A DNA stretch of 64,000 nucleotides from a virus (lineage: Duplodnaviria; Caudoviricetes), in the IMG/VR virus record IMGVR_UViG_3300030330_006525, positions 1 to 64,000 of that record, one strand, 5' to 3'. The notes under the pieces are model-generated. The model saw only the letters and a list, made by a program, of their open reading frames with translations. It was not told the DNA's origin and made no database searches. Below, in pieces: positions 1 to 64,000 of this stretch. Position 1 is the first letter of the stretch. Each line of letters starts with the position of its first letter. A program made the translations under genes and the position numbers.

Positions 1-210
1 TTACCTAAAAATATCATCCCATTGGAATATGAAGCGTCTAAAGAACGACTATTCAAATGCTCAAAATCGCCAATATATATTGTATCAATATACTGAAGTA
101 GGTGTAAAGGTACTAATTTTATTGCTTTCCTAATTACAGGAACAGGGTTAAATCCTTCAATAGTGTCTTTTATGAAGACATCAATATTCTCAACTCTTGC
201 TCTTTTAAGT

Positions 211-507
211 TTATTTTGCTGATTCTTTATGTAGTTCTTCATTTTTTAGCTTTTCACCCACTTCCACATCAGTTAATGCTTGATGATAGCCTCTAATAAA
301 ATTTTCTTCTGCTAAAGCTAGCACTACCTCTGGGAAATCATTAGCCATGACTTCTATAACCATTTCTGTTGTTATTTCATTATTTTCTGGATTTAATTTA
401 TTACCAACGTATTCAATAATACTTTCTTTGAGAGGGTTTTCTTTCTCTAGTTTTTCATTTAAATTATTATTTTCTATCTCTTTTTTATCACTAAATTCAA
501 CTTTCAT
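211..507 (-). CDS. hypothetical phage protein
   Basis: 98-aa ORF directly downstream of phoH, preceded by an AGGAG RBS. Confidence 0.7.
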   Translation of the reverse strand: MKVEFSDKKEIENNNLNEKLEKENPLKESIIEYVGNKLNPENNEITTEMVIEVMANDFPEVVLALAEENFIRGYHQALTDVEVGEKLKNEELHKESAK

Positions 508-517
508 CTCTTCTCCT

Positions 518-1822
518 TTATAACAATTGTGCAGCGATTGTAGCTATCTTAGATCTCTCACCTTTCATAAGTGTTACATGACCAGATACATCTTGCTCTT
601 TCATTTTTTCAATAACATAACTCAAACCATTTGTTTTTGCATCAATATAGACATTATCAATTTGTTCAATATCTCCGGTTAAAACAATTTTTGAACCTTC
701 CCCCACTCTTGTTAAGACTGTCTTAATTTCATGTTGTGTCATATTTTGTACTTCATCAATAATAATATATGCATTAGAGATAGAGCGACCTCTGATAAAA
801 GTCATTGCTTCTATTTCAATTTGCCCTTTGGCCGTATACATATCCAAAGTCATTCTATCATCATTAAACAGGTATCTTAAGTTGTCTTGTATTGGCGCTA
901 GCCATGGTGCCATTTTCTCCTCTAGAGTACCGGGCAAAAACCCAATATCTTTTCCGACTGCTTCAACGGGCTTTGTAACAATAATTTTTTTATACGTATC
1001 ATTCTCGAAAACCTGCTCTAAACCTGCCGCTAGAGCCAACAGAGTCTTGCCTGTACCCGCTTTTCCGGCTAACGTAACCAAAGGTATGTCTGAATCTAAA
1101 AGGAGCTTAAAAGCCAGCAATTGCTCTTTATTTCTCGCTTTCAAGTTCCATGCTGATTTTTTGTTAGGTACAATCTTTAAAATATTATCTTGATTTATTG
1201 TTAAGGCTGTTCTTTTTTCATCTATCTCACTGACTAGTGTCAAAAATTGATTTGAATAAAGGGCTGGCATCACTTCTGGTAATTCTATCCATCCATTTTC
1301 ATACACTTGATTTATCAAATCATCGTCACATATATACTTTTTTTCTCCAGTGAATAGGTCTTCGACATCTTCAAAAACTTCCTCAACAACGTAATCTTCA
1401 GCTATCATACCCAGAGCTGCAGCTTTTACTCTCATGTTTATATCTTTCGATACAACAATTACTTTTCTTTTTGGAAATAGTTTTTGTTCTGTCAGAGCTG
1501 TTGCTAATATTTGATTATCTGGGTCTTCTAAGTCAAGGTCGTCCGGACAAGAGAAAGGGTCATATTTCTTAACGGTTAAAAGGCCGCGGCCCTTGCCCAT
1601 TCTTACTCCACGAAACAAATCACCATTACTTTTTATGTATTTGTCTAGAACACGGATAAATGATCTCGCATTTGCTCCAACCATATCTAAACGCTTTTTG
1701 TGTTTATCAATCTCATCCAAAACCTTTAGCGGAACTACAATATCATTGTTGCCGTATTTTAAATATGAGTGATAATCTGTGAGGTAGACACTAGTGTCTA
1801 AAATATAAGATTTTTTTGCCAA
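518..1822 (-). CDS. phoH: PhoH-family ATPase with N-terminal PIN domain (PhoH2-like)
   Basis: PIN motifs YILDTS, DNQIL, SKDINMRVKA; Walker A GKAGTGKT; PhoH motifs GFLPG, IRGRS, IIDEVQN, GDIEQID. Confidence 0.93.
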   Translation of the reverse strand: MAKKSYILDTSVYLTDYHSYLKYGNNDIVVPLKVLDEIDKHKKRLDMVGANARSFIRVLDKYIKSNGDLFRGVRMGKGRGLLTVKKYDPFSCPDDLDLEDPDNQILATALTEQKLFPKRKVIVVSKDINMRVKAAALGMIAEDYVVEEVFEDVEDLFTGEKKYICDDDLINQVYENGWIELPEVMPALYSNQFLTLVSEIDEKRTALTINQDNILKIVPNKKSAWNLKARNKEQLLAFKLLLDSDIPLVTLAGKAGTGKTLLALAAGLEQVFENDTYKKIIVTKPVEAVGKDIGFLPGTLEEKMAPWLAPIQDNLRYLFNDDRMTLDMYTAKGQIEIEAMTFIRGRSISNAYIIIDEVQNMTQHEIKTVLTRVGEGSKIVLTGDIEQIDNVYIDAKTNGLSYVIEKMKEQDVSGHVTLMKGERSKIATIAAQLL

Positions 1823-1846
1823 TCTAGAATCCTTTGTCTAGAATAA

Positions 1847-2047
1847 CTAGTTTTTAATTGATTTATTTTTTCTATTGATATCACATAAAACATGATTTAC
1901 ATCTTTGTCACAATCTAGTTTTTGTAAGTCTTCGATAGTTTTTTCATATTTATGTGAGGTATTTTCAAAATTAATTATTGGCTTTGGGTTCTCTACTACG
2001 AGAGTAGAAGCTGCTATAATAATAGAAAGTGGGTCCATAATTTTCAA
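1847..2047 (-). CDS. hypothetical protein
   Basis: 66-aa ORF with hydrophobic N-terminus. Confidence 0.5.
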   Translation of the reverse strand: MKIMDPLSIIIAASTLVVENPKPIINFENTSHKYEKTIEDLQKLDCDKDVNHVLCDINRKNKSIKN

Positions 2048-2100
2048 TCCTTTTTAAAATAAATTACTTTTCTAATATACTTATTATAGGACATGCCTAA

Positions 2101-2916
2101 ATGAATATAAAATTTAAAGTTTTTTTAATTTATTTTGTATTAGTCATTATGACTTCATGTACAATATCAACTTGCAACCACGCCCTCAAAAAAGATGTAA
2201 TTGATTATCCAACAACTGGGTTTGCTAAAATACACAAAGTTTTCAGTATTACAAAATGTCACGACAATCAAAGCTGCATGCCGGCAACTTTTGCAAATGT
2301 TGGGTCTGGTGCTTTTATCGCAGACTCAGAGACACACTCCTATGTTTTAACTGCAGGTCATGTTTGTATAACCGAAGTCACCAAAGAAACAATGCAAACA
2401 GTTGCTGAATTTACTGTAAAACTTTACGTTCAAAATTACACTGGAAAACTATACACTGCTGAAGTTATTCATGAAGATTACCGTCGCGATAAGAATGCTA
2501 ACGACCTTTGTCTTTTGAGACTGGAAAGAGTTAATCATATAAATGTTAAATTGGCTGCTGAAGACCCCACTGTTGGAGAAAAAGTATATGCAATGAGCAG
2601 TCCAGTTGGATTGTATCATCCTCCTGCTGTCCCTCTTTTAGAGGGTAGATATAGTGGAAAAATAGCAGAGTATAATAAAGCAGGACTAGTAACGATACCC
2701 GCAGTTGGCGGTAGTTCAGGCAGTGTTGTTTTAAATGCCGATATGCAAATTGTTGGCTTAATATATGCAGCGGCGCACGGTTTTGAAAATGCCAGTATTA
2801 TGGTTAGTTTAAATCAAATTATAAATTTTTTAGATGAAGGGTTGATTGGCCAATTAGATGAACATAGAAATATTTTTCATCCCTATCCTTGGATTAATCA
2901 TCCAACCACTTTTTAA
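2101..2916 (+). CDS. trypsin-like (S1) serine protease with signal/lipoprotein-like N-terminus
   Basis: Catalytic triad motifs LTAGHVC, DLCLL, GGSSGS; the only convincing plus-strand gene. Confidence 0.9.
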   Translation: MNIKFKVFLIYFVLVIMTSCTISTCNHALKKDVIDYPTTGFAKIHKVFSITKCHDNQSCMPATFANVGSGAFIADSETHSYVLTAGHVCITEVTKETMQTVAEFTVKLYVQNYTGKLYTAEVIHEDYRRDKNANDLCLLRLERVNHINVKLAAEDPTVGEKVYAMSSPVGLYHPPAVPLLEGRYSGKIAEYNKAGLVTIPAVGGSSGSVVLNADMQIVGLIYAAAHGFENASIMVSLNQIINFLDEGLIGQLDEHRNIFHPYPWINHPTTF

Positions 2917-3061
2917 TCTGATTATTTTTAAGATTCTTTATTGAATTGAGTCTGTTTGCAAAAGCAGGTTTTCCAGACTTTTCGGCTTGAATTATTTGCT
3001 TGTCTAACTCTATAATCTCTCTCTGCAATTGATGAATACTTTTTGTTCTTATTTTTTTCAT

Positions 3062-3382
3062 TTAAATATACTCCACATATAATCTGTATCTAAGAGCTAT
3101 AGCATCAACACCAGCACCGGGAGGAGAATATGATGGATGCCAGAAAACATTTTTAACTCTATCGTGTTCCATTAATTTAAGAATAGAATCAATCGATAGA
3201 ATTTCTATAGTTACCCTGTAACAATTTTTATCTCCCATCGAAACTTTTTTATGATTTTCCCAATTAATTCCATAAAATTCATCAACACCCTTATAAACTT
3301 CTTTAAGTATTTTTAAAGATTGGGCAGCAGTGGTCCTTTGTAAACGACGAGTAGTGCGCTTTTTTGTTGTTTTTTCTGTCAT
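3062..3382 (-). CDS. hypothetical protein
   Basis: 106-aa ORF. Confidence 0.65.
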   Translation of the reverse strand: MTEKTTKKRTTRRLQRTTAAQSLKILKEVYKGVDEFYGINWENHKKVSMGDKNCYRVTIEILSIDSILKLMEHDRVKNVFWHPSYSPPGAGVDAIALRYRLYVEYI

Positions 3383-3575
3383 TACTTAACTCTTTTAATT
3401 TGATTTATTTCCCAATCATGACCTAAAATAGATTTAATTTTATATGCTTCAGTTACAGCTTCTGAAAAAGTTAGTCTCAATATACTTTTGTTTTTTAGTT
3501 GGTTATTTTTTGAATGCTGTAAAAGTAAGTTGAATTCTTTCATGAAAGGGCCTCCATATATTTTGATTTTATTAT

Positions 3576-3794
3576 TTATTCATCTTTTTTTTCAGTAGAA
3601 TCTTTTTTCTTTTTCTTTTTTTTCTTTGCTTTCTTAAGCAATTCTTTACACTCATCCCAAGAGCTTTTCTTTTCTTCAACTTCTACAATATCTGTCCCTC
3701 CAACCGGAGGTGGTGGAGCAGCGCTAGCAATTGGAAAACATAAAATAACTAACAACCAGGGCAAGGAATGTCGTTGGTGTCGCATATTAAACAT
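3576..3794 (-). CDS. small secreted, Lys-rich protein (true start probably ~3764)
   Basis: Signal-like segment, PPPP, poly-K tail. Confidence 0.45.
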   Translation of the reverse strand: MFNMRHQRHSLPWLLVILCFPIASAAPPPPVGGTDIVEVEEKKSSWDECKELLKKAKKKKKKKKDSTEKKDE

Positions 3795-3988
3795 TTAACT
3801 TCATCTCCCTTTTCGTGTAAAGCTTCTTCCACTTGTTTTATTTCTTTTGATAATTCGGCTTGTTTGATTTCAACTTCATCTAAGCGATACTGTACAACTG
3901 ACCAAGTACCTATGATACCGGCGAGAGAGGCAACTATACCTATAACAGTTGCTAGTGTTTTGAGGTCGATTCTCACTCTTCGGCCCAA
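3749..3988 (-). CDS. membrane protein with one TM helix and a coiled coil
   Basis: TM helix followed by heptads and a Cys-containing tail. Confidence 0.6.
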   Translation of the reverse strand: MGRRVRIDLKTLATVIGIVASLAGIIGTWSVVQYRLDEVEIKQAELSKEIKQVEEALHEKGDEVKCLICDTNDIPCPGC

Positions 3989-4401
3989 TCCTTACATGCT
4001 TGTCCTTGTGGTGTATTTGATTTTGCTTTCGCACAGTTGTGTCTAGATTTAAAGCTTTTCTTTCTTTTTGTGTTTCCTGACTTACCTGTAACTCTCACGC
4101 CTTTTTGACCCCAGTGGATTCTCTTATATCCACCGCTATCACTTTTAACACATTTCATCCACTTCTTTCCTTTGCGCGTAGAAGAAGCTTTCTTTGTTGT
4201 TTTTGTACATTTAGAATTCTTTTCTTCTAATTCTTCTTCATCTAGCTTAACGCCGCGGCCCTTAAGTATATCAGCGCGGGTTACTTTGCCATCTCCCGTT
4301 AAATCAGGAAATGATTTTTTCTTCTTTTTCCGCTTTTTCTTTTTTTCTAAAACAAAAGCGACTTCTTCTTGAATAATATTTAATAAATCTTGTTTAGTCA
4401 T
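3973..4401 (-). CDS. basic phage protein with leader ending in E, an EF-hand-like DLTGDGKVT motif and a KRIHWGQ..SFKSRHNC module
   Basis: Motifs seen in translation; module recurrent in large phages. Confidence 0.7.
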   Translation of the reverse strand: MTKQDLLNIIQEEVAFVLEKKKKRKKKKKSFPDLTGDGKVTRADILKGRGVKLDEEELEEKNSKCTKTTKKASSTRKGKKWMKCVKSDSGGYKRIHWGQKGVRVTGKSGNTKRKKSFKSRHNCAKAKSNTPQGQACKDWAEE

Positions 4402-4407
4402 TTTTAG

Positions 4408-4728
4408 TTATCCCTTTTTACCGGCTTTAGATTTCTTGCCAGATTTCTTTGATGTACCACAATCAGATGGCGTTGGTCTACAATGTGGATATTTTGCTCT
4501 CTTCTCCCCTGTTTTTCTTCCGCAAGACTTACAGGTTTTACGACCGCCTTTTCCTTTCTTACAAGTATTACAATCTACCCAACCTTTTGATTTTCCTTTT
4601 CCGCCTCTTCTGGAAAACCAACCGTGAAGTCCCGATTTCTTTTCTTTAGAAAAATTAGTTTTCTTTTTCTTCTCCAGCGCAAGTAAAGTTTCTTCTTCAA
4701 CAATTTTTAAAATTTCATCAATAGTCAT
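4408..4728 (-). CDS. basic Cys-containing phage protein (GLHGWF..WVDC..KYPHCRP)
   Basis: Motifs in translation; MTIDEILKIVEEE leader. Confidence 0.7.
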   Translation of the reverse strand: MTIDEILKIVEEETLLALEKKKKTNFSKEKKSGLHGWFSRRGGKGKSKGWVDCNTCKKGKGGRKTCKSCGRKTGEKRAKYPHCRPTPSDCGTSKKSGKKSKAGKKG

Positions 4729-5138
4729 TGTTTACCCCTCTCCTGCCAGTCTAAAGAAATTTTGTCACTAGTTATTGGTCCACCCTTTGCCCAAGTTCGA
4801 CACGCCCGGGCTGAATGGCATTTAAAATGATGCATCCAACAATACCCAAGACGGCCATCCTTATCTGATGTTGTACCTGGCATGCATTTGTCCATTCTTG
4901 GAGATATATCAAAAGCTATACAGTTTGAACAAAGTGATTTCTTTGCTGCTTTTTCAGAAGTTCTCCAATACTCTGCAATGTCTTTCCAGTAATCGCCGGG
5001 TTCATCAACATTTAACGGACCATATTGTATGTGTTCCGCATGAATTGCAGCATCCCTATTCTTAGTATTTAATTTAAGATCTTGGGTTGCTTTTGGGCAT
5101 TTATGCCTTTGGCTACTAATAATCTTTAACTTAATCAT
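4725..5138 (-). CDS. Cys/His-rich conserved phage protein
   Basis: CPKATQD..CSNC..GYCWMHHFKC..CRTW; overlaps both neighbours. Confidence 0.75.
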   Translation of the reverse strand: MIKLKIISSQRHKCPKATQDLKLNTKNRDAAIHAEHIQYGPLNVDEPGDYWKDIAEYWRTSEKAAKKSLCSNCIAFDISPRMDKCMPGTTSDKDGRLGYCWMHHFKCHSARACRTWAKGGPITSDKISLDWQERGKQ

Positions 5139-5604
5139 TTTTCATCCTCTGGGTCTTTCTTTTTGAGGCCTCTTTCCTACTTTCTGCATAATCTAAAGCT
5201 TTTTTAAGTCTAGCTTTTACCTTTGGGTCTTTAGCATTTTTATATGCAGCTCGAACTCTTTGATGCACTAAATTAATTATCTGAGATTGCCTCTTGTGGG
5301 ACTTATTTTTGAAACTAGATTTTGAAAAAGTATCCCTAATATCTGAAACTGAACTAAACTTAACACTTACTGTGTCACTTGGATTTTCATCTGTATATAA
5401 TCTTCTTCCAGAGCCTTTTGGCTTTTTGCCTGTCCCTGTCTTAGGGTCATTACCTTCTTCTGCTTTTATACAATTTCTATATGTTTTCCCATACATCTTT
5501 TTTGTTTTTCGTGTAGGATGAGTTTTATATCCTTTTTGACATCTCTCATACAGCACAGCTTCAGCTTCTTCTATGAGAATTTGTAAAAACTTTTCATCAT
5601 TCAT
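5131..5604 (-). CDS. basic phage protein (CQKGY..RNC and GKKPKGSGRRLYTDENP modules)
   Basis: Motifs in translation; leader ends ILIEE. Confidence 0.75.
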   Translation of the reverse strand: MNDEKFLQILIEEAEAVLYERCQKGYKTHPTRKTKKMYGKTYRNCIKAEEGNDPKTGTGKKPKGSGRRLYTDENPSDTVSVKFSSVSDIRDTFSKSSFKNKSHKRQSQIINLVHQRVRAAYKNAKDPKVKARLKKALDYAESRKEASKRKTQRMKND

Positions 5605-6137
5605 TTTTTCTTACTCTTGTTTCCCCAGTTCTTCGCGCCAACTTTACGACACCTTACTAAAGCACCAGAAGCATACGCAGAGGGCCATACTTTATATCGC
5701 CTCTTAACTTTGTGATAACAGGCATCTTGCTTTTTCTTCTTCTTCTTCTTTTTTCGCTTTTCTTCTAAGTTGTCTTCTTTGGCTACCAAAGAACCAGAGC
5801 TAACTTTTTCAATTGCTATTTTGATTGATTCATCATCAGGAAAAAACTTTTTTGCTGTTGGAATTTCTTTGCCATCAGGGTCAAGAACATCATCATAGAA
5901 TACAAATTCTCCTCCTACTGTTTTTTGTACAGCAGCCTTTTTAACATCCAACAAACCTTGTAATTGTTTTAGCAACTTGAGTCGAGGAGAATCTTCAGAG
6001 GAACTTTCACCAGGCATTGTATCTGCTCTAGCAATATCGTCGCCAGTTCTCATTGGAGCTGGAATTGTGTCAATAGTTGTATCTTTTGTAATTTCTGTTT
6101 GAAATTTTCTCCAATTTTCCATTATTAGTTTCATCAT
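5601..6137 (-). CDS. phage protein with MKLIMENWRKF leader and C-terminal DACYHKVK..WPSAYASG module
   Basis: Motifs in translation. Confidence 0.75.
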   Translation of the reverse strand: MMKLIMENWRKFQTEITKDTTIDTIPAPMRTGDDIARADTMPGESSSEDSPRLKLLKQLQGLLDVKKAAVQKTVGGEFVFYDDVLDPDGKEIPTAKKFFPDDESIKIAIEKVSSGSLVAKEDNLEEKRKKKKKKKKQDACYHKVKRRYKVWPSAYASGALVRCRKVGAKNWGNKSKKK

Positions 6138-6138
6138 A

Positions 6139-6594
6139 TTAAGCCTCTTTTATTGTTCCACTTACAGAAAATGGGTTAAGCGGTTTTATTTCAGCGGAAG
6201 CCAATAATTTATTTGAATCGTTTGGCTTTCCAGTTGGTGATACAGCTATCGTTATATGTGGTATATTTTGCTTATTCGGCAAACCGGTCTTAACAGTAAC
6301 AGTCAAAACTTTATCATTTATTGCATATCCAGTTACCATCACTTCATCTTTTTGATTTAAATATTGGGCTGGATATCTAATAGATGGGCCATGAACCAGA
6401 GTCATGTGGTGAGGAAGGTTCTTATTTCTCTTAACGTCTTCCCACTCTTTTGGTATATTGACTCCCTGTGCTGAAAGTTGTTGTACTAGAGATTCTGGGT
6501 TGTCCAACATTAAACCAACATAGTTTATGCCAGTGCCTTTCATATCATAGCTTTCTGATATAAATTTTCTCCAGTTTTCCATTATTAACTTCAT
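6139..6594 (-). CDS. 2H phosphoesterase with MKLIMENWRKFISE leader
   Basis: Two HxT motifs (HHMTL, PHITI) followed by a G.KP..SN segment, as in tRNA-ligase-type cyclic phosphodiesterases. Confidence 0.8.
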   Translation of the reverse strand: MKLIMENWRKFISESYDMKGTGINYVGLMLDNPESLVQQLSAQGVNIPKEWEDVKRNKNLPHHMTLVHGPSIRYPAQYLNQKDEVMVTGYAINDKVLTVTVKTGLPNKQNIPHITIAVSPTGKPNDSNKLLASAEIKPLNPFSVSGTIKEA

Positions 6595-7217
6595 GCTTTT
6601 TCTTCCCTATATACGTCTTCTGAATTTAGGAGCGTATAAGTAAAACTGTTACTCCAAGTATCTGCAGCGATATCACAAAGATCCATAAACTCATAAAAAT
6701 CTTTACTACTTCGAAAGACTTGGCAACCAGCACTGACGCCTCCCGTATCTTCTCTCGTATCAGACCCCACATGCTTGTGAATGTTGATACCGTACCACCC
6801 CTCATCTTCCTCTCCTTTGTAATCAGGTTTTGAATCCCTGTTATCATCTCTCCAGACTTTAACTTTAGCGCCCCTCTGAATTAAGGCTGTATATGTTTTG
6901 TGAGTACCAATCCTATAAGCTCCGCGATACTGGTCTGGAATTAGTATTGCTGTACCTTTGCTGTTAATTGGTCTTTTTAAAATTTTATGACCAGGCTCAG
7001 TGGTAATTTCATATGAATGAACCATCCATTTACCATTATTCTTGTAAAGAACAACCATATTATCATCAAACCGGTCTGCTCTTCCAGAAGCGTTTCTAAT
7101 ACCAATAATGTTTAGATTATAATCACCTTCTTCAAAAAAAGCATAGCCTTTATCTTCCATGACTTTTTTCATAGTATTCTTTGTGATTGTAGCGAGTTGT
7201 CCTTCTAAAATTCCCAT
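6591..7217 (-). CDS. putative peptidoglycan-active enzyme (L,D-transpeptidase-like fold), possible endolysin
   Basis: GINIH...SAGCQV His/Cys motif. Confidence 0.65.
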   Translation of the reverse strand: MGILEGQLATITKNTMKKVMEDKGYAFFEEGDYNLNIIGIRNASGRADRFDDNMVVLYKNNGKWMVHSYEITTEPGHKILKRPINSKGTAILIPDQYRGAYRIGTHKTYTALIQRGAKVKVWRDDNRDSKPDYKGEEDEGWYGINIHKHVGSDTREDTGGVSAGCQVFRSSKDFYEFMDLCDIAADTWSNSFTYTLLNSEDVYREEKA

Positions 7218-7239
7218 ACTTTAAATAGTATTAGGAGTT

Positions 7240-7509
7240 TTATTCTTCCGATTGTTCTTCAGCTTCTCTTTGTTGTCTGTTTTTATAGTATGGTCTAGAA
7301 AAGTATAATGCTAGCAGGCCATCAGTTGTAGCTGGTATTGTGCTTATTTCTTCATCTGCTATCAAAGCTTCTTGAGCTTCTTTCAGCAGTCTTTTTTTTA
7401 CGTTATTGATTTTACCATTTAGTGCTAATTGCGACCACTCTTCAATACTCAATAACTCATGTTGCAATACTTTATAATCAAATTCTGTTAAAGTTATTTT
7501 TATTTCCAT
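7240..7509 (-). CDS. hypothetical protein, probably tail-fibre associated
   Basis: Directly downstream of fibre-like gene; GGAG RBS. Confidence 0.6.
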   Translation of the reverse strand: MEIKITLTEFDYKVLQHELLSIEEWSQLALNGKINNVKKRLLKEAQEALIADEEISTIPATTDGLLALYFSRPYYKNRQQREAEEQSEE

Positions 7510-7527
7510 TTTATCTCCTTACGTTGA

Positions 7528-8895
7528 TTACGTTGCCTTATAACCACTAAAGTGTGCTTGGTTTGAGTTTTCCCTCCCTCTAACTTTTAGATTAGTTGTG
7601 GATCCATTCTTTTGCTGAACTATAACTTTTGCGGTATCGTTTTTATCCATATTAATAATAGCAGTTCCAGAAAAAGAAAAATATAAAGCGTCTCCAGCAA
7701 AAACAGTCGGATCAACTATTCCTATTCTATAAGTTCTATTAGATGTAATAATGTCAACTAATATATGGTCTGCAGCATTATCCAAATTCAAAAGGTATAC
7801 CATAGTACTTAAAACATATTTTCCACCAATTGGTGCAGTAAAAAGACCTGTGCTAGTATCATAGTTACTATCAACATCAAATTTTTCTTGATCCCAAATA
7901 ATTGTTTGGTTAACTTCTGAACCCCCATTCATAGCTGTATCACCATCTAAATAGACGTGAAAAGCGGGCTGTCTAGGTAGTGATACAGAACCGGGAGAAG
8001 CTAATCTCATAGTTTCAAGAGGGGGCTCAGCAGCAGTAGATGCTTTCGTGTAAAATACTAAATCGCCAACGCCGGCGGAGCCTGAATCATGGTGAACAAT
8101 AGCACTACCGCCATAAGTATCGGCTGTAGTTGTTAGCAATATTCCAGCTGTGTCATTAGTGCTATGATGACCCTCAATGACTACTTGATAATTATCCCAG
8201 TTTCCCAAATCACTAGGGGCTCCTAAATGATTTGTAACATGTAACTTTGCGCCAGGGGTTGTCGTCCCAACACCAACGTACTGATCTGGCATTAAAAGAA
8301 CATCTTGGTCTGCATGTATTTCTAAATCTTCAGGATTATCTGTGTTTGCTGCGATATAACTATCTATAGAATCAAATATAATTTTTGACTGGTCCTTCAT
8401 GTGCAAAGCCTGTAGTCCGCCATCAAAAGTAGCATAGTTAGTTGAGCCGACATATATATTTACATCATTATCAGGAAACAAGTCTAAGTTGTAGTCTGCA
8501 TGTATTTCTAAATCTTCAGGAGATTCTGCGCTAGCTGCAATATAAGTATTTGTAGAATCGCCATCAAATGCTATTTTTGCTTCATTACGCAACTTTAAGG
8601 CTTTTTCTACGCCATCGAAGGTAGTCCATGCACTGGTTTCTGTTCCATGGAAAATGTGTACATCATCATTTGGCATCAATCTAATATCATCTTTAGCATA
8701 TATATCCATATCTCCATTACTAGTGATTTCAATTGAACCGGTCATAGATGTATTATTGATATTGTAAATATAAAATTTTCCAACAAGGTACAAATGTTCT
8801 TGAATACCTTCTGGCCAATTAATTTTAGTTGGGGATATTCCTTGAGATGCTTGTTGTTGTAGTAGTATTAATGCTTCTTCTAAAAAACCAGGCAT
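7528..8895 (-). CDS. tail fibre/spike-like protein with internal repeats and C-terminal C1q-like domain
   Basis: VGVGTTTPGAKLHV fibre motif; PAF..YDTSTGLFTAPIGGKY..FSG C1q signature. Confidence 0.75.
   Translation of the reverse strand: MPGFLEEALILLQQQASQGISPTKINWPEGIQEHLYLVGKFYIYNINNTSMTGSIEITSNGDMDIYAKDDIRLMPNDDVHIFHGTETSAWTTFDGVEKALKLRNEAKIAFDGDSTNTYIAASAESPEDLEIHADYNLDLFPDNDVNIYVGSTNYATFDGGLQALHMKDQSKIIFDSIDSYIAANTDNPEDLEIHADQDVLLMPDQYVGVGTTTPGAKLHVTNHLGAPSDLGNWDNYQVVIEGHHSTNDTAGILLTTTADTYGGSAIVHHDSGSAGVGDLVFYTKASTAAEPPLETMRLASPGSVSLPRQPAFHVYLDGDTAMNGGSEVNQTIIWDQEKFDVDSNYDTSTGLFTAPIGGKYVLSTMVYLLNLDNAADHILVDIITSNRTYRIGIVDPTVFAGDALYFSFSGTAIINMDKNDTAKVIVQQKNGSTTNLKVRGRENSNQAHFSGYKAT
8308..8521. 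repeat. 28-bp exact direct repeat (8308-8335, 8494-8521) encoding PEDLEIHAD
   Basis: gtctgcatgtatttctaaatcttcagga occurs twice, 186 bp apart. Confidence 0.9.
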
Positions 8896-8902
8896 ACTTT
8901 AA

Positions 8903-9283
8903 TTAGTGTTTTTTATTTTTATAGTCTTCAATTGCTGCTCTAATTGCATCTTCTGCCAAAACAGAGCAATGAATTTTAACAGGGGGGAGGGAAAGATGCT
9001 CTGCTATATCTTTATTTTTAATTTTGCCTGCTTCTTCTAAAGACCTGCCTTTTATCCACTCCGTGACTAAAGAAGAGGAAGCTATTGCGGAGCCACAGCC
9101 ATATGTTTTAAACTTTGCGTCTTCTATAACACCTTTGTCATTGACTTTTATTTGCAAGCGCATCACATCTCCGCATGCAGGGGCGCCTACTAAACCAGTG
9201 CCTGTATTTGGGTCATCTTTATCCATAGACCCAACATTTCTAGGATTTTCATAATGATCAATTACTTTATCTGAATATGCCAT
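8903..9283 (-). CDS. iscU: Fe-S cluster scaffold IscU
   Basis: YSDKVIDHYENPRNVG, GAPACGD, GCGSAIASSS, LPPVKIHC. Confidence 0.97.
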   Translation of the reverse strand: MAYSDKVIDHYENPRNVGSMDKDDPNTGTGLVGAPACGDVMRLQIKVNDKGVIEDAKFKTYGCGSAIASSSLVTEWIKGRSLEEAGKIKNKDIAEHLSLPPVKIHCSVLAEDAIRAAIEDYKNKKH

Positions 9284-9286
9284 AAT

Positions 9287-9601
9287 TTATACCGAAAAAC
9301 TTTCTCCACAGCCACAGGTCCTTCTTGCGTTTGGATTTTCAAATTTAAAACCTGATTGATTTAATTCATCTATAAAATCAATTTGTGTTCCCATTAAATA
9401 CAAAAAACTTTTAGGGTCCACATATATATTAACACCTTTATCTTCTACAATTCTATCTTTGTCTCTTGGATTAGAAAAGCCTAAAGTGTAAGTAAACCCA
9501 GAACAACCGCCTCCCTGTACGCCCGCTCTAATTCCACTCTCTTCTTTATTTTGAAGTAAATTTTTAATTTTATTTGCTGCTGAATCTGTTAATGTTATCA
9601 T
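9287..9601 (-). CDS. iscA: A-type Fe-S carrier IscA
   Basis: GGGCSG..Y; NPNA..TCGCGESF. Confidence 0.96.
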   Translation of the reverse strand: MITLTDSAANKIKNLLQNKEESGIRAGVQGGGCSGFTYTLGFSNPRDKDRIVEDKGVNIYVDPKSFLYLMGTQIDFIDELNQSGFKFENPNARRTCGCGESFSV

Positions 9602-9607
9602 GATTTA

Positions 9608-9636
9608 ATTATAACAAAGAATAATTAAATTGTCAA
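9608..9636 (-). promoter_or_regulatory. sigma70-type promoter of iscA-iscU (likely leaderless)
   Basis: TTGACA-17 bp-TATAAT perfect consensus; -10 ends 6 nt before the ATG. Confidence 0.85.
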
Positions 9637-9641
9637 GTTTG

Positions 9642-9927
9642 TGGAGGTGGCGGGAGTCGAACCCGCGTCCAGAATCTTTCAAATAGCACGTCATTCACAA
9701 GGTTAGTTAGTTTTAGGCTCTAACAAGCACACACAATAAAAGACAAAAGTTTTGCAACTTTGGGTTTCAAGGTTGTTGCCACCCCGAGATAATTAAGCAG
9801 CTTGTGCGAAGTTATCTAGTTCAACGTCATTATTTGCGTTTATAATTTTGAGTATTTTTACTGTGGCCATACTCACACAGCCTTGCACGCAGTATCATCC
9901 TTACCCTGTCGAAACCAAGTCACCCCC
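9642..9927 (-). ncRNA. ssrA: tmRNA (one-piece, compact ~286 nt), tag ANNDVELDNFAQAA* at 9837-9793
   Basis: 5' GGGGGTGACTTGGTTTCGAC; 3' GCGGGTTCGACTCCCGCCACCTCCA; G3:U acceptor pair; resume codon GCA and tag ending AA-stop. Confidence 0.95.
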
Positions 9928-9995
9928 TAATCACAGCAGTTTTCACATTCACATGTACAACACTTACAGCACTTACAGTTATTTGAATTAGACAT
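9927..9995 (-). CDS. 22-aa Cys-rich micropeptide (metallothionein-like) MSNSNNCKCCKCCTCECENCCD
   Basis: Read by hand; AGGAGG RBS upstream of ATG; 9 Cys; the stop codon overlaps tmRNA nucleotide 1. Confidence 0.7.
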   Translation of the reverse strand: MSNSNNCKCCKCCTCECENCCD

Positions 9996-10015
9996 AATAT
10001 TACCTCCTAAATAAA

Positions 10016-10783
10016 CTACCATTCTGTGTCTACTAATATATTTAGTTTGTTATAATAGAATAAATCAAAAGTATCTGTATAATGTTTGACTTGATATATT
10101 CTATTAGGAATATTAGTCTTCCTTAATTCTCTTCTAATACCATAATCGTTTCCACCTTCCCAAGTTTTATCACCAATAAAATGAATTTCTGACATATCTA
10201 ATTCTAAACCAATAAGGTGTTTTACAATTTGACCCTTATCTCTACCAACTGGAATAATATCGATACTTATTGAACCACCAACTGTAGCTGATAAACCTGG
10301 ATAGTTTTTGTTAATAAAATTTACTATTTCTTTTCTTTCGTTTTTAACTTCATCCCATTTACTATATTCTATTCTTTCAAATCTATCAGCGTTTCTACCA
10401 ACAACACTGAAATTTATCATGCCTATTCTTTCTTCTATATGATTACCAGTCTTCTTGTTATATTTTGTATTATCAATAAAATTCTGCAGATCTTGTTTTA
10501 AACTTTCATGAAATGGAAAATTAACTCTATAAATTGTTTCTAGTTTGTTTGAGAGTAGATGGTTTCCCATGCAACAAAAAACACCTTTTGTTAAAGATAA
10601 GATATCTTCAGGGACCTGTTCTTTTAGCTTATTAATATCAGAACCAGTTGCAAGAAAAACATTTTTATCTTGACACCAGTCTTTAAAGTGATAATGCATA
10701 TTATCTGTCATTTTTTGTCTTGGCATTGTGAGTGTACCATCAACATCAAATATATAGACTTTACCGGGATTTATCGAAATCAT
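10016..10783 (-). CDS. eukaryote-type phosphomannomutase (HAD-IIB)
   Basis: FDVDGTLT, IEERIGMINFSVVGRNA, GGSISIDI, GDKTWEGGNDY. Confidence 0.88.
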   Translation of the reverse strand: MISINPGKVYIFDVDGTLTMPRQKMTDNMHYHFKDWCQDKNVFLATGSDINKLKEQVPEDILSLTKGVFCCMGNHLLSNKLETIYRVNFPFHESLKQDLQNFIDNTKYNKKTGNHIEERIGMINFSVVGRNADRFERIEYSKWDEVKNERKEIVNFINKNYPGLSATVGGSISIDIIPVGRDKGQIVKHLIGLELDMSEIHFIGDKTWEGGNDYGIRRELRKTNIPNRIYQVKHYTDTFDLFYYNKLNILVDTEW

Positions 10784-11120
10784 GACTATTATCCTTAATT
10801 AAATTAAATTTTTTTATTTGCTTTCTTAGATTTGATTTATCCATATTTAGGATTTCAGCTGCTTGAGCATAAGATTGACTAGTAGATAGTGCAAAGTTAA
10901 GTATAGCATATTTTATGATTTTGTCTATACTATTAAATATAGGTAATCCAAAAAACTTACCATTTAGAGACTTAGCAGTGACTTCTAATTTAGCTGTTAT
11001 AAGATCTTCTAAAGTTAATCTAGATATTATATTCTCAAATTCTTTATTTATTATTTTTTCTTCTTTAAGTTTCTCTAAGTGAGAATAGTAGAAATTTTTA
11101 CCTTTTTTCCTATCACTCAC
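10761..11120 (-). CDS. protein with C-terminal Fis-type HTH
   Basis: YAQAAEILNMDKSNLRKQIKKF. Confidence 0.7.
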   Translation of the reverse strand: MSDRKKGKNFYYSHLEKLKEEKIINKEFENIISRLTLEDLITAKLEVTAKSLNGKFFGLPIFNSIDKIIKYAILNFALSTSQSYAQAAEILNMDKSNLRKQIKKFNLIKDNSHDFDKSR

Positions 11121-11281
11121 TTCGAAACTACCTTACCCAACCACCTCAACTAAAATATCATATCTTAAATAAGAAATAAAATTTAATTGATTTATATCAT
11201 TGCGATTCCATCGCTTCTTCATAAACAACATGAAGAACATATCATGAATTTATCTCAAAAACAATAGAAATATTTTTATTT

Positions 11282-12127
11282 TCAAATTTCAGTTTCTTCA
11301 TCTCCGGCCAAATCAAAGCCTAAATCCTCATCACCCGGTAAATCATCGGCTTCGGCAGCGTTCGGATCATAATCAGGAGACTCAGGTTCTTGCAAATTTG
11401 CTGGATTTTCCAACTCCGATTCAAACTGGTCCATATATAATTTTGTGTTTGTTAGAGCATAATCTCTAAATTCTTCTCGGTCTTTTTCATCCATGCCGGC
11501 AAAATGCTTAATTATTGTAGACTCTACATCTTCGAAAGCCTCAAGTGCATTTTTGGAGCCTTTCTTATCAACATCAGAAATTTCAACATCTCTTGGGTCA
11601 TCATCGATTGTTGTTTTTTCTTCTTCTTCTGAAGAACCTGTGACGTCTGGTACGTCAATGAACTTTGACATGTCATTCAAACCATCGTCCTCAATATCGA
11701 TTTCAACTTCTTCAGTTAAGGACATATCTTTGAGGTCTGCTGCCGATTCTACATCTTGTCCAGCATCTTCTCTATTTGCGATTTGAATCATAAGTCGATT
11801 AATTAAATTAAGGAACATTTTTCTAAATGATTTTCTTTGCTCTTCATTTGAGGTTAATTGTTTATAGCTTGAACGAATAACCTGAAGATAATTTGTATTC
11901 TTAAACATGTCGGCTAGTGCATTAATTCCTGTAGAATCATAAGGATTATCAGCAGGGTCTTCAGCAGCTACTTCCACAATTAATTCACTTAAAAGTTCTC
12001 TGAACTTTCTTTCTTCAAGCCATGCTTCTTTTGCTTTGGTAAAGCGCTTTGATTTAGCTATTCGAATCATCTTCTGTATTGATTCTCTAAGTTCTAGTTC
12101 TTCAATAAATTCAGACCTGTCAATCAT
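11282..12127 (-). CDS. acidic hypothetical protein, probably virion/head associated
   Basis: 281 aa, acidic linkers, several L/I-x-E sites. Confidence 0.7.
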   Translation of the reverse strand: MIDRSEFIEELELRESIQKMIRIAKSKRFTKAKEAWLEERKFRELLSELIVEVAAEDPADNPYDSTGINALADMFKNTNYLQVIRSSYKQLTSNEEQRKSFRKMFLNLINRLMIQIANREDAGQDVESAADLKDMSLTEEVEIDIEDDGLNDMSKFIDVPDVTGSSEEEEKTTIDDDPRDVEISDVDKKGSKNALEAFEDVESTIIKHFAGMDEKDREEFRDYALTNTKLYMDQFESELENPANLQEPESPDYDPNAAEADDLPGDEDLGFDLAGDEETEI

Positions 12128-14202
12128 TTTTTGTTCCTCTTTTTCTTATAATTAGTTTTCTTTTTAGGTTTAGCAAAGGCGTTTCCTGCAAAACCTTCTA
12201 CACTTCCAATGGCTACAGCACTCATTTCTTCAAGATCTTGTTCTTCTTTCGCTAAAAACGCATTTGATTTTGTATAATTTGGTTCTTGATTGTATGGAGC
12301 ACCAAACTTAGTCAAATCTTTTCGACCGGTTTTTGTCAGGCGACTGTAAGTATCTTTTAATCTTTTCTTTGCTTTACTCATATAATTTTCTTCCAATGCT
12401 TCCTCAACCAAAGAATATAAAGAATTAAAAGATGTAGTTTCTTTTAGTTGTTCAGAATTTATTAAATTCAAAACTTCTTCTTCTGTAACATTATTTGGAA
12501 TCCATGGCATAATCGATTTACCATCTTCAATAGCTGACCGAAAATTAGTTGCGCTAATATCACCTAAAGCAGGAATTACAAAGTCTTTCATTGGTGCAGC
12601 ATATACACCCTCTTCACAATCATTTTCATCACAATAATATTCAAAATTATTAAATCGTGTCCAATCTGGCATTTCTGTTTTAGGGTCAGGTTTATCACTA
12701 GCAACAGGAATAATTAAATCACCTTCTTCTGCTTTGAATTGTGACACTTTTCCTTCCAGAACATTGAACACAGCTTCAACCGGCGAGCGAACTGGAGCGA
12801 TTATCACCTCAGTTTCTTCGTCCAATCCAGCTTTTTTGAGATATAAATCAAATATTTTCTTTGCAGTATCTGCATCAATAATGTTTCCGTTTTCTAGTCG
12901 CTTACTTCCGGAAGAAACCATAACAACAACTTTTTCGGCACCATTTAATTTTATGCTTTGTTCAACCATATATAAGTGGCCGATATGAGGAGGTTTAAAT
13001 TTTCCAGGATATATCGCAACTTTTCTATGATAATGAAAGGCATCAGTTTTGTGTTCATCTAAGGATTCTCTAAAACTAGTCTGCATTCCTTTTAAAATAA
13101 AATCACCAGTAATCTTAACTGGAACATTAGCTATTTTACTATTTCTCAAGACAATACCTTCATGTCTTGTCATATCGCCCATTTCCGATGTCAAGCCATT
13201 AAGTATATCTTGACCTAAAAGCTTAGTTGCGTGATAAATAACAACACCATCAACAGCCGCAAAAAGGTTGTTTCTTTCTGGTTCTAAAAAAGTATCCAAA
13301 GATTCTCCATTTAAAACCTTCATATAAGTTTCTTTGTTTAATGCTTCGTTTTTTCTTTTGTCTTGAAAAATAATATTTTGACCTTTTGGATTCTTTGCAT
13401 CTTTCAACCATTGTTGGAGTTTTTGTGTTTTTGGCTCTTCATCCTGAAATAGTTGAATTGATAGGTCGCTGTTTAAACTATCTTCAAAAGATATGTTTGT
13501 GCCTTCTTTTGCAAAAGCTGGCACCTTTGTATAGACTTTAAAATCAAATTTGCTAGAGATTTTGCTAATTTTTTTAGCCATTGAATCGATAACGCTTTGC
13601 ATATCTTTTTCATATTCGACTTCTGCACTTGGTGTTTTCACACCTTCAGGTTTATCTAGTCCTGGTCTTGAGATTCCTGTTCTGGTGTTAGTCTTTTCAT
13701 AAAACTGGTTAACACCATGAATAGCTAAAAAATTATCATCATACTCTTGTACATTTGTTTTTTTAGAAACAAATTCTGTATTTAAAAATCGTGTTGGATC
13801 ATCATATAATCCCAAAGCTATTAACTCTTTTTTGATTGAAGGTAATGCAGTATTTAACATATCTAACATTAAGGTGCCTGCTTTAACCATCCCATGTTCT
13901 TTTTGTTTGCCTGTTATTCTATCAACCTTGTCAGGAAATCTATCTTTTAGTTTATCTGCAGTCACACCATCAATATCAATTTGCATGGTGGATCCACGGT
14001 CTAGTGCAAATTGTTTATTGTCACCTTCACCTACGATTTTAATGCTTAAGTTTGCGCCATCAATTTTTACAACAGCGTCATCCAAAACTGTTTGAGCATC
14101 TTGAAAAAATTTTAATAAATCTAATCCACTTTTAACATTTGGGAGATCGAAAGGATGCGCCATATGGCCGGCAGCGCCACCTTCATTCAGGTGTTTTTTC
14201 AT
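12124..14202 (-). CDS. fusion of an N-terminal ATP-dependent ligase-like domain and a C-terminal HIGH-type nucleotidyltransferase
   Basis: GGAAGHMAHPFD, KIDG (KxDG), HEGIV, VK; GKFKPPHIGH and ISAT. Confidence 0.7.
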   Translation of the reverse strand: MKKHLNEGGAAGHMAHPFDLPNVKSGLDLLKFFQDAQTVLDDAVVKIDGANLSIKIVGEGDNKQFALDRGSTMQIDIDGVTADKLKDRFPDKVDRITGKQKEHGMVKAGTLMLDMLNTALPSIKKELIALGLYDDPTRFLNTEFVSKKTNVQEYDDNFLAIHGVNQFYEKTNTRTGISRPGLDKPEGVKTPSAEVEYEKDMQSVIDSMAKKISKISSKFDFKVYTKVPAFAKEGTNISFEDSLNSDLSIQLFQDEEPKTQKLQQWLKDAKNPKGQNIIFQDKRKNEALNKETYMKVLNGESLDTFLEPERNNLFAAVDGVVIYHATKLLGQDILNGLTSEMGDMTRHEGIVLRNSKIANVPVKITGDFILKGMQTSFRESLDEHKTDAFHYHRKVAIYPGKFKPPHIGHLYMVEQSIKLNGAEKVVVMVSSGSKRLENGNIIDADTAKKIFDLYLKKAGLDEETEVIIAPVRSPVEAVFNVLEGKVSQFKAEEGDLIIPVASDKPDPKTEMPDWTRFNNFEYYCDENDCEEGVYAAPMKDFVIPALGDISATNFRSAIEDGKSIMPWIPNNVTEEEVLNLINSEQLKETTSFNSLYSLVEEALEENYMSKAKKRLKDTYSRLTKTGRKDLTKFGAPYNQEPNYTKSNAFLAKEEQDLEEMSAVAIGSVEGFAGNAFAKPKKKTNYKKKRNKK

Positions 14203-14470
14203 TATTACTATCCTCTTTTAAGACTGTTAGCTCTTCTTCTAGTAAACTAACCTTTTGTTCTAACCTACGAACGCGAGAATTGACTTCTCTAAGGTGTTCT
14301 TTAGCCACTTGAAGCCGGTGCATGTCTCTTTTTGTTGCAGGGCTTAGAGAGCCTATAATTTCTGATAATGATTGTAAATAAGCTTTGATAGTAGTATCCT
14401 TGCTTTCACCCAGCATGAACTTTTTTGTTAAGTTGTTTAATTCTTTATAATTCATTTCTTTTTTGTCCAA
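14183..14470 (-). CDS. coiled-coil hypothetical protein
   Basis: 95-aa ORF overlapping neighbours. Confidence 0.65.
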   Translation of the reverse strand: MDKKEMNYKELNNLTKKFMLGESKDTTIKAYLQSLSEIIGSLSPATKRDMHRLQVAKEHLREVNSRVRRLEQKVSLLEEELTVLKEDSNNEKTPE

Positions 14471-14991
14471 GTTTTCTTAAGTTTGTCAAAAAGTTTCTGA
14501 TTTCTATTGCCAAAACGCTTTTCGTACAAATCGTTTTCTTTCTCTGGGGTATTGATTTTATCATCATTGTTGTCGTTTGACATTTCTATCTCCTCGTTTA
14601 GTTTGATTTTAGTAGCATGTTTGAGACCATCTTCCCAGTCTCTAAACATCATATTACCATTTAAGTAAGCTTCTTTTTCCATATTTCTCATATGTTTATC
14701 TTTTTGTGCGTAGTCTGTTCCAAAATAACCAACGTTATCAAACTCGCCTCTTAAGTTTTGCAAATGGTGTATAAACTCATGAGCGATAGACCTTAAAATA
14801 TCTTTTGGATGTCGGGAAGAAATATATACAGTTATCTGAGACGACCCCGGGTCATAAAAAGCGGTTTTACCCAGGAAATTACGCGCATTGGTTTCATCTT
14901 GTTGAAAATTAACAATTGGAGGGGTATCTAAGGAATGTTTCTGACAACAGTAATTCAGCATATCATCAGATAAATTTTTTAAGTTTTGCAT
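14452..14991 (-). CDS. putative zinc metallopeptidase
   Basis: HEFIHHLQ (HExxH) plus downstream EKEA. Confidence 0.7.
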   Translation of the reverse strand: MQNLKNLSDDMLNYCCQKHSLDTPPIVNFQQDETNARNFLGKTAFYDPGSSQITVYISSRHPKDILRSIAHEFIHHLQNLRGEFDNVGYFGTDYAQKDKHMRNMEKEAYLNGNMMFRDWEDGLKHATKIKLNEEIEMSNDNNDDKINTPEKENDLYEKRFGNRNQKLFDKLKKTWTKKK

Positions 14992-15045
14992 ATTGTAAAT
15001 AACCTGTTATTTTTATTAATTAGTTGCAGATTATTTATAAAGTAT

Positions 15046-16050
15046 CTAGATTACATATTTAGATCTAGAGAACGTTGTTTCTATCTCTGGATTAACTTCT
15101 TTTGCTTTTGTAGATATCCAATATTGAAAATCATCACTATTCTTAAATTCATACATTATATCTTCGTTATAAAGAGTCCAAGATTCTAATTCATCTAAGA
15201 TATCTGTCTTATTTAATATTAATTTATTAACACCATTAATACGGATAGCCATCTTCAATAAGTCAAAATCCATCCAATTAATTTGTCGTGGCCGGCCGGT
15301 TGTAGAGCCATACTCTTCACCTTTAGAACGAATTAAATCAAAAATTGGGTCATCACCTTCAAATTCTTTTGCACCAACATAAGTTTCATATACTTTTGCT
15401 ACGCCATAAATATCACGTATACACTTTGGAGGTACACCATTTAAGATTGCTGACCCAACTGTGCAATGTGAAGAGGTCACATAAGGATAATCTCCCCAAT
15501 CAATATCTAATCCAAAACCTTGAGCACCTTCGAATAATATCTCGACTTTATCTGGATTTGAATCTTCATAAAGTTCATAATACATATCAACTAAGAAAGG
15601 TTCTAATTCTGGCACGTCGCATGCTCTTATGCCTCTTCTTGCATATTTATCGCGATAAGCTGGTCCGTTGCCTCTCTTCGTTGTTCCAATCTCTTCATCT
15701 TTGCCATCTTGAGCCATATGAAAATCCGTAATTACATGAGCGTTTTCAGCAATTTTTACTAAAGACCTTGCATGAATTCCATTCATTTCTAAATTTTCAA
15801 TCTCTTCCATAAATTTTTGTGGATTAATTACACAACCCGGGCCTATAATAGATTTAATTCCATAGAAGACTCCACATGGAATATGGTGTGTAATGAATTT
15901 TTTACCACTATGAAATATTGTGTGACCAGCATTGCAGCCACCATTATAGCGAATAACATGAGTATAATTATTATTATTTAATAAATGATGGGCAACTTTG
16001 CCCTTTCCACAATCTCCGTATTGAAGATCCACAACAACATCAGCAATCAT
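15046..16050 (-). CDS. purA: adenylosuccinate synthetase (short form)
   Basis: QYGDCGKGK, GGCNAGHT, IGTTKRG, EGAQG, DWGDYPYVTSS, GSTTGRPR. Confidence 0.95.
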   Translation of the reverse strand: MIADVVVDLQYGDCGKGKVAHHLLNNNNYTHVIRYNGGCNAGHTIFHSGKKFITHHIPCGVFYGIKSIIGPGCVINPQKFMEEIENLEMNGIHARSLVKIAENAHVITDFHMAQDGKDEEIGTTKRGNGPAYRDKYARRGIRACDVPELEPFLVDMYYELYEDSNPDKVEILFEGAQGFGLDIDWGDYPYVTSSHCTVGSAILNGVPPKCIRDIYGVAKVYETYVGAKEFEGDDPIFDLIRSKGEEYGSTTGRPRQINWMDFDLLKMAIRINGVNKLILNKTDILDELESWTLYNEDIMYEFKNSDDFQYWISTKAKEVNPEIETTFSRSKYVI

Positions 16051-16053
16051 AGT

Positions 16054-16320
16054 TTATCCTTTCTTTTTGTATTGCTCTGTTAGTTTACCATTTTCATGCA
16101 GAAAAATAAAGTCTGGATCGGATAAAGGTTTAAGATTTCTTAATATTAACCAGCAGTTTAAATAATCTGCAGCTAACTCAACTGATTCTTCTTGATTAAG
16201 TAAATTTAAAAAGGTTTCTTGTTCTGTTTCGGATGCAGGTTCTACTTCATTTTTACCAACACCAAAAAAATGACGAATAACTTCTTCAGCTCCAATCGAT
16301 TGATAATCGCTATTCTTCAT
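16054..16320 (-). CDS. hypothetical protein
   Basis: 88-aa ORF in operon. Confidence 0.6.
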   Translation of the reverse strand: MKNSDYQSIGAEEVIRHFFGVGKNEVEPASETEQETFLNLLNQEESVELAADYLNCWLILRNLKPLSDPDFIFLHENGKLTEQYKKKG

Positions 16321-16684
16321 TTTGTGAGAATTTTTTTCTGGCCTTGTTAGGATTTTTTGCTATTAATTTTATATCTTCTTTCATTTCTGTCATTGTAGCT
16401 CCAGATTTGATTAGTTTTTTTTGTAAATCATTTATTTTAGTGTGTAAATTTAACACCTCTTCGCGCTGTAATTTAGCTAACTCATGACAAAAAACGTTAA
16501 GTTCTTTCATTTGGGTATGGTTATCAATCTTGCTTACAGCAATAGATTCGCTTAATTTATCCTCTACTAAACTAATATCTTTTTTTGATTCTTCTATGTT
16601 AGTTTTTTTATTTAAAACTTTCATAAACACGATACTTTGAATAATTATAATCGCCATGAAAGCTAAATCAAAATAATCCATCAC
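16310..16684 (-). CDS. membrane-anchored coiled-coil protein
   Basis: N-terminal TM helix and heptads. Confidence 0.65.
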   Translation of the reverse strand: MMDYFDLAFMAIIIIQSIVFMKVLNKKTNIEESKKDISLVEDKLSESIAVSKIDNHTQMKELNVFCHELAKLQREEVLNLHTKINDLQKKLIKSGATMTEMKEDIKLIAKNPNKARKKFSQNEE

Positions 16685-16962
16685 TCCTCCTCTTCGCTTT
16701 CAGTTTCCCATGGAACTTCATGATCATATCCAGTTTCACTATATTTAATTTTTTTAAGAAACTCTTTTTCATCACTAAATTCATCATCTTCTAAGCCCTT
16801 AACATATTGGTCTATTTCTTCATTGACGTCATCAACGTTTGCATAGAGGGCTTTTAAGTATTTTTTAGCCATAGGAATGCTATCAGAACAACCTTCTTTT
16901 TCTTTCTTTTTACCTTTTTTAGTAGTTTTATAAACACACTTTCCAAAACGTTTAAATGGCAT
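16681..16962 (-). CDS. hypothetical phage protein (basic N-terminus, acidic C-terminus)
   Basis: GKCVYK..KEGCS..LKALYAN. Confidence 0.65.
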   Translation of the reverse strand: MPFKRFGKCVYKTTKKGKKKEKEGCSDSIPMAKKYLKALYANVDDVNEEIDQYVKGLEDDEFSDEKEFLKKIKYSETGYDHEVPWETESEEEE

Positions 16963-16964
16963 AA

Positions 16965-17306
16965 TTAATTATCCTTTTCAAATGGGACACCATATCCCTC
17001 TTTAATTAGTGTTTTACTTGCATCAACACCATCAATCAACACTTGCCCAATGCACCGCCCGTACTTATCAAAACCTTCAGAGACTAATTTAAAAAACCCT
17101 TCTGATTTATAAAATAGTTCTGTTAGTCTTTCTTTAGCTGCTATAGCTTTTTGTCGTTCATTGATATTTGAAGACCTTAATTCTGGGGTATCAATATTAG
17201 ATAATCTTATTCTTTTAATAACAGAAATCTGGAAGCCTAAATATATTCTTGCGTCAATGGTGTCTCCATCTACGACTTTCATTAGTTTTGCTTTGTACTC
17301 TCTCAC
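16965..17306 (-). CDS. thermonuclease (SNase-like)
   Basis: VVDGDTID, IRLSNIDTPE, DKYGRC. Confidence 0.92.
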   Translation of the reverse strand: MREYKAKLMKVVDGDTIDARIYLGFQISVIKRIRLSNIDTPELRSSNINERQKAIAAKERLTELFYKSEGFFKLVSEGFDKYGRCIGQVLIDGVDASKTLIKEGYGVPFEKDN

Positions 17307-17324
17307 TCATAGGCCCTCTTTGTA

Positions 17325-18116
17325 TCATTCTCCTCTCTCTACTTTCAAGTTAATTAGCTTTTTACTACTACCAATAGACATCATTTTATCATATGATAAA
17401 TTTCTATAGGTTGATAGTCTTTCTAAATATCCGTGATTTCTCAAAGCTTTAAAGGCAAGGTTTTCTATGGAATATATTCCTTCGCTTTCGAGCCCAGTTC
17501 TTCGTAAGTTTTTAACCTTTTCGGACAATTTTATGGCAAAAGCATATGCATCTCTATACTCTTTGTCTCTGTAAATTTTTTGCATATACTCTATATCTTT
17601 TGCTATTCCTTCCGCTTTCTGTTGAATTTCCTGTTCTTTTATCTCAAATTCTTCTCTTTTTGGAAACTTTATCCACTCATCTTTCATAAGCGAATACATA
17701 CCACTAGCAACATGTTCTTCGTTTGTATCTTGAACATAGATTTCTACTTCATGGCCAGCAACTAAAATATCGTGAGTTTTGTTCCAAAGTGACCTTTTTG
17801 CATCAAAAAAGCCTTTTGTTATCTCTTCTTTGCCGTTAACTTTGGTAAAATCTACCAAAATGTGCAAATCTATATCAGAAAGTGTGTGCCAATTATATCC
17901 AGCGCTGGAACCAGTAATAATGATATCATCGATTTCTGCACTAACATTTAATTTATCGAAGAAATCTCTTGCAATTTTTATTAGTTTTTCTTTGATTTGA
18001 TAATCGATTTTTTCATCTTTCCATAAATTTGGCTCTAAATTATTCTGAATCTTAAATTTAGAAAAATCAATATCTATTTCTCTCAAAAAATTTTTAAAGT
18101 TTTCATAAAGTTTCAT
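17325..18116 (-). CDS. Pol-beta-superfamily nucleotidyltransferase-like protein with MKLYENFKNFLRE leader
   Basis: TGS..YNW..SDIDLH, VEIYVQD. Confidence 0.75.
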   Translation of the reverse strand: MKLYENFKNFLREIDIDFSKFKIQNNLEPNLWKDEKIDYQIKEKLIKIARDFFDKLNVSAEIDDIIITGSSAGYNWHTLSDIDLHILVDFTKVNGKEEITKGFFDAKRSLWNKTHDILVAGHEVEIYVQDTNEEHVASGMYSLMKDEWIKFPKREEFEIKEQEIQQKAEGIAKDIEYMQKIYRDKEYRDAYAFAIKLSEKVKNLRRTGLESEGIYSIENLAFKALRNHGYLERLSTYRNLSYDKMMSIGSSKKLINLKVERGE

Positions 18117-18276
18117 AGTTTAATTAGTTTAAATGTCTATTATAATAACTGATTTCTTTTTTTGTTTGTCTTCTTTCTTTTTCCTAACCGGCGGAGGGGG
18201 TGGAGGTGCAGGAATCCTGAGAGGTTCTGGAGTTATATCCTTAGAACTTCTATCTTTTATAATTAAATCGTCTATA

Positions 18277-18624
18277 TCACTCAATTGGACCATCGTATGA
18301 ATCTGCTAACAGCACACCCTTGCCCCATATTTCAACATAAGGACAATCAGATTTTTCTGCAAATTTATTTAACATCTCTCTAGCTTTTTCGAAAGTTGCT
18401 GTCTGTATAATCAACACGCGATCCAACAAACACATTCCGCTGTTAACGTTTAATTCTGGTATTTGTCTGATAGTTTCTAAGTATTCATAAGGATTATGTA
18501 CAACTAAAGCTACATCTTTTTTGAAATACACTTTCATATATAAACTTACTAATTCATCTAATTTTGTTGGATATAAAAGATAATCAGTTTTCCCAGATTT
18601 TAATACTTCTTCAGCTTCTGACAC
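18277..18624 (-). CDS. hypothetical protein
   Basis: 115-aa ORF. Confidence 0.6.
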   Translation of the reverse strand: MSEAEEVLKSGKTDYLLYPTKLDELVSLYMKVYFKKDVALVVHNPYEYLETIRQIPELNVNSGMCLLDRVLIIQTATFEKAREMLNKFAEKSDCPYVEIWGKGVLLADSYDGPIE

Positions 18625-18635
18625 GTTTTGTTCCT

Positions 18636-19124
18636 TTATTTTGAATGTCGGTCTGCCACAGTTTGGCTAGCCCAAGCATTTGGCTTAACTTTGCAATGAA
18701 AACCGGCGCCTTGTACATATCCTTTTAACATAACAGATAATTTTGAAGTAGAGTTATTCTTTTCGAAGGGTGATACATCCAAGTGAAGCTCAATATTTTT
18801 AGGGTCTAAATTACATTCATCTAAAATACTTTCTGCTAGCTCCACAGACCTCCTAACTTCTTCAGTTATTCTAACAGCTAGCTGTTGATATTTGTTCGGT
18901 TTTTCAAATTCTTTGTAAAAAAAATAACGTCCACCTATTTCTCTGGAATGTAAACAAACAACTGTTGCAAAACAAACATTTCCTTTACTCCTAAAAGAAT
19001 CGGTGCCAACATAAACTTTAGCACCTTTGGAAGTGTTTTCTGTTATTATATTTTTTATCTCAGAAAAAGAGATGTTCTTTTGCTTGCCGGAATTCCAATT
19101 TTTTTCTTCAAAAATCATTGTCAC
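18636..19124 (-). CDS. RNase H-like YkuK family protein
   Basis: YVGTDS, EVRRS, ELHLDV, KPNAWAS..AD. Confidence 0.85.
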   Translation of the reverse strand: MTMIFEEKNWNSGKQKNISFSEIKNIITENTSKGAKVYVGTDSFRSKGNVCFATVVCLHSREIGGRYFFYKEFEKPNKYQQLAVRITEEVRRSVELAESILDECNLDPKNIELHLDVSPFEKNNSTSKLSVMLKGYVQGAGFHCKVKPNAWASQTVADRHSK

Positions 19125-19311
19125 TCAAATAATCTGATACCATCGGTGGTATAAAGTTTGGATCTAAATCATATTCTTCTATAATTTTTGTCATAATTTT
19201 ATTGACAATTTCAATATAATGTTCTTCACTAATACTTTCTTTAATTTCGCCTAAATTTCTTATACTTTCATCTATGGTGAGTTTATCAAAATGTATGCAA
19301 ATTAAGCACAT
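19108..19311 (-). CDS. hypothetical protein
   Basis: MCLIC start, 67 aa. Confidence 0.6.
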   Translation of the reverse strand: MCLICIHFDKLTIDESIRNLGEIKESISEEHYIEIVNKIMTKIIEEYDLDPNFIPPMVSDYLSDNDF

Positions 19312-19312
19312 T

Positions 19313-19621
19313 TTACTTTAATTCTCTCAACCTTTCTTCAACCATTTGTGGTACAATGATTAAGAATCTATCTTTAATGGTTTCGTCTTGAATTGATTCT
19401 AAAATATCAGTCAATAATTCATTCAGCTCTCCGGAACTACCATCGCTTAAGCATGAGTTGGTTGCTTTTCTGATTCTTGGGTCACTTTTATAATTGTCCA
19501 TGTAACGACTCCATCTGATATTTAAATCATTTGAATCGTCATGATGTTGATGTTCTTCTTCATTGATATTTGAAAAGTTTTCTCTGATAAGTTGCTTTAA
19601 GGTTTCTCTATTTAATTTCAT
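19313..19621 (-). CDS. hypothetical protein with MKLNRETLKQLIRE leader
   Basis: Leader motif; upstream CTAGTTA motif. Confidence 0.65.
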   Translation of the reverse strand: MKLNRETLKQLIRENFSNINEEEHQHHDDSNDLNIRWSRYMDNYKSDPRIRKATNSCLSDGSSGELNELLTDILESIQDETIKDRFLIIVPQMVEERLRELK

Positions 19622-19642
19622 AATAATTACCTCTTAGAATAA

Positions 19643-20002
19643 CTAGTCTCTGTTATCCCAAATCCAAGCCCATCTTTTTCTATTCTCTAGATAATTTTCA
19701 TCATTATCGTTATCCCATGCTTCTTTTTCTGCACGGATACTTCGATAAGCTTCAGGTCCTGATTTACCTTTTATTGATGATACCATATAATCCCAGAGAT
19801 ATAAAGCTAAGAAACCAATCACACCAGTCTCAAGATACTGTTGAAAATGTATAGTTTCATGGCGTTTTGTCTCTTCTGACATTGTTCCACGCGAGAAGAC
19901 AAAAGGAAAAAGTGTAATAGCTTTAATATTGATTGGAGCTAACTTTGATAGCAATACAGGCAATTTGCTATTTTCAACCATTATAGGTTTGAGATTTTTC
20001 AT
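19643..20002 (-). CDS. small HExxH metallopeptidase-like protein
   Basis: AITLFPF..HETIHFQQ..EKEA. Confidence 0.75.
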   Translation of the reverse strand: MKNLKPIMVENSKLPVLLSKLAPINIKAITLFPFVFSRGTMSEETKRHETIHFQQYLETGVIGFLALYLWDYMVSSIKGKSGPEAYRSIRAEKEAWDNDNDENYLENRKRWAWIWDNRD

Positions 20003-20616
20003 ACATTATCCTTTTTTGCTTCTAAAATTACATATGGAATAATCTTTCTATTGATTAATGCTCCAGTTTGCCTGGTTTGACCGGCAATGTGAGCCAAACT
20101 TCCATCTTCTTGTCTTACTAATATTGGAGGTTCAACAGGCCAAGGAGTGCCATTTATTGAAGAATCAGATTTAAAAGCTTCAACCCATCTAGAATATGAC
20201 TCTATTTTTTTATATTTTTTGTTTTTAATTAAATCGCCCTTCTCTGCAAAATGATTAGCAATTATATCGTGGATTTCTTCTATGCTTTGGCCGTTCTCCA
20301 TCATTATGATAATGTCACGAACTTGATTGTGGTTATGAACTTCTTTCATTTCGGATAAAGATAATTTTTGAATTTTTGCAGAAGTTATAGCATCAATAAA
20401 TTCTTGTTCAGAATCTTCATTTAGAAAGGGATAATTGTTAAAGTTTTTAATATTTGGCCATCTTTCAGAAACTATATTAAACTTATAAGAACCAATAATT
20501 TCTTCTATGTATTCGTTCTTAATACTTTGCAGAGACCATGGAGAAACATCAGAATACGTGAAGTCGGGAAGACTTTCACGTATAAAGATTCTCCAATTTT
20601 CCATTATTCGTTTCAT
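19999..20616 (-). CDS. protein with MKRIMENWRIFIRE leader; possible ParB/Srx-like C-terminus
   Basis: Leader motif; PPILV..HIAGQTR weakly resembles the ParB GxxR motif. Confidence 0.65.
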   Translation of the reverse strand: MKRIMENWRIFIRESLPDFTYSDVSPWSLQSIKNEYIEEIIGSYKFNIVSERWPNIKNFNNYPFLNEDSEQEFIDAITSAKIQKLSLSEMKEVHNHNQVRDIIIMMENGQSIEEIHDIIANHFAEKGDLIKNKKYKKIESYSRWVEAFKSDSSINGTPWPVEPPILVRQEDGSLAHIAGQTRQTGALINRKIIPYVILEAKKDNV

Positions 20617-20621
20617 ATATG

Positions 20622-21413
20622 TTACTTCAAGATTTTTTCTAACACTTTCTCTGTTAACATATTGATGAATTCTTGATTGGTTTTGTTCTCTTGAGCAGCT
20701 GCTCTGCTAGCAGAACCTAATCTAGGATTCTGTCGAACTCGGCCACCAATTCTAGGGCGCTGTCGCTTTCTGAACGGCCTTCTAGCTGCCGGTCTTGGAG
20801 CAGTACTAGTCTTGACTGTAGGGTCTTCGTCATCTTGATTAGCCAAGCTTTGCTCAAGGTCGTTAGTACCTTGCATCGGAGCAGTTGGGTCCATTTCAGC
20901 TGTTGGTTCTGCAGGGCCTGGGCCGGAAACCTGTGCAGCTGTTGGTTCTCTTTCTGGTTGAGCTTGAGGAGCTGCTCCGCTATCAGGCTGCGCTTTTCCT
21001 GCTGCCATATCAGTGGCACGCTCAATAGCAGCACTTAAAGCATCCTGATATTCACTACTAGCTGCATTAATCGCCTGAATAGGTTCTTCGCCCAAACCTA
21101 AAGTTAGCGCATCGTTGGTAAAATCTTGTGTAAGAGCTTGAAAATTTTTTAGAGCAGTTGTAGCTCTAGATTTAAGCATTAATGCTTTTTTCTTGACTTG
21201 TGGGTCAGCACCTGTATATTGAACGTCAATATCTTTACTAACTTTGTCACCCAATTTAGCTGCACCTTGTTTAATCGCTGCGCCGGCAGAACCTGCAGTT
21301 CCAGAGATTCTAGCTTTTAGTCTATCTAAAAAACCTTCATCAAGTTCACCGTGTTCATTAATAACAGCCTCAATTTCTTCTTGAATAAATCTCTGCAAAT
21401 CCTGTTTTTTCAT
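20622..21413 (-). CDS. Ala/Pro-rich protein with MKKQDLQRFIQEE leader
   Basis: Leader and LDEG site. Confidence 0.7.
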   Translation of the reverse strand: MKKQDLQRFIQEEIEAVINEHGELDEGFLDRLKARISGTAGSAGAAIKQGAAKLGDKVSKDIDVQYTGADPQVKKKALMLKSRATTALKNFQALTQDFTNDALTLGLGEEPIQAINAASSEYQDALSAAIERATDMAAGKAQPDSGAAPQAQPEREPTAAQVSGPGPAEPTAEMDPTAPMQGTNDLEQSLANQDDEDPTVKTSTAPRPAARRPFRKRQRPRIGGRVRQNPRLGSASRAAAQENKTNQEFINMLTEKVLEKILK

Positions 21414-21910
21414 TGTGTTTCTCCTTGATTTTGTGAATCATTTTGCATATTTTTAGCCATTCTTTTTGCTGTTTGTTGTAAAATTCCAAAAGTTTCACCT
21501 CTATGAAGGTCACCGGTTCCGGCGGTTTGTATTAAGAGTTCTAGAAAATTTTGTAATACTTTTACTTCTGCAGCTTCAAATTCTTTAAAAACTTCCTCTC
21601 CATCTGTATATAGTTCCTTAAAAAACAAAAGTAATTGTTGAACATTCTTAGCGCCACCATCCTGGCTTTGTTTTATATTTGTTGATTGCTCTTGTTCTTT
21701 TTTAAGTTGGGGTTTCCAAGCATCACCAACCTTTCCTTTCTTGTCATAGTCGTCTGGCTTTCTGCCGGCGCGGCCTTTGGTAGGACCTTTTGTTCTGACA
21801 GGATAAGATTTTTCTTTTTCTGGTGGTGTTGGATCAGGAAGTGCTGAGCGAGGGTCTTTAATACTTCGACCTTTATTTCTCTCATTTAATTTTTTAATCT
21901 TTATTTTCAT
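21410..21910 (-). CDS. hypothetical protein
   Basis: 166 aa, MKIKIKKLNE start. Confidence 0.65.
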   Translation of the reverse strand: MKIKIKKLNERNKGRSIKDPRSALPDPTPPEKEKSYPVRTKGPTKGRAGRKPDDYDKKGKVGDAWKPQLKKEQEQSTNIKQSQDGGAKNVQQLLLFFKELYTDGEEVFKEFEAAEVKVLQNFLELLIQTAGTGDLHRGETFGILQQTAKRMAKNMQNDSQNQGETQ

Positions 21911-22371
21911 TTAGAAATCCTCTTTAATTTGCTTTTAATGCTTCCAAGTTTCAAATCATTTGACATATTTACAACTTTTTTAGCAGCTTTTTCAATATCA
22001 CTATCTTCTGAAAATCTAGGTAGATTATTCATAGCTTGTGTCGATAACTTAATAATTAGTTCTGCAAAATCATCTTTTTCCATGTTAGCAGCTAATTTTA
22101 GCTTGACTTTATCTTGTTTTATAAATTTAATGATATTTTCGTAGATCTTATCAGTAATAATCATATCATGGTCAGGATTTTTCTTGTCCAAACCCAATTC
22201 ATCAGATACTGAAATATCGCCTGAAGATGGTTCACTTGCTGATGCTTGTGATGTTGCACCACCAAAAGCAGCCGCGCCTGCAAGAATATAAGGTAGAACT
22301 TTTTCCTTGAAACCTTCTTCAAGTTGAGATTCTAACTTATACTGTCTCCAGTTTTCCATTATAAGTTTCAT
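21907..22371 (-). CDS. protein with MKLIMENWRQY leader and a hydrophobic segment after LEEG
   Basis: Leader motif; LEEG followed by VLPYILAGAAAFGG. Confidence 0.7.
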   Translation of the reverse strand: MKLIMENWRQYKLESQLEEGFKEKVLPYILAGAAAFGGATSQASASEPSSGDISVSDELGLDKKNPDHDMIITDKIYENIIKFIKQDKVKLKLAANMEKDDFAELIIKLSTQAMNNLPRFSEDSDIEKAAKKVVNMSNDLKLGSIKSKLKRISK

Positions 22372-22373
22372 TC

Positions 22374-22613
22374 TTACTTTTCACCATCGACAAGAAAGTA
22401 ATCGCGAGCTTTATTAAGGTAATCGGCAGCAATGGTAAGTTTGCTCATCCACCAACTAGGCAATTCAATTTGTCCCTCGGGTGCGCTGTCTAAACCTTGA
22501 AGAATCTCTTGCGCATCTTCGATAATGGTGATAAGCTTGCGGCGAGCAGAAGGGACGTCATCATGCCCGTCTTCGTTCAAAAATTTTTCCCAATTTTCCA
22601 TTAAATTCTTCAT
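22374..22613 (-). CDS. phage protein with MKNLMENWEKFLNE leader (start corrected to 22613)
   Basis: GAGG RBS before ATG 22613; LPSWWMSKLTIAADYL module. Confidence 0.75.
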   Translation of the reverse strand: MKNLMENWEKFLNEDGHDDVPSARRKLITIIEDAQEILQGLDSAPEGQIELPSWWMSKLTIAADYLNKARDYFLVDGEK

Positions 22614-22819
22614 GTTAATACCTCTTACATAATAAGTAGCCGACGACAGGGTTAAAACCTCGCGAAAGCGCCCAAATTTTTTTTGCAAATTTTTTTCATA
22701 CTAATCATTTAACAACCACCAAGTTACAGCCATGACTCCCACACAAGCAAGAACACACAATCCAAAAAATCCAAAATACTCGATAATCTCAAGATTAGTC
22801 TCCATTATAAAATGTCTCC

Positions 22820-23182
22820 TTAGTTTAAATCAACATTTGCCATGAGAAAGACCAGGATTTTATTGATTCCTACACGCTGCTTAACAACGAGGCCCCGCTC
22901 CATTTGAAATGCGATAGGTAGATTCGGTATATCGTGCCACACACCCTTAACCCAAGGCTCTCTAGAATCAACCCAGATAATGTTATTATCTAGATTAGCT
23001 TGTTTAGTTAAACGTTCCAGCTTAAGTGATTCTTCTTGCCAAGGGTCAACCAGCACAATATAAACCGGTTGTGACCGCGAGATTTGACGTTTGACGCTAG
23101 TTTCGCCGCTATAAAGGGTAGGGGCAGCACCAAGCAGTAAAACGGCTAAGAAAGGCAGTAATCTTAAAAAACATTGTTTCAT
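22820..23182 (-). CDS. secreted protein, possibly a degenerate thioredoxin fold
   Basis: Signal peptide; GGAGG RBS. Confidence 0.6.
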   Translation of the reverse strand: MKQCFLRLLPFLAVLLLGAAPTLYSGETSVKRQISRSQPVYIVLVDPWQEESLKLERLTKQANLDNNIIWVDSREPWVKGVWHDIPNLPIAFQMERGLVVKQRVGINKILVFLMANVDLN

Positions 23183-23266
23183 TGTAAACCTCCCGGTATA
23201 GAGTAAGTATATGCTCTAAAACCGGGGAAAGCTCAAATATTTAAAATGTAGACTGATATTATAGGT

Positions 23267-23608
23267 TTATAGTCTGTATACGTTGCTAGCACGCAAAAGC
23301 GCTTGAATTGCATCTTCAATATGTTTACCGGCCTTCTCTGCAGAGATTGGATTATCTTCAGGCAATAGCTCTCTTACTTCTTTTGCTAGCTTGAATGCTT
23401 CGCTAATCTTATCGTCGATGGTGCCACGGACGCCTTTGAAACCACTGGATGCCCCGGATATGTCCGGACCACCTCCACCATATGCAGCTGGATTGCGCCC
23501 TCTGGCACTTTCTGTATTGATGTTTTCTTCCTGTAGCATCTCGGCCAATTCTTTCTTGATCATTTCTTTGAGTGTCATCTTTTTATTCTCCTGTAGATTT
23601 TTTTTCAT
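23267..23608 (-). CDS. hypothetical protein with LKEMIKKELAE leader
   Basis: GAGGAG RBS; CTAATTA motif at 23641-23647. Confidence 0.65.
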   Translation of the reverse strand: MKKNLQENKKMTLKEMIKKELAEMLQEENINTESARGRNPAAYGGGGPDISGASSGFKGVRGTIDDKISEAFKLAKEVRELLPEDNPISAEKAGKHIEDAIQALLRASNVYRL

Positions 23609-23708
23609 GGGTTTTTTTTGGCTCCTCTACTTTTCTATTTTAATTAGCCTTCCCGATTTTTAAAATCTGGCAAAATTTCTTGGAGCTACATCGCGAGTGT
23701 ATCTGGCC

Positions 23709-23766
23709 CACCTACATCCACCTACATGTAGGAACCTGTATTCCGGTGTGGGAGGGGGGAGGGGGG
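23709..23766. repeat. CACCTACAT direct repeat, CCTACATGTAGG palindrome (23721-23732) and G-tract (23750-23766)
   Basis: Read directly from sequence. Confidence 0.85.
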
Positions 23767-24011
23767 TGTCCCATATGTCGTTAAAAAAACCTCCTTTCAT
23801 TACATGTCTTACCGATACTTACATGTCTTATTAATGCTTACCTTTGTATACGTGTCGTTTAATGTATTTATTTTATTACTCTCGACCACTTTCTGCTACT
23901 GGTGGGGAAATGTAGGTATGGTAGGTAAAAGAATACCCCTGACCACATTGTAGCCAAGGGTATTGAAAGGTGGGACAGTGCGTACACTGTGGGATAATGT
24001 GGGATGGGCGC

Positions 24012-24197
24012 CTACATGTTCGCGATTAGCTCGCGAACGTTGCCGCGAAGGTCGGCAGTTGGCACCCACTCTTGGCGACCGTTCGCCCATTGTACGAGCG
24101 ATTCCTGGCCGCCTCTGCGGAACTTAAAAAGAAGCCCGTTTTTGTGGGCATGGTTAACGGTTGCGACGGACTGAACAAATAGGCCTTTGCGCTGCAT
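24012..24197 (-). CDS. small early protein
   Basis: Downstream of promoter 24233-24261; GAGGAAAGG RBS. Confidence 0.6.
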   Translation of the reverse strand: MQRKGLFVQSVATVNHAHKNGLLFKFRRGGQESLVQWANGRQEWVPTADLRGNVRELIANM

Positions 24198-24232
24198 AGG
24201 TTTTTTAACCTTTCCTCATTGTTTGTATATAC

Positions 24233-24261
24233 ATTATATCAAAAGGATTTTAGAAAGTCAA
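24233..24261 (-). promoter_or_regulatory. sigma70-type early promoter
   Basis: TTGACT-17-TATAAT. Confidence 0.8.
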
Positions 24262-24530
24262 GAATAAAATTGAGATAATTTGATTATTTTTGCTTTTCTT
24301 TCCTCGTCTACATTTTGAATCAAAAGACAGAATCTTGACGCTAAAGCCTTTGCTTTGCTAACGGTTGGCGCTTCCCCCGTTAATATTCTGTCATCGCCTA
24401 CTGTATCGATCACCATATAGAGCGCGTCCGGTTCACTATCGTTAAGTAATTGAACACAAAGCAAATAATCGCCCCAGTGTGCCCACTCTCCAAAAACGCC
24501 CGGTATACCACTTTCTGACCATTCAAGCAT
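24258..24530 (-). CDS. hypothetical early protein
   Basis: 90-aa ORF. Confidence 0.55.
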   Translation of the reverse strand: MLEWSESGIPGVFGEWAHWGDYLLCVQLLNDSEPDALYMVIDTVGDDRILTGEAPTVSKAKALASRFCLLIQNVDEERKAKIIKLSQFYS

Positions 24531-24725
24531 AAGTTAATTAGTTAACGCCGTGTTAAAATCCTAACGCCTATGTATTAAATCTATTAGCTAATATCAATAG
24601 CTAACAAAACTAATAAAAGGCATTTACCACAAATTCACACCATTTAACACATGTTTACCGCTTCTTGCCCTTTCTCGTCTTTGACCATGCTGATTTGAGC
24701 TTATTTGTCTTTGTGCGTCTTGTCA

Positions 24726-25010
24726 TTAGTTAGCAGCCCCCGCATTAGGTGCGAGGACATCAGCAAATTGTCGAGCGTATCCGACATGTTTTGATGTGGT
24801 CATACTTTGATAACCCCATTCGCCATTGGCTGAATAATCACGGAGCACTTTAACTGTCCGCCCCTTTGCCTCTGCGGTGTCTCCAATTAAGAGCGCGTAA
24901 CTATACAACCGTTGACCATCTGTCCAAAACTGGCCGCCGCTATTTGATGCCGCTTGGCCATAGCTCCAACAGTCGGCAACCTCTCTTGTGGTTACTTTCT
25001 TTAAACGCAT
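24726..25010 (-). CDS. early protein (start corrected to ATG 25010)
   Basis: The track's TTG start is the -35 box of its own promoter; YSY..IG..SMTTSKHV motif. Confidence 0.7.
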   Translation of the reverse strand: MRLKKVTTREVADCWSYGQAASNSGGQFWTDGQRLYSYALLIGDTAEAKGRTVKVLRDYSANGEWGYQSMTTSKHVGYARQFADVLAPNAGAAN

Positions 25011-25047
25011 ATTTAAAAGCCCTTTCGCTTTCCTCGATTGTGTATAT

Positions 25048-25076
25048 ACTATAGCACTGTTTCTTTCTGGTGTCAA
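25048..25076 (-). promoter_or_regulatory. sigma70-type early promoter
   Basis: TTGACA-17-TATAGT with extended TG. Confidence 0.85.
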
Positions 25077-25232
25077 CAGTTTTCTTCAGTATCTTTTATA
25101 TTTTCTTTCTTTTCACTCTCGACCACAAATTGAATCTCATTTTCAGTTGTGCGATACATTGAGAACTTTTGATTCTTTGTGGCCATTCTGCGCCGCAATT
25201 GCGGACGCTCAAAACCGCTATTCCATTTCATA

Positions 25233-25520
25233 TTATTTGCTCTCCTTATAGCTCAATTGGTCTTTGTTCTCTTCAATGAATGCCCGCAAAACTCCGGTAT
25301 CAACAAGCTCTAGCAAGAGCTTTTCCCACTGTGCAGCGTAAAGCGTAACAGGGAATCGAGCTTGCAAACCGTAAACCGAAACCGCCCCCTTTTGTGATAC
25401 CTTCACACGCAACCGGTTTTTGTTCTTTGCCTTTAGTTCCTTTAGGCGCTGGGCCATTGCCTCAAGCTCTGCGATCTCGTTCATCTCGTCAAGAATAGAT
25501 TGTGCGTTTGCGTTGCTCAT
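25233..25520 (-). CDS. small conserved protein (KVSQKGAVSVYGL..FPVTLY..QW)
   Basis: Motif recalled from an uncharacterised bacterial/phage family; own promoter upstream. Confidence 0.75.
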   Translation of the reverse strand: MSNANAQSILDEMNEIAELEAMAQRLKELKAKNKNRLRVKVSQKGAVSVYGLQARFPVTLYAAQWEKLLLELVDTGVLRAFIEENKDQLSYKESK

Positions 25521-25588
25521 CTTGTGCCCCTTTCAATGGGTCTTTAGTTTGTGAGGCTTGACACCGTGTCAACCTCGATTGTGTATAT

Positions 25589-25617
25589 ACTATAACACGG
25601 GTATTTTATAAAGTCAA
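25589..25617 (-). promoter_or_regulatory. sigma70-type early promoter
   Basis: TTGACT-17-TATAGT. Confidence 0.8.
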
Positions 25618-25635
25618 TACTTTTCTTAAAAAAAA

Positions 25636-25827
25636 TTAAAAAAGTTCTGGTATGTTTTCTGAATCGAAATCATCAAGCGCACATTCACGCAGGAGCGCGG
25701 TTGATTCGTCATCGTAACAAGCACCGCCCCTAAACTCGATAAACTCTACAAGCTCACGGCGTGTCATACGCTCGATATGCTCACGGGTTACTGTTCGGTT
25801 CTGACAATTTAAACCTTCTAAAATCAT
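25636..25827 (-). CDS. small helical early protein (paralog of 27759-27959)
   Basis: MTRRELVEFIEFRG..LRECALDDF. Confidence 0.65.
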   Translation of the reverse strand: MILEGLNCQNRTVTREHIERMTRRELVEFIEFRGGACYDDESTALLRECALDDFDSENIPELF

Positions 25828-25862
25828 TTTGCGATCCCTTCGCTTTCCTTTATTGTGTAACT

Positions 25863-25891
25863 ACTATAACACGGGTATTTTATAATGTCAA
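25863..25891 (-). promoter_or_regulatory. sigma70-type early promoter
   Basis: TTGACA-17-TATAGT; spacer nearly identical to the 25589 promoter. Confidence 0.85.
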
Positions 25892-25911
25892 CAAAAAAAA
25901 TGAAAAAAAAT

Positions 25912-26130
25912 TCAATCAAAATCAATGTCATGAATAGGGTTTCCCCACTGGCACAAAAACTGATCAATGCGCTCTTGGCTCAAGTTCTTGTGGTCTGCCT
26001 TGCCTGCCTCGAAAAACTCGACAAGATGAGCGGGTACACCTAAACTCTCGGCGGTTCCCTGAAGCCAACCGGCGGTATGACAGACACCAAGCTCCCAAGC
26101 ATCATCTTCGTGTGCAACGTGAAATTTCAT
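25912..26130 (-). CDS. small early protein (start corrected)
   Basis: The track's TTG start is the -35 box. Confidence 0.6.
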   Translation of the reverse strand: MKFHVAHEDDAWELGVCHTAGWLQGTAESLGVPAHLVEFFEAGKADHKNLSQERIDQFLCQWGNPIHDIDFD

Positions 26131-26164
26131 AATGTTTTCGCCTTTCATCCTCAATTGTGAATAC

Positions 26165-26193
26165 AATATAGCACGCTTTCTTGGTGCTGTCAA
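26165..26193 (-). promoter_or_regulatory. sigma70-type early promoter
   Basis: TTGACA-17-TATATT. Confidence 0.8.
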
Positions 26194-26200
26194 GCATTAT

Positions 26201-26467
26201 TTAACGCTTGCGACGATTTATTTTGAGCCTGCGCCCTTTTACCTCTTCAATACTGATAATCTCAAACCCAAACCTAACCATGCGGGCCAATGGTGCCCGG
26301 TTCCGCTTTGCTAAGCGCTCTAGCGCCCAATTGTTGGCCCAATCCTCCTTGCTAGGATCTCTAAGCCATGCCGCTGTCTCTGGTAGGACATTTGAGATCA
26401 TAAAGCTGTCTTTCATGATCTCTTCGTCGTTTTTGACTCTGCGATATTCAATTTTAAAGTTTGCCAT
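26201..26467 (-). CDS. small early protein
   Basis: 88 aa; AAGGA RBS; own promoter. Confidence 0.65.
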   Translation of the reverse strand: MANFKIEYRRVKNDEEIMKDSFMISNVLPETAAWLRDPSKEDWANNWALERLAKRNRAPLARMVRFGFEIISIEEVKGRRLKINRRKR

Positions 26468-26502
26468 CGATGATTTTTCCTTTTGTTCTTACTTATAAAT
26501 AG

Positions 26503-26531
26503 AATATAGCACGCCTTTCTTATGCTGTCAA
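26503..26531 (-). promoter_or_regulatory. sigma70-type early promoter
   Basis: TTGACA-17-TATATT; near copy of the 26165 promoter. Confidence 0.8.
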
Positions 26532-26589
26532 GCATTATTTGAAGAAAAAAACAAAAAAAATTTGCGGCGAAAAACCGCCCCAAAATCCG

Positions 26590-26822
26590 AGGGCTCCCAA
26601 CTTCCCCCGGGTGAACATAGCCTTAACGCTTACGCAACCACAAGCGGACCCGCTTTCTGGCCTATGCTCCCCACAAGATATCACAACACCAAGCGCTTGG
26701 CCGGTCATTTAAGCCAAGACGGGCGCGAACCTAGCCCGTTTTACTCTTTGCCATAGGCTCCACCCCGTCGAATGGCTCCCAGTGTTGGCAAGTTACACAA
26801 GAGCGGCGTACTAATAGCCCAC
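26590..26822 (-). ncRNA. candidate structured ncRNA of unknown family
   Basis: GC-rich intergenic block with at least six helices found by eye, followed by a GC hairpin and U-run. Confidence 0.5.
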
Positions 26823-26839
26823 CTGATATCGTTCTATGT

Positions 26840-27058
26840 CTAACCGTTCAATGCCTTGCGAGCATCCACGCCGGTTAAAACGTGTTTTGTCCCATCCTTC
26901 ATGATGATATGGGAACAAACAAAGCCCGGTCTCCGCTGTTCAAGACCAATAGCCTTGATATGGTGCGGAGCAATACCGTGCTCAATCTCGAAAGCAATCT
27001 GCCTGCTCAATTGCTGGCTCAATCGCAACATCTCTGCTCTTTTTTCTTGGATTGTCAT
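26840..27058 (-). CDS. small early protein
   Basis: 72 aa, downstream of promoter 27152-27180. Confidence 0.6.
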   Translation of the reverse strand: MTIQEKRAEMLRLSQQLSRQIAFEIEHGIAPHHIKAIGLEQRRPGFVCSHIIMKDGTKHVLTGVDARKALNG

Positions 27059-27151
27059 TTTTCTCTGCGCTTTCTTTTTTCTTGGATGTTCTCTTGTTCA
27101 TCCTGATTATTGTTGCTAGGTCCCACATTTTTTTTCCTTCATCGTGTATAT

Positions 27152-27180
27152 ACTATCGCACGTTTTTTTGTTGGCGTCAA
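27152..27180 (-). promoter_or_regulatory. sigma70-type early promoter
   Basis: TTGACG-17-GATAGT with extended TG and upstream T-tract. Confidence 0.65.
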
Positions 27181-27416
27181 GAAAAAAATAACATTTTTTC
27201 AAAAAAAAGAATTAATCCAATAAATTCTGAGACTTAGCCACCTTGTAAATCAAAACCAATTCCACAACCTTTAACGAGATATAAATACAGCTGAATAGCA
27301 GAAAGAAAAACATCATCAAAATAACCCCACAATCTTATGTCCAATGTTTACAACGCCATCGACACCTACAGCATCGCCCAAGATAAAAAAGAAAATACCC
27401 ATCAAAACGTATTGCA

Positions 27417-27683
27417 TTATTTAATCACTTTCATATTGTGCCAGTGAACATGCATATGTTCACCTTCCATTGTTAATACTCTAAACACATTACCCTCTTC
27501 AATACCCGGCTTTTGTTTCTTTGTAGTCTCACCAATTACAATACCGTGTTGCCCGTGGCCACGTATCCTCAAAGGGTCATCATTACGAACCGCTAGATCA
27601 TCCCATATCTGAATTAAATCGCCCGGTATTGGTAAGTGCGGTTGCAGAGGTTTTGGCATTTGCTGTCCTTTCGTTTTCCCCAA
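27417..27683 (-). CDS. small SH3/KOW-like protein (PGDLI family member)
   Basis: PGDLIQ..HGIVI..VFRVL..MKVI. Confidence 0.6.
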   Translation of the reverse strand: MGKTKGQQMPKPLQPHLPIPGDLIQIWDDLAVRNDDPLRIRGHGQHGIVIGETTKKQKPGIEEGNVFRVLTMEGEHMHVHWHNMKVIK

Positions 27684-27758
27684 TTTCTTTATACATCATA
27701 GCACAAAAAAAATTTCGCGCAAGAAAAAAATGCGTTTTTTCTAATGTTTTTTATTTCC

Positions 27759-27959
27759 TCAAAGATTCTCGGTATTTACACTTTCATCCAAGTCATCATT
27801 AAAAAAATCCTCAAGAGCTAGATATTGTAAATCTTCCATATTATCATGAGGATTAGGATCTAAACCCCTTGAATCTAAAAAGATACAAAGCTCGCTATAG
27901 GTCATAGCTAAAATCTCTCTCTCGTCAATCCGCACATTACCCGTTGTATACTTATTCAA
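27759..27959 (-). CDS. small helical protein (paralog of 25636-25827)
   Basis: MTYSELCIFLDSRG..LQYLALEDF. Confidence 0.6.
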   Translation of the reverse strand: MNKYTTGNVRIDEREILAMTYSELCIFLDSRGLDPNPHDNMEDLQYLALEDFFNDDLDESVNTENL

Positions 27960-27961
27960 TT

Positions 27962-28162
27962 TTAATCCTTTAAATCAAATTCTGATAATACAATTGTTCT
28001 CGCTGGTAGTTTTGCCATATCGTGTTTCTTCCTAATGAAATGCTTTGCCTGTTTAAGTGAGATACCCAAACTCGATGATATTCTACCTGACCATAAAAAC
28101 CCGTTGTCCTCGTTATCAAACCTATAATACCAAATGTTAGACTTCATTAGATAACCCTCCAT
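27962..28162 (-). CDS. hypothetical protein
   Basis: GGAGG RBS before internal MKSN start. Confidence 0.55.
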   Translation of the reverse strand: MEGYLMKSNIWYYRFDNEDNGFLWSGRISSSLGISLKQAKHFIRKKHDMAKLPARTIVLSEFDLKD

Positions 28163-28240
28163 TGTTATGTGATATGGGACACAACGTTAAGTGCCGCCAA
28201 TACTAGAATTATTACTAAGTAAACAATTTTTTCCAGCATT

Positions 28241-28864
28241 TCAAACCAATTTTAGGTAATAACAGTCTTTTTTCATATCAACCGCACCACTTGCATAAGG
28301 TTGGCCGGCCTTTGTTAGTTTAGGCTCCAGGCTACCCATAAGAACAAACAGTCTGCCTTCTTCCTTCAAAGAAAGCATTTTTTGTTTATCGATAGTTGTG
28401 CCATAGAAGTTAGCACCACCAGACTTCCAATCTTCCTTAGATAAAAGAGCCAAGGCTACAAAGAAGTTCTTTTTGTTATCTGCGTCTCTGGCCACAAGCA
28501 AGTGAGAAGATGGGCGCTTTGAAAACTCACCACCTAAGAAGCTCTGGCCTGCCGTCATCTTTACTTCTAAAGGTATCTCAAGAGACTCAAAAAACAAATC
28601 TGGGTCGTTGTCTGTCTTTGGGTTAGTAACTTTACTGCCGATACTTTCTGAGAGAATCAAAGAAGCTGCTTTTTCAAATGCTTTGCTACAAAGCTCTGAA
28701 GCCATCTTTGTTCCAAATTCATCTTTTAAATTGCCAAACTCTCTTTCTAGGATAGAGATTTTTCTATCTACCTCTGCCAATATATCTTGTACGATATTCT
28801 TAGTAACAATATTACAAATTTGTTCAAAATCATTAATCTGCTTATTAGTTAAAGCCTGAATCAT
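28241..28864 (-). CDS. restriction-endonuclease-like PD-(D/E)xK protein
   Basis: E-helix (KAFE), NDPDL, LEVK. Confidence 0.6.
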   Translation of the reverse strand: MIQALTNKQINDFEQICNIVTKNIVQDILAEVDRKISILEREFGNLKDEFGTKMASELCSKAFEKAASLILSESIGSKVTNPKTDNDPDLFFESLEIPLEVKMTAGQSFLGGEFSKRPSSHLLVARDADNKKNFFVALALLSKEDWKSGGANFYGTTIDKQKMLSLKEEGRLFVLMGSLEPKLTKAGQPYASGAVDMKKDCYYLKLV

Positions 28865-29061
28865 TTTATAACCTTTCTAGTGTAGAGGACCACTAACTGG
28901 AAGCATCATTAACTTAATCTTATTGAGCAAATTACTCAATGTTTGAACTTGATCTATATCGCCCTGTTCATGTGCTGCTATCAGCTCAAGATTGATAAGG
29001 CTAACAATGCTAAGCATTTCCGTATTCAATTTTTTCGCTCCCGTTCCTTGATTATGTTAAT

Positions 29062-29090
29062 ACTATATCAAACGTTTTTCGATACGTCAA
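29062..29090 (-). promoter_or_regulatory. sigma70-type promoter
   Basis: TTGACG-17-TATAGT. Confidence 0.75.
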
Positions 29091-29130
29091 GAAAAAAAAC
29101 ATCTTTTTTTGAAAATAATTTCCCACCAAA

Positions 29131-29207
29131 CCTACATGTAGGATAAAGTATTCAAGTGTGGTCGCGGGCATCGCGTCACTTCACACCTACCTTATCCTAC
29201 ATGCAGG
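29131..29207. repeat. 77-nt inverted repeat/cruciform with CCTACATGTAGG palindrome
   Basis: cctacatgtaggataa (29131-29146) versus ttatcctacatgcagg (29192-29207), one mismatch. Confidence 0.85.
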
Positions 29208-29208
29208 C

Positions 29209-29526
29209 TCAAAACCAGTCGCGACATATATGTGTAGCATCGCATCGCATCGTGCTATAGTCAGGCTCTAGGAAACATCCAGGTCTAGCGCGTGAACGGT
29301 CACACAAAACCATATCAAAGTCTCTCTGGTATCTATCCCAACACCTAAACTCGGTCCTCACATAGTTGCTGCTCCTGGGCGAACAAGAGAACGGACCTGC
29401 TCTATATGTAGGCTGGTTGTTACAACCCGCATTGTAACAACCTGAACCTCTATAAGCAGGCGTGCCATACTCTTGTGGACATCCACAACCGATTAATAAT
29501 AAGGTTATTAAAATTACTCTATACAT
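29209..29526 (-). CDS. Cys-rich lipoprotein
   Basis: LLLIGC lipobox; many Cys. Confidence 0.7.
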   Translation of the reverse strand: MYRVILITLLLIGCGCPQEYGTPAYRGSGCYNAGCNNQPTYRAGPFSCSPRSSNYVRTEFRCWDRYQRDFDMVLCDRSRARPGCFLEPDYSTMRCDATHICRDWF

Positions 29527-29532
29527 ATCAAT

Positions 29533-29721
29533 CTACTTTTTGTAATACTTTTCCCAACACGTCTCAAAAGTATAATGCAATACTGTCATTACTATAACAA
29601 ACGTGATGGTTATAACCATGGAGCGTTGTACATCATCTAGGAATAGATATGTTATACACACGCCAACGCTAGTTGATAAAACTCTCCAGGCTATAACTTT
29701 TTTTACCACATCTTTTTTCAT
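29533..29721 (-). CDS. small membrane protein (DUF2061-like)
   Basis: KVIAWRVLS..HYTFE..W, two TM helices. Confidence 0.65.
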   Translation of the reverse strand: MKKDVVKKVIAWRVLSTSVGVCITYLFLDDVQRSMVITITFVIVMTVLHYTFETCWEKYYKK

Positions 29722-29733
29722 CTGTCAAGTATT

Positions 29734-29934
29734 TTATTCTCTTGGCGATGGAAACCTACTATGATCACCCATTCCATCGTAGTCTATGATATCGTCTGTC
29801 TTCTCAAACCTTCTAATATAAGAATTATTGGAATTCATGAACGATAAAAATGTGCTCCTCAACATGAGTATCACACTCGCTATTCCAAATACTACCGCAA
29901 ATACTTTTATAAACTCTGACAAATTTTCGGACAT
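29734..29934 (-). CDS. small membrane protein
   Basis: One TM helix; DYDGMG tail. Confidence 0.55.
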   Translation of the reverse strand: MSENLSEFIKVFAVVFGIASVILMLRSTFLSFMNSNNSYIRRFEKTDDIIDYDGMGDHSRFPSPRE

Positions 29935-29937
29935 GAA

Positions 29938-30126
29938 CTACTCCTTATAATGATTAGCTAAACCCATTAACGTTGGTGCCCAAAGACCAATAAAAATACC
30001 AAACCTTTCGGCATGAGCTGGGTCACCATCACCGGCTGTTACCCACGCCACAATCGAACACGCAACCGATGCCAATGAGGCAAAGAAACAAAACTTAGAC
30101 AAATTCATAATTTTTTCCCCTTTCAT
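29938..30126 (-). CDS. small membrane protein
   Basis: AERFGIFIGLWAPTL motif, two TM helices. Confidence 0.7.
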   Translation of the reverse strand: MKGEKIMNLSKFCFFASLASVACSIVAWVTAGDGDPAHAERFGIFIGLWAPTLMGLANHYKE

Positions 30127-30141
30127 ATTAAAAAATGTCTG

Positions 30142-30213
30142 TGGGTCACCCCGGACTCGAACCGGGAACCAGCGGATTAAAAGTCCGATGCGCTACCATT
30201 GCGCCAGTGACCC
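30142..30213 (-). tRNA. tRNA-Lys(TTT)
   Basis: Cloverleaf GGGTCAC..CTTTTAA..GGTTCGAGTCC..GTGACCCA. Confidence 0.93.
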
Positions 30214-30272
30214 ATATTGTGGTAGTTTTGCGACATGCCAAGGTCTTTTTTTAATCTGTATCCTTTGACAGT

Positions 30273-30485
30273 TTAACAATATCCGTTGCGATCCTTACTC
30301 GCTCTTCTTCTGGATACGCCGATAGGATAGCTAAACGTTTTGCCTCTGGAAACTGTATTAAATGCTTCGCGATTGTGCGGATATGTACTGGTGTCCACTC
30401 CGCTTGCCTGATATAATTCTCTCTCATTTATATTTCCCTCTAAAGTGTCTCGGATATATTGTGCGAACCTTTGTCTCGGATTCAT
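30273..30485 (-). CDS. hypothetical protein
   Basis: Behind promoter TTGACT-17-TATGAT (30507-30535). Confidence 0.55.
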   Translation of the reverse strand: MNPRQRFAQYIRDTLEGNINERELYQASGVDTSTYPHNREAFNTVSRGKTFSYPIGVSRRRASKDRNGYC

Positions 30486-30574
30486 TTTCCCTCACTTTCT
30501 TTATACATCATAAAACGATTTTCTAAAGAAGTCAACAAAAAAAGTAAAAAATCGTAAAAATAAAATATTTTCAA

Positions 30575-30760
30575 TTACTTACGCGAACATCCTCTACAAA
30601 CATAACCACCCCATTCCGGCTTTTTTGCATTAGGAAAGTATTCATCACAGTATAAACAACTCATACCAAACAAGTTTGCGCCGCTATAGTGGCCGCAATC
30701 TCTATCAAGTCGTAGCCTGTTTGACCTCTGAACGAATCTAATTCTAGCCTTACCAGCCAT
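30575..30760 (-). CDS. small Zn-ribbon-like protein
   Basis: CLYC..CRGC. Confidence 0.55.
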   Translation of the reverse strand: MAGKARIRFVQRSNRLRLDRDCGHYSGANLFGMSCLYCDEYFPNAKKPEWGGYVCRGCSRK

Positions 30761-30938
30761 TGAAATAACTCCTTAACACAAGTTCCATTTGATTATGGAT
30801 TAGTCTTTCTAATATCTTGGCTTCATCTTCATTGATTTTTAGCTCAAAGGGTAAAATAGTGCGACATGAAATATACTTTGTACCAATAGATATACTAAAG
30901 TTTGTGCCTGGTGTCAAGCATTCTGTTTCAAGTGCCAT
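30750..30938 (-). CDS. hypothetical protein
   Basis: Overlaps neighbours; GAGGAAG RBS. Confidence 0.6.
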   Translation of the reverse strand: MALETECLTPGTNFSISIGTKYISCRTILPFELKINEDEAKILERLIHNQMELVLRSYFNGW

Positions 30939-31194
30939 TTGCTTCCTCTTCAGGGAAAAAGGTTTGACAAAAGTTTTCTGCTATACAATGACCATAGGCT
31001 TCCTCTGGTGGAAAGCACACGCAGTCATCTTGCTCTGGCTTATGACAGAGCTTGTATGACACAATGTAATGCTCGCAATCAAAACTTGTGTAAAGATAAT
31101 TTTGACTGGAAACAATACACTCTTCTTCAGTCTCGGTGTTTTCATCGCCGCAACCAAAAGCAAATAATGTTGCGGCAATCAGTATAGCTCTCAT
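30928..31194 (-). CDS. Cys-rich lipoprotein
   Basis: LFAFGC lipobox; multiple Cys. Confidence 0.7.
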   Translation of the reverse strand: MRAILIAATLFAFGCGDENTETEEECIVSSQNYLYTSFDCEHYIVSYKLCHKPEQDDCVCFPPEEAYGHCIAENFCQTFFPEEEANGT

Positions 31195-31391
31195 CGACCA
31201 ACACCCCTTGCCATGCTGGTTGAACTAACATATTGATATGCACCCTTGTTATAAGCTGGTGCTGTACATTTAGCCTTGCGTGCTGTCTCCTTTCTTGCGT
31301 TAGCTGCACCGCATTCAAGACAAGTCTTGTAGCCTAGTGCTTTTCGTTTTGGATTGTACTCTTCCCAACATTCAACACATACCGCGATCAT
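31191..31391 (-). CDS. small Zn-finger phage protein
   Basis: CVEC..R.ALGYKTCLECG..YNKGAYQY. Confidence 0.75.
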   Translation of the reverse strand: MIAVCVECWEEYNPKRKALGYKTCLECGAANARKETARKAKCTAPAYNKGAYQYVSSTSMARGVGR

Positions 31392-31462
31392 TTTTTCGCT
31401 CCCTCAATTGTTGAATCTTATAATATCAATAATTTTTGTGGATGTCAAGAAAAAAAATAACG

Positions 31463-31687
31463 TCAAGTTTTTGACGATGTTTCCTCTATTGGTCGTAGTC
31501 TCCAAACATAATCAACAAATACCTCTTTTTGTTGTCCAGTAACTTGGTCTACTAGATTAAACCACTGGCCGTAATTACCAGAACGACCAACAATAATATG
31601 TGGACCACTAAAGCCATCACCACCCTCTATCTTGACTAATGTGCCTGGCCTTAGTCCAGTGTATTCATATTCTTCTTCGCTCGACAT
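31463..31687 (-). CDS. small SH3/KOW-like protein
   Basis: RPGTLVKI variant of the family start. Confidence 0.6.
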   Translation of the reverse strand: MSSEEEYEYTGLRPGTLVKIEGGDGFSGPHIIVGRSGNYGQWFNLVDQVTGQQKEVFVDYVWRLRPIEETSSKT

Positions 31688-31792
31688 ACTATTCCCTTAA
31701 CAATTGCTGCGCCTAAACCAATTCCAAAACAAACTAAGAAGACTTGTATTGTTGGTACAATCTCTGCCAATTGAAAATCTACAATTAATGCT

Positions 31793-31981
31793 TCACTCAC
31801 TGATAACCTCCAGGTCACCGGACCTTTCCCAAACTGGCGTTGGTATATTGGGCCTGGACCACTTTACCTTTACCATGTAGTAACTTGCTTCATGCTCAAC
31901 AATTATACCAACATCATTTTTGCCAGCTGCAACATGAGAGACTGACCCGTGCTTATACTTTATTAGACTACCGACTTTCAC
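31793..31981 (-). CDS. KVGDLV-family small beta-barrel protein, array unit 7
   Basis: MKVGSLI..GIIV..VKW..LEVISE. Confidence 0.8.
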   Translation of the reverse strand: MKVGSLIKYKHGSVSHVAAGKNDVGIIVEHEASYYMVKVKWSRPNIPTPVWERSGDLEVISE

Positions 31982-32183
31982 TGATAACTCTCAACTCATC
32001 TGTAGTAAACAATTTAACTTCACAATTATCGCACAAAACTTCTACAACATGATAGACATCACCATCCATCACACCAATTTGGTGTGCATCACAATCGTCA
32101 GAAAGTCTTGGCTCAGTTAAAACCAGGCCGATATTAAAATAAAAACCATCAGCCTCATCTTTTACCAAGTCACCGACTCTCAC
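31968..32183 (-). CDS. KVGDLV-family protein, array unit 6
   Basis: MRVGDLV..LRVISESR. Confidence 0.8.
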   Translation of the reverse strand: MRVGDLVKDEADGFYFNIGLVLTEPRLSDDCDAHQIGVMDGDVYHVVEVLCDNCEVKLFTTDELRVISESR

Positions 32184-32370
32184 TGATTACCTCCAACTCT
32201 TCTTTTCTGGCGTGAATAATTTCATCTTTAAAATATACGCGATGACCCTCAAGTCTGCCCGTGTAATTCAGAGAATTGGGCCTTTCGGGCACGTATTCTA
32301 CCACTATACCAACACCATAAGACTCTTGGAATTTAGGATGCGTAAACCTCACTAAATCACCGACTTTCAC
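32170..32370 (-). CDS. KVGDLV-family protein, array unit 5
   Basis: MKVGDLV..LEVISESR. Confidence 0.8.
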   Translation of the reverse strand: MKVGDLVRFTHPKFQESYGVGIVVEYVPERPNSLNYTGRLEGHRVYFKDEIIHARKEELEVISESR

Positions 32371-32569
32371 TTAACACCTTCTCTACTGAGAATATTGATA
32401 TCTTTCTTCCTTCAGCACTCAACCAAGAATAATGTGGTTTGGCACCATTCATGAATTGGACCACCAAACTACGCACGGTTGACTGAGGGTGCCCAGGGTG
32501 GCGCATCTCCCTCTGGAGAATGATAGCTGTATTCCCATCGTGACACTCTATTAGACTACCGACTTTCAC
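32357..32569 (-). CDS. KVGDLV-family protein, array unit 4
   Basis: MKVGSLI..KVLSESR. Confidence 0.8.
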   Translation of the reverse strand: MKVGSLIECHDGNTAIILQREMRHPGHPQSTVRSLVVQFMNGAKPHYSWLSAEGRKISIFSVEKVLSESR

Positions 32570-32732
32570 TGATAACCTCCATTTGATTTTTGGGGTTTGA
32601 GTTTATCATTTCCTTTGGTCTGAACCATTTTATCACTCTTACCTCTTGAGTGCCTGGTATTTCTCTGATAACGATGCCGGCCCAATGTTGCCACTTTTCA
32701 TTTTTATACCTTACTAGGTCTCCGACTTTCAC
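32556..32732 (-). CDS. KVGDLV-family protein, array unit 3 (58 aa, absent from ORF track)
   Basis: Translated by hand: MKVGDLVRYKNEKWQHWAGIVIREIPGTQEVRVIKWFRPKEMINSNPKNQMEVISESR*. Confidence 0.8.
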   Translation of the reverse strand: MKVGDLVRYKNEKWQHWAGIVIREIPGTQEVRVIKWFRPKEMINSNPKNQMEVISESR

Positions 32733-32889
32733 TTATCACCTCACAACCACTAGTTACAAACCATCTACGCTTGCCATTACAGAGAACTTGAATTGTACCA
32801 CCTCTCTTGTTTAAGTGCAAGACAATTCCTATCGCTTCTCTCTCTCTGGATGGCATTGTCGAATAGCTAACGATATCACCGACTTTCAC
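32704..32889 (-). CDS. KVGDLV-family protein, array unit 2 (GTG start at 32889)
   Basis: MKVGDIV..EVISESRRPSKV; junction stop codon lost. Confidence 0.8.
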   Translation of the reverse strand: MKVGDIVSYSTMPSREREAIGIVLHLNKRGGTIQVLCNGKRRWFVTSGCEVISESRRPSKV

Positions 32890-33061
32890 TGATAACCTCC
32901 AGGTCATAATTCCAAACGTTATGTCCTATTGTACCATCTTGCCACAAAATGTCAAACACTTTATTACTAGATGTAACACCGCAAAGTGGATCAAAAACTT
33001 CCTTGATTGTCACACCTATCTTTTCTGAAAAGCAATGCTGAACAATGTCACCGACTTTCAT
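32876..33061 (-). CDS. KVGDLV-family protein, array unit 1 (ATG at 33061)
   Basis: MKVGDIV..LEVISESR. Confidence 0.8.
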   Translation of the reverse strand: MKVGDIVQHCFSEKIGVTIKEVFDPLCGVTSSNKVFDILWQDGTIGHNVWNYDLEVISESR

Positions 33062-33129
33062 TGTTTTCTCTCTTGTAATCTTTATATATTTATATAATAC
33101 CAAAACAAAAAACAAAATGCAAGAAAAAT

Positions 33130-34038
33130 CTATTTTGCAAAATTTATGTTTCTTGCTATTAATTCAGACTTAACATGCTCTTTCATCGTCTTTGGGGAAT
33201 TATGATTGTACACTCTGCCATCAACTTCTATTAAAGTTATGCCATGCTGTTTACATATAGATCTCTTATAATCATCTCTCTCCTTTTGTTTAAGAAACCT
33301 ATCTTCTCCGCCAAAAAATTCTATTGGCTTATAATGTTGTGCTCCCTGATATTCAAAAGCTAAAGACAAGTCTTCGCAATAACAGTCTAGTTCTAGTCTA
33401 GCTCCAGTATCAGGGCTCACCAACCATGAAGGGCGAACGTTAGGGAAGTCTCTCTTAAATAAACTTTTTAATATTTTTCTTAACTCTCCCTCACTCTTAA
33501 ACCATTCTTCTACCCGTTGAGCTTCTAGTTCTTCATCTGTGAGAAACCTAGGGTCAGAACATATAGGACAATAAGTTACATGCGATTCAGGATCTAGTAA
33601 ACGATCTCTCTGTTCTTTAGCGTGCTTCCACCTTGTCTCATCTGATAAGTCTTCTTCAGTATATAACCGACCCTGAAAGGCAAAACGAACGCCCAGTTCC
33701 TGCTCAAGAGTGCTTCTCCGCTTGTAACAAGTGCCTTCTACTTGAATTAGTAAGCCATCACATCCATGGTGAGGGTCAGTGCCATCGGGACCGCCATACC
33801 ATATAGAAAACCCTGTTAATATATGTTTATGACGTAAGCTATCAACATGATTTTCTTTTCTTTTAGTTTCCCAGGTCTCCTTACAATAGAATAGTGGGTG
33901 ATCCGCGTCACAATCTCTCTTAAGACTTCCTATATGACGCACAGAAAAATGCTCATAAAATAACCAAGGATTATCTATTTTATATTGAACATGGTCAGGC
34001 TCAAAGGCTTTTGCGGCGGTCATTGCTTTCTCCACCAT
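33130..34038 (-). CDS. PD-(D/E)xK (Vsr/DUF559-like) nuclease, putative homing endonuclease
   Basis: CPIC, SEGE, LELDCY..LAFEYQGAQHY, RD..K..C..GITLI. Confidence 0.75.
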   Translation of the reverse strand: MVEKAMTAAKAFEPDHVQYKIDNPWLFYEHFSVRHIGSLKRDCDADHPLFYCKETWETKRKENHVDSLRHKHILTGFSIWYGGPDGTDPHHGCDGLLIQVEGTCYKRRSTLEQELGVRFAFQGRLYTEEDLSDETRWKHAKEQRDRLLDPESHVTYCPICSDPRFLTDEELEAQRVEEWFKSEGELRKILKSLFKRDFPNVRPSWLVSPDTGARLELDCYCEDLSLAFEYQGAQHYKPIEFFGGEDRFLKQKERDDYKRSICKQHGITLIEVDGRVYNHNSPKTMKEHVKSELIARNINFAK

Positions 34039-34112
34039 TCAATAACAAGGTGACCGACAAACATACCGGCTGCGATAATGAAAATACTCTCTAACATATC
34101 TACTCCTAAAGA

Positions 34113-34189
<77 letters not shown>

Positions 34190-34237
34190 ATTTGTTTCTC
34201 GATTATGTTTTTATAATATCAGAGGTTTTTTGAAATG

Positions 34238-34447
34238 TCAAGAACTTTTTTTGCCTTTTTTTAATATTTGCCATCGCTGGAATGGCCACCAGCGAGCGCC
34301 AGATCTAGGACTGTGAACCAACACGTCTTCCAAATGCGGATTAACATCCAACACAATCCCATAATCTAGCAGCGTCTCATCATTAAGAAGACTAGAATCT
34401 AATAGATAGCATGCAACTAAATCACCTTTCTCTGGTGGTTTGCTCAT
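34238..34447 (-). CDS. KxGDLV-family small protein
   Basis: EKGDLV..YGIVL. Confidence 0.65.
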   Translation of the reverse strand: MSKPPEKGDLVACYLLDSSLLNDETLLDYGIVLDVNPHLEDVLVHSPRSGARWWPFQRWQILKKGKKSS

Positions 34448-34454
34448 ACATTAA

Positions 34455-35765
34455 TTAGTCAATAGCAACAATCCTTTCCTTTGTGGTAAAGTATGGACGC
34501 TTGGCATACTCTGGTGTAGTCATCCACATACGCTGACATTTACTGGCCTTTGGCTTTGGCGCATACATATCAGTTAAGATAATGTGGCCGTCAAAGTCGC
34601 GCTCATTAACATAGTCAGTCGGCGGATTGAAGTCAGTACCGCCGCACATAACACGCTCCCACTTGCGGCGCTCTCCCTTCTTCCAAGTATAAACAAGTTT
34701 CTCATCCACTGTAGTATCGAAAGGAATAACTGTGAACTCTGCAATACTAGCCAAAGAGTTTAGCTCTGCAAAGAACTTAGTCAGCATCTCATTGTCTACA
34801 GAGCCAGACTGATCGATAGAGATAGCAACCTTGGCAACACGATTAGTCTTACGGCCAGCATGAACATAAGGGTATCGTCGATTGATACGCTTCATCGAAG
34901 ATGACTTGTTGGCTTTCTGGCTAGTCTTGATAAAGTATCTAAGAACTTTCTTCCAGTCAATCTTAGACTCCAAGACTTTCATAATCTCAGTCTTACAGCT
35001 TGTAGGAACAGAACCCCAGTTATTATTCCTAGAACATTCTTGTGCTGCGTTCTTAACAATCTCCTTCAATCGCTCTTTGGCGATGTTCTGAACTTCCTCA
35101 TTCAGCTTCTGATTTTCTTCACTGCCATCGTTAGACCAACCACTATGGTCATCCATTGAATCAGGAATACCGTTAGAAGCTCCAGAATCGCTGTCTCCGC
35201 CCTGTTCTCCACTAGACCCTTGACCAGACCCTTCTCCATTATCATCGCCGCTCTCGTCGCCATTCTCGCCCTCTCCTGATGGTCCAGACTGATTCTGAAA
35301 GTCAGGCATATTTGCGAGATACCATTCAGCTGATTCACCACGAGGAAGGTCCTCGAAGGGTGTGCCTTCTTTGCCTGGTATCAAACCACCCTCTGGTAGG
35401 TTGTACAAGTGACTATTGATTGCAAGGTCAGTAGCAACATTCCACAACTTAACGTCAACACCTTCAGGCATACGAGAGGTAACGTGAAGGAACAAGATAT
35501 GGTAGAACTCATGCTTTAGGACATCAGTTCTCTCTTCATCAGTCAGGCCAGCAAAGAACTCTGGATTGTACAACATCTCGAACTGTGCTGAATCGCGATT
35601 GATAAGAACACCAGCTGTAGGCAAAGCTGTACTTGCTCGCTTGTCTACACGGCGACTGATAGCTGCAAAGAATGGCTCATCCATAAGAAGACGGGCCGTG
35701 TGCATATTAAGATCGAAAGACATTTTAGGTGCCTCGTTTTTGTTATCGTTCTTAGAATCTACCAT
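34455..35765 (-). CDS. metallopeptidase-vWA protein (DUF2201-like), partner of MoxR
   Basis: HEFYH, N.ATDLAIN, IDQSGS MIDAS, GGTDF, ILTD. Confidence 0.88.
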   Translation of the reverse strand: MVDSKNDNKNEAPKMSFDLNMHTARLLMDEPFFAAISRRVDKRASTALPTAGVLINRDSAQFEMLYNPEFFAGLTDEERTDVLKHEFYHILFLHVTSRMPEGVDVKLWNVATDLAINSHLYNLPEGGLIPGKEGTPFEDLPRGESAEWYLANMPDFQNQSGPSGEGENGDESGDDNGEGSGQGSSGEQGGDSDSGASNGIPDSMDDHSGWSNDGSEENQKLNEEVQNIAKERLKEIVKNAAQECSRNNNWGSVPTSCKTEIMKVLESKIDWKKVLRYFIKTSQKANKSSSMKRINRRYPYVHAGRKTNRVAKVAISIDQSGSVDNEMLTKFFAELNSLASIAEFTVIPFDTTVDEKLVYTWKKGERRKWERVMCGGTDFNPPTDYVNERDFDGHIILTDMYAPKPKASKCQRMWMTTPEYAKRPYFTTKERIVAID

Positions 35766-35793
35766 TGTTTTCTCCTGATGTCAAGAACTTTTT

Positions 35794-36858
35794 TTAGGAT
35801 TCGTCGCCACCAAGAATCTTGACAAGATAATCGGAAACAGAAGAACCATCGACATCAGACTGATGCAAGCGGATAGTGTTGTTCAATTGAGTACCATCAG
35901 CACCCATCACACTCCACAACTTCATTGCAACCTCTGAAGGAAGAGAGATAAAGTAACGTGCCAAGTTATCAATCTTGTCTTGTACAAGTTCCTCCTTGAA
36001 GACACCAGAAGCATCGAACTTCTCAATCATAGCAGTATGGTCATTGATAGTGAATGACTCTACCTTTGAGAAATCGCCCTTGTCCAGAATGTCTTCAACG
36101 GTAACCTGCCGGTCATAGTTTGCAATAAAGTCATTGAATGCAACCGCAGCCTCGAAACCAACAAAGGCAGCTGTCAGATTGAACAGAGCACCAGAAGATT
36201 CTTGCAGCAAGTCTGCATTGCTCAAACAACCGTTCAACCGTTCCCAAGAACGACGACTAGGGTAAACCTTGTTAGGCTCGAAGTCGCCAGTGTGCTCAAT
36301 GTGCTGACGGTTAGTGTTGATAAAATCCCAAACTTCCTTTGAGATATTAGAATCCTTGGCCCATGTAAGCCAGTCCTCGACACTTGGCTCAAGGTCAAAG
36401 ACAGTCCATCGGTCAAGCTCTGCCGGATCCATCTCTCCAACCTGATACTGTTCGCCATGCTCGCCACCATTGACAGCGGCAAAGACAAGTGTCTCAGGAT
36501 GTAGAGTGTGACCATTCAACTTGCGGCTGTCAGTCAACTCAAAGATACCTTGACGAACCTCAAGAGTAGCACGGTCAACCTCATCGAGGAACAAGATAAC
36601 AGGCTCATCACAAGCAGTCTTGAACCAGTCTGGAGGATTGAATCGAGTGCTGTTGCCCTCGACAATTGGAAGACCAACCAAGTCGCCCTCTGTCATTTGG
36701 GAAGCACGGCGCTCTACTACTTGACGCCCAATCTTGTCAGCGAACTGATAGACAACGGTAGACTTACCAATGCCGTGACGCCCACGTAGCAGGACAGGCT
36801 TGCGAACGTTGGTCACATGGTGAACAATAGAATTGAATGCTGCAAAGTCGATAGCCAT
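35794..36858 (-). CDS. MoxR-like AAA+ ATPase
   Basis: GRHGIGKS, LFLDEVDR, AAVN, MDPAELDR, PSRRSW. Confidence 0.9.
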   Translation of the reverse strand: MAIDFAAFNSIVHHVTNVRKPVLLRGRHGIGKSTVVYQFADKIGRQVVERRASQMTEGDLVGLPIVEGNSTRFNPPDWFKTACDEPVILFLDEVDRATLEVRQGIFELTDSRKLNGHTLHPETLVFAAVNGGEHGEQYQVGEMDPAELDRWTVFDLEPSVEDWLTWAKDSNISKEVWDFINTNRQHIEHTGDFEPNKVYPSRRSWERLNGCLSNADLLQESSGALFNLTAAFVGFEAAVAFNDFIANYDRQVTVEDILDKGDFSKVESFTINDHTAMIEKFDASGVFKEELVQDKIDNLARYFISLPSEVAMKLWSVMGADGTQLNNTIRLHQSDVDGSSVSDYLVKILGGDES

Positions 36859-36974
36859 AATGATACTCCTTAATGATGTATGGCGTTAAAGTTTCTTGCT
36901 TCATCTATAAATAGTATCTCAAAATTCTTTCGAGATGTCAATAAAAAAATGTAAAAAATAATTGTATAATAATT

Positions 36975-37526
36975 TCAGGACTTTAGCTCAACTAGCTTTT
37001 GGAAGCCTATCTTTTTAATATCTTCACATTCAGATTGTGACATCTTTATTGCCAAAGTGTAATCAAATGCACTACAGTTCCTCATTGCCAAGGCATAATG
37101 TCTATAACTGTAGTGTCTATGGTTCTTAGACTTAAAGCCTGCAAGCAACCAATCATAGATATGATTTAGTATTTTTGAAGTTGTTTTTACGTGCTGGCAT
37201 TTCCAATTGCTGACAAAGGCCGCGTACCTAAAGTAAGGTTGGCTCAAACATCTATGGTTTAAGTTATCAAAATAAAACTGCTCTACTGTTTCTAACTCAT
37301 CCTTGTAGTGATTAGAGCCAATACTTGCCAGTTTAATCTTAAATGATCTACCTTCCCACAAGATGTCTCGCGCTGTCTTTGATATGTTTTGATTCTCTGC
37401 TAGATACATTCTGGCTGAGTAATTGCCATGGTTAGCAATCCATATTTGTGTAGCTTCTGGCAAAAACCTATTCTTTGCTAGGTTATTTAGCTCGACATTA
37501 TTCATCTTGTGGAGATGTTCTAACAA
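36975..37526 (-). CDS. hypothetical protein with helical repeat-like N-terminus
   Basis: LAKNRFLP..LAENQNI. Confidence 0.65.
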   Translation of the reverse strand: MLEHLHKMNNVELNNLAKNRFLPEATQIWIANHGNYSARMYLAENQNISKTARDILWEGRSFKIKLASIGSNHYKDELETVEQFYFDNLNHRCLSQPYFRYAAFVSNWKCQHVKTTSKILNHIYDWLLAGFKSKNHRHYSYRHYALAMRNCSAFDYTLAIKMSQSECEDIKKIGFQKLVELKS

Positions 37527-37719
37527 TTTAACTTCCTTATTCTTTCAAGAATATTTTTTAGGTGATTTTTCAATGCTTCAGAATGTTCTGATGCGCTCGC
37601 TTCCTCCATCTCTTCAATAATAATATCAAAGATTTTATTGCGCGTCAAGCGTTTTTTTTGATTATTTTCTCGAATTAATTTTGTGTCTTCGTCATATAAA
37701 CTGTATGGGTCTGTTTTCA

Positions 37720-37968
37720 TTATTTCCTCGCTGATATTACTTTTAACCATTTAGCTCTACAAGTTGTAGGTGCGCCGTCAATTATTACGACACAACTATA
37801 TTCATCCTTGTGTAAAGGGACACTATAATCGATAGATAAAGCATCATCTTCTTGTTGATATTGATTACTAGGTAAAGCATAAGGTATAATCTGTGAGACT
37901 AGACCAACTCTGTCACAAGTCTTATCACCTAGCATCATATTTTGAACAAGGTCACCCACCTTTATCAT
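37720..37968 (-). CDS. KVGDLV-family protein
   Basis: MIKVGDLV..VGLV..LKVIS. Confidence 0.7.
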   Translation of the reverse strand: MIKVGDLVQNMMLGDKTCDRVGLVSQIIPYALPSNQYQQEDDALSIDYSVPLHKDEYSCVVIIDGAPTTCRAKWLKVISARK

Positions 37969-38113
37969 TGTCTCTACCCTCGATAACTTGAATATCACTT
38001 TGCTTGTGATAGACCATTCCGTTAGGATACTTAACTAGTACAGTGAAATGCTTATCTTGCACCGAGACTAGATACCCTTCTCTTAAGGATTTTTTATGTA
38101 TTACTTTTTTCAT
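37952..38113 (-). CDS. 53-aa family-like protein (absent from ORF track)
   Basis: MKKVIHKKSLREGYLV..VLVKY..IQVIE; overlaps both neighbours. Confidence 0.55.
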   Translation of the reverse strand: MKKVIHKKSLREGYLVSVQDKHFTVLVKYPNGMVYHKQSDIQVIEGRDNDKGG

Positions 38114-38306
38114 CTCTTACCTTTGCTCTTCTTAAGTCTTTGCGAGGATGGCTGTATGCTAGATTCATTCTTATCCATTTTACCTTTACCCACTGAAGGT
38201 TACCATCGTTACCGGACAATACAATACCCAAGTCATCTTTAAAAGACGTTACTGTTTTTATTGAACGACCATACGCTGACAATTCAACTAAATCACCTGC
38301 TTTCAC
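38094..38306 (-). CDS. KVGDLV-family protein
   Basis: MKAGDLV..GIVL..VKW. Confidence 0.75.
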   Translation of the reverse strand: MKAGDLVELSAYGRSIKTVTSFKDDLGIVLSGNDGNLQWVKVKWIRMNLAYSHPRKDLRRAKVRDEKSNT

Positions 38307-38496
38307 TGATAACCTCCAGTGTTCTCTGTTCGTGCCATAGAATACTAGAGTGAGTAGTGTTCCATTTCACGCGAACATTTCTGTCATCTTTGTATCTCAG
38401 AGAACTAACCTCTATAATTACACCAAAGAATTTTTTGTGAACACGGTCAGATATAAATTGATTTTCTTTGTATCTGACAATATCACCAACTTTCAT
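38293..38496 (-). CDS. KVGDLV-family protein
   Basis: MKVGDIV..VKW..LEVISESR. Confidence 0.8.
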   Translation of the reverse strand: MKVGDIVRYKENQFISDRVHKKFFGVIIEVSSLRYKDDRNVRVKWNTTHSSILWHEQRTLEVISESR

Positions 38497-38687
38497 TTCT
38501 TTCTCCCATAATATAAACTACCAAAGAACAAGATATCAGCTACAACACCATAGATAAGTGGTGCATCCAACATATGCTGAGTTATAGTGAACATGCGTAT
38601 GCCAATAATCCAATAGCTGTCAATATCGCTGGTGTTGTGAAGAAAAGCACCACTTTCTCTACTCTTTTTAAATCTTCTGCGAACTCT

Positions 38688-38885
38688 TTATTTTTCACTA
38701 ACAACCTCCAATCTATCTCTAAGTGACCAGAACGTTCCATACTCACCCCAGTTTACCTTATACGAATCTAAGGTCGAATCACTTACAGGATGGTACGCTA
38801 TGATAATACCAATGATATCATTAAGATATGGAACTTTGTAAGGATTGGTTTTCTTGACTATGCTTCCTAATTTTATTCTCTTCAT
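38688..38885 (-). CDS. KVGDLV-family protein
   Basis: KLGSIV..GIII..VNW..LEVVSE. Confidence 0.7.
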   Translation of the reverse strand: MKRIKLGSIVKKTNPYKVPYLNDIIGIIIAYHPVSDSTLDSYKVNWGEYGTFWSLRDRLEVVSEK

Positions 38886-39801
38886 TGATAATCTTTCTGT
38901 ATTTTAATAGGGCCAGTTCTTTTTTCTTACATTCTAGCATCATATCGTAACGATGTCCATAGTTTTTTACAGGATTTTGCAAAAAATCTGAATGTGCTTG
39001 TGGTCTGATTTTCTCATCGTCTTGTTCCTTGGCTCTCGATTCTGACAAGTGTACCACCGGAGTGATACCATCGGGCCACGTAGAAACAGCTAGAGTTAGC
39101 GCTTCCTCTTCGCTTTGGTCACCAGTGCAAAAACGGTGGTGATGATAATCAAATACAATTGGCACACCAACCTCTTTGTAAATATAGTTGTAAAGATGCT
39201 TTGTAGACCACATGCTGGGTTTGTCGTCATTCTCAAGTGTAATTCTTTTCTGACAACCTATGCTTAGTCTCTTAAACGCTTCGCACCATCTCTTGGCTGT
39301 TCCTTCAAAGTCTCCACCATATGTACCGCCAACGTGAATGTTGATTTTGTTGTAGTGACTTGGAACAAAACCCATCATATCAAATATCTGAGAGTGTGAG
39401 TTAAGCTCTTTGATAGCTTTGTCTACTACGCTTTCTTTTGGAGAACCAAGCACATTGAAAGGCCCAGGGTGAAATGTCACCCTGTGACCATTCTTTGTTG
39501 CATAATCACCAGCACGCTTCAGAGCCCTGACTATCTCTTGATAGTCTGGCAAGTCTTCAATATTGTATTCAGACATCCATGGAAAGATATCAGAAGACAT
39601 ACGATAGAACTTAATACCATTCTTTTCATTCCAGACTAGAATCTTGAATAAGTCTCTAGCATTCTGTAATGAAAGCTCTGAAGCATACTTCAAGCCTTTG
39701 GCTTGAAAAGTCTTCTTAATCATAGAGCGATTAGTTGTGACACGCTTTGACTTTGGAACATCAGATAGTGTCATGTTAATACAAGCATAGCCAAGTTTCA
39801 T
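38821..39801 (-). CDS. uvsE: UV-damage endonuclease
   Basis: LGYACIN, FYRMSSDIFP, HPG, ENDD, DYHHH, HSD, MLECK. Confidence 0.93.
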   Translation of the reverse strand: MKLGYACINMTLSDVPKSKRVTTNRSMIKKTFQAKGLKYASELSLQNARDLFKILVWNEKNGIKFYRMSSDIFPWMSEYNIEDLPDYQEIVRALKRAGDYATKNGHRVTFHPGPFNVLGSPKESVVDKAIKELNSHSQIFDMMGFVPSHYNKINIHVGGTYGGDFEGTAKRWCEAFKRLSIGCQKRITLENDDKPSMWSTKHLYNYIYKEVGVPIVFDYHHHRFCTGDQSEEEALTLAVSTWPDGITPVVHLSESRAKEQDDEKIRPQAHSDFLQNPVKNYGHRYDMMLECKKKELALLKYRKIINEENKIRKHSQENQSLQSSIS

Positions 39802-40007
39802 TATTCAGTCTTACCTTCACTAACTACTTCAAATTCTTTAGGTGAATACATCTGAGGACTACGATTAGGATACATAACCTCAATCAGCGGGCCGGCCAGA
39901 AAAAGGCCAGGCGCAATAGCTCTAGGGTTTGTTACAATTGCGATAGTATTCTGTTGGTATGGGTCTATCCTACCCCAGCGCTTTACTACTAAATCTCCAG
40001 CTTTCAT
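39801..40007 (-). CDS. KVGDLV-family protein
   Basis: MKAGDLV..FEVVSE. Confidence 0.7.
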   Translation of the reverse strand: MKAGDLVVKRWGRIDPYQQNTIAIVTNPRAIAPGLFLAGPLIEVMYPNRSPQMYSPKEFEVVSEGKTE

Positions 40008-40008
40008 C

Positions 40009-40338
40009 TCAATCCTTATTTGTGTGTGGTTTTAATTTCTTGACGAATTTAAGATCTTCTCTGATAAAGTATCGGTCCCAATACTTTCTACCTGCAGGAC
40101 CTTTACCGCCAAGCCAGCTGACAGTGTATTGGTTGTAATATACTTGCTCTTCTGTTCCGCCGTTTGGTCCAGTCCAAGTATATTTCCACTTGTAGTCTTT
40201 TTTAATCTTAACAATCATTCCTACCAACGGTGGTCTGCCTTTCATAGGACCCCATCGATATAGGTTAGTCATTTTTGTTGCCCTGGATGAAAATGTAACC
40301 AAGTCGCCCTTCTTTAGTTCTCGTTTCTTTCTAGCCAT
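40009..40338 (-). CDS. KVGDLV-family protein (extended)
   Basis: KKGDLV..GMIV..VSW..DLKFV. Confidence 0.7.
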   Translation of the reverse strand: MARKKRELKKGDLVTFSSRATKMTNLYRWGPMKGRPPLVGMIVKIKKDYKWKYTWTGPNGGTEEQVYYNQYTVSWLGGKGPAGRKYWDRYFIREDLKFVKKLKPHTNKD

Positions 40339-40552
40339 TTTGAATGCTCCCTAAGCATCATTAATTATTGTATAGAAATAATAGCACTACTTTTTTTTGA
40401 TGTCAACATTTTTTTGAGAATTTTTTGGGTTTTTTCTCTCGATAGAAATTGCGGCCCTCTGTATCTCATCGACTAGTCCATCGGTCAAGCTAGTGTGTGT
40501 ACCGTTTAGATGTTTTGATAGTTTTAAGATTAAGGCTTCAGTCTTAGTTAAA

Positions 40553-41008
40553 TTAACTGTCATCGCTTAACCACATTGAATCATAATAGTCAAAACCCCA
40601 TGGGTCATCAGGCTCGTCCATAGTATCATAAGCACTGCTTTTATATCCAGGCTTGCTAGAATCAAAAGCCATACTCATTTGTTTTAAGCCTTTTTGAGTT
40701 TTTTTTTCTGGGCGTTTTGTCTTGCCTAGCAGCTTATTCTTTAACTTCAGCTTTCTCTCATGGTTTTCAATTATAGATACAGCAGTGACTACAAACTGGT
40801 TAGGGTCACCGCCTTGATAAACTCTAACCTTCTCTCCATCATCAAGTGTTAACACTGGGTCTCCAACACGGACATCCCTGTGAGTAACTAAGTCCATTGG
40901 AGATATCTGGATTTTGCTATCTTCTACTGTAAATTTGCCATTTGAGCAGCAATGCGCTCTAAGTCTTTCGCCATTGTGTAAAAATGAAATGCTTTTAATC
41001 TTTTTCAT
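40553..41008 (-). CDS. hypothetical protein
   Basis: 151 aa. Confidence 0.6.
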   Translation of the reverse strand: MKKIKSISFLHNGERLRAHCCSNGKFTVEDSKIQISPMDLVTHRDVRVGDPVLTLDDGEKVRVYQGGDPNQFVVTAVSIIENHERKLKLKNKLLGKTKRPEKKTQKGLKQMSMAFDSSKPGYKSSAYDTMDEPDDPWGFDYYDSMWLSDDS

Positions 41009-41237
41009 AGTCTTTTAAATTCCTTAACATATCTTCTGGATAGTTTATTGTTCCTCTTTTCTCGGAAACATACACCGTCCACCAAGCGATATCAAACGAT
41101 TCAGGTGCTATCTTTTTAATTAGAATTCCTTTCTCAGAAAAGGGAAGACATTTTTCATAAAAAAAGCTGCCTTTCCTTAGACAGCTCTCACTTTTATCTG
41201 GTGTAACTACAACGTAGTCTCCAGGTTTAAAGCTCAT
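40995..41237 (-). CDS. KVGDLV-family protein
   Basis: FKPGDYV..KGIL. Confidence 0.65.
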   Translation of the reverse strand: MSFKPGDYVVVTPDKSESCLRKGSFFYEKCLPFSEKGILIKKIAPESFDIAWWTVYVSEKRGTINYPEDMLRNLKDYEKD

Positions 41238-41419
41238 GGGTTGACTTTCTTTACACCAGAAAGCGTAGTAACCACTTGTTTACTCTTCCTGCTTGAAAGA
41301 ACAGTGATTAACTTATCGTCTTCAAATATACTTGATTCACTGATATCAATAACAATTCCAACATCAACAGTATCACCTTTGCCAATTGCGTTTTGGACTA
41401 GATCTCCAACCTTAATCAT
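41234..41419 (-). CDS. KVGDLV-family protein
   Basis: MIKVGDLV..VGIV. Confidence 0.7.
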   Translation of the reverse strand: MIKVGDLVQNAIGKGDTVDVGIVIDISESSIFEDDKLITVLSSRKSKQVVTTLSGVKKVNP

Positions 41420-41732
41420 CTTGAATATTCCTGTTCGTGGGTAGAGTATATTCTAACTCTTTGATTCTTGAAATAAATTCCTTGTTTGCTTCCGGTATAA
41501 CATCAGTGAACACTTTAAGGATATCAAGAGATGGTTCACAGTATTCACCAATATCAGAAACATAGACAATACACTTACCAAAACTAGTTTTTTCTTTTAT
41601 AATAATTCCAGACTTTCCTTTAACATTGTGGCCCCAAACTTGATAATCTTGTAGAAAGAGAACTTCATGGCCGCGTTTTAATTCATTTTCTTCAGGCAAA
41701 ATAATTTCCTCAATTTTTAAAGCAGCGCCCAT
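41412..41732 (-). CDS. hypothetical protein (family-like, start corrected)
   Basis: GAGGAG RBS before MGAALK. Confidence 0.6.
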   Translation of the reverse strand: MGAALKIEEIILPEENELKRGHEVLFLQDYQVWGHNVKGKSGIIIKEKTSFGKCIVYVSDIGEYCEPSLDILKVFTDVIPEANKEFISRIKELEYTLPTNRNIQDD

Positions 41733-41733
41733 C

Positions 41734-42030
41734 TTAGCTCCTCTCTTCAAGTTTAAGCTCTTTATTTTGAGTGAGCAAACCAGCAAGAACCTGACAAAGA
41801 GTGAGCCTATCAATCTCATTTCCCATCATAAGAGATTGACAATTATCTACAATTTCATCTCTCATTAATATAAATATCTTTTCATAAAGGTTTTCTGCTT
41901 CACTGAATTGTTTTTTATTTAGATTGTCTACTCTATGGCCTCTCATCTCTTCGTCGTCAGATTTCCAACTGTAACCAACTAAAGTTCTATCCCAATTTTC
42001 ACGCTTCAGCCGCATAAGACTGTACTCCAT
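41734..42030 (-). CDS. hypothetical protein
   Basis: 98 aa. Confidence 0.6.
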   Translation of the reverse strand: MEYSLMRLKRENWDRTLVGYSWKSDDEEMRGHRVDNLNKKQFSEAENLYEKIFILMRDEIVDNCQSLMMGNEIDRLTLCQVLAGLLTQNKELKLEERS

Positions 42031-42199
42031 TTGCTACTTCAAGTAAGGCATCTGATAAATCATACGCTGAATTTACTTCTATGTCAAGTCTTTTTCCTCC
42101 AATTGTTAAAATAATTGCGCCGTGATATTCTTCTACTTCAACTAAAAGTATATCACCACCAAGAGTTTCGATGTTAAGTGCTTTTTTGTTGGAAAACAT
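41999..42199 (-). CDS. hypothetical protein
   Basis: Behind promoter TTGACG-17-TATTAT (42225-42253). Confidence 0.6.
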   Translation of the reverse strand: MFSNKKALNIETLGGDILLVEVEEYHGAIILTIGGKRLDIEVNSAYDLSDALLEVANGVQSYAAEA

Positions 42200-42448
42200 T
42201 TCCTTCCTTTCATTTTATATTCTTATAATATCAAAGATTTTTTTGTACGTCAAGAAAAAATATGGATTTTTTATTTGTTATTTATGTTAGAATTATATTG
42301 GTCTTCATATTCAACCACGTCATCAGCATTGACTGTGACACTACCAATAGGTTTCTGTAAAATAAAAACACCTTGGTCTCCGTTAACTTTTATACATTGA
42401 CCAAGGCATTTATATTTTTCAATCCAGAACATCTTATTGGGCTTTAGC

Positions 42449-42889
42449 TCAATTGCTCTCTTCATTAATATCGACAACCTCAATGTTAAAAGTTAAGTCT
42501 TGTCCTGCCATAGGATGGTTGAAATCTAGTTCAACTGTACTTTCTTGCTCACTAATAATTCTTGCCAAGAGAGGTCTACCATCTTGCTCGCCTTGAATCA
42601 TAGCTCCAACCTCAAAAGTAAAACCATCTGGAAACATCTCTTTTGAAACCTCATGAATAGCTTCCTGGGTACGTTCACCATAGGCGTCTTCTGGTGTAAG
42701 AGTAAACTCTTTGGCTTCACCCACGGTCATTCCCACAACGTTTTTCTCAAAACCAGGAATCATTTGTCCGGAACCAACTGTAAACTGAATTGGCTCTCCT
42801 CTATCATATGAACTGTCAAACTGACTACCGTCATTCAAAGTTCCCTTGTAGTGTACACTTACTATGTTTCCGTTCGTTACTTTACTCAT
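42449..42889 (-). CDS. FKBP-type peptidyl-prolyl isomerase (SlyD/FkpB-like)
   Basis: VSVHYKG..FDSS..GQMIPGFE..AYG..DFNHPMAG. Confidence 0.93.
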   Translation of the reverse strand: MSKVTNGNIVSVHYKGTLNDGSQFDSSYDRGEPIQFTVGSGQMIPGFEKNVVGMTVGEAKEFTLTPEDAYGERTQEAIHEVSKEMFPDGFTFEVGAMIQGEQDGRPLLARIISEQESTVELDFNHPMAGQDLTFNIEVVDINEESN

Positions 42890-42967
42890 TATTAAATCTC
42901 CTTTGTTTTGAGTATGTAAAATTATACCTCACTTAGAGGCAAATGTAAACCTTTTTATCTGCAATGT

Positions 42968-43522
42968 TTATCTATTTCGCCATATCCCCACAATTTTATT
43001 GTAGTGTTCATAACAAAGAGGCTCATATTCTTCAGCCCCTCCAACTTCTATTTGTCTTTGACTCTCCGACTTTCTTCTTGTATAAAAAGCATCAGCATCA
43101 CACATTGAACAGACTGCTGGACATATCTCAATGTTTGTTGCATAAGGCAGCAAGTCTTTTATTTCAGGTAATGGCTTAGGCTCTGATGACAATTGCAAAC
43201 TTGATACCAGTATTGTTCTGTTATTCGCGAACATACTAAGTAACGCCTTCGCTGAATATTGAATCATGAACACTTCATCAACCGCTATAACTTGAGCATC
43301 TTCAGCATTTTCTAAAATATCAATACCTGAATTAACCAGTATAGCTTCGTGTAATTGTCCTGTATGCGTAACCACATTCTGTTTTGAATATCTATTATCA
43401 ATCCTTGGTTTGAATAGCTTCACTTTCTTGTTCTGGTATTTGTATCTTTCTAGTGCAGCTAACAACTTAGTTGTCTTACCGCCAAACATTGGTCCGGTAA
43501 ATATCTTTAGCTCAGCCTTCAT
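42968..43522 (-). CDS. tdk: thymidine kinase
   Basis: GPMFGGKT, KPRIDNRY, VDE, CSMC..YEPLC. Confidence 0.93.
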   Translation of the reverse strand: MKAELKIFTGPMFGGKTTKLLAALERYKYQNKKVKLFKPRIDNRYSKQNVVTHTGQLHEAILVNSGIDILENAEDAQVIAVDEVFMIQYSAKALLSMFANNRTILVSSLQLSSEPKPLPEIKDLLPYATNIEICPAVCSMCDADAFYTRRKSESQRQIEVGGAEEYEPLCYEHYNKIVGIWRNR

Positions 43523-43666
43523 ACTGAAAAAGTTTCCTTCATTATTTCCTTAACTATGAGGTTCGTCAGTCTGTTTATATCTTCTTCCATCATAAAAGAA
43601 GCATGCTGTCTTAGTATCTTTTCGACGGCCTTGTGTATTTTCTGTCTCATTTTTCATCTCCAGAAT

Positions 43667-43743
43667 TGGTCCACCCCCAGGGAATTGAACCCTGCTTTAG
43701 GACGCTTATAAGACGCCCCCTAACCACCAGCCAGCCGAGGTGG
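43667..43743 (-). tRNA. tRNA-Ile(TAT) with atypical D-arm
   Basis: Acceptor CCACCTC/GGGGTGG-ACCA; anticodon loop CTTATAA; T-arm CAGGG-TTCAATT-CCCTG. Confidence 0.75.
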
Positions 43744-43748
43744 AGAAG

Positions 43749-43821
43749 AGCCCGCGATAGGACTTGAACCTACAACCTATTGATTACAAATCAATTGCTC
43801 TACCAATTGAGCTACACGGGC
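43749..43821 (-). tRNA. tRNA-Thr(TGT)
   Basis: Canonical cloverleaf, TTTGTAA loop. Confidence 0.93.
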
Positions 43822-43876
43822 GATTTTGTTATATTATTTATAGCATTTATTTTTCAAGAATGCAAGAGAAAAAATA

Positions 43877-44308
43877 CTATTTTTCAAAAATTATTATGCA
43901 TCCAGGGTTTGCCGGATCATCTTCCGGACGATAATCATATTCAATTGAGATTTTTCTAACAATATCTTTCATGCGATTAGAACTACCTGTGATTATTCTT
44001 GTTGGTATCTCAGCCCAATTTAAATACTGTCTTACTTTTTCTGGAGCGTCAACGTGTTTTGTTCCATGCAAGTCTAACCTCCTACCTTTCTTCTTTTTTC
44101 TTCTATGTTTCAATGATGAATACCCTAAGTCTAATCTGCCTTTATCTATACTCTCCCATAACTTACTGGTTCTAATCCTTAGATTCCCCATACTATCTAA
44201 CGTATAATAAGTAAATTGAGATGTCTTTCTTGTTACAATGCCAACTAATCTCATTGGTTTGTTTATTATAATGTCACCAGCTTTTATTTTATATTCATAC
44301 TTCAGCAA
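43877..44308 (-). CDS. KAGDI-type N-domain fused to an Smr-like C-domain
   Basis: RLDLHG..IITG..NPG Smr signature. Confidence 0.7.
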   Translation of the reverse strand: MLKYEYKIKAGDIIINKPMRLVGIVTRKTSQFTYYTLDSMGNLRIRTSKLWESIDKGRLDLGYSSLKHRRKKKKGRRLDLHGTKHVDAPEKVRQYLNWAEIPTRIITGSSNRMKDIVRKISIEYDYRPEDDPANPGCIIIFEK

Positions 44309-44477
44309 TTATCCAATCTCCATTTTCTTCAACTAGCCTTAAATTATAAAAGTGGTCAATAGTTTCAAAGCCGGATTGCCACCAAATTTTATAAGTATAG
44401 CCCTCTGCCTCTCTGACAAGTATTCCAACTCCCCAATGACTAAAACTTTTATGAAATACTAAATCACCAACTTTCAT
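44295..44477 (-). CDS. KVGDLV-family protein
   Basis: MKVGDLV..GVGIL..IWW..LRLV. Confidence 0.75.
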   Translation of the reverse strand: MKVGDLVFHKSFSHWGVGILVREAEGYTYKIWWQSGFETIDHFYNLRLVEENGDWIIAEV

Positions 44478-44500
44478 TATACAAGAAACCTCTTGTAATG

Positions 44501-44764
44501 TCAAGAGGAATATTTTCTAAGCCAATTAATTCCTATCCAACCTATTCTATCATTCTTGAATCGTTTGTCTTTTCTAAACCTATACTTAAAGAAGTATTTG
44601 TTTTTAACTCCTGGTAGCATACAAACCAATACTTTAGACTTTCTTGTTAAAGGGTCTGGCTCCCCATCTATCTCTAGAACTAAAGCTGCCCATTCGCTAT
44701 CTGGGTATAATATATGCCTGACTAAATCTCCAACAGATAGTTTATCTGGCTTGAATAATTTCAC
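44501..44764 (-). CDS. KVGDLV-family protein
   Basis: LSVGDLVRH. Confidence 0.65.
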   Translation of the reverse strand: MKLFKPDKLSVGDLVRHILYPDSEWAALVLEIDGEPDPLTRKSKVLVCMLPGVKNKYFFKYRFRKDKRFKNDRIGWIGINWLRKYSS

Positions 44765-44932
44765 CTTTTTGTTTGTCTATATCTTTTTGAGCTATATGCG
44801 AGACAATACCAAAAGCTATCAATGCTGCAGCCCATAATATACAAACAGTAACTATGAAACGATTATCCTGCAATTCCTAACCTGCTCATATAGATTAATA
44901 CTCCTGTTATAATTAATGCTAAAATATGTAAT

Positions 44933-45520
44933 TTAATGTTCTGCATTAAAATTATTAATCTCCACCAATGCTGCTAAGTCGTACTTATACTTTGTAGACA
45001 AGTCACCTCTTCTTCTTTTGTTTGCATCTTCAACACACTTTAGTATATGAAAATAAGACTTTTCTAAGTTTATAAAGAATTCTACACCAGACAACAAAGA
45101 AATAAAAGATGCTCTGATATAAGAACGGTCAATACTTCTTACAGGAATTATTACATTGTTCTTGTTTTTAAATTCCATTAAAACTTCTGCTACAGCATCA
45201 GTACCTTTCTTTGTCTTCTTAAAGTCTGGTAAGACTGAAAACCCTACCAATGCAATATTATTAAGGGAAGAGTAATCTTTTGAATATTTCTCTAGCAAAG
45301 GTTTTGAGAAAGCATGAATAGCACCTTTTTTACTTTCTCCCTCTAAAACAAAACTGTCTGCGTTATCTGTCATATCGACAGCAACGTATGTAATATTTTC
45401 TTTAAAGTTTTCTTTGATGTCTATGCTTTGAATTGAGAATGTAATCTTATCATCCTTCAAATACTTTTTCATCGTATTCTCAACGGATACTCTTTTGTGT
45501 TCACCTGGTGTACGAGACAC
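44933..45520 (-). CDS. hypothetical protein
   Basis: 195 aa. Confidence 0.7.
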   Translation of the reverse strand: MSRTPGEHKRVSVENTMKKYLKDDKITFSIQSIDIKENFKENITYVAVDMTDNADSFVLEGESKKGAIHAFSKPLLEKYSKDYSSLNNIALVGFSVLPDFKKTKKGTDAVAEVLMEFKNKNNVIIPVRSIDRSYIRASFISLLSGVEFFINLEKSYFHILKCVEDANKRRRGDLSTKYKYDLAALVEINNFNAEH

Positions 45521-47880
45521 TATTCAATCCTTTCTAGTTTAGATGATACTTTATACACTCTTTTTACGTTTGGAATCCTCTTTAGCTTTCCTATAATCCT
45601 CGCCTTGATTTCTTCTGGAGAATTAAACTCGCCTCTTATGCTTGGTGTATATTTAATTGCAAGGCCAGCAATGTATTGTCCTTCTGATATCTTTTCATTA
45701 GACACCATCACTGTTACAATAGTTACATGTTCAATTGCGCGAATATCAGTTAGTACATCTTCAAGACCTCTGCGGTTCTCGTTAGTGATACCGTAACCAA
45801 GCATACAATAGAATCTATAGATACCTCGCTGTCTGCTGCGATCTTTCTCTTCTGTAAACTGAGCAAAGTAGTCTTGTATTTCGTTGTCCGCACTTTCACC
45901 TAATCCGCTTTGCTTGTTAAACTCTTCTGCGTTTATCAATTGTGTAGCGGTTTCTTTAACAGCTTTGGCAAACATATCTTCATTGTCTTGAATATACTTT
46001 GCTATGCTAGCTATACCTTTAATGTTCTCAACACTTGGCTTTAAGGTCTGCCCTGAAATTTCTCTTCTAACAGGGTTGAGAATGTTAACATTAACAAAGA
46101 AAGATAGTGCGTGATCTCCAAGAGCAGTTGTTTTTATCTTGATTGCTTTAACAAGCAATTTATATTTAGGAATTGACTTTCTTATAAATCCTACGGATGG
46201 TAATTCAGGAAGATTAGGGATTGGCAAGTCTTGTTGCTTTGCTAACTCGTCAGCTATTTCTGTAGATATATCCTCAAGATAACGAAGAGTTCTTTGAGTA
46301 TAAGAACTATTCATACCAGTAACAGCTGCTTTTATATAATCATCTGATAATTTATCCGGAGCAGTCTCTATCTTATCTGACATGTCTATCAAGACATAAT
46401 CTTTTTTCTTTGGTAAATCATTAGGACTTATTATCTTTCCGTGATAAACAACAAACTTCTTTTTTAAGACTGCGAATATACCTTCGTGATCATTATTAGC
46501 AATGGCATAGCCATCAAGGTCAGATAACAAATGCTCTTCTTTATCTCTAATCCTTTTCTGGGTATCAGAAACAGCAGTGTGCTTCATATACCCCTCTTTC
46601 CTTAAATGGTCTGCTAATACTGACTCAATATCTATAGCTCGCTCTCTGCTAATACCTAGATTGTAGAGCCAATCATCAAAGCCGTTTGGATTAGGTTCAT
46701 AATTTTCTGGACTTATTCTTAATAAGATACCATCTGATTGAACGTCAACTTCTTCGACGCCATAGTAACTGGCTTCTTGGTCTAAGACTTCTCTGATATC
46801 ATCCATAAACTGTTGCGAATCAGAGCCAAAACTATCTGGCATCTCTTCTTCACCTAATTGGTCATCGTCTATTCTAAAGAAATAATCGCCGCCAAACGAA
46901 AGATAGTCACCACCACTGCCGTCTTCCATCACCTCATAGTAAGCGCTAAAACTATCTGGTGGTCTGTTATTTTGTGTCCACTCTTCAAGAATCTTTTCAG
47001 CCTTTTCTTCAAATCCGCTTTCTGGCGGGTTTTCTTCTATTACATCTCTTCCATATTGGATTATATCTGAGTATGCTTCTGCAGCGTCGGGTTGGTCGAT
47101 ACCCGCTTCAATCATTGCCTTGTATAAGATATCTGGATCGTGCCTATCATCTGATGCATCGTATGCTTCTTCTACATCGTATTCAGAATCAATTGCCGAG
47201 GAGTTGCCGCCAGGCGCAAATACAAGTGCTATTTTATGATAAACATGGTCTTCAGGTAGTTTGTCAATCCTAACCATGACAAAAGCTCTGCCCTCTTCAG
47301 TGTATTGTTGGAAGTAGTTTTTTGACTGTGTTGCTGATATGCACCACCTTGTGTTCCTTCCATAATAGCAAGATGCCTGGGTGGTATTCGGTCTAATTGC
47401 AAAGACGCCATGGTCTTCATAAATAAAAGTAGAACCAGCTTTAGCTGCTGCTTTTTCTTTTTCTCTCTTTTGCTTTTGTGTATCTTCCTTCTCTATCTTA
47501 TCAATTGCCTGCTGTAACTGTGAAGCATTATATCTATAGATATCTTTCTCTTCCATCCTTTGAGCGTTTCTTTGGAAACCAAAGACGGCTTGAAGAAGCT
47601 CTTCTGCTACTGTAGTATTAGCCTGGTTTTCGCCTGGAGCTTCTAGGTCTTCGTCAACCTCACCGTCCGTGATAGGATAGTTACTGGCCAGCTCACGCAT
47701 AGTCCACTGCAAATACTTAGCCACACCCTTCTGTCCAAGTGTGCTTTCAATGTTTTGACGAAACCAATCTAGCCAGCCCATCTCTGTGAACTGAGGAAAT
47801 TGTTTCTTTACATCTTTAACTTTTGCTTCCAAAAGTGCATTTTCGTTGAGATAATTTATCCAGGTGCGTTGATTAAACAT
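45520..47880 (-). CDS. large multi-domain protein, probably virion associated
   Basis: MFNQRTWINYLNE leader; ASCYYGRNTRWCIS module; CTAATTA motif upstream. Confidence 0.75.
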   Translation of the reverse strand: MFNQRTWINYLNENALLEAKVKDVKKQFPQFTEMGWLDWFRQNIESTLGQKGVAKYLQWTMRELASNYPITDGEVDEDLEAPGENQANTTVAEELLQAVFGFQRNAQRMEEKDIYRYNASQLQQAIDKIEKEDTQKQKREKEKAAAKAGSTFIYEDHGVFAIRPNTTQASCYYGRNTRWCISATQSKNYFQQYTEEGRAFVMVRIDKLPEDHVYHKIALVFAPGGNSSAIDSEYDVEEAYDASDDRHDPDILYKAMIEAGIDQPDAAEAYSDIIQYGRDVIEENPPESGFEEKAEKILEEWTQNNRPPDSFSAYYEVMEDGSGGDYLSFGGDYFFRIDDDQLGEEEMPDSFGSDSQQFMDDIREVLDQEASYYGVEEVDVQSDGILLRISPENYEPNPNGFDDWLYNLGISRERAIDIESVLADHLRKEGYMKHTAVSDTQKRIRDKEEHLLSDLDGYAIANNDHEGIFAVLKKKFVVYHGKIISPNDLPKKKDYVLIDMSDKIETAPDKLSDDYIKAAVTGMNSSYTQRTLRYLEDISTEIADELAKQQDLPIPNLPELPSVGFIRKSIPKYKLLVKAIKIKTTALGDHALSFFVNVNILNPVRREISGQTLKPSVENIKGIASIAKYIQDNEDMFAKAVKETATQLINAEEFNKQSGLGESADNEIQDYFAQFTEEKDRSRQRGIYRFYCMLGYGITNENRRGLEDVLTDIRAIEHVTIVTVMVSNEKISEGQYIAGLAIKYTPSIRGEFNSPEEIKARIIGKLKRIPNVKRVYKVSSKLERIE

Positions 47881-47914
47881 AGTTAGAGTATACCCTTTTT
47901 ACTATAATTAGTAA

Positions 47915-47946
47915 AGGGGATAACAAAGATTCCTTTATTATCCCCT
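47915..47946 (-). terminator. stem-loop downstream of hsp20
   Basis: AGGGGATAA/TTATCCCCT inverted repeat. Confidence 0.55.
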
Positions 47947-47975
47947 CTAAGGTTATTGAAGTAGTTGTTATGTTT

Positions 47976-48374
47976 CTACTTTATTGTGATTGTTCTTCGC
48001 GGTGGAGTTGCAGTCTCTTCGCGAGGAATCGAAATGGTAATAATACCATTGTCTGCAGACGCCGTAACCCTTTCGATGTCTGCATTTTCAGGGAGTGCCC
48101 ATGACTTCTTGAAAGACTTTGTAGCAATACTACTGACTGTCTCTTCCTTTTGATCATATGAGACAGTCATAGTATTGTTATTAATATCAATACCAATCTC
48201 ATCCTTTGGGACTCCCGGCACCACAAGACTGATTTGATGTCCAATGTCTGTGGTTTGTACATTACTAGCGGGACCCGCTGGTCTTTGCATTGGAAAAGCA
48301 AAGAGCTTATCTAAGACATCATCAATCTCTACACTAGTGTTAATTGGCCTGTGCCAAGTTGTTAAAAAGCTCAT
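47976..48374 (-). CDS. Hsp20/alpha-crystallin small heat-shock protein
   Basis: VPGV..I.I..FKKSWALPE..A..DNGII.I.IP. Confidence 0.9.
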   Translation of the reverse strand: MSFLTTWHRPINTSVEIDDVLDKLFAFPMQRPAGPASNVQTTDIGHQISLVVPGVPKDEIGIDINNNTMTVSYDQKEETVSSIATKSFKKSWALPENADIERVTASADNGIITISIPREETATPPRRTITIK

Positions 48375-48456
48375 AACGTTTACCTCCTATAGTTGCTATG
48401 TGTTTTGAGCACATCTATATTATAAACACAATCAATAATATGTCAAGTAATTTTAT

Positions 48457-48795
48457 CTAATTATTTTCAAGTTTTACACCAGAAAATTCTAGCTCTGTTA
48501 GAATTTGCATTATGATTCTTACCATCTCTGATAGCCTCAAGGCGTCCTCTTGCTTTATCGACATCGCAGTTAAGTCATCCCAACTTATGGACTCGTCTTT
48601 ACCAAAGCGTTTTAATAAACCCTTCATGAATCTATAGATGACTATTGAATTTGCATACAACTCTAACACTAAAATCTTTTGGTCTTCCCTTAGAGGACAC
48701 AGTGTATTATAATGTGACTCTAAAAGAGAATCTGTTTTTGTCATGTAAGCTCTTAATTGGTCAAAGAAATTTTGTGTGCTTGTTTTGTCAAACAT
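48457..48795 (-). CDS. hypothetical protein
   Basis: 112 aa in operon. Confidence 0.6.
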   Translation of the reverse strand: MFDKTSTQNFFDQLRAYMTKTDSLLESHYNTLCPLREDQKILVLELYANSIVIYRFMKGLLKRFGKDESISWDDLTAMSIKQEDALRLSEMVRIIMQILTELEFSGVKLENN

Positions 48796-49183
48796 TCTTA
48801 CCCTTTCCCCAAAAATGTTTACTCTTTTTCATGTCAGTTATCAACAAAGCAGAAACCAACTTCTCTCCATCTTTCTCAACAATCTTTGCTTTGTATTTCT
48901 GCAGAGTACCATATTTTGGTTTAGGGTCTTTCTTTGCATACTTCTTTCTTTTGGGCGGTAGGTTTAAATAAGAAACACAGCCATCAACAATCTCATCATG
49001 AGTGTATCCTTGTTCTAATAAGTCGTTCAGATTAGCCTTGATATACGCTCCAACCACCCAACGCTTAGAACCATACTCTGGGACATCCCAGAAATCTGAA
49101 CCATGATATCTTCCGTATCTTTTCTTGCCATCATCCTCAAATGAATACTCATTTATAGGTAATAGTACACATTCTATTAACAT
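48788..49183 (-). CDS. hypothetical protein
   Basis: 131 aa in operon. Confidence 0.7.
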   Translation of the reverse strand: MLIECVLLPINEYSFEDDGKKRYGRYHGSDFWDVPEYGSKRWVVGAYIKANLNDLLEQGYTHDEIVDGCVSYLNLPPKRKKYAKKDPKPKYGTLQKYKAKIVEKDGEKLVSALLITDMKKSKHFWGKGKNV

Positions 49184-49424
49184 CTAATACTCCATTTAAT
49201 TCGCTAAAACCACCAATAAAACTTGTCTCTCCTGTCTCAACATCGTTCTCTACGATAATTGGAACAGTATTATGATTATAAAACTCTTTTACTTCTGATA
49301 AAAATTCAGTATCATTATCCAAATTAAACTCATAAAACTCTGTGCCTTGTTCTGTTAATAGTTCCTTTGTCGAACTACAAAAATTACAATCAGACAAGGT
49401 ATAGATTATATATCTCTTAGCCAT
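49149..49424 (-). CDS. glutaredoxin
   Basis: CNFC, TVP, FIGGF. Confidence 0.9.
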   Translation of the reverse strand: MAKRYIIYTLSDCNFCSSTKELLTEQGTEFYEFNLDNDTEFLSEVKEFYNHNTVPIIVENDVETGETSFIGGFSELNGVLDVNRMCTITYK

Positions 49425-49713
49425 TTAAAAGATTCCTTCCTGTTGATATCTTTTCTCTAATTTCAATTGGTGAACCCAACACTGTAAGTTCTGAAGAGTT
49501 GTTCCCCTTTGATACAGTCACCGAAGAAAGAGACTGCGACTCTGTAATCTTGCCTTCTCTTAAAAGGCTTGAGCGAATCGAACGATTAGAAAACTCTTTT
49601 ATCAATACTATATGAGTTGGATTAATAAAAACACTTTTAACAGAATAGTTTGTTCTAGCCTCGATGCTCCTTCCATATGTATTAATTGTAATTACTTCTT
49701 TAAGCTCGATCAT
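49417..49713 (-). CDS. FlbD-like hypothetical protein
   Basis: MIEL..FINPTHI..V.GS..EI. Confidence 0.55.
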   Translation of the reverse strand: MIELKEVITINTYGRSIEARTNYSVKSVFINPTHIVLIKEFSNRSIRSSLLREGKITESQSLSSVTVSKGNNSSELTVLGSPIEIREKISTGRNLLNG

Positions 49714-49939
49714 ATTTTACTCCCCTTTCTATATTATAATATACGTCTGCTTTTCTTACAAACCAAAAATCATTATCAACCATTACTTTGTAATATTTAT
49801 CTTGTTTAGAATCAGCCAACAAATATACTTTTGGTTCTTTGGATACAATGAACTTCTTAACACAATCATCCTCCAACCTTATCTTAAAGAAATAAGTGTT
49901 AGCTGGTATATGTATTAAATCACCCCTCTTCAGTTGCAT
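49700..49939 (-). CDS. KRGDLI-type small beta protein (start corrected)
   Basis: MQLKRGDLIHIP. Confidence 0.6.
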   Translation of the reverse strand: MQLKRGDLIHIPANTYFFKIRLEDDCVKKFIVSKEPKVYLLADSKQDKYYKVMVDNDFWFVRKADVYYNIERGVKYDRA

Positions 49940-50213
49940 CTTCCGGGGCCTCTGAGTTTGGGAATTTTGTTGAAATGTAATCTGATAATATGGAATAACA
50001 GTCATTAACAACAAGCGAGCACTCATAAATTGTAGCGTTCATCTCTTGCAGGGATTTAGTTGCATTCAACATATCATCTAATGCTATTTGCTTTTTACAA
50101 TTGGCAAGAATTTTAGAAAATTTCTCAACCTTTGGAGATATATTTCCCAGCATCTTAGCAGTCTCAACAGGAATCTCATCCAAGTCAACCGTATACGCTA
50201 TCTTTACTTTCAT
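49920..50213 (-). CDS. hypothetical protein
   Basis: MKVKIAYTVDLDEIP; promoter TTGACA-17-TATTAT (50235-50263). Confidence 0.7.
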   Translation of the reverse strand: MKVKIAYTVDLDEIPVETAKMLGNISPKVEKFSKILANCKKQIALDDMLNATKSLQEMNATIYECSLVVNDCYSILSDYISTKFPNSEAPEDATEEG

Positions 50214-50259
50214 AAAACCTCTTTCTATTTTTCAATAATAACTTACTTTTTTATCAATG

Positions 50260-50520
50260 TCAAGGTAAATATTTCAAAACAACTGCTGAAACGAGACCTG
50301 TCATGGCCGTGAAAAGTGTCCATATTAGCTTTGTGGATGTGGCCTTCCATGCCTCAAGTTGTCTAATCCTAGCATATAAACCTTGGTCAGGATTATAAAC
50401 TGCCTCTTTAATCTTCGATACATCACTAGCAACCATCTCTTGACGCTCTTTCATTGCCTCAACACCTTGGCACAAACGATCAATCTTGATTCCCAATTGT
50501 AATAATGGATCTTCTGGCAT
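50260..50520 (-). CDS. coiled-coil protein with C-terminal TM helix (XhlA/holin-like)
   Basis: Heptads, GLYARIRQLE, terminal TM helix. Confidence 0.6.
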   Translation of the reverse strand: MPEDPLLQLGIKIDRLCQGVEAMKERQEMVASDVSKIKEAVYNPDQGLYARIRQLEAWKATSTKLIWTLFTAMTGLVSAVVLKYLP

Positions 50521-50573
50521 GCTTATGTCCCTCCGTAGGATTTTTATGGAAAGCCCCTATACATTATATAGTA

Positions 50574-52145
50574 TCAGTTATGGACTATCGCATTGTTTGT
50601 TGTAATTAAAGTACCGGCAACTGACACTGCATTTTGCAATGCCGACTTTGTTACTTTCACAGGGTCAATTACACCAGCGTTCCTAAGATTGCATATATCA
50701 TCTGTCATAAAATTATACCCAATATTCTCTTCTGGAACCAATCTTATTTCTATCTCTTCTGGTACTGATGAGTTGCGACACATTGTTTTGAAAGGAACTG
50801 TTAAAGCCTCTGACAATATCGCTAATCCTACTTCTTGCTCTTCGCTTTCACATGTAACACTGTTAACTAATTCTTCAGAAATGCCTAGTAGAGTGAGACC
50901 GCCGCCAGTTACAGTACCTTCAGCTATAGCTGCTTTAACAGCTTCCAAAGCATCTTCTATCCTGTGTTTCTTCTCTATCATCTCAACTTCTGTGGCTGCA
51001 CCAACCCTGATTATAACGACCCCACTCGAAAGCCTTGTTACTCTTTCTTGCATCCTTTGTGCAACTCTGTCATCTTCGCAAGATTTTATCTCTTCATTGA
51101 GGTCATCAATCCTAAGCTGTACTTCTTCTAAGTTAGCAGAGCCTCCAACAATTGTTGCTAGAAACTTAGATACTTCAACTGTCTTAGCAGAGCCAAAGTC
51201 ATTCAACTTCACATCTGATAGCTTGTCTCCATTAATCTTTTGAAAATACTTGGCCCCAATTGAAAGCGCAAGGTCCTTCATAATCTCTATTCTTTCTTCA
51301 CCGTATCGCGGAGCCTTAACACCGGCAACCTTCATTGTTCCTCTGGCAGTATTCATAATCAAAGCAGCAAGGGCCTGACCTTTGATATCATCTGCAACAA
51401 TAACAAGTGGGCGGTTTTCTCTGGCGGCAACTTCCAAAGCTGGAAGAACCTGGTCAATAGTTTCTAAGATTGTGTCTGTCAATAGAAAGATGGGGTTGTC
51501 ATATCTAACAATCCCTCTCCGTTCATCAGTCACAAAAGAGTTGGAAAGGAAACCAGAATCGAACTTAAACCCTTCTTCGAGGTCTAGGCTAGTTTCTAAA
51601 GACTTGGCTTCTTGAATAGTGATTGAACCCCCTCTACCAACACGGTCAACTGCCAGAGAGATTAACTCCCCAATAGCTTTGTCATTGTTGGCAGAAATGG
51701 TTGCAATGTTTGTAATCTGTTCTTCGCTTGTAATTTGAACTGCCAATTCTTCCAACCTTTGACAGCAGAACTCCAAGCCTTTATTCAACCCTCTTTGGAT
51801 TTCAACTGGGGAAACGCCAGCGTCGATATGCTCTTGTGCAGCGTTAAAGATAGCTTGAGTTAAAACTGTGGAGGTTGTGGTGCCATCGCCAGCATCCGTG
51901 TTAGTCTGCGCTGAAGCCTCTTTGATGATGGTTGCTGCAACATTTGCAACAGGGTCATCATCAACCTTAAAATGCTTTGCAACAGTTACGCCGTCTTTCG
52001 TAATAAATGGCCTGCGCTTTTCTTCTTTGATTAAGACATTTCGACCTTTAGGTCCAAGAGTAGAGGAAACAAAGTCCGCTAACTTATTAACACCGAGACG
52101 CAAAGATTCCTTGAGAGAATCCTCATTCGACAAAATGGTAGACAA
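50574..52145 (-). CDS. groEL: chaperonin GroEL
   Basis: TLGPKGRNV, ITKDGVTVAK, AGDGTTT, GVIDPVKV; lacks GGM tail. Confidence 0.96.
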   Translation of the reverse strand: MSTILSNEDSLKESLRLGVNKLADFVSSTLGPKGRNVLIKEEKRRPFITKDGVTVAKHFKVDDDPVANVAATIIKEASAQTNTDAGDGTTTSTVLTQAIFNAAQEHIDAGVSPVEIQRGLNKGLEFCCQRLEELAVQITSEEQITNIATISANNDKAIGELISLAVDRVGRGGSITIQEAKSLETSLDLEEGFKFDSGFLSNSFVTDERRGIVRYDNPIFLLTDTILETIDQVLPALEVAARENRPLVIVADDIKGQALAALIMNTARGTMKVAGVKAPRYGEERIEIMKDLALSIGAKYFQKINGDKLSDVKLNDFGSAKTVEVSKFLATIVGGSANLEEVQLRIDDLNEEIKSCEDDRVAQRMQERVTRLSSGVVIIRVGAATEVEMIEKKHRIEDALEAVKAAIAEGTVTGGGLTLLGISEELVNSVTCESEEQEVGLAILSEALTVPFKTMCRNSSVPEEIEIRLVPEENIGYNFMTDDICNLRNAGVIDPVKVTKSALQNAVSVAGTLITTNNAIVHN

Positions 52146-52173
52146 TTCACACCTTCCTTTATTTTATATTATT

Positions 52174-52202
52174 ATTATAAACACCGATTATATATTTGTC
52201 AA
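52174..52202 (-). promoter_or_regulatory. sigma70-type promoter of groEL
   Basis: TTGACA-17-TATAAT. Confidence 0.85.
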
Positions 52203-52207
52203 CTGTT

Positions 52208-53521
52208 TTATTCAGAAAAATCAAAACTTGTTTGACTATCGTCTTTGCTTAATTGGCTAGCCAAGTTTTCTTCTATAGATTTCGCAGCTGCTTTAGCACC
52301 GTCCCCGGCTGCCATTGCTTTTGAGCGGTCCTCTTGTGAAAAGTAAGCACCAATATTATTAGTCAATTCTTGTGTTGATTCTAAAAGCTGTAATATTGAA
52401 TCTCCCAATTTCTTGGCATAGATATCTGCCAACTGATTCATTCGTGCCTCAGTAAAATCGAGACCGTCACCATGCTTTGTTAGGTTAATCTTCTTGCCCA
52501 AAGAATTCATCATAGTTGCACTAACCTCCCATTGAGAATCAGACGCCTCAGTTAACAACATTTTGTTTTCGCGCAAATGAAAATTCTCTTTCACTTCTAT
52601 CTCTCCATCGCCATCGGCTTTAGCAGCAAGGTTAGAAACGCTATCACCTAGAGGCGTCTTCAATAACCCCTTCGAGGTATATCCCTTTGTGGACATAAAC
52701 ATCTTAGCAATTGCTACTTCATCTCCAGATGCGATTACTTTCTTAGCTTTCCTGGGCGAGACGGGATCAAGTAGCCCCTTGGTTGTGCCTGTACCGCCCA
52801 TAACAAAATCTACTAAGTTAGCTTTAGTTATATCAAAATCATAAATTTCCAGTTTACCAACACTACCTTTATCGCCTGTATCTTTGTTGCCACCTTCATA
52901 TGTCTTGTATGCTATAAGATACTTAATAGAATCAGCTCCACGAACAAACAAGAAATCAACTAAATTAGTAAAGCTACCTTTTATTCCTGTTTTGGGACTC
53001 AACAGTTTCAAACTAACTGGAACGCCTTCCCCAAACTGGTCAAAAGCTACAAAGTCTTCGATTGGTAGTGTGCCCTGAACTTTGCTTGTTTGTTGGCTTC
53101 CACCCATAAGTGCGGCCATGAATGCTTCGAAAACAAATCCAGCTGAAGATTCCGTGAAGTGATTCATCGATGCTCGTAGTGCCTCTACAATCATCATAGT
53201 GTTTATGATAACTCGGGGCGATGTTCTTCTCTCTGCGCTTTCGGGGTCCAGAAACTTGTTAATAAAGTCAATACGTTCAGCTATGTTTGCACCACCAGTA
53301 ACAACTCTGAAGATGTCGTTAACCTGTTGTCTTTCTAAGTTGTTAGGATTGCCCCACGCTTCCGATGGAGACATCTTGGGAAGTACCATCAAGAACTTCT
53401 TGCCAGAAGAATCAACCTCTTCTTTTATAAGAAAGTTCTTATCTAAGTTTTCCTCTATCATAGAAAAAATTTGATTGAATGTTTTATTGTTGCGATTCTT
53501 GTATTCTTTTAGCCAATCCAT
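52208..53521 (-). CDS. hypothetical late protein with possible PD-(D/E)xK-like motif
   Basis: GFVFEAF..PIED..SLK; CTAATTA motif upstream. Confidence 0.65.
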   Translation of the reverse strand: MDWLKEYKNRNNKTFNQIFSMIEENLDKNFLIKEEVDSSGKKFLMVLPKMSPSEAWGNPNNLERQQVNDIFRVVTGGANIAERIDFINKFLDPESAERRTSPRVIINTMMIVEALRASMNHFTESSAGFVFEAFMAALMGGSQQTSKVQGTLPIEDFVAFDQFGEGVPVSLKLLSPKTGIKGSFTNLVDFLFVRGADSIKYLIAYKTYEGGNKDTGDKGSVGKLEIYDFDITKANLVDFVMGGTGTTKGLLDPVSPRKAKKVIASGDEVAIAKMFMSTKGYTSKGLLKTPLGDSVSNLAAKADGDGEIEVKENFHLRENKMLLTEASDSQWEVSATMMNSLGKKINLTKHGDGLDFTEARMNQLADIYAKKLGDSILQLLESTQELTNNIGAYFSQEDRSKAMAAGDGAKAAAKSIEENLASQLSKDDSQTSFDFSE

Positions 53522-53544
53522 TGATTATACCTCTTTATTATTAA

Positions 53545-54219
53545 TTAGATAATGATATCTGCAATCCCACAATTAACTGCCTCTTCTGCTGACAGATAAA
53601 CATCTAGCTGATTCTTTAGCATCTTTTTTATCTTTGATGGTGTTAGTTTTGTATTCTCTGCCAAGCAGCTTATATATCTTTCCTGAAGCCACTTAATCTC
53701 TTCCATTTCATTTTCAAGACTTAAAACATTGCCGTGATAAGCTGCAGTTACGCCATGTATCATAACTCTACAGTTTCTACCTATCTTTCTCATTCCTTTT
53801 GTGCCTGCGGCTAACAAAGGAACGCCAGCAGACATTACTTTGCCAAGAGCTTTGGTTTCGATATCGCACTCTCCTGATACGTCTTTCATACAATCGACCA
53901 TTGCAAACATCTCTGCCAAAGAACCACCGTATGTTGAAATGATAAACTCTATCTTAGGGCGCGTCGGTTCTTCTTCACCCTTTTCATAGGCATCAACAAT
54001 TGATTGATTAATCAACAACTCCCTAACTGCATAAAAAGCTGAAACTATTTCAAATGACTTTTCTTCTGTTACGTCTCCATAAAGAGCAATTGTCTTGAGA
54101 AAGTCTTTTGTAGAGCTGTCAATATTGTTTACGATTAGTATTTGCTTATCGCTAAGTGCTTCTAGCCCAGTTTCTTCTGTTTGTTCCAGAGCCGGTTCTT
54201 CTTCATTTTTTTCTTGCAT
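53545..54219 (-). CDS. clpP: ClpP-type protease subunit
   Basis: ISTYGG, GKVMSAG (catalytic Ser), VMIH, YLSAEEA..GIAD. Confidence 0.9.
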   Translation of the reverse strand: MQEKNEEEPALEQTEETGLEALSDKQILIVNNIDSSTKDFLKTIALYGDVTEEKSFEIVSAFYAVRELLINQSIVDAYEKGEEEPTRPKIEFIISTYGGSLAEMFAMVDCMKDVSGECDIETKALGKVMSAGVPLLAAGTKGMRKIGRNCRVMIHGVTAAYHGNVLSLENEMEEIKWLQERYISCLAENTKLTPSKIKKMLKNQLDVYLSAEEAVNCGIADIII

Positions 54220-54496
54220 TCAGAATTCGCCTTTTGCCTGTCTTAGTAATTAGTTCAACTCTATAATCTAACTTCTTGATTAATTCTTTAAACTCTTTCT
54301 CTGAAGAAAACTCCCTTTTTATAATAGAGATATTTTCCTTTTTTGTTGGATTCCAACCCGAACCAGACTCGCTGCCTTTAATCTGACTGAGAATCCTATT
54401 CAGCTCCATCTTTTTCTTCCAGTGAATTTGGAAAGTGTAAGTCAAAGTTTCAATCGAATCTGAGACTTTATCATTTTTCCATACCGATATTTCCAT
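54203..54496 (-). CDS. hypothetical protein
   Basis: 97 aa. Confidence 0.6.
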   Translation of the reverse strand: MEISVWKNDKVSDSIETLTYTFQIHWKKKMELNRILSQIKGSESGSGWNPTKKENISIIKREFSSEKEFKELIKKLDYRVELITKTGKRRILNARKK

Positions 54497-54881
54497 TACG
54501 CAACTCCTTTCTGGTTTTTTCTAATTCTCGTTTTAGCCATGGATCTAAATATCTATTGTATCTTGGTGGTACTTTTATCAAGAACTTAAGTAAGACGTTT
54601 CTTCTCCAGTTTATATACTGAAGATTATCGAAACGTTCTATTACCTCTACATCCTTAAAGACATGTGGCTTCTCTTCCATCAATTCTCTTGCGATTCTCT
54701 TTCTTATTCTGACAAATACAGAATAATTATTATCAGTTACCTTTAGTAGGTTTATTAGAGAGCCTTCCACATCTTTGAATATGGATACGAATTTATATAT
54801 TTTTAAGAATGAAGAGGTTATTGAGTAGCAAAGCGCACCCAATAAAAACCAAAACATATTTCCAAGTAACTCAATTTCCAT
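54471..54881 (-). CDS. membrane-anchored hypothetical protein
   Basis: N-terminal TM helix; TTGACA-16-TATAAT (54888-54915) immediately upstream. Confidence 0.65.
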   Translation of the reverse strand: MEIELLGNMFWFLLGALCYSITSSFLKIYKFVSIFKDVEGSLINLLKVTDNNYSVFVRIRKRIARELMEEKPHVFKDVEVIERFDNLQYINWRRNVLLKFLIKVPPRYNRYLDPWLKRELEKTRKELRNGNIGMEK

Positions 54882-54918
54882 ATTTATATTATAACTTATT
54901 ATTTCTCTATGTCAATAT

Positions 54919-54947
54919 AAAAAAACCCCTCGAATAACCGAGGGGTT
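54919..54947 (-). terminator. intrinsic terminator
   Basis: AACCCCTCG/CGAGGGGTT stem followed by a T-run on the minus strand. Confidence 0.85.
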
Positions 54948-54975
54948 AATTATTTTCAATAGGAGTTTCAAGAAC

Positions 54976-55545
54976 TTATTTGTTCTTTAGTTTTTCTGCA
55001 ACGATTCTCTTGGCAACTCTCTTGTAGATTTCGTTAACCAAATCGTCTACATCTTCACCTTCTTCCATTGGAGGCAACTCTGCTGCGTCGTCCCCCTCCT
55101 CGTCATCCATGGGCATCTCCATGTCGTCACCGGCTTCATCCTCGTCTCCCATAGCTGCAGCTAATTTCTGACCTAGAGAAATTAATAGCTGTGCTTCTTC
55201 GTCAGATAATGAAACATCTTCATCTTCCATGTCGCCTTCCATGTCAGCCTCTTCGTCGTCATCACGCTCGCCAGAGTGCATGCCATAACCTTCTTCAACT
55301 TCCTCTTCAGCTTCTTCAAGCTCTTCGGTTTCGTTGTTCTCTTTCTTCACATCCTCTTCATCCTCATCGCGTGTGCCGCAATGGGCTTCATCAAGTTCTT
55401 CCTCGGCGGCCTCATTGACCTCTTCCTCTGCGGCTTCATTAACTTCCTCTTCGTCAGTCTCGTTAATATTGACTGATGGGATTGAAGCTAACTTCTGAAA
55501 ACGTCTAATAGTGGACTCATTTAGTAATTTCTTGTTATCGCTCAT
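54976..55545 (-). CDS. very acidic scaffold/core-like protein
   Basis: LLNESTIRRFQKLA leader; repeated EEEVNEAA; CTATTTA motif upstream. Confidence 0.7.
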   Translation of the reverse strand: MSDNKKLLNESTIRRFQKLASIPSVNINETDEEEVNEAAEEEVNEAAEEELDEAHCGTRDEDEEDVKKENNETEELEEAEEEVEEGYGMHSGERDDDEEADMEGDMEDEDVSLSDEEAQLLISLGQKLAAAMGDEDEAGDDMEMPMDDEEGDDAAELPPMEEGEDVDDLVNEIYKRVAKRIVAEKLKNK

Positions 55546-55587
55546 TTAAAATACTCCTATTGTTTATTAAATGTCACTAGTAAATAG

Positions 55588-55851
55588 TTATTTTATTTTT
55601 AAAAAGTTTGCTTTTTTTTGAATCTTTTTCAATGCTTCTGCTTCTATCTGTTTTATTCTAACTAGACTCAAGCCCAGTCTTTCGCCTACATCTTTTAAAG
55701 TCATAGAGCCATTTAGATGTATTGATATTAAACTGCAGTTCTGTTCCTTATCATAATCTATCCAATATTTACATTTTGATTGTGTACAGCCTGCACCATC
55801 CTTCAAGCAAGAACGGGCACATGGTGTAAGTCCATCTTCTTTTTTCTTCAT
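55588..55851 (-). CDS. Cys-rich protein with a sigma70 region-4-like HTH
   Basis: MTLKDVGERLGLSLVRIKQIEAEALKK. Confidence 0.8.
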   Translation of the reverse strand: MKKKEDGLTPCARSCLKDGAGCTQSKCKYWIDYDKEQNCSLISIHLNGSMTLKDVGERLGLSLVRIKQIEAEALKKIQKKANFLKIK

Positions 55852-56183
55852 AAATCTCCAATTTCTGTTTCTAACATATCAAATATTGTATCCTTATCTT
55901 CTTCTGATAGTGTATATGATTTTTCATTATCTATGCCATCTTCTATTAATCTTCTAGTTGTTTTAATTTTCTGCTTTCCTTGTTTTGCTAATTCGTATTT
56001 ATACGAATCAATCATGTCAACCATTCTTATATCTTTATCAATATAACAACTAATCAAATATTGAAAGAATTGTTTTTGAGTTATCCCATCGTGCCTCAAC
56101 CTTACAATTAATTTAGCATGACGCTCATCTGTGTCTGCAAAAACAATCTTCTTTTCATTATCTCCGTAAGTTCTATAAGTCAT
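55848..56183 (-). CDS. hypothetical protein
   Basis: 111 aa, coupled to neighbours. Confidence 0.7.
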   Translation of the reverse strand: MTYRTYGDNEKKIVFADTDERHAKLIVRLRHDGITQKQFFQYLISCYIDKDIRMVDMIDSYKYELAKQGKQKIKTTRRLIEDGIDNEKSYTLSEEDKDTIFDMLETEIGDL

Positions 56184-57190
56184 TTCTTGTTCAAGATGTG
56201 TGTACGACTCTCGGCCAAGCCTGATATAGATTGACGAATAAATTGGGCTTTAGATTGAAGCTCAGCAATATTCCTGCAACCACTGTAAGAGAGGCCACTT
56301 CTGATATTTTGTCTTAAATTATCTAGGATGTTTATCACGCTACCCTTGTGAGGGATAGTGGTCGAAACACCCTCTAAGGACCTCGCTTCACCTCTCCAAT
56401 CCTTTTGAGCCTCAACACTAGCCATGCCTCTGTATACCTTGTATTGCTTTCCGTCAGCAGACACGAAAGACTCACCAGGAGATTCGTCTGTGCCAGCAAG
56501 TAGCGAACCCAACATAACAAAGTCTGCACCTGCAGCCAAAGACTTAACAATATCACCAGCAGACTTAATGCCACCATCAGCAATAATAGGCACATCACAA
56601 TCAGTTTGGGCGCAATCATATACTGACTGAAAGGTAGGCATACCATGACCTGTTTGAATCCTAGTAGAACATATAGAACCACCACCAATACCAATTCTAA
56701 CTGCGTCAGCACCCCACTCTGCTAAATCTTGATAACCTTCTGGTGTCGCAACGTTTCCAGCTATAATTGATACCTCATCTCCAAAGTTCGACTTTAATAG
56801 TTTGATTGTATTCTTCATAAGAGTATGGTGTCCATGAGCTATATCAACACACATAACTCTTACTCCTGCATCGTATAGCTTCCATGCCCTGTCCTCAAAG
56901 TCACCGGAGGCTCCAACTGCAGCACCGACAACTCTAAGTTCAGAATCCTTAACTATGTCGCATTGTTCTTCAATAGTGTTATACCTGTGTATAATTCCCA
57001 AGCCTCCTCTTTCATACATCACACCAGCCATTTCAGCTTCTGTAACTGTATCCATGGGACTAGAAATAATTGGCAAACTAAAGTTTGTATTGCCTATCTT
57101 TCCAGATAAGTCAACTTCGCTTCTAGACTTAATATCACTAGACTGCGGCACTAATAATACATCATCAAACGCCAAAGCTCTTTTAAACAT
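56180..57190 (-). CDS. IMP dehydrogenase/GMP reductase family protein (no CBS domains)
   Basis: [39 protein letters not shown]. Confidence 0.92.
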
Positions 57191-57413
57191 CTTCCCTCTC
57201 CATACAATCTGGACACAACAAATCTACTCTTTGTTCATCCTGATATACTTTTACAACCCATTTCATAGCCATTTGTTTATCCTTTTTATTATATTCTTTT
57301 CCACAAGCATAACATTGCTCGGGCAATAACTCAAACATATTAATCTGTTCTTGCATCTTTTTCTCAAGATTCTTCTTCTTCTTTCTTCGCAATTTTCTAG
57401 AAGCTGATGTCAC
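57183..57413 (-). CDS. small Zn-ribbon protein
   Basis: CYAC..CPDC. Confidence 0.7.
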   Translation of the reverse strand: MTSASRKLRRKKKKNLEKKMQEQINMFELLPEQCYACGKEYNKKDKQMAMKWVVKVYQDEQRVDLLCPDCMEREDV

Positions 57414-57862
57414 TAGAAGATACCTGTAGATCCAAAACCACCGTCACCTCTGTCGGTTTCAGTGCCATAAACATTGTCTTCCCCAATCTCTTCAACTTCT
57501 GGAGTTTCAATAGGGACCATCACTGCTTGTGCTAGCTTTTGGCCAGGTTCTATTACTTTGACGGTGTTGCCGATATTGTGTAAGTTAACGAACACTTCAC
57601 CATCATAACCACTGTCAACAACACAGGCCCCAACAACAAGCTGCTGTTTATACGCAACACCTGATTTATTCTTAATCTCAAGCATATATCCAGGCGGTAC
57701 TCCAATCTTTAGACCAGTGGCAAACAACTCTGTATTACCAGGATATACATTCTTAGGTTCATTGTTTTCTGGACAAAAGAACAAATCCATTCCTGCATCT
57801 GTTGGATGTGCTCGCACTGGTAGTTTTGAATTTTCTCTAACTCTAAACACTTTAAGTCTCAT
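57413..57862 (-). CDS. dut: trimeric dUTPase
   Basis: AGMDL, KSG, VVDSGYDGE, AQ, RGDGGFGSTG. Confidence 0.95.
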   Translation of the reverse strand: MRLKVFRVRENSKLPVRAHPTDAGMDLFFCPENNEPKNVYPGNTELFATGLKIGVPPGYMLEIKNKSGVAYKQQLVVGACVVDSGYDGEVFVNLHNIGNTVKVIEPGQKLAQAVMVPIETPEVEEIGEDNVYGTETDRGDGGFGSTGIF

Positions 57863-57900
57863 ATTGTTTCCTTTCTTGTATTATAATATAACTTAATGAT

Positions 57901-60900
57901 TTAAGCAAGTAATTTAAATGTTTTTCTGAACGCTCTTGAGCTGAAACCCCATTGTGCATTCCAATCAAGTTTCGCCATATATGGACGGTTGATAAAGATT
58001 CTATCCTTTTCAGGATTAACTCCCCAACACTTTATTGTTCTAAGCTCAGAATTAGAATCAATCACATGAACAATAAAGAAGTCTTTACCTTTCTTTGTTT
58101 TCTTTTTGATAACTTCTCTTGGAATAAACCAAGCAACCTTCAACATATTATCAAACTCACTGATGGGAGGAATGTGCAGCTCCTCTAATTTTTGCAACAA
58201 CTTATCATTCACAACCTTCTGCAAAGGGAAAAGGCCAGTTAAATCAACTAGATACTGAATCTTCTCTTCTTCTGTGAAGTCTCCTTCATCTTGATAGTCT
58301 TCGATATTTTGAGTTAGATTCTTTTCTTTTCTTGGTCTATCAACAGCAATTGCAGACCAAAAATGTTTGAGGCCTGTGAACCTATCATCAACTAAACAAT
58401 TTAATGCTTGACTTCTGGTCAGTACGTCTAACGCCTTCTTGTTCAGTTTACTGTAAACTATCTCTTCATGAAACAAGAAGTCCTCTATCTTGTGAAAGGG
58501 TCGATAGCTCAGTATTTGTTCAATAGCTTTTTCTCCCAAGCCCTTAATAGAAGTCAATGGCTGTATCAATGTTTTACCATCATCACTAATCTCCCAAGTA
58601 ACTCCAGAAGTATTGATGTTTAATCTAGCAATCTTAAAGTTAAAGCTCTTGGCTAAGTTAATTGCTTTTTCTTTTCTGCTGTCTGGTTCCTTATCTAAGA
58701 ATGCAGCCATCCATTCTGATGGATAGTAGTTAAACAACCAAGCACATTGATAGGATAGAACACAATAAGAAACAGCATGAGACTTGTTAAAACCATAGCC
58801 TGAAAAGTATTCAAACTTATCCCACATCTCTTTTGCTTGCCACTTCTGTAAGCCCTTCTCAACACAGCCATCACAAAACTTTTGCCATATCTTATCTTTC
58901 TGCTCTTGCACTTCACCAGTGCCCTTCTTTGTCAATAACTTTCTTAGCTTGTTCCCTTCATCTAGAGAAAGGTTCTTGCCTAACTTGTGAGCAAGCATAG
59001 CAATCTGCTCTTGAAAAATAAGGAATCCGTATGTCTCTTCTGTTACTTCCCGAACAATTTCGTTGAGATACTCAACATCTTCCGGATTACGTTTGGCATC
59101 AATGTATATCTTATCCACTCCAGCCGAGAGAGGACCAGGACGATAGATACTAGTAATAGCAGCCAAATCAATGATATTGTCTGGCTTAGCTCTTTTGCAG
59201 AAGCTTTGAGCGCCAGCTTCTGTGAACTGAAATATTCCTGCCCATTTTCCTTCATGAAATATATTCTCCCATACTTCTCTATTATTTAAGTCCAGCTTTT
59301 CTGGATCAAGATTCTCATCATAATACTTCTTAATGTCCTCAAACGTTGGATTCTCAACATTGTGATGTCGTCTAAGAATGTGGCTGATACAGTCCTCAAC
59401 CATTCTAAGAGATGCAAGACCCAAAATATCAAACTTAATAAAGCCCATTGGCTCAAGGTGTCGAACGTTTTGGCCCTCTGACCATGGAGTTTGTCTAACG
59501 CCACCACTATTAATTATAGGCATCCATTCATTCAAGTTCTCACCGACTACAACACCACCGGCATGACGACTGGCTGAACGTACTTGCCCATAAAGAGCTT
59601 CAATGTGAGTTTTGATGTGAGGATACTTATCAAGGAACTCAATCAAAGTCTTTGAGTATATCATAAGTTCCTCAAAGGTTGGAGTATAAACCCCAGCTGT
59701 AATACCGTGCGCCTGCTTTGCAAGTGGTGTGGCTTCATAAAACATTCGGTTTGTAACTGAATTAACCTCTGTGAATGGAACACCATAAAACTTTGAGATG
59801 TCCTTAACCAAAGAGCGCAATTGCAAAGTATTCCAGTTGGTTATAGGAACAACTGTATTGTCACCCCACTCTTTAATAAGCTGTTCTTTAAGTGTCATTG
59901 GGTCCGAAACATCGTAATCGATATCAGGATAGCCAGAACCACCTTTTGTTAAAAAACGCTCAAATTGTAGGTCGTAACGGATGGGGTCTATCTGGGTAAT
60001 ACCCAAGGCATAGGACACTAGAGAACCCGCCGCAGAGCCCCGTCCTGGGCCTACCAACTGCCTATCTAGGGCTCTATCTGAGATAGCTTTCATAGTCAGA
60101 AAGTACTTGCTGAAACCTCTTTCTTCAATAACTGCAACCTCATATTTAAGCCTTTCGATATAGTTCTTTTTATTAATAAAACCACGACGTCTGGCACCTT
60201 CAATAGACATTTGAACAAGAGCTGAACCAGCAGTGTGTCCTTCTGGAACTACAAAGTCTGGAAGACGAACTGTATCATCAGGCAGAAAAGTATCTATCAT
60301 ATTATGAGCAATGTCATATGTGTTTGTGATAGACTTCATTACCAGTTCGTCATCGTAATCTGCTTTAACTTCTTTTGAGTATTTCTTGTAAGACTCCCAC
60401 ATCTGGTCGCCATTCTTTGGGTACAATTCATAACCAACTTCATCAACAGAAATAGGAAGCTCGTCTGTCATCCACTCTGGTTTGCTTTTGCCCAAGAAAC
60501 CAAGGCGTTTGTAAAGCTCTCTGTCTTTCCACGCTTCTGGGCTATAGTAGTGACTATCTGCAGTGGAGATTAATCTAATACCAAATTCACGATGCATCTG
60601 GATTATATACCTGTTTAGTTCGTGTTGCTCCGGAGCACTGTTCCACTGCAATTCACCAAACCACCGGTCACCAAAAATGTTGACCATGTTTTGGGTTACT
60701 TCTCTCATTGCTTCAACAATGGCGTCGGGACCTGAGTCTCTGTTTTCCCAATAACATCCGGCATATACACCACCCAAACAAGCACTAGCAGCAATGACAC
60801 CTTCGCTGTGCTTCTTAAGATCTTTATAATCAATTCTAGGAAACCTATAGAAGTTATCATTGCTGTAAGATTTCGAGACTAGCTTAAATATATTCTTTAG

Positions 60901-61302
60901 ACCAGTCTGGTTTTGTGCTAAAAGAATTAGATGGCGACGACGATTAAGAAGACTTTTAATAGCCTTCTTTGATTCACCCTCGTCTTCAACCACAGTACCA
61001 TTTACTTTATCTTTCTTAGAAGATTTATTTTCTTCGTACTGCTCTTTCCATTTGTGCAGAGAAGGAATAAAGTAAGCCTCTAAACCAAAAATAGGCTTGA
61101 ACTTCTTGCCCTCTTTTTGCATCTTCTTTGCATGCAAAACCTGATAGGCTAAACCATTACAGTTACCATGGTCAGTAAGTGCCAAAGCGTCCATTCCATT
61201 TTCATATGCAAAATCCATGTGGTCCTGTGGATAACCCAATGCATCGAACAAAGAACCAGCGACTGAATGGGCATGAAGCCCGACAAAAGGTATACTACTC
61301 AA
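57901..61302 (-). CDS. dnaE: DNA polymerase III alpha subunit (family C)
   Basis: PHP motifs LHAHS and ALTDHG; GPGRGSAAGS, PDIDYD, SRHAGG, KFDILGL, YGFNKSH. Confidence 0.96.
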   Translation of the reverse strand: MSSIPFVGLHAHSVAGSLFDALGYPQDHMDFAYENGMDALALTDHGNCNGLAYQVLHAKKMQKEGKKFKPIFGLEAYFIPSLHKWKEQYEENKSSKKDKVNGTVVEDEGESKKAIKSLLNRRRHLILLAQNQTGLKNIFKLVSKSYSNDNFYRFPRIDYKDLKKHSEGVIAASACLGGVYAGCYWENRDSGPDAIVEAMREVTQNMVNIFGDRWFGELQWNSAPEQHELNRYIIQMHREFGIRLISTADSHYYSPEAWKDRELYKRLGFLGKSKPEWMTDELPISVDEVGYELYPKNGDQMWESYKKYSKEVKADYDDELVMKSITNTYDIAHNMIDTFLPDDTVRLPDFVVPEGHTAGSALVQMSIEGARRRGFINKKNYIERLKYEVAVIEERGFSKYFLTMKAISDRALDRQLVGPGRGSAAGSLVSYALGITQIDPIRYDLQFERFLTKGGSGYPDIDYDVSDPMTLKEQLIKEWGDNTVVPITNWNTLQLRSLVKDISKFYGVPFTEVNSVTNRMFYEATPLAKQAHGITAGVYTPTFEELMIYSKTLIEFLDKYPHIKTHIEALYGQVRSASRHAGGVVVGENLNEWMPIINSGGVRQTPWSEGQNVRHLEPMGFIKFDILGLASLRMVEDCISHILRRHHNVENPTFEDIKKYYDENLDPEKLDLNNREVWENIFHEGKWAGIFQFTEAGAQSFCKRAKPDNIIDLAAITSIYRPGPLSAGVDKIYIDAKRNPEDVEYLNEIVREVTEETYGFLIFQEQIAMLAHKLGKNLSLDEGNKLRKLLTKKGTGEVQEQKDKIWQKFCDGCVEKGLQKWQAKEMWDKFEYFSGYGFNKSHAVSYCVLSYQCAWLFNYYPSEWMAAFLDKEPDSRKEKAINLAKSFNFKIARLNINTSGVTWEISDDGKTLIQPLTSIKGLGEKAIEQILSYRPFHKIEDFLFHEEIVYSKLNKKALDVLTRSQALNCLVDDRFTGLKHFWSAIAVDRPRKEKNLTQNIEDYQDEGDFTEEEKIQYLVDLTGLFPLQKVVNDKLLQKLEELHIPPISEFDNMLKVAWFIPREVIKKKTKKGKDFFIVHVIDSNSELRTIKCWGVNPEKDRIFINRPYMAKLDWNAQWGFSSRAFRKTFKLLA

Positions 61303-62107
61303 AACTTATTCTCCCATACTTCTTTCTTTGAAATTGAACTGACGGACGTTTTAAAGGATTGTTGTTGATGCCTTGAACCCAAGATTCCCAAGTTTCGAGA
61401 TTGTAGTACCAATCAACTTCCAAACGTTCATCTTTATTAATATTATCACAAATAAATATTTTGGCAAGTGTTAAATCGCTACTATCCTTAAATTTTTTTT
61501 TCAATTGATAAACATAATTTTTCCATTGTTCAGGGGTTATCGTGAAGCCCAAGTAACAGTCGTCCGAAACTGTTTTGTCTTGATAGGATATAAAGAATCT
61601 TTCTGATGTTCTTATTCTATCGCGGTGCTTTAAAACACATTCTGGATTGTAAATCCCAAACGGAAAAGCAACATAATATTTTGTTGGCATGGTCCATTTT
61701 GAAATGCGACTGCAGCACATGAAGCTTGTTAGCGCACCATGAAGAACACTCCAGCCGTAGCTAGACCTGCGGTCTCTATCGCGAGGATGTATTGGTACAT
61801 AGAATATAGGAACCTTTTTTCTGTTATCATCTGGATATCTAGTAAACTTTGCTTTATCATAATTAACTGGGTCATAAACCCATTCTCCTATTTGCTTTTT
61901 TATAAGTGGCTGAAAGTCGTCTTCGCATACAATCCATATTGTTTTTGCGCCGGCACATGCACACTCCCAAACCGCTCTTTCAACTGCTGTAAAATCTGGG
62001 CCGACAGGCGTTAAGCAGTCATGCCATTGAAAGTTTAGCTTGCACTCATAATTAGATACCGGAACTATTCCTGCAATGTGGAAGTTGTTATTGGACTCTT
62101 CAATCAT
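61295..62107 (-). CDS. degenerate NTP-transferase-fold protein
   Basis: AGIVP..ERAVWECACAGAKTIWIV. Confidence 0.55.
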   Translation of the reverse strand: MIEESNNNFHIAGIVPVSNYECKLNFQWHDCLTPVGPDFTAVERAVWECACAGAKTIWIVCEDDFQPLIKKQIGEWVYDPVNYDKAKFTRYPDDNRKKVPIFYVPIHPRDRDRRSSYGWSVLHGALTSFMCCSRISKWTMPTKYYVAFPFGIYNPECVLKHRDRIRTSERFFISYQDKTVSDDCYLGFTITPEQWKNYVYQLKKKFKDSSDLTLAKIFICDNINKDERLEVDWYYNLETWESWVQGINNNPLKRPSVQFQRKKYGRISFE

Positions 62108-62768
62108 AAAACTTGATTTTTTTACTGTTCTTGTACTTTGGTTTGTTTGATAGCTTCTTTTCTCTTTTGACAGATTCTAATTTAATAATCTCTGCATATT
62201 CATCTGATAAATATTCCTCACAATAAAACTTAACCATCGTTAAGCAATATTCAAAATCATTTATAAATTTTGACGGGACCTTAGATTTAACAACAATGTC
62301 CTTGAAATTAGGATCATAATCTACTCTGTTCGATTTGTAAAATATAATTTCGCCAATAAAAGAATCGGATATCTTTATAGAATCAACGTCTGAAAAGTCT
62401 GTACCCTGCTTAACTTCAAGCCAATCTATGGTTGTAAATACACTGTTATCGTGACTGATTAATTGGTTGTCTTCAACAACTAAGTTATCATAATCAAATA
62501 TATGACATTCACTATACTCATATTTGTAGTTCCCCATTTTAGAATTTACTTTAATAAACTCTTCAGTTATACGAATAGTGTCTATCTCGCCATGATATAT
62601 ATCTCGACCTGAAAGGCCTAAATGAAACAGCTTCTTATGCCATGCTTCTTTGTGTTTCTCATAGATTGATGGACTAACTGCTGTGTTTCTTATAAGAGAT
62701 GCTTGTTCTTTCTCCACAAACTCTAATGATTTTAAGGAGTTACCAATTACAACTTTTTCTAAAAACAT
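62100..62768 (-). CDS. hypothetical protein (start corrected to MFLEKVVIG)
   Basis: Corrected start overlaps the upstream stop. Confidence 0.6.
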   Translation of the reverse strand: MFLEKVVIGNSLKSLEFVEKEQASLIRNTAVSPSIYEKHKEAWHKKLFHLGLSGRDIYHGEIDTIRITEEFIKVNSKMGNYKYEYSECHIFDYDNLVVEDNQLISHDNSVFTTIDWLEVKQGTDFSDVDSIKISDSFIGEIIFYKSNRVDYDPNFKDIVVKSKVPSKFINDFEYCLTMVKFYCEEYLSDEYAEIIKLESVKREKKLSNKPKYKNSKKIKFYD

Positions 62769-64000
62769 AAAAGTAACTGGTAATTGTAGTGATAACTGGC
62801 TGTATAAAGTGCGGCGTCCTGTGGTTCGTACTGTGCTTGCTCCTCCTCTGCAGGACCCAAACAAGCCTCATCGATAATGGACATCAAGTTTTCATACATT
62901 TGGTTTTGATTCCATGTTAACTCAAACTCGCTACCTCCAGTTTCATTTGCCCATTGTGCCCAGTTACCAGAGTTGTATGAAGTTATAAAGGTATAGAGCT
63001 TAAATCTTGTTATACCTGCCAAAGTATGACTTATTACTTCCGGGCCAATTTCCGGACGCAACCATGATTGGTCTGGTTCGTCAGAAAAGACAATTACAAT
63101 CTTGTCTACATTCTCTCTCCAGTTAATCTTAAACTCATCCTTGCTAGGTGTTGATGCGGTATTACAGCACCAATCAACTACGCCGACATTAAAAATAGCA
63201 TTTGAAGAAATATCTTTCACAGATAAGTATAGAGCATCTCTAAGCATTTCGGTGCTTGTATCCATTCTATCTGAATTTAAAGCAGCAAAAGCTGACAAGA
63301 AATCTTCGAAAGGCGCGATATCTGAAATTAAATATAGCCTTTCCCTTTCCATGTCGTCTGACCTTGGGCCAACAACCAAGCCCCATTGTAGCTTACCTTC
63401 ATCTTGAAACTGGGATGCAAACCTGTTTAGCGCTGAACGGACAGCAGCTATTTCGTCGTCCATAGAGCCAGACCAATCAATGATAAACAAGATATCCGTA
63501 TCTTTAATCTCTTCCCCATAGTCTGTTACACCGTCGCAATCGTTGTCGGCTGCATCACAAACCTCTTGAGATGGAACGATTTCATCTTTACAGAGGTCTC
63601 TCTGAAAGTTGTCCCATCTGTCCATATTGCCCCATTGACCTTGGTTACATATCATGCTCCCAGCCTTACAAACTCCAACATCCAGAGTTTCACTTGGTCC
63701 AGTATAACAAGCAACCAGTAATTCTTCGTCAACAGACTGGTCGCAATCTTCATCAAAATTATTGCAGATTTCATTTTGAACTTCCATACCTGCATATTGG
63801 TCGCACTCTTGGTCTGCCAGTGTAGCTAGCTGAGCACAGAGAGCAAGACACTCGGACATAGTTAAGCTGGTACATTCAGGTGGGTCATTGCACTCGCAGG
63901 TTTTAAATCCCTGGCCACATCTTAGTGGTGGTTCAGAACAAGGTATTAAAACCCCTACGTCCTGTACTGTACACTCGCAATTGAGACCCTCATCAATTAG
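62759..64000 (-). CDS. Cys-rich repeat (myxobacterial ECNxxDxDCDG type) plus vWA protein; 5' end lies beyond the window
   Basis: EICNNFDEDCD, EVCDAADNDCDG; IDWSGSM MIDAS; frame open to 64000. Confidence 0.85.
   Translation of the reverse strand, partial: LIDEGLNCECTVQDVGVLIPCSEPPLRCGQGFKTCECNDPPECTSLTMSECLALCAQLATLADQECDQYAGMEVQNEICNNFDEDCDQSVDEELLVACYTGPSETLDVGVCKAGSMICNQGQWGNMDRWDNFQRDLCKDEIVPSQEVCDAADNDCDGVTDYGEEIKDTDILFIIDWSGSMDDEIAAVRSALNRFASQFQDEGKLQWGLVVGPRSDDMERERLYLISDIAPFEDFLSAFAALNSDRMDTSTEMLRDALYLSVKDISSNAIFNVGVVDWCCNTASTPSKDEFKINWRENVDKIVIVFSDEPDQSWLRPEIGPEVISHTLAGITRFKLYTFITSYNSGNWAQWANETGGSEFELTWNQNQMYENLMSIIDEACLGPAEEEQAQYEPQDAALYTASYHYNYQLLLCF

Follow-up and report, generated by a model that had tools for sequence, protein, structure and literature searches.

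A predicted family of small structured RNAs with an invariant junction core in large, uncultivated DnaE-encoding phages

The early transcription unit and its gene-free 3′ block

The stretch of DNA analysed here (64,000 nucleotides, hereafter the window) corresponds to positions 1-64,000 of a 185.6-kb phage record in IMG/VR (IMGVR_UViG_3300030330_006525), in which every open reading frame (ORF) of at least 300 aa lies on the minus strand, with the sole exception of an ORF at 92902-94155 that is nested within a 1512-aa minus-strand ORF. The phage encodes a DnaE-type polymerase, a GroEL-like chaperonin, and a PhoH-PIN protein, and a protein search returned no isolate phage with more than about 32% identity to its DnaE. 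The interval from 24 to 29 kb represents the early region, in which near-consensus sigma-70 promoters with extended -10 boxes are repeated in a layout of one small ORF per promoter. A direct repeat (23720-23758 and 29130-29168), which contains the palindrome CCTACATGTAGG, brackets this 5.5-kb early island.

The features of one unit of this region are collected in Table 1, and their predicted order is promoter (27180-27152), 72-aa ORF, module A, module B, and terminators. The product of the 72-aa ORF has no Pfam domain on record, and 89-92% identical proteins are encoded by L002, L007, L008, and L010. Between this ORF and the terminator-like hairpin lie approximately 280 nt without a credible ORF. 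The original prediction, made from the bare sequence, had described a GC-rich, gene-free block at this site, and both properties hold: the GC content is 0.53-0.56 compared with approximately 0.35-0.45 in the surroundings, and each of the six frames is interrupted by stops or, in homologues, disrupted by indels. The block is also located, as had been proposed, downstream of the promoter-like site at 27180-27152 on the minus strand and ahead of a minus-strand GC hairpin with a U-rich run; the latter was recovered by an intrinsic-terminator test as a GC-rich hairpin plus T-run at 26578-26564, and its version in L002 has a better stem by virtue of two substitutions. Neither ARAGORN nor Rfam (RF00005 and RF00023) detected a tRNA or tmRNA in the block, in agreement with the earlier view that it is neither, and the Rfam scan suggested at the time found no known family in it. 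On sequence grounds, the block is a minus-strand non-coding RNA that forms the tail of a predicted early transcript.

Table 1. Features of the early unit and of its RNA block (window coordinates)
Feature	Position	Strand	Basis or remark
Promoter-like site, TTGACG-17-GATAGT with TG	27152..27180	-	heads the unit; early-promoter repeat family D1/D3
72-aa early ORF, stop TAG at 26842-26840	26840..27058	-	RNA block lies in its 3′UTR
Module A, 155-nt lineage-specific insertion, predicted five-way junction	26682..26836	-	MFE fold
Module A closing helix	26832-26820/26695-26683	-	predicted
Module A hairpins	26819-26805, 26804-26743, 26739-26719, 26718-26696	-	predicted
Module B, family member	26587..26674	-	R1, 125 bits; RNAalifold consensus; covariation counts
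Invariant 5′ GUGGGG, last G being the first P1 base	26669..26674	-	conserved RNA starts here in every context
P1, closing stem	26669-26662/26620-26613	-	pair counts
P2, RCCA/UGGU, stacked on P1	26661-26658/26640-26637	-	pair counts
hp1, variable hairpin, 11-82 nt across the family	26655-26651/26646-26642	-	pair counts
P3, GC-GUAA-GC hairpin with invariant GUAA tetraloop	26635-26628	-	consensus
hp3, 7 bp, 1-2 nt past P1	26610-26604/26593-26587	-	all 7 pairs covary
hp3 loop, invariant 10-nt AAGYUGGGAR (AAGUUGGGAG in the window)	26603-26594	-	consensus
Short U-run UUUU after hp3	26582..26585	-	5-8 U in most other members
Second, stronger terminator-like hairpin with 8-U run	26554..26579 (stem 26578-26564)	-	window/L002 lineage only
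Next early promoter, TTGACA-17-TATATT, 11/12 matches	26503..26531	-	marks the end of the unit

The internal organisation of the block emerges from comparison with L002 (the record of L003 and L026), a related 192.8-kb phage that carries the same ORF at 89% amino acid identity. In this phage, approximately 155 nt are missing right after the stop codon, and the following ~115 nt are kept at 93% identity. We refer to the part missing in L002 (26836-26682, minus strand) as module A and to the retained part as module B; both modules are present in L010, L031, and L035, and module B alone in L002, L008, L009, and L018. A helix pairing 26591-95 with 26816-20 had been thought to close the whole block. 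This helix is absent from the minimum free energy (MFE) fold and spans parts that are found separately in relatives, and the bases at 26587-26593 pair instead with 26604-26610 in a conserved 3′ hairpin. As the closing helix is unsupported, the block is best described as two modules rather than one 230-nt RNA closed end to end. The proposal of a novel structured non-coding RNA thus survives for the 3′ part, which is supported by covariation and absent from Rfam 15, and is not supported as a single 230-nt architecture: what the GC-rich, gene-free block is predicted to hold is a real folded non-coding RNA in its 3′ ~90 bases.

The surroundings of the block vary among close relatives. A cassette consisting of a promoter and an 88-aa ORF (26201-26531, minus strand), located directly 3′ of the RNA, is missing from L002, L031, and L035, where the next gene is a homologue of the window ORF at 25912-26193, indicating cassette shuffling in the early region. 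L031 and L035 also lack 63 nt of the leader of the 72-aa ORF (window 27059-27140, minus strand), a stretch that is present in the window and L010 and that overlaps a 48-aa ORF (27128-26982) in another frame.

Module B as a member of a conserved RNA family

Homologues of module B were sought by scans with short conserved blocks and then checked with a covariance model (R1) built from six sequences. R1 confirmed 27 matches at 55-125 bits, which amount to 22 distinct sequences. Their sources are IMG/VR contigs (19-281 kb), metagenomes of JGI and TARA, and a single phage-like contig that had been assigned to a metagenome-assembled genome (MAG). Exactly one copy of module B occurs in each of the phage records searched (9/9), and no second copy of either module was found elsewhere in the genome of the window's phage. 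No Rfam 15 family matched any of four members (the window, L030, L032, and L050) at E values up to 10, BLAST of the region and two other members found nothing among 50,697 isolate phage records, and protein searches with the flanking ORFs retrieved near-identical relatives only. Candidates that stemmed from early, over-specific DNA patterns or from chance matches (L004-L006 and L037-L043) were discarded by eye and by the covariance model.

Among genome contigs, the scan yielded one real match, L050, a 7.2-kb phage-like contig; three other candidates were rejected, one (L048) scoring 14 bits and two lacking an R1 match. L050 (CALGTL010000149.1) was binned into a Dehalococcoidia MAG and carries phage-type consensus promoters together with the RNA. 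It is probably a phage fragment put in the wrong bin, or else a weak hint to the host.

These matches identify module B as the window's single copy of a putative conserved small-RNA gene family of approximately 90-175 nt, which occurs in a clade of large, uncultivated, DnaE-encoding phages. Five large carriers were compared with the window, and their DnaE shares 41-78% identity with its counterpart there; four of five related large carriers encode a tmRNA.

The family shares an invariant junction core (CCAGA, GUGGUUGCGUAAGCG, and AGGC), to which the 5′ GUGGGG and the hp3 loop are likewise invariant additions. The window displays the features of the family, namely P1 and P2, GUGGUUGCGUAAGCG (at 26641-26627, the GUAA tetraloop hairpin included), and hp3 with the loop AAGYUGGGAR. 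A fourth hairpin, hp2, located between P3 and the 3′ strand of P1, is a 4-7 bp hairpin in most of the family and is absent from the window, L003, L031, and L035, where only UUA occupies its place; all remaining lineages possess it. Because it is missing in these four, hp2 is optional and does not define the family.

Support for this fold comes from covariation among the collected homologues, which had been named as one check of the original prediction. In alignment A7, which was fitted to the R1 model and favours the structure for that reason, 98.6% of 558 cells across the 22 distinct sequences are standard-paired, compared with 31-48% when the partners are slid. Two-sided changes occur in 17 of the 26 pairs (P1, 5/8; hp1, 5/5; hp3, 7/7), and none of 500 shuffles reached the observed covariation values. 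Two helices picked out by eye at the outset are thereby accounted for: 26613-20/26662-69 corresponds to P1, with two-sided compensatory changes in five of its eight pairs, and 26642-46/26651-55 to the variable hairpin hp1, in which all five pairs covary. An independent MAFFT and RNAalifold run produced the same fold. Furthermore, the hp2 stems, which lie outside the model, vary in a compensatory manner (GGUC/GACC, GAGA/UCUC, GGGA/UCCC, GGAA/UUCC, and GUGUC/GACAC). In the predicted, covariation-supported fold of module B, P1 closes a three- or four-way junction and hp3 comes after it. Its stability when folded alone is unremarkable (z -0.91), so thermodynamics by itself would have missed it.

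The sequence of module B also argues against translation. The hp1 lengths (11-82 nt) cover all three residue classes modulo 3, and the window differs from L031 and L035 by a 1-nt indel in a loop. We considered and rejected a small peptide initiated at the conserved GUG, as the frame differs among near-identical copies and stops at different places. These length classes and frame differences indicate that module B is not coding. On the plus strand, a 64-aa ORF, whose conservation would have contradicted an RNA, crosses the module A/B boundary, which is the indel point; it is not conserved, given that module A is absent in L002-type relatives and that hp1 lengths fall into all classes modulo 3.

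Within hp1, four otherwise divergent lineages (L010 at 1985-2025, L058, L061, and L067) have a long form of 38-39 nt with the shared inner sequence AGUGGGUAAGUCUUACGAGCAGUAAGCU, which looks like an optional conserved sub-domain. In L021, L050, and L051, hp1 measures 72-82 nt and contains the 13-mer CAUUGUUGUCAAG twice, on both arms of one hairpin.

Module A, a sublineage-specific insertion

Module A has a predicted fold of -61.5 kcal/mol (z -2.75), with the MFE structure making up 14% of the ensemble, and 199 of 200 shuffled sequences fold less well. Three further helices of the original prediction (26696-701/26713-18, 26719-24/26734-39, and 26748-53/26786-91) reappear in this MFE fold, for which the comparison is confined to four sequences that are 93-99% identical. 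Across these four sequences, module A is 93.5-98.7% identical, compared with 90-93% for the ORF. Of six substitutions in its helices, five preserve pairing (four one-sided changes and one C-G to U-A double change) and one breaks a pair; the one-sided changes are G.U to A-U or the reverse, or C-G to U.G. With counts this low, the result lacks significance (75 of 500 shuffles). Rfam contains no match to module A, and neither a pattern scan of viral contigs nor the covariance model R2 located it beyond the sublineage of the window.

GATATC occurs on both flanks of module A, which sits directly 5′ of GUGGGG, the position occupied by a tRNA in other phages. Module A is probably an additional structured domain of this sublineage, or otherwise a second stable RNA, which would be added between the stop codon and module B. 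Three of its short hairpins (26819-26805, 26739-26719, and 26718-26696, minus strand) have the shared form GGC-U(A/U)....-GCC with loops of 9-11 nt, and could be repeated binding sites or a product of chance.

The behaviour of module A as an indel between GATATC flanks, in an early region that is a mosaic of shuffled cassettes, might suggest that the block is functionless, whether as the remnant of a gene in decay, a GC-rich spacer that arose by chance, or the inert scar of a mobile element. Module B cannot be of this kind, given the covariation and invariant nucleotides maintained across phages whose polymerases are 41% identical, and module A itself is conserved at least as well as the adjacent ORF, besides outperforming nearly all of its shuffles in folding. 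We therefore consider a lack of function extremely improbable.

Genomic context and candidate functions

What precedes the RNA differs widely among carriers. In six lineages (L030, L059, L065, L067, L075, and the L062 type), its 5′ end lies 1-7 nt past a tRNA gene. This gene is tRNA-Arg(CCU) in L030 and tRNA-Arg(UCU) in L059, L067, L075, and, judged by its sequence, L065. The RNA follows the stop codon of an ORF in the window type, L021, L051, L032, L058, L060, and L068, and its own promoter with no intervening ORF in L050 (12/12 matches) and L064 (11/12), both with the TG extension. It thus appears to be transcribed from early-type sigma-70 promoters, two of which would serve the RNA alone.

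A new self-cleaving ribozyme or processing signal that cuts at the invariant 5′ GUGGGG, freeing the RNA or the upstream tRNA or mRNA, would explain why the starting nucleotide is the same whether a tRNA, an ORF stop, or a promoter leader precedes it, as well as the invariance of the junction nucleotides. Small self-cleaving ribozymes are often found beside tRNAs in phages. Such a sharp 5′ boundary could equally well result from the action of RNase P, Z, or E or simply reflect conservation of the sequence, and no known ribozyme class or group I intron matched the window, L030, L032, or L050 at E values up to 10, which makes this possibility very unlikely. The search is sensitive to group I introns, since it found one beside the L062 copy. 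This intron (3551-3741, plus strand; 62.6 bits) interrupts a tRNA, the 3′ exon of which terminates 5 nt ahead of the RNA; ARAGORN made no call for the split tRNA.

At the 3′ end, hp3 is followed by at least four consecutive U residues in 14 of 20 lineages, and a terminator role is therefore certainly part of the function of this hairpin. The RNA could be, in its entirety, a cis-acting 3′-end module, that is, a structured terminator or insulator that closes early and tRNA transcription units, shields the upstream RNA from 3′ exonucleases, and has no function in trans. Its constant location at or near the end of a transcription unit, the frequent U-run, and the presence of a second terminator and the next promoter behind the RNA in the window are all consistent with such a role. 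However, two lineages provide a dedicated promoter and have nothing upstream that needs protection, and the copies located between tRNAs (in L067 and L061) retain the hp3 stem and the invariant loop intact in the absence of a U-run. An invariant multi-helix junction, a GUAA hairpin, and a fixed 10-nt loop are needless for a terminator, and there is one copy per genome despite many terminators. A purely cis-acting role consequently appears unlikely.

The downstream side offers a further comparison. In L030, L060, L064, and L068, an ORF with a ribosome-binding site lies directly 3′ of the RNA with no clear promoter, an arrangement compatible with a riboswitch-like attenuator in which the junction acts as a metabolite or tRNA aptamer and hp3 with its U-run as the expression platform controlling downstream read-through. 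Module B has the usual layout of junction-type riboswitch aptamers, in which a closing stem leads into a multi-helix junction whose core is invariant, the peripheral hairpins vary, and a terminator hairpin adjoins on the 3′ side, and its 5′ GGGG could compete with the GGG of hp3 for the CCC strand. Against this, the downstream genes are inconsistent and unrelated, the window, L032, L021, L051, and L050 each have a full promoter between the RNA and the following gene, and the U-run is missing where tRNAs come next. Furthermore, alignment A7 contains no conserved anti-terminator or alternative pairing, the terminator loop is invariant, which is rare for expression platforms, and no Rfam riboswitch is matched. 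Attenuation is thus about as improbable as the cleavage at GUGGGG discussed above.

No conserved neighbouring protein exists across lineages, as both upstream and downstream genes differ; the lone cross-lineage protein "cluster" was dismissed because it consists of antisense ORFs produced by the RNA sequence itself. The dedicated promoters, the presence of one copy per genome, and this lack of a conserved neighbour favour an autonomous gene over a cis element. Similarly, the start 1-7 nt after a tRNA and the U-run-free copies between tRNAs point to a link with tRNA processing, and a junction that stays invariant while its peripheral stems change freely is typical of an RNA that binds a protein or ligand or is catalytic, and not of a seed-pairing small RNA. 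Its single copy, shifting position, and unchanging core, together with the diverged DnaE of its carriers, suggest that the RNA is an old single-copy gene of one phage clade.

The reading we prefer, at a probability of roughly 0.5, is that of a trans-acting stable RNA, either released by nucleases or ending at hp3, which binds a factor related to tRNA or translation. Host nucleases that process tRNAs and other RNAs would excise it from longer early or tRNA-operon transcripts, or, alternatively, its 3′ end would be set by termination at hp3 and the U-run. The invariant core and the two exposed G-rich elements would then bind a protein or, less likely, a small ligand or another RNA, and the binding partner would be connected with tRNA or translation biology. 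We infer the transcript ends and the stability of the RNA from its sequence. A seed-pairing small RNA acting through the hp3 loop was also considered and rejected, the phage genome containing no site at one mismatch or fewer, compared with two expected by chance.

A bolder proposal, which we hold to be distinctly unlikely, is that module B represents a new functional RNA class tied to tRNA biology, namely a self-cleaving or processing ribozyme or a mimic of part of a tRNA. As a ribozyme, it would set its own 5′ end behind tRNAs and ORFs; as a mimic, it would titrate a host defence factor that binds or cleaves tRNAs early in infection. The hp3 loop, A-AGYUGGGA-R, resembles the canonical D-loop of tRNA (A14 R15 Y16 Y17 G18 G19 N20 A21).

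Phage tRNA clusters have long been known for small stable RNAs of unexplained purpose, e.g., RNAs C and D of T4. These two (species 1 and 2; rnaC and rnaD) are small stable RNAs of 119-139 nt whose function is unexplained, and they are located directly behind tRNA-Arg(UCU) at the end of the tRNA cluster, much as six lineages of the present family lie 1-7 nt behind a tRNA that is mostly tRNA-Arg(UCU). However, the T4 region (L044) has no R1 match at E values up to 1 and no visible shared motifs, and the idea of homology was dropped for this reason. In addition, T4 rnaC ends in a tRNA-like T-arm, which the module B family lacks, and rnaC and rnaD reside in a tRNA cluster, whereas the RNA of the window is outside any such cluster, with its tRNA-Arg at 34113-34189. 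ROOL (RF03087), GOLLD (RF01998), and T5 RNAX are likewise phage-borne, highly structured, and commonly near tRNA genes. They measure 500-850 nt, compared with 90-175 nt for the module B family, and an Rfam search gave no match of the family to ROOL or GOLLD. Small RNAs from 3′UTRs and tRNA spacers (of the type of the 3′ETS of leuZ and CpxQ) arise from transcript 3′ ends, have an intrinsic terminator, and act in trans; these conserve mainly a short seed, whereas the whole junction core is invariant in the module B family.

Small structured RNAs of phage tRNA and early regions are a known kind, and it is the predicted family and its architecture that are new. The family adds a compact and well-defined case, at ~90 nt, whose core is unusually invariant. 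Its maintenance as a single copy despite polymerase divergence to 41% identity indicates that the RNA is probably important to the clade, which consists of large marine-type phages whose genomes further include genes for tmRNA, tRNAs, and RNA-repair enzymes. With a covariance model and a secondary structure at hand, the function of the RNA is open to direct experiment. PMC10690425 describes 8,495 unnamed IMG/VR candidates, and the module B motif could be one of them.

Several other elements were recorded in the window. A phage-encoded tmRNA (9639-9927, minus strand; 118 bits) specifies the tag peptide ANNDVELDNFAQAA. Four tRNA genes lie on the minus strand (Lys-UUU, 30141-30213; Arg-UCU, 34113-34189; Ile-UAU, 43667-43743; and Thr-UGU, 43748-43821), and the RNA copy of the window is not beside tRNA-Arg, unlike that of many relatives. 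A 34-nt junction repeat (family D2), present in ten copies spaced 157-202 bp apart at 31780-33074 and 38286-38509, marks tandem small-gene cassettes.
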